From Octopus bimaculoides (Eukaryota): a stretch of DNA of 64,000 nt. Of the stretch, positions 1 to 64,000 are shown piece by piece. The position numbers and the translations under genes are program-made. The notes beneath the pieces are model-generated. The model saw only the letters and a program-made list of their open reading frames with translations. It ran no database searches and was not told the origin of the DNA. How positions within the stretch are numbered: the first letter of the stretch is position 1; each line of letters starts with the position of its first letter. The stretch covers positions 42,607,309-42,671,308 of the forward strand of contig NC_068984.1 in NCBI RefSeq assembly GCF_001194135.2, written 5' to 3'.

Positions 1-25784: not shown

Positions 25785-26253
25785 GCTGTTTGGCAAGAAG
25801 TTTACTTTCCACATATGTTTTCAAGTTCAGCCACTCTCTGTAACCCTGCAAGCAAGTGTTTTCTACTCTGCGCCAGGTCGAGCAAAGCCTTATGAGTGGA
25901 TTTGTGAAACAGAAACTGAAAAAAACTTGTTGTATGTGGATATGTGTACGTATTTGTGTGTGTGTGTGAGAGAGAGAGAGAGAGTGTGTGTGTAAGTGTG
26001 TGCTTGTGTATGTATATATATATGTGTGTGTGTGTATGTATCTCTGTGTGTGTGTTTGTGTTTGTCCCCCACCATCAACTGTAGGTTTGTTTACGTACTC
26101 GTAACTTAACGGTTCAGCAAAAGAGACCGAGAGCATAAGTACAAGGCTTTAGAAATAAAGTACTGGATTCGATTTATTCGGCTAAACTCTTTAAGGCGGT
26201 GCCCCAGCATGGCCATAATCTAATGATTGAAACAAGTAAAAGAAAAGGATAAA
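25785..26253 (+). mobile_element. Family-B SINE with internal (GT)/(GA)/(AT) microsatellite
   Basis: GCAAGTGTTTTCTACT and AAAGCCTTATGAGTGGATTT...GAAACTGA, then a microsatellite, then GGTTCAGCAAAAGAGACCGA, AAGGCGGTGCCCCAGCATGGCC and TGATTGAAACAAGTAAAAG. Confidence 0.85.
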
Positions 26254-27852
26254 CTTATCACATACCTAAATAACCACATCAATGTTAACCTTAATTTTCC
26301 GACTTATTTATTAAGAAAAACAACTTTCAGCTACGATTCGAATTGCTAAATTTAATTTGGAAATCAATTCTGTCGTTTTTTTCAGCACCGTATTTGCCCA
26401 AGATATAAACTAGGTTAGAGCTACAGCTTTCGGATTTGTCCTCTTGCTTCCTTTTCGTCTTGTGACATCATTCTCTTTAGTTTTACATACATTCATGCAC
26501 ATAGCTTCCTTTATGTAAATATTCCTCTCCTTCGGCATATTTATGTATGATATTCTCACACCTGCCTTTCTATTTCATTCGTTTTTTGAACTATGTTTCT
26601 ATTGCCCATATCTCCATTGTTATAAGTTCGCATTAAAAAAAACAGAAAGTAGGGTCTATTTATCATTGTATTGAGAGAAATTATTGAACTTCATTTTAAT
26701 ACTATATCGTCAACTATTAAGTAACAATGCAGTAAAAAATTTTGAGTTTCTCAAAAATATCATTTTATAGTTATTATGAATATAGTTGAATTGTAAATAA
26801 AATTTCGTGAATATGAATCCGATGACGGTAAAATAACTTAAGTCAACGACCTTTAAATATTTAGCATGAAGTCTCCGCCAGTTCATACCTTAGTATCTTA
26901 AACAAAGATAATGAGTACTCCTGGAATGTCATGTATGACAGTTCTGCTCAAATAAGAGTTACTTAGTGAATAAAGTCGACAAGTCCGCAAAGTCTAATGG
27001 TTATTTCATGCGTGACTTGCAATTCTGCATCAAATTTAAACTTTTTCTCGGAAGACTATATATATTTTTTCTGCGTGCTTGATTCGGTTTTTACTGTTTC
27101 TGTTGTTTGTATAACTAGTTTTAAATTTATCGCTTGATTAAAAGAAAAAAAACATTATTCCCTTGTTCGCTTCGATTTGTATTATTCCGTTCTTTACGAA
27201 ACCAGCAACTTCTAAATTCATCGTTTTAGTCGAAAGGTTACTTATATTCTCTTTTCGTTTCGTTTTGCAGTTATTCTGCCAACAACGTTATATACTTTTC
27301 GTTCAATTTTCATGTTCACTAGTCCATATTCTCACAGCTCAATATACTGTCGGCACCACTGTAATAAACAATATTGTTATAGGTGTCAAAATTTTAATGA
27401 TTTCCAGTCGACAACTGATGATGGAATTAGACTTGCATATATGAATATTTGTATATTAGTAAAAGAATAGATACAATAACAAATCTTTTTAGTTACAGAA
27501 ATTATATATTATCCTTTTATTGCAGAGGTAATTTGAGCTTTGTATTATGTCCTTCGTTAAATATATATTTCATTAGCGTCTCAATTTGCAAAAATATTTC
27601 ATGAAATACACAATTAATAATATATCGAATTTTTTCTGACCTCTTTTTATTTTCCTCTTTTTTTTTTTTTGCTATTGCAAATATGAGGAAGAAAGAATCC
27701 CAATCGAATGTTGTAGCACATAACTCTACGCTAATTTTAACTTGCCAACAGAAAGGTCAAGGTCACACACTTTGCGTCATTTGTATGGATGTCCGAAACA
27801 TAGTTAAACAATGAATAATATTTAACTACGTTTTAGTATTTATCGTTTCCAT

Positions 27853-28075
27853 AAAGCAGCAAGCTGGCAGAATCGTTGCCAACGCTGGACAAAGTACCTA
27901 GCAGCATTTCTTCCGACTTCACGTTTTGATTTCAAATGCCGACGGAGTCGATTTTGCCTTTCATCTTTTCGGGCCCAATAAAATAGTACTAGTTGGACAC
28001 TGGGATCGATGTAATCGACTTATACCCCTCACCTGAAATTGCTGGTCTTGTGCCAAAATTTAAAACCAATATTTA
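27853..28075 (+). mobile_element. Family-A SINE, full length
   Basis: A-box-like AGCTGGCAGAATCGTT, B-box-like GATTTCAAATGCC, core TTTGCCTTTCATCTTTTCGGG, tail AAATTGCTGGTCTTGTGCCAAAATTT. Confidence 0.9.
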
Positions 28076-28135
28076 ATATGTTTACGTCTGCTACTTTTCC
28101 GCTTGTTAATGTAAAATCTAATTTGTCAATTGCAG

Positions 28136-28205
28136 TTGCCCGGCTGGTTATATCGGTGAACGATGTGAAATGATTGACCATGAATACTAAATATATATCT
28201 GTGAG
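28136..28205 (+). CDS. Host exon encoding the C-terminal part of an EGF-like domain, EGFR-ligand-like (x-CPAGYIGERCEMIDHEY*); coding to 28190
   Basis: Acceptor ...TCTAATTTGTCAATTGCAG| with branch-like CTAAT at 28118-28122 and donor GAG|GTAAGT at 28205/28206. The phase-2 frame gives C-x2-G-Y-x-G-x-R-C-E. The other two frames hit stops without any motif. Confidence 0.7.
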
Positions 28206-28463
28206 GTAAGTAAAAGAAAACACAAAGAACATTTTTATATATTTTCATTAAGTTTTGACTTATCAAATTATAATTAATGAAATACAAAGGATCAAAGTAA
28301 GCGATCCTTTGATTAGTTGTCCTTTAAAACATTCCTGAAACAATCAGTTTCAGTTAGCGTTAGTAATAATAACAATAGATTATTCTACAATAATTCTCAG
28401 AGTGAAGAAACATGCACACAATTTCCGAATTATCATGGCGTCACAAATGGATATAATTATATT

Positions 28464-28464
<1 letters not shown>

Positions 28465-28507
<43 letters not shown>

Positions 28508-28530
28508 TAAATAGATAGATAGATAGATAG
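28465..28530. repeat. (TAGA)/(CAGA)n tetranucleotide microsatellite
   Basis: Direct reading. Confidence 0.9.
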
Positions 28531-29187
28531 ACAAACAGAGAGAGGTGGGAGGAGAAGAATCAGCACGTATCTTTTGCGATTGCACCAGAGCAATTTAATG
28601 TACGGTAAGGAATGTATTGATTAATAAACTGTGTGGAGCAATAGCTAAATCACGTGTCATTGAAACTGATGTTGTCAACAAATTATATACATTGATCAGG
28701 TTAAAAGATAGAAGTAAACTGCGATAAAATTTAAGAAGGGCTTTTGAACAAGAACCCAGAACTCTTAACTGGAAATATTTCAGAGTCAAGTAGTTTCGCA
28801 AGAACTGTAAAGCTGGGAAAATAAACATCGAGAACCTGCATGTGTGGCTTGTTTTCATTTAACTAAGGAAGTCGATTAATTTCACCACATTATTGATGCT
28901 CCTTATTTATATGCGGTTGTGTGATTGTATAAGTAATCATTATGAGAAAACTGGCTTTGAAACAGACTAAATCGTTTACAGTTTGAAAAGAAAACTTTCC
29001 AGTTGAATAATAATGAAGGCTACAATAAAGATAACACGAAAGGAAGTAAACGATACAGCTAACAACCTATTGTTTGACGACTGAAACTAGAATATTTAGA
29101 AAGTAAAGTATGACAAGCGAAACGTGGCACAACTAGACATCTAAATAATAGCATTTTCACTGTATTTTTCATATATTGATTAAACAA

Positions 29188-29372
29188 GAGGGTTACGTTC
29201 CAAAACCCCCACAGAAATAATTAAGATCTAAATAAAATCTAAATACTTATCGGCCGCTGAAACCCACCATATACTGAGGAGTCCACGATATAAATTTACA
29301 TATATTAGCCAGAAAAATCCGCGATGTACTGAGTACGCGATAGGTGAACTGCGATATGGTGAGGGATTATTG
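29188..29372. mobile_element. Tigger/pogo-like non-autonomous DNA transposon remnant
   Basis: The right end read in reverse, CAATAATCCCTCACCATATCGCAGTTCACCTATCGCG..., and GGGTTACGTTCCAAAACCCCC at the left resemble Tigger-type termini (recognised from memory). Confidence 0.45.
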
Positions 29373-30147
29373 CATATAGATTAATAACAAAAGTTCCATC
29401 TTGATCAAACGTGTTATTTATACAGGAGTTGGGGGATACAATGAGCGGTAGCTTGTTTATCTAGAATTAACAATTCAAACTTCTTGAGCTCAAACCCTAA
29501 AACACATTCCATAATGTAGTTCTCGATAAACTAAGTTTGGAAAAAATACGCTGCTATCACGAGAGAAACTCTTTTCATTTAGTTTACAAATCCAAGGTTG
29601 ACCTTAATACCGTTATTACAGTTTGAGGTGTCTTCAAATCAGTTCGAAAAATTTAAGCATTTGTCAATAATTGCTATTGTTGCTGTTGTGTTTAGTCGAA
29701 AGCCAGCTCTGATCGAGTAGAACTCTGATGTAAGGCATTCTAGCCATAACCGTCACGTTTTACTTTATCAGAAAACGTGCATCATGTACTACATAAATTA
29801 TTTTTCCTTAAGACTGTAAAGTATAATTTCAGGTAGATCTGACCGCTTTTCCTACACAGCAGAGCGTCTCCTTATTTCATTTAGAATATACTAGGTGCTT
29901 ACTTAACATATTGTATTATTATGTATTATTATCTTCTTGTGTGATTTGGGTTCTGCAGAAGTTTGTTTTTAATTATATTACTATTTTTCTTATCATAGAA
30001 TTTTCTTTGCATCATGTTATTAACTTCGTGGAGTGGCTAAATAGCATCTTTAATTGTAGCTATTTGTGGTCTAAGGATATATACATACATAATATATACA
30101 TATACATATAACTATATATGCATAAATATATATATATGTATACTTAC

Positions 30148-30192
<45 letters not shown>

Positions 30193-33100
30193 NNNNNNNN
30201 NNNNNNNNNNNNNNNNNNNNNNNNNNNNNNNNNNNNNNNNNNNNNNNNNNNNNNNNNNNNNNNNNNNNNNNNNNNNNNNNNNNNNNNNNNNNNNNNNNNN
30301 NNNNNNNNNNNNNNNNNNNNNNNNNNNNNNNNNNNNNNNNNNNNNNNNNNNNNNNNNNNNNNNNNNNNNNNNNNNNNNNNNNNNNNNNNNNNNNNNNNNN
30401 NNNNNNNNNNNNNNNNNNNNNNNNNNNNNNNNNNNNNNNNNNNNNNNNNNNNNNNNNNNNNNNNNNNNNNNNNNNNNNNNNNNNNNNNNNNNNNNNNNNN
30501 NNNNNNNNNNNNNNNNNNNNNNNNNNNNNNNNNNNNNNNNNNNNNNNNNNNNNNNNNNNNNNNNNNNNNNNNNNNNNNNNNNNNNNNNNNNNNNNNNNNN
30601 NNNNNNNNNNNNNNNNNNNNNNNNNNNNNNNNNNNNNNNNNNNNNNNNNNNNNNNNNNNNNNNNNNNNNNNNNNNNNNNNNNNNNNNNNNNNNNNNNNNN
30701 NNNNNNNNNNNNNNNNNNNNNNNNNNNNNNNNNNNNNNNNNNNNNNNNNNNNNNNNNATATATATATATATATATATATATACAAATACATATAAAGACA
30801 CCACACAACACTCACACGTATATATGTATATGCAACATACCTAAGATAACCGGGACGAAATTTGAATGAAGTTTGGCTACATCTGTGCATATCATAGTTT
30901 TTTGTTTTTTTTTAATCAGAAACAATAGAACTATCGTATATATTTTTATGTTTAGTGTGTAATGTATCTGTGGTAGGAGAATGATTTATAATTTCTGAGG
31001 GACCACACAATGAGTATCAAATGTAAGTCTTGGAATACACTCTCGTAAATCACAATAATTTTTTTCACGGCAATGTGTAAAATTTACGGCCCTTTAATAA
31101 AATTCATTGTGAATACGTATAGGGATTTTCACACTAAGGAATTTATAGAGCATGGAATTAACCGTGTAGTCAAAGGTTCCTATACTTATATCAGCCCTGG
31201 TCATGACTAACATATATTTCACACTGATATTCTGTACGGTTTGCAAATAAACACAGTAGGAGCACTGCATAATTAGCGGCTGTTTTGTAAGCCTGTTTTT
31301 TGTAAGCCTGTTTTTTGCGCTCCTTTTACCATATTAGTTTTAAATTGACATTGTTTATATACAACTCTTTTTTACTATGCTAATCTACTACAGCCTATTA
31401 TTCAATGAAAAAAACAAAATAAGCCCTAAAAATATTGCGACTACGAGATTATAATAAATCCCATAATCGCTTAATGGTGAGGGGGTTATTTTTAATTAAT
31501 AACTCTTTCTTATTTTGGAAATTGACTCTTGTAGTTTGCAGTGAGCGGAAGATGCTTAAAAAACACGCTATATTGCAAGTAGATAAAAAGATGTGATTGA
31601 TTTCTTCTTTAGGTAGACCTTAATGCAAAAGTATAAACCCTACATGTGTGTATGCTTGGATGAAAAGATGGATGGATGGATGGATATGGATGAGATGCTT
31701 TGCTCCATGCGTGAACTGCAAGAGCTACACAGAGGTTTTGTAAGCTGCAAGCTTTTCTAAATCCATAGTAATGTCTGAAACCCTTCCGTATCGTCAGCAG
31801 TTGTCTCAGGATCACATGTATTTCACCCCATAACCTGAACGCTTTGTCTGAGTGGAACAGCGGCGAGGACTGAAATAGTTTTCACCAGCAAGATGGTAGC
31901 ACTTTAAGTGTAATACAGAAAGTTTGTTACTTTATTTACGTTACAATACACTGCAAAACTACAGCAGAATACACTTGGGTGATGGATCAATGGTTTAACT
32001 CAAAATATTTGAGTGCGTGAACGCGTTATCGAGTGTCAATCCCACTGCCGGTTCTCTTTCGAAGATGAAGTATTATATTGAACGAATTTTAGATAGCCTG
32101 TTGTTGTTGTTAATGCTAATAGAGATGACGATGATGGTAGAGGTGGTGGTGCTGGTGGTGGTAGTGCTGGTACTGTTGCTTCAGTTTTCCTTGTTGTTTG
32201 TCATTTGCTCATGGAAGGTTAAACTTATTGTGCGTCCGTCAAATATAGTTTACACAGCACTTACAACATAGAACTCCAAAATATTCAAGTTTCCCATATA
32301 TAAAATAATGAAGGAGTAATATTGCAATTGCTTTTAATTTTCCACCTATTGTTGATAGTATTTGATACCACAATATTATTGACGAAATAAGAACGAGCTC
32401 TAATACCGGTGGTTGTTCTCTTACTAAAAGCGTAATTTATTCATATCCATGTAGGAAAAAAAACTGTCACAAATGACAGTCTTCTGTTGAGGAAGGAAGC
32501 CAGATTAATTATATCTACATGTTACTGGTCATCGGTTATATTCCATGACATTTTCACATTTCATTTGTAACTTAGGATTATTATGATATCGTGTAAATAT
32601 AGGCTTCCTGAAACAGCTGTCGAGTTATGAATTATCATATTTTCTTATGGTATTTTGCACATTTTCTTTGTATTTTTTGTGCTCCAGGTAAATATATTTC
32701 TATGAAGCCTATGTTAANNNNNNNNNNNNNNNNNNNNNNNNNNNNNNNNNNNNNNNNNNNNNNNNNNNNNNNNNNNNNNNNNNNNNNNNNNNNNNNNNNN
32801 NNNNNNNNNNNNNNNNNNNNNNNNNNNNNNNGTATGTGTGTATGTATATATATATATCGATAGAAATACATACATACATAGTTGTTATATGTATAAATAT
32901 AAACATATGTATATGCATATGTAATATAGATATATATGTATATATGTGTTCGTATGTATTCATACTTATATCCCCTACTGTTTGAAAGTTGACAAATTAT
33001 ACATCTTAGCACTAATGCTGAAGACCTGTCTAGTTCTGTATATTTTTAGCACTCTACTGACTCCAGTAGAATTTAAATATTTTACTGTGGAACACCAAAG

Positions 33101-34879
33101 TAGATTTGTGTAAGCATTTAATCCGATTCTATAACTTCCATCAATCACAATTTTTAGCCAATGAATTTCTTGACAAGGAACTATCAAATAATACTTCCAC
33201 TTCTAAAATGAAAGATTGAATACCCTTTTCTTACTGACTTTAAATTATATTCTATTATCAACTGTCTGTTACAAATATAAATTCTCAAGTTTGGGAGGAA
33301 CGTGGCGGAGTCGAGAAACGCGTGTTTTTCTTTTTTAACTGGCTAATCAATAGCTGTAGCTTATATAATTTTCAAACTCTTTCAGAGTGTGTTACATCTT
33401 GTAGGACAGATAAACCACAGAAATACAAATACAGAAAGAAAAGAAAAGAAATATAAACAATAACAGCAATAAAAGTTATATTGTAGTTTTCTTTATATTT
33501 TCTTGTCCTCTATGTCATAACTCTTGTCTATACAAAACACTGCTGTTGAGTGAAAACCAGTTGGCCATATAAACAGTTATTGGGGTTGGTGGGGAAATGA
33601 GGGCGGAGGCATTCTTGGTGGGCTAACACTATAATGATAGTACTTTAACACAAAGAAAATCATCTGTTATCAAAGCGTGAAATAGAACTGGCGCTTACCA
33701 ATGACGTCATAATCTGGTTTGTCAGCGAAATATATATGGCTAAAGCATATGTGACTTCCATTGACTTAGAAATATACTCCTAATAATATGGTTTTGGTCT
33801 CGTCTATGTTCATTTGTTCGACTGCATTTAAAGATATATGAGTTTATATAAGTATACACGTGTGTGTGCGTGTATGTGTATGTGCCTGTATATGTATATG
33901 CATGTGTGTGTGTGTCTGTGCGTATTTGTGTATATATTTAAATGATATATATGTAAATATGTGTATATGTTTATATATGTATTTGTGTATTCAAGGAAAG
34001 TTGGAACAACAATACCAGACCTTTTGTCTAAATCTCTCTGCTTTTCCCTTCTCTTCACTCCCCTCCCTCCCTTCGTATATACATATACATACATACATAC
34101 ATACATACATACATCATACATACACATNNNNNNNNNNNNNNNNNNNNNNNNNNNNNNNNNNNNNNNNNNNNNNNNNNNNNNNNNNNNNNNNNNNNNNNNN
34201 NNNNNNNNNNNNNNNNNNNNNNNNNNNNNNNNNNNNNNNNNNNNNNNNNNNNNNNNNNNNNNNNNNNNNNNNNNNNNNNNNNNNNNNNNNNNNNNNNNNN
34301 NNNNNNNNNNNNNNNNNNNNNNNNNNNNNNNNNNNNNNNNNNNNNNNNNNNNNNNNNNNNNNNNNNNNNNNNNNNNNNNNNNNNNNNNNNNNNNNNNNNN
34401 NCACACACACACACACACACAGAGGCACACACACGCATATACTCTCGCTAACTCACATACATATGCATGCATCGTTTTTCTTATTTTCTCGAAAAATTGA
34501 ATTTAACCAGTCATAAGATCCTGTCTGCATTCGCTCATCGAGGGTAATGGCCACTTGTGCTCCTGAGAGAATTTGTTTTTAATTTCACGCTAGATTCAGC
34601 CACTTTGGCTGAATCACACACACCTGCTATTCTTCGAGTCCACACCAAGCGTGGTTGTATCAAGAGATTGGTAAAAATTCATAGCAGTCTTTGGGATATT
34701 ATAAAATTAGAAGCAAGAGACATAAAATTTAGCAATAACAGCTAAATTTAGCCATTAGGACCTTCTTGCAAATATCCTTCATCATATTCACTTTGGTTGG
34801 TTTACAATATTTAGAAAGGAATTTGACTCAGGGTAAAATGTCATCTAAGAAGATTATATTTATTTTTTTATCGTTTACA

Positions 34880-35072
34880 TCTTTCATTCATTAGAATAGG
34901 GTACAGTCTTGAAAGGTTTCAGTTAAACTAATCGATCCCAGTACTTTTATTTTTGAACCTGGTAAGTATTCTGTCGATACTTATTCTACGGCATTTATTC
35001 TACGCCGAACCGCTACCGCTAAGTTCAAACAAAAAAGCATTGGTTGCTGAGCTGTGGTAGGTAAAAGCATAA

Positions 35073-35136
<64 letters not shown>
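34880..35136 (-). mobile_element. 3' half of a family-B SINE ending in its internal (CA)n tract
   Basis: AATCGATCCCAGTAC, GCCGAACCGCT..AAGTT and AGCATTGGTTG are reverse complements of blocks in 26050-26250. Confidence 0.6.
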
Positions 35137-35137
<1 letters not shown>

Positions 35138-35139
<2 letters not shown>

Positions 35140-36560
35140 TGTAGGCCCTGATAGATTCCCCGACATTCTCCTGAAGGAATGTAGACACCAACTTCCAGTT
35201 CCTCTGACCAACGTCTGGAGAAATTCTTTAGACTCAGGTTATATACNNNNNNNNNNNNNNNNNNNNNNNNNNNNNNNNNNNNNNNNNNNNNNNNNNNNNN
35301 NNNNNNNNNNNNNNNNNNNNNGCTGTAGTCCCTGATAGATTCCCCGACATTCTCCTGAAGGAATGTAGACACCAACTTCCAGTTCCTCTGACCAACGTCT
35401 GGAGAAATTCTTTAGACTCAGGTTATATACCGAAACAGCTCTTAACCCAACCTGTCATTCCGGTTTTCAGACAGTGAAACAGATCCCTCACAGTTAATTG
35501 TCGCCCAATCTCTCGCCTCCCATATCATTAAAGTGCTTGAAAGGGTGGTGAGATCAAGGATAGCTTGCTTCCTGGAGAGCCACAATCCCCTAAATCCACA
35601 CCAACATGGCTGTCGCTACGGCAGAGACTGTCTAACACAGTTCTTACACCACATCGATGATATCCTTAAAGCTTTGGAATGGAATCAGGTTAGAACTCTG
35701 ATGTCATATATCTTGAATTCAGTCAAGCATTCGACAGAGTCCACCATAATATCCTACTGTCAAAATTGGCAAACGTTGGAATTTGTGGAAAACTACTACA
35801 CTGGATGGAGTATTTCCTGGAGATCAGAACACAACATCTTGTGATGCGTGAAATCCACTCAAGCCCAGCAAAATTCCCCACTGGTGTCCCTCAGGTGACT
35901 GTCTTGGGCCTGCTTCTCTTTATAGTCTATATTAACGACCTTTCAAACGTCATAAAACAGAGCAAAGTGAAAATATTCGCTGATGATTCTAAGCTCCAAA
36001 AAATTATAAATGGAGAAGACCGAACTGAATTCCAGTCTGATCTACATTTTGTGAATCACTGGGCAGACAAAAACAAAATGCAACTAAACGAGGGAAAATT
36101 TGCGCTGATGCATTTTGGAAGAAAGACTATGCTAAAACAATCAAACTCTTTTCTTTCATGGGTCCTAAGAACCTTCAGGTACAGAGAACAAGGTGTCAAT
36201 ATTCCTCTGTTCTCCACTTTTCTACGGCCACACCTCGAATACTGCTGCCCCTGTGGTCTCCCCATACAAAACAAAACATTTCGAAAACTGAATCACCTCT
36301 GAGATCATTCACTAAAAGAATAAAGGGCATGACTGATCTCTTTATTTTATTCTCTCCTGTGCCACCGTGAGCGATACATCATTTGGAAGATGTGGAGAAT
36401 ATACCACCCGCATTGCCCAAACGACCTCAACATTAGTTTCAAAATTCATCCAAGGTTATGACCACGGGCCATACGTCCCTACCCTATTCAACGTGTCCCG
36501 AAACAGATCAGAGACGAAAAGGACCCTATTACCTTTAAACGGAATCTGGACAAATTCTTC
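35138..36560 (+). mobile_element. CR1-group LINE reverse transcriptase region, frameshifted with internal deletions
   Basis: GPDRFPDILLKEC; LERVVRSRI..FLE...LNPHQHG; TGVPQVTVLGLLLFIVYINDL; FADDSKL; LRPHLEYC. The 3' part is homologous to 82-945. Confidence 0.92.
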
Positions 36561-37760
36561 AACCAGTGACACAATTATATATAGTGTAGTTAGCTATTAG
36601 TTCAATAGTGACTGACGATGTAAACAGTCACCGACACATTTTGATGTACGTTGAAGTAGCTCGTGGAAAATGTTGCATGCATCTATGCGGTATAGTTGTA
36701 ATCCATCTTTCATTGTTTAATTCGCATAGGTTTAAAGTCATCGTACCAGCTAAATGCTGAGTCGTTGAATACTCTCACTGAATCTTGCTCACATATATAT
36801 GATTATACTCCTAAGATTATATTATAATGTTATATATAAGATTATACTGGCAAGTTTTGTGAGAGAGTACTAATTATGTTATGATTTTATCCTGATGCTT
36901 GACATGAATAAAGATGTGAGCTACTTTGGCTTCTGAGTCCAACACGATGCTAACATTTTTTCTCTGGGTAAAACATATTACGTAAATTTATATTGCTAGT
37001 GGAAAAAGATGTTAAGTCATGTGAAAATATCGTTGGCAGCAGCTGGTGTCTATCTTACGTAAAGTTGCGCTTCAAGCCATGAAACTGGAGTTATCCACAG
37101 GCAATCAAGTCACTTATATATATTTTATACAATTAATTAAGAAAAGATCAGATTTCCATTCTCTCTCCCTCCCTCCCTCTCTCTCTCNNNNNNNNNNNNN
37201 NNNNNNNNNNNNNNNNNNNNNNNNNNNNNNNNNNNNNNNNNNNNNNNNNNNNNNNNNNNNNNNNNNNNNNNNNNNNNNNNNNNNNNNNNNNNNNNNNNNN
37301 NNNNNNNNNNNNNNNNNNNNNNNNNNNNNNNNNNNNNNNNNNNNNNNNNNNNNNNNNNNNNNNNNNNNNNNNNNNNNNNNNNNNNNNNNNNNNNNNNNNN
37401 NNNNNNNNNNNNNNNNNNNNNNNNNNNNNNNNNNNNNNNNNNNNNNNNNNNNNNNNNNNNNNNNNNNNNNNNNNNNNNNNNNNNNNNNNNNNNNNNNNNN
37501 NNNNNNNNNNNNNNNNNNNNNNNNNNNNNNNNNNNNNNNNNNNNNNNNNNNNNNNNNNNNNNNNNNNNNNNNNNNNNNNNNNNNNNNNNNNNNNNNNNNN
37601 NNNNNNNNNNNNNNNNNNNNNNNNNNNNNNNNNNNNNNNNNNNNNNNNNNNNNNNNNNNNNNNNNNNNNNNNNNNNNNNNNNNNNNATATATATTTGTAT
37701 ATATATACGCACATATATATATATATGCATGTATGCATATATGTATATTACACACACATA

Positions 37761-37793
<33 letters not shown>

Positions 37794-52270: not shown

Positions 52271-55200
52271 TAAAGAAATGGAGTTAAGCACAAGTGTCAT
52301 TCATATCTTTATACTTCCGACATATGTTTCGAAGTAAACATTGCGATTATTCTAGACAGAATAAAATGATGTAAAACAATGCGATCTGCTCATCAAGGAG
52401 AAAGAAAAGAGAAACAAAACACACCAATAAGCCATTTTAATCGAATGTGATTACTGTATAGATGATGAAGGGAAAGCTGGTAAGTTATTTAAAAAAAAAA
52501 AACCTAAATAGACTTAACGTCAAAGGAAATTTAAAGAAAGAGAAGGAGGAGAAAGAAACAAATTAGCAGATAACTAAGAGTGGAGAAATATAGTGCGATA
52601 GGTGAATGGGAATACAGCTTAAAGGTGTGGAAATAGATATATTTAGTGAAAAGGAAATGTAAAATGACAGTTAAAAGTCGAATTTTATAGATTGGTAGAA
52701 ATTACTTATAGGAACTAAAGGTATGTTTTTGCCAATGTTTGCAAGGATAAACACGTTCTATAAACGTGTTTACAAGAGAAATCTCTGAGAACAAGATAAG
52801 ATACAATTCTTCGTTACAGAGCGGACAAAATGATTTACCTTTATCATATGGAAAGGACCTAGACAGAATATTCCATTCCAAATCAAATTGTTTATTATAT
52901 ATATATANNNNNNNNNNNNNNNNNNNNNNNNNNNNNNNNNNNNNNNNNNNNNNNNNNNNNNNNNNNNNNNNNNNNNNNNNNNNNNNNNNNNNNNNNNNNN
53001 NNNNNNNNNNNNNNNNNNNNNNNNNNNNNNNNNNNNNNNNNNNNNNNNNNNNNNNNNNNNNNNNNNNNNNNNNNNNNNNNNNNNNNNNNNNNNNNNNNNN
53101 NNNNNNNNNNNNNNNNNNNNNNNNNNNNNNNNNNNNNNNNNNNNNNNNNNNNNNNNNNNNNNNNNNNNNNNNNNNNNNNNNNNNNNNNNNNNNNNNNNNN
53201 NNNNNNNNNNNNNNNNNNNNNNNNNNNNNNNNNNNNNNNNNNNNNNNNNNNNNNNNNNNNNNNNNNNNNNNNNNNNNNNNNNNNNNNNNNNNNNNNNNNN
53301 NNNNNNNNNNNNNNNNNNNNNNNNNNNNNNNNNNNNNNNNNNNNNNNNNNNNNNNNNNNNNNNNNNNNNNNNNNNNNTATATATATATATATATATATTG
53401 CTTGCGTCACAATTTTTTAAAAACGAGAGAACATGTAATACTTTGTATTTTTTATGAAGGTTGAACTCGAACCTATAAATATCTGCATACATGCATATAT
53501 TTATATGTATTTATGCATATATACATAGATGTTTGTATGCATGTGTGTGCACATATATCGTCTATGATATGATTCCTTGCATACATCTAAATATCTAACT
53601 CAATGAATCCTATAAGTCACTCAATTTCTGATGTACTTAGTTCCTGTTAAATATATGTCTCATATCAGACAATGGAAGAAATCTAAACGACAAGGTCGAT
53701 AATTGTTGTTAATTTATATCAGGTGAAGAACATTAAAGCACCATATACATGTGTATGTGTGTGTATGCAAGCATGTATGTGTCTATTTATTATCTATACG
53801 TAGTGTGTCTTGTCTGAACAATTAGACATACGACTACCAATGCTATGTTTAGAGCTCCACGTAGAAGACTTCTGTATTTAATATTACTAGTTATGAAATA
53901 TAGAACAATGTAGATATATATTTAGACCTTTCTTAAAACATGTTAACGTTTCTGCTGTACGCTTCGTACAAATTAACAAAGAGGTTTTTACTACCTGCTT
54001 GAAATAACCAAAACCGTCTCGACACAATACCATTTCGCCGTAACTAAGATTGTTAGGTTCACCTACACCTAAATACATTACGTCAACAAAAATAAAACAT
54101 AAGATCAACGTCGAATACACTTTGATAATTTGTCTTGTGCAGTCAGAGCTCAACTGACCTTGCGCCAGAATGACAAGGAACTAATGCAAACATACACATG
54201 CACGCATACCTCGTATTTTCTGAGTTCTAACTAAACCAGCAAAGCAATTTGATCTGATGTATTTTCTCTTTTATTAAATGTCTTCTATTTTATAAATGAA
54301 AGTAACTGTTTATTGGAATTCGTTTGGTTACAAATAGTTTAATTTGTATATATATATTCTCTTTTCAGACTCATTCAGTTGCCAGTGTTCCAGAAGAAAT
54401 TAATCGCATGTCACGGAACAGTTTTTCTCCTCTTTCCACTCATCTGATTTTATGATGACTTCAGAGTAAAATGACAATATAAAACCACCCCACCGAGAAA
54501 CAAACACAGCTATGAGTTATAGAGAAAACAATATATAAATCAAAAGACCTGTAAAAACAGATCTTTTCTTATATATACATTCATACAAGACTCGAGGTTG
54601 CAGTGGAAAATCGACGTAGAGAGTGTTTGAAAGAGGGGGGAAAACAAATGGGAACACGATGCATGATAGTTAAAAAGAAAATCAATTAAAAGATTAAAAG
54701 CGAAAAAAAATGGAGGAAATGAGCTGAAACAGAAAGGAGAATGTAAAGGAAAACAATACCTCTGCCTTCAACTAAGTCAGCAGAAATAATANNNNNNNNN
54801 NNNNNNNNNNNNNNNNNNNNNNNNNNNNNNNNNNNNNNNNNNNNNNNNNNNNNNNNNNNNNNNNNNNNNNNNNNNNNNNNNNNNNNNNNNNNNNNNNNNN
54901 NNNNNNNNNNNNNNNNNNNNNNNNNNNNNNNNNNNNNNNNNNNNNNNNNNNNNNNNNNNNNNNNNNNNNNNNNNNNNNNNNNNNNNNNNNNNNNNNNNNN
55001 NNNNNNNNNNNNNNNNNNNNNNNNNNNNNNNNNNNNNNNNNNNNNNNNNNNNNNNNNNNNNNNNNNNNNNNNNNNNNNNNNNNNNNNNNNNNNNNNNNNN
55101 NNNNNNNNNNNNNNNNNNNNNNNNNNNNNNNNNNNNNNNNNNNNNNNNNNNNNNNNNNNNNNNNNNNNNNNNNNNNNNNNNNNNNNNNNNNNNNNNNNNN

Positions 55201-57009
55201 NNNNNNNNNNNNNNNNNNNNNNNNNNNNNNNNNNNNNNNNNNNNNNNNNNNNNNNNNNNNNNNNNNNNNNNNNNNNNNNNNNNNNNNNNNNNNNNNNNNN
55301 NNNNNNNNNNNNNNNNNNNNNNNNNNNNNNNNNNNNNNNNNNNNNNNNNNNNNNNNNNNNNNNNNNNNNNNNNNNNNNNNNNNNNNNNNNNNNNNNNNNN
55401 NNNNNNNNNNNNNNNNNNNNNNNNNNNNNNNNNNNNNNNNNNNNNNNNNNNNNNNNNNNNNNNNNNNNNNNNNNNNNNNNNNNNNNNNNNNNNNNNNNNN
55501 NNNNNNNNNNNNNNNNNNNNNNNNNATATATATATATATATTTATATATATATATATATATATATACATATATAAGTGTGAGAGAGAAATTGAGATTGTA
55601 AGAAAGAAAGTGTGGATACGAATGCCTGTGAGATAATTTGTTCGAAACACATCCAGTCGACATCTCCGACTTGATTCGTATTTATAATGTAGTATATTCT
55701 GGTTGATATCTTCCTAGAACTGTACAGATTTTCTTCACCGCTATATTACGAATTTTTATTGAAAGATGATCATATGTATAAAATATTACGCAAAACTAAA
55801 TTAGAGAGACTGTGAACCAGAAAATTTATAACAAAATGGATAACATATGAATCTCTTTGATGTGAAATGACATTAGCACAAAAGAGCGGTAGAGGAAAAT
55901 GGTTTTAGTATAAATAAATAAATAAATAAATAAATAAAATAAAACAAAATACAAAACAAAAAATTTACAAAAAAGAAGGAAAGCAAAAAAGCAGAAATGA
56001 ATATAATAGAAAAATGAGTCGAGAACTATTTGTTATGCACCCTTTTATTGATATTCATATAGACATATATGCGGAAAAATGTATAAAAATACAAACATAC
56101 ACATATAGACACATGCATGAGATATGTGTACTCGCCAACACACACACACAAACGTGCTCATATGAATGTGTANNNNNNNNNNNNNNNNNNNNNNNNNNNN
56201 NNNNNNNNNNNNNNNNNNNNNNNNNNNNNNNNNNNNNNNNNNNNNNNNNNNNNNNNNNNNNNNNNNNNNNNNNNNNNNNNNNNNNNNNNNNNNNNNNNNN
56301 NNNNNNNNNNNNNNNNNNNNNNNNNNNNNNNNNNNNNNNNNNNNNNNNNNNNNNNNNNNNNNNNNNNNNNNNNNNNNNNNNNNNNNNNNNNNNNNNNNNN
56401 NNNNNNNNNNNNNNNNNNNNNNNNNNNNNNNNNNNNNNNNNNNNNNNNNNNNNNNNNNNNNNNNNNNNNNNNNNNNNNNNNNNNNNNNNNNNNNNNNNNN
56501 NNNNNNNNNNNNNNNNNNNNNNNNNNNNNNNNNNNNNNNNNNNNNNNNNNNNNNNNNNNNNNNNNNNNNNNNNNNNNNNNNNNNNNNNNNNNNNNNNNNN
56601 NNNNNNNNNNNNNNNNNNNNNNNNNNNNNNNNNNNNNNNNNNNNNNNNNNNNNNNNNNNNNNNNNNNNNNNNNNNNNNNNNNNNNNNNNNNNNNNNNNNN
56701 NNNNNNNNNNNNNNNNNNNNNNNNNNNNNNNNNNNNNNNNNNNNNNNNNNNNNNNNNNNNNNNNNNNNNNNNNNNNNNNNNNNNNNNNNNNNNNNNNNNN
56801 NNNNNNNNNNNNNNNNNNNNNNNTATATATATATATATGCGTGTGTGAGAGTGTAGGTGTGTATGTGTACGTAATGGTATGTGTATTTTTGTACGTATTT
56901 ATGTCTGTACGATTGTCGTATATTTTATATCTGTTTTCAATAAAAAAAAATTAAAACGTCTGAATATGTTTTTTCTTAATATTGCGTATAATTTATGTTG
57001 AAAATAATT

Positions 57010-57880
57010 TAGGAGTGGTACCCAAAAGAAACCGGAATTTTGCAATGTTATTTTATTCACTTAGTTTTACATGTTTACGCTTTTATCACTTTCAACGTAT
57101 TCTGTATTTGAAACAATACGTCGGTCCAGACACGTTTTCCACTCTTCGAAGCAATGTTGGATCTCTTGCGAAGTGATGCCTTTTAACGCCTCCGCCATTT
57201 CTTTTTATTTACACCTCTTCCACATTTGCAAATTTCCTACCACCAGCTTTCAAAACCAGAGATGAGCTTCGAAAAAAAGTCCAGATGAACGTTTAACTCT
57301 TTTTTCAGTTAACGATACGCATTCAGTCGTGACTGCTTTTGCTGCAACTCTTTTCATTTACAATTCCTCGCTCATAATTCGTTGGCAAGAGCTCCAGGAC
57401 ACAGCAGTCATGTCAACAAGTTCGTCAATTTTTCGTTGATGGTCCTCCAAGATCACTTCATGAGTTTTCATGATGTTTTCATTCGTTCAGGAGGTTGATG
57501 TTTGCCTTGAACGCGTTTGGCCTTCAAGCAACAAGTGGCCATCGCTAAAGCGTGAAAACCACTTGTAAATTTGTCTTGCTCATGGCAGCGCCTTTGTGAG
57601 CTGTCTGAAGCATGACAACTGTTTCGGCTAAGGTTTTCTCCAACAGGAAACAGAATTTCACGGAAGCACGCTGTTCCTTCGTTTCGAGCATCGTAAAAAT
57701 CGAGGAACAGGTGAGAAGTAATGCAAAACGAAGGCGCATCACATAGTAGTACGCCTTCATCCGGAAACACCGTCAGCAGACTAATGCCTGAGGGTCACCT
57801 CAAGCCGCTTTTAGCAGCTGAGGGCTGAACTACAACAGCCTTCTCCCACAGAGAACCGTTCCGGTATCTACACCTATGTA
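57010..57880 (-). mobile_element. Internally deleted mariner transposon (second subfamily)
   Basis: N-terminus MLETKEQRASVKFCFLLEKTLAETVVMLQTA from 57691. KRVAAK is followed after a deletion by a C-terminal remnant (..CFEEWKTCLDRRIVSNTEYVESD). Partial inverted termini share CCGGAA. Confidence 0.8.
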
Positions 57881-57912
57881 AATACACAGTCACACTCACA
57901 CAAACCTACATA

Positions 57913-58094
57913 GGCGCAGGAGTGGCTGTGTGCTATGAAGCATGCTTCCAAACCACATGGTTCTGGCCGCAGTCCCACTGCGTGGAACCTTGAGCAGCTG
58001 TCTTCTACTATAGCCTCGGGCCGATCAAAAATTTTTGAATAGTTGAGATAGACAGAAACTGAAAGAAGCCCGTCGTATATATATGTATATATAT
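57913..58094 (+). mobile_element. 5' half of a family-B SINE
   Basis: GGCGCAGGAGTGGCTGTGTG...CAGTCCCACTGCGTGG...GTCTTCTACTATAGCCTCGGGCCGA...GAAACTGAAAGAAGCCCGTCG, then (TA)n. The 3' half is absent. Confidence 0.88.
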
Positions 58095-58129
58095 CCAAGG
58101 TTTCAAATTTGTATATTTAAAAAGGATAG

Positions 58130-58440
58130 AGACTTTCAACACGCCCGATTTTTTTCATTTATTTAATTATTTACCATTCGATGTCAACATTTCTGTGCTC
58201 AACTCTATCCAACGACTGATCCGTTGGATGTCTGACGTTTGGCACTTCCTCAGGAATGGCTTCCATTAGAACAAATGACCCAAAAACACAATTATCGATC
58301 AGAGTAATTTTTAAATGTACAAATTTGAAACCTTGGAAATATAAACAATGAGAACGATCCTTAAGGAATCTAATCAATGATCCTTTGGGGTGAAGTCTTA
58401 TGCTATATTGGTAACGATTACAAAATTTACTGGAAAAAAA
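58130..58440 (-). mobile_element. Possible C-terminal remnant of a maT-like Tc1/mariner transposase
   Basis: Frameshifted remnants DFTPKD...FLKDR (cf. PDLTPLDF..W..LKD.VY) and EAIPEEV...AQKC.DIE. Confidence 0.4.
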
Positions 58441-58868
58441 AAAAAAAAAAANNNNNNNNNNNNNNNNNNNNNNNNNNNNNNNNNNNNNNNNNNNNNNNNN
58501 NNNNNNNNNNNNNNNNNNNNNNNNNNNNNNNNNNNNNNNNNNNNNNNNNNNNNNNNNNNNNNNNNNNNNNNNNNNNNNNNNNNNNNNNNNNNNNNNNNNN
58601 NNNNNNNNNNNNNNNNNNNNNNNNNNNNNNNNNNNNNNNNNNNNNNNNNNNNNNNNNNNNNNNNNNNNNNNNNNNNNNNNNNNNNNNNNNNNNNNNNNNN
58701 NNNNNNNNNNNNNNNNNNNNNNNNNNNNNNNNNNNNNNNNNNNNNNNNNNNNNNNNNNNNNNNNNNNNNNNNNNNNNNNNNNNNNNNNNNNNNNNNNNNN
58801 NNNNNNNNNNNNNNNNNNNNNNNNNNNNNNNNNNNNNNNNNNNNNNNNNNNNNNNNNNNNNNNNNNNN

Positions 58869-58902
<34 letters not shown>

Positions 58903-60164
58903 CAGTAAATATATAATACAACTTCCAGGGACCAAAGTGGTTTATTGAGACGGAATGTTGCGGATTTTTTCGTATCGGATTATGATAAACAGAAAAAAGT
59001 TCTTTTCATATTTGAGATAGGCGACCAGGGTTGCCGGGTCTGAGAATAAGAATACAAGAGTTAAGAAATGGAGTAGATAAGTTCCAGGTTACATATGTTT
59101 CATAGCGAGCGGAACCTCAGAAGGGATAAATATCCAAGCGGGGTGCATACTGCTGCCTACTTTTCAGGCCAAGGATACCTTAATTGAATGAAAGTTTACA
59201 TTGTCACAAGGACGTACATGTTGACACATGGAAGATTCAAGCAGAATGTGTAGAGAGCACAGTAGGGGAGGAGAATATAAATGTAGAGAGAAATAAAGAT
59301 TAAAAGAATGAAAAAAGAAAAAAATATATATAACGCAGTGAGAGGAATTAGGAATTTAAGCAACGTCATCTGATCGGTAGTATTCAATAGGGCTATTTTG
59401 GCTGAATCACAGAAATTAGCAAGGGAAGTGGTATTTGAAACAAACAAAGATAATGTGGAGGGGAGAGGGTGGGGAAATATTTTTGATCTGGAGAGAAAAA
59501 AGTGTGCAAGAAGAAAGCAAGAGAGAATGAGGGATTTAAGCACGGTCATTTGGCCGAATCACAGAAATTAACAAAGGGTGTGGTATTAGAAAAAATAACG
59601 TAGAAGGAAGAGGGCGGAGAAAGGTTTTTAGTCGGTGGGGAGAAAAAATATATATGGATGAAGAAATCAAGACAGAATGGAGAAGAATCGTGGCGGCTAC
59701 TACTAGTTTTCAATTTAGGAATGTATATTGTGTGCGGTGAGCGTGTTTACAGTATGAAGTAGTAGATGTGTATGTACTTGTAAGTTTACGAAGGAAAGGA
59801 GGTAGGTGAAATAAGAGAAAAGAAAATTTTAAATTGTAAGGGAAAATATAGATAGGCGTATGTAAATGACAATAAGGAATTAAAGGGAAGATATATTGTT
59901 GGTTTAATCAAGATATCCATGGCCTGAAGTGCAGCTTGCGGTATACACAACGCTTGGATATTTACCACTTCTGAGGTTCCTCTCACAATGAAACATATGT
60001 AGCCCGGATCTTATCAACTCCATTCATTAACTCTTCTTTGTATATATATATATATACACACTCACACATATGTGTGTGTGTGTACTATATCTCAACAATT
60101 ATATACACATATTGAATAATTATGTCATTGTTAATTAAAATACATCTCATTTGCAATATCCACT

Positions 60165-60450
60165 AGAATCTACAAAGAAGCACTGACTATCACTTTTTCC
60201 AGGCATTAGGCAACATTTTGCAAGGAAAAAATTTCAAATCTGAAGATGCAAAACCAGCCTTTCTTGATTTCATCACCTCTTGCTCTCCAGAATTCTTCGC
60301 TGCCGGCATAAATAAGCTACCGATAAAATGGCAAAATTGTGTTGATAATTTAGGTGCATACTTTGATTAACTGCAGTGCATTTTGTTGAGATAAAGTAAA
60401 ATAAACTGTTAGATCAAAATTGGATATCTCATACTTAATGACTTGATAAT
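60165..60450 (+). mobile_element. 3' fragment of a third mariner subfamily with terminal repeat
   Basis: Translates TDYHFFQALGNILQGKNF...GINKLPIKWQNCVDNLGAYFD*, followed by a TIR-like CATACTTAATGACTTGATA. Confidence 0.8.
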
Positions 60451-60459
60451 AAAGAATAG

Positions 60460-60965
60460 TACAATTAATCGTTTCGATAATGAGCTGCACTGTATTGTAA
60501 TTCAGGTTCCCAGTATATGTAATTGTGGCAGTTAATGCAGCCATTTAATTTAGATATAGCCTTGTCGCTACAAATAATTTTCGTTAGAAAACGTGGATCT
60601 TCTACACATCTTGCCAAATACTACTCGCAAAACTCCACACTTCTCATTGAGAGCATTAACTATACTTGGAAGGCAACTTCTTTAATGACTGCGATTCAAC
60701 AGTGCGATGGACGTGCGATTCCTTTATCACCACTCGTTTGCCACACATATTTTGTTAAACTCTGCCAATACATTTCTTGTTTCGAGGGAGTCATCGATGT
60801 CCGTGGACTTCTGAGTTTTTTCTTGTGGATATTTTGCACAGTTCCATCAGGTTCAAACTCATATCTATAACGAATGATTATAAGTGACGTAGATAGATCT
60901 GTTTCCCTCTTAAACTGTCCTTCGACTGCCTTTTCAAAGTTCCCGGAATTCCAACAACGTTTCAT
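60460..60965 (-). mobile_element. N-terminal half of a maT-like (Tc1/mariner superfamily) transposase, decayed
   Basis: ORF 60696-60965 has EFEPDGTVQNIHKKKLRSPRTS. A downstream frame gives [42 protein letters not shown] (cf. WSDEA.FKLNG.VN.HNC.YW, first catalytic Asp). Confidence 0.7.
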
Positions 60966-60994
60966 GGTTTGCTACCTCAACAGCTCCTTTTATA

Positions 60995-62570
60995 GGATCC
61001 AGTGGCTAAAGACATCCTCAGGAGGAACCACGTCCGGTTTCGGCCCTTAATCCTTTACGGTCTCTGACGTGGCGCCCCTCCCTCGCTTTCGGAGGTGTCT
61101 TGAGCTCTGGTGTTGAGTGCATTTCTTCTTTCTCCTTCTTTCTTCTGCTCCCTGAACTCTTCGAAGCAGCGCCAACGAGTGTCAGCGGGCGACTGACCAT
61201 CCTTCGCTAGTAGGCTCCAACAGCCAGCACCAGCTAGTTGTCACGTGACGCTGTCTAAACTTCAACTGACCAATGGAAGGGAAGGGCGCGTAATCTTAGC
61301 TCGCGCCTTCTCTAAACCTGCCTTGCAACAGTGTCGTATTAGTTTCAGTTCCAGTAGTCAGAGTAGACTGGCTGCTTGGTGGTACAAGCCTTCGAACAAG
61401 GAGAGGGCACCATGAACGAGACCGCTACCTGTCAACCGGCGGTGCTGCTTGAGTCTCAGCCAATCTCACCTAGCGATGCTATTTCCCAGCCGGCATGATA
61501 TGGCTTTCAAGCCATTTTTGGTCTTCTCGCTTCAGCCATATATAGAAGCTAACTTTTTCGACTGCCTCCTGTATCCTTCTTATTACTTTTCTCAGCTCTG
61601 AGCTCGAAAATACAAACCTTCTTTTGAATAACGTTGTCATTTTCCTTTCAATGAAGCCTCTAACCCCCACTGCTGGGTGGTAATACTCGACAGTCCATCC
61701 CTGTTCTCTGCATTCATCGATTAATTTTTCGTACCTCTTCTCCTTCCATTGCTCTGCATTAGCGATGTTCTCTTCCCATGGCACTGTCAGCTCTAGCAAA
61801 ATTTCAATTCTCCGTTCTGTGTTCCATAGGATTAAGTCTGGTCTTTTTATCGTTTTCATGAGTGTAAATATTAAGTCTTTCCAAATCCGTAGCCAGTTCC
61901 CAGTATCCCTTCCATCTTTCGTCTGTCTCGTATATTTTATTTGAAGGCCTGGTCTTATGTCCTTTTCTCTCCTTCTGGAAGTATATTTTTCTGCGCTTTC
62001 CACTTTTGGGTACTCTCCCCTAATATATCCCTCGATCTTCACCTTGAGTGCTGCGCTTATGACACCGAGCACTTCCTTGTTTAGTGTTAGCCTGCAGTTT
62101 GACAGAACATGCCTCACCGTCGCTTTCTCTCCGCATCTACATTCATCAGTTGTTTGGATGTTCCACCGGACTAAATTCGTCGGTGAAGGTAAAACGTCGA
62201 AAGTAGACTTGATCAGGAAGAATGTTCCCAAGCCTAAACTTCCTTCCAAGAGATTCTGCGACTGACTACATATTCCTCCCATCTCGGGCACTGTCCCTGT
62301 TGACTGCATTGCACCAAATGTACATTTCGCCTTTCTTCTTCCTCCTTTCTCACTTCGTGTACCACTGCCTCTTTCATCTCTTTTTCACTGTTCTTGCAAA
62401 TTGGCCTGAAATTGTGTAACCCTAGACCGGCTCTTGCTTCTTGCGCCGCTCCGACTATATCGGCGTGCCTTAGCTTTCCGATCTCCCTGTTTACTGCCTC
62501 TTCAGCATTCCATTTCCTCCCTGTTCCTTCCTTTATATCACCCCTCCCTGAAAGAAACACTGATTTAAAA
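60995..62570 (-). mobile_element. 5'-truncated RLE-type non-LTR retrotransposon, HERO-like, with long GC-rich 3' UTR
   Basis: Overlapping ORFs 62234-62560 (GRKWNAEEAV, IVG..Q..R.GLG, EVRKEEEERR, QQG..RWE) and 61479-62309 (FLIKSTFDVLPSPTNL, zinc knuckle CRCGEKATVRHVLSNC, RLE RPDLILW..ELTVPWEE, VGVRGF). One frameshift lies between them. Confidence 0.88.
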
Positions 62571-63343
62571 CTAGAATGTAATAGAACGTCACCAAATATA
62601 CCAAAGACTTTTTGTCATTTATGATTCTGAATCTCCGTCACGTTGATCTCTGCTTGAAGTAACAAGTACTCTAGAAAAAATAAAGTTTGTCCAGTAATAT
62701 GTATAAATAATATAAATCCAGTTGTTAGTATAAATACTTGTTCGTATTTTGTTTTCAGAAATACAGATTTAAGATAGACTTGCGGTGCGTAATTTTAGTA
62801 AACATACTTTTATCCTCGAGGTAGGTAATTTTTCCTTTCATGATCACGAATAATTAAAAAGAAAAAGATAAAGGAGATGACCTTGTTGTCAATATATTTT
62901 AGCTAGTCTCGAACCCTAGTCACATGAGGTTAGTTATCTAGATTCCTAGTAGCTGAGATCAGAACATTTCCCCTGAATGAGACGTCGACCCATCGAAATG
63001 TTACCTGTACACTAGAAGAAGGCTACTCATTTTTCTGGTCACACAAAGAATAAATAATAGCATATCGCTATTCATATTGTACAAAAAAAAAAACAGGGAA
63101 GAACAGGTGTTAGTTTGCCCCACTTTGCATAACAGTACAAGTGTTGGCAACAAGTAATAATTAATTAAGAAAAGCACTCGAAAGTGCATTTTTATAGAAA
63201 TGTGGCACATCAGCGCGCGTGTGTGCTATTTTTTTTTAAGCACACGCTTTTAGCTTTACTGTGTTGAAAAGTAGATTTCATGTTTAGAGTATGATTGGTT
63301 TGATTGAGGTCGGTTTTCCAGTTTCAGTGCATGCAATCTACAA

Positions 63344-63388
<45 letters not shown>

Positions 63389-63454
63389 AACTTATATCCT
63401 CTTTCAGACTGTTGACTATATATCATCAGAGATATAAAATATGGGAAGAATGGC

Positions 63455-63780
63455 TGGAATTTAGGCAAGTGTGTGACTTCTACTATAGCCACAGATCTAC
63501 CAATGCGTCAGAAGTGAATTTATTAAAAGGAAACTGCTTAGAAGCTCGTAGTATATATATTATTTGTGTGTGAGTATGTGAGTTGTGTTTGTGTTTGTCT
63601 CTTACAGCATGCCAACCAATACTGGTTTGTTTATGGCGACAGTAAAGACCGAAAGACCGACACTAAAAGTATCAAATTTAAACTAATTTCATCGAGTACC
63701 GTTTGAAAATGGTATCCCAGTATGATTGCACCCAATGATTTAAACATGTGAAATAGTAAAAACGCAAAAGCATAAATGTA
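63455..63780 (+). mobile_element. Old, degraded family-B SINE
   Basis: GGCAAGTG..CTTCTACTATAGCC and GAAACTG..AGAAGCTCGT, an internal (GT) tract, then CCAGTATG...AATGATTTAAACATGT. Confidence 0.55.
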
Positions 63781-64000
63781 TATGTGCATTCGTGTGTGGT
63801 TTTATACGATTGGAGGTATGTAAACGAAAGCTGATTGGCCAGAGCTGGAGTGAAGTAAGATCAAAATTTTAAACATTATGAAGGCCAACAACAGAATATT
63901 CTATTCATATTCATAGGGTACCAGTATAAGAGTTCACAATTTCTTGAAATATATACAACGACAAGCGGAATGTTGCTGCCATCGTCGTCGCTTCTGCCAA

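What the first reader, a model, noticed from the sequence alone, without database searches (positions are those of the whole stretch)
28136..28205. Hidden exon of an EGFR-ligand-like EGF domain, missed by the ORF track
Seen: a canonical acceptor (CTAAT branch, TTGCAG) and donor (GAG|GTAAGT) bracket 70 nt reading x-C-P-A-G-Y-I-G-E-R-C-E-M-I-D. Known: this is the C5-x8-C6 end of an EGF module. GYIGERC matches human EGF, the Arg before C6 is a receptor-binding residue in ErbB ligands, and those genes have an intron between Cys4 and Cys5, exactly where this exon begins. Inference: the window lies inside a large-intron gene for an EGF/TGF-alpha/neuregulin-like ligand. I could not find the exon encoding Cys1-Cys4, which may be upstream of the window or in a gap.
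Basis: partly seen in the sequence, partly recalled or inferred. Interest (0 to 1): 0.75.

Follow-up and report, generated by a model that had tools for sequence, protein, structure and literature searches.

The report
Last coding exon of EGF-like ligand
The 70-base stretch is a real, spliced and conserved exon encoding the final third of an EGF-type growth-factor domain, but it carries its own stop codon, so the product has no membrane anchor after the domain: an ordinary gene exon with one informative twist.

Summary
Window 28136-28205 is bounded by TTGCAG| and |GTAAGT and reads x-CPAGYIGERCEMIDHEY.

RNA confirms the exon:
- Assembled transcripts from four RNA runs of three coded organisms cover exactly this stretch.
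- 17 raw RNA reads lie on it and none on the flanking intron.
- 10 reads join 28205 to 54369, giving a 26,163-nt intron and a non-coding 3' exon.

The mRNA upstream of the exon reads ...YIMVMMERKT-C-x. The intron therefore splits the hinge codon between Cys4 and Cys5, which is the hallmark position in ErbB-ligand genes. That upstream exon is not in the window.

The coding bases and the stop are unchanged in genomic contigs of three other species (C, E, F), whose flanking intron differs by about 6-11%; RNA contigs of a fourth (D) carry the same exon sequence.

Per module, the fragment is most like EGF, betacellulin and TGF-alpha.

Best reading: this is the last coding exon of an EGF-type ligand-like gene whose product ends 7 residues after Cys6. 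It would be soluble, like Lymnaea L-EGF or planarian egf-6/7, not membrane-anchored.

Cys1-3, the signal peptide, any upstream domains and receptor binding could not be tested. It is a new member of a known kind, of modest interest.

The parts
28118..28122 (+). CTAAT branch-point-like motif, with its A 14 nt upstream of the acceptor AG
   Evidence: Read directly from the sequence. Its function is inferred from the CTRAY consensus. No differences are listed across 28112-28135 in the contigs of organisms C and E, nor across 28122-28135 in organism F.
28134..28135 (+). Acceptor AG of the upstream intron. That intron is at least 28 kb unless the upstream exon lies in an assembly gap.
   Evidence: RNA contigs and raw reads stop matching the genome at 28131-28136, and their loose ends carry a different upstream sequence. 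That sequence is absent from the window.
28136..28205 (+). 70-nt exon: the last coding exon. It starts in phase 2: its first base completes the hinge codon between Cys4 and Cys5.
   Evidence: Covered exactly by RNA contigs of 389-1387 nt in runs X25, X32, X29 and X34. 17 raw RNA reads lie on it, with zero depth in the flanking intron. Fourteen RNA runs of organisms A, C and D hold 0.33 of the sampled words of 28100-28260, which is the share expected if only the exon is present.
28137..28187 (+). Coding part: CPAGYIGERCEMIDHEY. This is Cys5, the C-loop with G-x-R-C, Cys6, and a 7-residue tail.
   Evidence: Translation. The PDB sequence search matches EGF, betacellulin, TGF-alpha, epigen and epiregulin. 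BLASTP gives 10/24 identities to human EGF and 10/25 to TGF-alpha. There are no substitutions in organisms C, E or F.
28188..28190 (+). In-frame TAA stop codon, 15 nt before the exon-exon junction
   Evidence: The RNA of organisms A, C and D has the same sequence. No base differences appear in raw RNA reads. It is unchanged in the genomic contigs of C, E and F.
28206..54368 (+). Intron of 26,163 nt as assembled (it contains N gaps), GTAAGT...TTTTCAG
   Evidence: The RNA contigs of X25 and X32 join 28205 to 54369. 10 raw reads in X43 and X44 show the same joint.
54369..54754 (+). 3' untranslated exon, with its 3' end not reached. The transcript then continues into sequence that the assembly lacks.
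   Evidence: The X25 contig runs 54369-54710 with no differences. Raw reads cover the region to 54754 and then carry loose ends GTGACAAAAAAA.... That continuation is not found in the window.

Best explanation
Window 28136-28205 is the last coding exon of a protein-coding gene on the + strand. The gene has very large introns and its product carries an EGF module of the growth-factor (EGFR/ErbB-ligand) type.

The exon supplies the third base of the hinge codon, then Cys5, the C-loop (P-A-G-Y-I-G-E-R), Cys6, a 7-residue tail (E-M-I-D-H-E-Y) and the stop. It is spliced to a non-coding 3' exon 26 kb downstream.

Shown: the exon boundaries, the splicing to 54369, the stop, the upstream mRNA reading ...YIMVMMERKT-C-x, and purifying selection on the coding bases.

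Inferred: the module folds with the usual C1-C3, C2-C4 and C5-C6 disulfides. The protein is secreted through an N-terminal signal peptide. Because it ends 7 residues after Cys6, with no stalk or transmembrane segment, it is released as a diffusible factor without shedding by a protease. It would then act on the animal's EGF receptor, with the Arg before Cys6 as a contact residue, in the manner of the soluble molluscan L-EGF.
For: 1. Splicing. RNA contigs of 1387, 389, 921 and 1019 nt, from four runs of three organisms, match 28131/28136-28205 only. All carry the same upstream loose end, TACATTATGGTGATGATGGAACGAAAAACA, and the same downstream one, ACTCATTCAGTTGCCAGTGTTCCAGAAGAA. The downstream loose end is window 54369-54398, which sits behind a ttttcag acceptor. 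Raw reads: 17 lie on the exon, 0 on the flanking intron, and 10 cross 28205>54369. Depth at the start of the 3' exon is about 12 reads, which is about the number spliced from 28205.

2. Frame. Only the EGF frame stays open through the upstream 35 nt. It reads YIMVMMERKT-C-x-CPAGYIGERCEMIDHEY*.

3. Family signature. The visible part fits X(>=10)-C-X-C-X5-G-X-R-C of the ligand consensus CX7CX4-5CX10-13CXCX8C / ...CXCX5GXRC. A splice site between Cys4 and Cys5 and the Arg before Cys6 are the features Stein & Staros use to tell ligands from other EGF modules.

4. Similarity. The best single-module PDB matches are EGF (22.9 bits, query 5-26), an EGF-mimicking ant toxin, betacellulin and TGF-alpha. 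No single Notch module exceeds 11.3 bits.

5. Constraint. No substitutions appear in 28112-28219 in organisms C and E, against 14 substitutions and 2 indels in the next 241 nt. In organism F the only exon change is 28199, after the stop, against 6 substitutions and an indel in the next 56 nt.

6. [quoted passage not shown]
Against: - Cys1-Cys3, the signal peptide and everything else in the 970 nt that precede the exon in the X25 contig could not be read. A single-module, secreted architecture is therefore assumed, not shown.
- The Cys4 codon rests on a 5-nt overhang (genomic TGCAG) that the aligner extended with one mismatch. Cys is very likely, but the hinge residue is unresolved.
- The second Stein & Staros criterion, an EGF module next to a transmembrane domain, is not met.
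- The position aligned with EGF Leu47, important for EGFR binding in mammals (my own knowledge), is His here.
- The C-terminal half of an EGF module is generic. Jagged-1 (21 bits) and factor IX (18.9 bits) also match, and the Pfam EGF models score below their cut-offs on this short fragment.
- No receptor data exist.
- RNA depth is low (17 reads), so a minor isoform with another C-terminal exon cannot be excluded.
Confidence: 0.66

Rival explanations
1. The gene is a neuregulin/Vein-type ligand. An immunoglobulin domain or other N-terminal domains precede the EGF module, and the protein is secreted without a membrane anchor, as Drosophila Vein is.
For: The X25 transcript contig has 970 nt upstream of the exon, room for about 300 residues. 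Vein keeps the Cys4/Cys5 splice site in all species examined. [quoted passage not shown] That Vein is secreted with its EGF module near the C-terminus is my own knowledge.
Against: The visible fragment scores 13 bits against NRG1 EGF domains, versus 21-23 bits against EGF, betacellulin and TGF-alpha. Part of the 970 nt may be 5' UTR. No Ig-coding exon was seen, though none could have been, because the upstream exons lie outside the window.
Confidence: 0.15
2. The module belongs to a non-ligand protein that ends in an EGF module and does not signal through an EGF receptor. Examples would be a mucin-, meprin- or IMPG2-like protein, or a matrix or Notch-ligand-like protein.
For: The second half of EGF modules is generic. 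Notch, Jagged-1, factor IX and a mussel foot protein match at similar E-values, and Pfam gives only sub-threshold generic EGF hits. Mucins 3/4/12/17, meprins and IMPG2 also have the Cys4/Cys5 splice site.
Against: At least 10 residues without Cys precede Cys4. This fits the ligand spacing of 10-13 and not the shorter loop of about 8 residues in Notch-type repeats (my own knowledge). G-x-R-C is present. The match to EGF, TGF-alpha and betacellulin extends into the B-loop (query 3-27), whereas Notch modules match only query 9-27 at no more than 11.3 bits each. The mucin and meprin modules sit next to a TM segment, which is absent here.
Confidence: 0.14
3. The exon is an alternative, stop-carrying cassette giving a truncated or regulatory isoform. 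The main isoform would use another Cys5-Cys6 exon plus stalk and transmembrane exons outside the window or in a gap, as in the alternative EGF-domain and stop-containing exons of vertebrate NRG1.
For: The window has 13 N gaps (5153 N) and ends 10 kb past the 3' exon, so other exons could be hidden. RNA depth is low. The NRG1 precedent is my own knowledge.
Against: This form is the one assembled in all four RNA runs of three organisms. Depth at the start of the 3' exon (about 12 reads) roughly matches the number of reads spliced from 28205; the upstream loose ends of those reads were not displayed. No second Cys5-Cys6 motif exists in any frame of the window. The coding bases and the stop are conserved across species. 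The stop lies 15 nt from the last junction, which by the usual 50-55 nt rule does not trigger nonsense-mediated decay (my own knowledge).
Confidence: 0.05

Closest known systems
Vertebrate EGFR ligands of the EGF type (EGF, TGF-alpha, betacellulin)
   Same: The C-X-C-X5-G-X-R-C end of the module matches, with GYIGERC identical to human EGF. Identities are 10/24 to EGF and 10/25 to TGF-alpha, and they extend into the B-loop. The intron lies between Cys4 and Cys5.
   Different: Those ligands are made as membrane-anchored precursors with the module next to a transmembrane segment. This product stops 7 residues after Cys6. The Leu47-equivalent position is His.
Lymnaea stagnalis L-EGF (Hermann et al. 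2000, as cited in PMC4210270)
   Same: The stop codon here implies the same architecture.
   Different: Orthology was not tested. The original paper is not held and I had no L-EGF sequence. The organism of this window is not disclosed.
[quoted passage not shown]
   Same: These are EGF-type ligands of a spiralian without a transmembrane domain.
   Different: No sequence comparison was made. EGF-domain phylogenies carry little signal.
Drosophila Vein / neuregulin-type ligands
   Same: They have the Cys4/Cys5 splice site. Vein is secreted without an anchor (my own knowledge).
   Different: They need an Ig domain upstream, which could not be examined. The fragment scores lower against NRG1 modules, 13 bits versus 22.9 for EGF.

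Membership tests
EGF-family (EGFR/ErbB) ligands | Six-cysteine module with spacing CX7CX4-5CX10-13CXCX8C (PMC8943033) | tested here: inconclusive
   Seen: at least 10 Cys-free residues, then Cys4 (inferred from a 5-nt overhang with one mismatch), X, Cys5, X8, Cys6. Cys1-Cys3 lie on an exon outside the window and could not be read.
EGF-family (EGFR/ErbB) ligands | G-X-R-C: conserved Gly and Arg before Cys6 (PMC8725985; PMC1618406) | tested here: met
   G-E-R-C at 28155-28166.
EGF-family (EGFR/ErbB) ligands | [quoted passage not shown] | tested here: met
   RNA contigs and reads place the junction one base before the Cys5 codon. The upstream mRNA ends ...AAA ACA TGC-like + 2 nt.
EGF-family (EGFR/ErbB) ligands | EGF module placed next to a transmembrane domain (Stein & Staros 2006) | tested here: not met
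   TAA lies 7 codons after Cys6. The only downstream exon seen is non-coding. Soluble exceptions are accepted as ligands elsewhere.
EGF-family (EGFR/ErbB) ligands | Single EGF module, signal peptide and coherent full-length architecture (criteria of Barberan et al. 2016) | not testable with these tools
   The upstream 970 nt of the transcript exist, but only 30 nt of them are shown. Protein and metagenome searches found nothing.
EGF-family (EGFR/ErbB) ligands | Binds and activates an EGF receptor | not testable with these tools
   This needs an experiment.
Soluble molluscan EGF (L-EGF type) | No transmembrane domain; released as a free peptide | tested here: met
   The stop falls inside the exon and the 3' exon is untranslated. 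L-EGF is described as secreted.
Soluble molluscan EGF (L-EGF type) | Sequence orthology to L-EGF | not tested
   No L-EGF sequence was available.
Neuregulin/Vein-type ligands | Immunoglobulin domain N-terminal to the EGF module | not testable with these tools
   The upstream exons lie outside the window.
Notch/Delta-type tandem EGF repeats (non-ligand modules) | Short Cys3-Cys4 loop (about 8 residues) and introns at module borders, not between Cys4 and Cys5 | tested here: not met
   At least 10 Cys-free residues precede Cys4, and the intron lies between Cys4 and Cys5. Single Notch modules score no more than 11.3 bits, versus 22.9 for EGF. The Notch loop length is my own knowledge.

The most novel reading that the evidence does not exclude
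In this lineage a freely diffusible EGF-type hormone is encoded by a gene in which the stop codon follows the EGF module directly. It has no anchor and needs no shedding. It is conserved base for base among several related species and acts at a distance, as a circulating or neurotrophic factor like Lymnaea L-EGF, or as a secreted EGF mimic. That would make anchor-less EGF signalling a conserved molluscan trait, not a peculiarity of one snail.
Probability: 0.4. Interest if true: 0.4.

Novelty: new member of a known kind. Interest (0 to 1): 0.3.

Why it matters
This is a correct call of a 70-nt exon that ORF scanning cannot see; the stop-to-stop frame is only 22 codons. It places a probable EGF-receptor ligand gene in this genome and shows that the gene spans more than 54 kb of mostly repeat-filled intron.

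The biologically useful point is the stop codon. The product lacks the membrane anchor typical of the well-studied (vertebrate, Spitz-type) EGFR ligands, so it should not depend on ADAM- or rhomboid-type shedding. It is a candidate diffusible growth or neurotrophic factor of the kind known from Lymnaea. This is easy to test once the full cDNA is read. It extends known biology and does not overturn anything.

Tried and rejected
- Protein database search with the 29-residue peptide. A tandem duplicate of the peptide found no candidate sharing enough 5-residue words. Human EGF, which shares GYIGERC, did not appear either, so this says little about absence.
- Exact-pattern scan of the metagenome contigs with 34 nt of the exon: no match.
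- Search of the window for the upstream exon (30 nt of mRNA, up to 3 mismatches, both strands): absent.
- Six-frame scan for a Cys1-Cys4 exon or a second Cys5-Cys6 exon: only low-complexity false positives.
- Full-text search for the peptide string: no paper. The original L-EGF paper is not held.
- Rfam on the whole window: nothing.
- One read-laying run was lost to a filter.
- Rejected: a chance motif (RNA and conservation rule it out).
- Rejected: stop read-through or editing. No base differences appear in RNA reads, and the read-through frame gives only about 30 further residues, with no cysteine pattern or hydrophobic segment.
- Rejected: exon skipping as the productive form. Joining the upstream exon directly to 54369 gives a 26-codon tail without Cys5 or Cys6.
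- I did not hand invented or mRNA-derived letters to read laying in order to walk upstream, because the tool is restricted to window or locus sequence.

Full report
**Observation**

- A CTAAT motif lies at 28118-28122 and the acceptor ttgcag ends at 28135.
- The segment 28136-28205 is 70 nt long.
- The donor GAG|GTAAGT lies at 28205/28206.

Read from its second base, the segment gives CPAGYIGERCEMIDHEY. The frame therefore closes inside the exon, 15 nt before the donor.

The stop-to-stop frame in genomic DNA is only 22 codons. This is why no ORF list shows it.

The motif C..G[FYW].G.RC occurs once in the six frames of the window. It occurred in none of 300 Markov simulations.

**RNA evidence**

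Fourteen RNA runs of three coded organisms (A, C, D) hold 0.33 of the sampled 31-mers of 28100-28260. That is the share expected if only the 70-nt exon is transcribed.

Assembled RNA contigs were laid on the window: 1387 and 389 nt from organism A, 921 nt from C and 1019 nt from D.
- They match 28131/28136-28205 and nothing around it.
- All four continue upstream with TACATTATGGTGATGATGGAACGAAAAACA.
- All four continue downstream with ACTCATTCAGTTGCCAGTGTTCCAGAAGAA.

The downstream letters are window 54369-54398, directly behind a tctcttttcag acceptor. The organism-A contigs run on from there without a difference to 54710.

Raw reads of three 2026 RNA runs, about 6% of each sampled, give the same picture:
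- 17 reads lie on the exon.
- Depth is zero in the 50 nt before it and the 125 nt after it.
- 10 reads cross from 28205 into the 54369 exon.

Depth at the start of the 3' exon is about 12 reads. This roughly matches the number of reads spliced from 28205; the upstream loose ends of those reads were not displayed. So there is no sign of another major partner.

The intron 28206-54368 is 26,163 nt as assembled.

**Reading frame and upstream exon**

Only one frame stays open across the upstream 30 nt, the 5-nt overhang and the exon. It reads Y-I-M-V-M-M-E-R-K-T-C-x-C-P-A-G-Y-I-G-E-R-C-E-M-I-D-H-E-Y-stop.

The two residues before Cys5 rest on five bases where the mRNA resembles the intron end (TGCAG) with one mismatch.
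- An aligner would not extend over a mismatch unless matches lie beyond it.
- The mismatch is therefore most likely in the last two or three of the five bases.
- That leaves a Cys codon (TGC or TGT) for Cys4 and an unresolved hinge residue.
- This step is inference.

The intron falls after the second base of the hinge codon, i.e. between Cys4 and Cys5.

The upstream exon is not in the window on either strand. No Cys1-Cys4-like exon or second Cys5-Cys6 exon is present. The upstream exon lies either more than 28 kb upstream or in the 330-N gap at 19493-19822.

**Conservation**

Genomic contigs of organisms C and E cover 28050-28460.
- They show no difference in 28112-28219.
- They show 14 substitutions and two indels in 28220-28460, plus two substitutions upstream.

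Organism F is more diverged.
- Its only change inside the exon is 28199 C>T, in the 15 nt after the stop.
- The next 56 nt of intron carry six substitutions and a 2-nt deletion.
- At the intronic rate of about 11%, roughly six changes would be expected in the 55 coding bases. None is seen.

The coding bases and the stop codon are therefore under constraint.

**What it encodes**

The visible part fits X(>=10)-C-X-C-X5-G-X-R-C. This is the second half of the EGF-ligand consensus CX7CX4-5CX10-13CXCX8C / CX7CX3-5CX10-12CXCX5GXRC.

Against all PDB sequences, the best single-module matches are:

| Match | Bits | Query residues |
|---|---|---|
| Human EGF | 22.9 | 5-26 |
| EGF-mimicking ant toxin | 22.6 | 6-27 |
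| Betacellulin | 21.6 | 4-27 |
| TGF-alpha | 20.8 | 3-26 |

Epigen and epiregulin follow. Notch fragments rank first only by summing three modules of at most 11.3 bits each. Jagged-1 and factor IX also match, and NRG1 scores 13 bits.

Pfam returns only generic EGF models below their cut-offs, as expected for half a module.

Stein & Staros (PMC1618406) characterise ErbB ligands by two criteria:
- A splice site between Cys4 and Cys5. This is met here.
- Placement of the module next to a transmembrane domain. This is not met, because the protein ends 7 residues after Cys6 and the following exon is untranslated.

They also note a conserved Arg before Cys6, which is present here.

**Mechanism proposed**

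The gene most likely encodes an EGF-type ligand that is secreted without a membrane anchor. The exon provides the C-loop and C-terminal tail. The Cys5-Cys6 disulfide and the Arg before Cys6 would form the receptor-contacting C-terminal subdomain. With no stalk or anchor, release would not require a sheddase.

Precedents exist:
- EGF-type ligands with zero transmembrane regions, such as planarian egf-6/7, are catalogued (PMC4914847).

The stop lies 15 nt from the last exon junction. By the usual rule this does not trigger nonsense-mediated decay (my own knowledge).

Weak points:
- The position aligned with EGF Leu47 is His.
- The 970 nt of mRNA upstream of the exon in the X25 contig could hold further domains, such as an Ig domain as in Vein/NRG-type ligands.
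- Cys1-Cys3 and a signal peptide were not seen.

**Rivals**

- A Vein/NRG-type architecture (0.15).
- A non-ligand protein ending in an EGF module (0.14).
- A minor stop-carrying isoform of an anchored ligand (0.05).

All three are decided by reading the full transcript and by long-read cDNA. Chance is excluded by the RNA and conservation data.

**Limits**

- The tools show only 30 nt of loose ends and accept only window or locus sequence, so I could not walk along the transcript.
- The protein collection and the metagenome contigs gave nothing.
- No paper holds the peptide string.
- The organism is coded.

**Verdict**

This is a real, correctly delimited exon of an EGF-ligand-like gene. It is a new member of a known kind, of modest interest.

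Noticed in passing
window 27917-28075: A very high-copy SINE-like repeat ends about 60 nt upstream of the exon. Word depth in genomic contigs of four organisms reaches 0.25-2.5 million, and the repeat is also abundant in RNA contigs. Many contigs break or rearrange inside it. Rfam gives no family for it.
   Followed up: partly
window 28466-28531: A (GATA)n/(GACA)n microsatellite lies 260 nt downstream of the exon. It draws very high depth from RNA contigs of all runs; this is repeat cross-mapping, not expression of this locus.
   Followed up: no
window 35533-36302 (+) and 254-919 (-): These are fragments of one non-LTR retrotransposon family in opposite orientations. ORF 35766-36302 matches Pfam RVT_1 (E 1.9e-6, just under the cut-off). 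The ORFs at 254-919 share its MHFGRKT.LKQ / LRTFR.REQGV / RPHLEY motifs.
   Followed up: partly
window 61479-62560 (-): The longest uninterrupted ORF of the window (276 aa), plus an overlapping 108-aa ORF, has no Pfam match. It may be a transposon-derived ORF. It sits in the most GC-rich part of the window (0.38-0.41).
   Followed up: partly
window 54754-54791: RNA reads of two runs leave the assembly at 54754/54755 and continue GTGACAAAAAAAAAAAAAAAAATGAAGCAA, which is nowhere in the window. The 37 nt between this point and the N gap (54792-55525) are not what follows in the transcript. The cause is either a mis-joined gap edge or an indel.
   Followed up: partly
window, 13 N gaps (e.g. 19493-19822, 30193-30757, 38861-39679): Most of the assembly gaps are flanked by (TA)n or (TATA)-type repeats (IYIYIY in translation). 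The gaps therefore mark collapsed AT microsatellites. In total 5153 of the 64000 bases are N.
   Followed up: no
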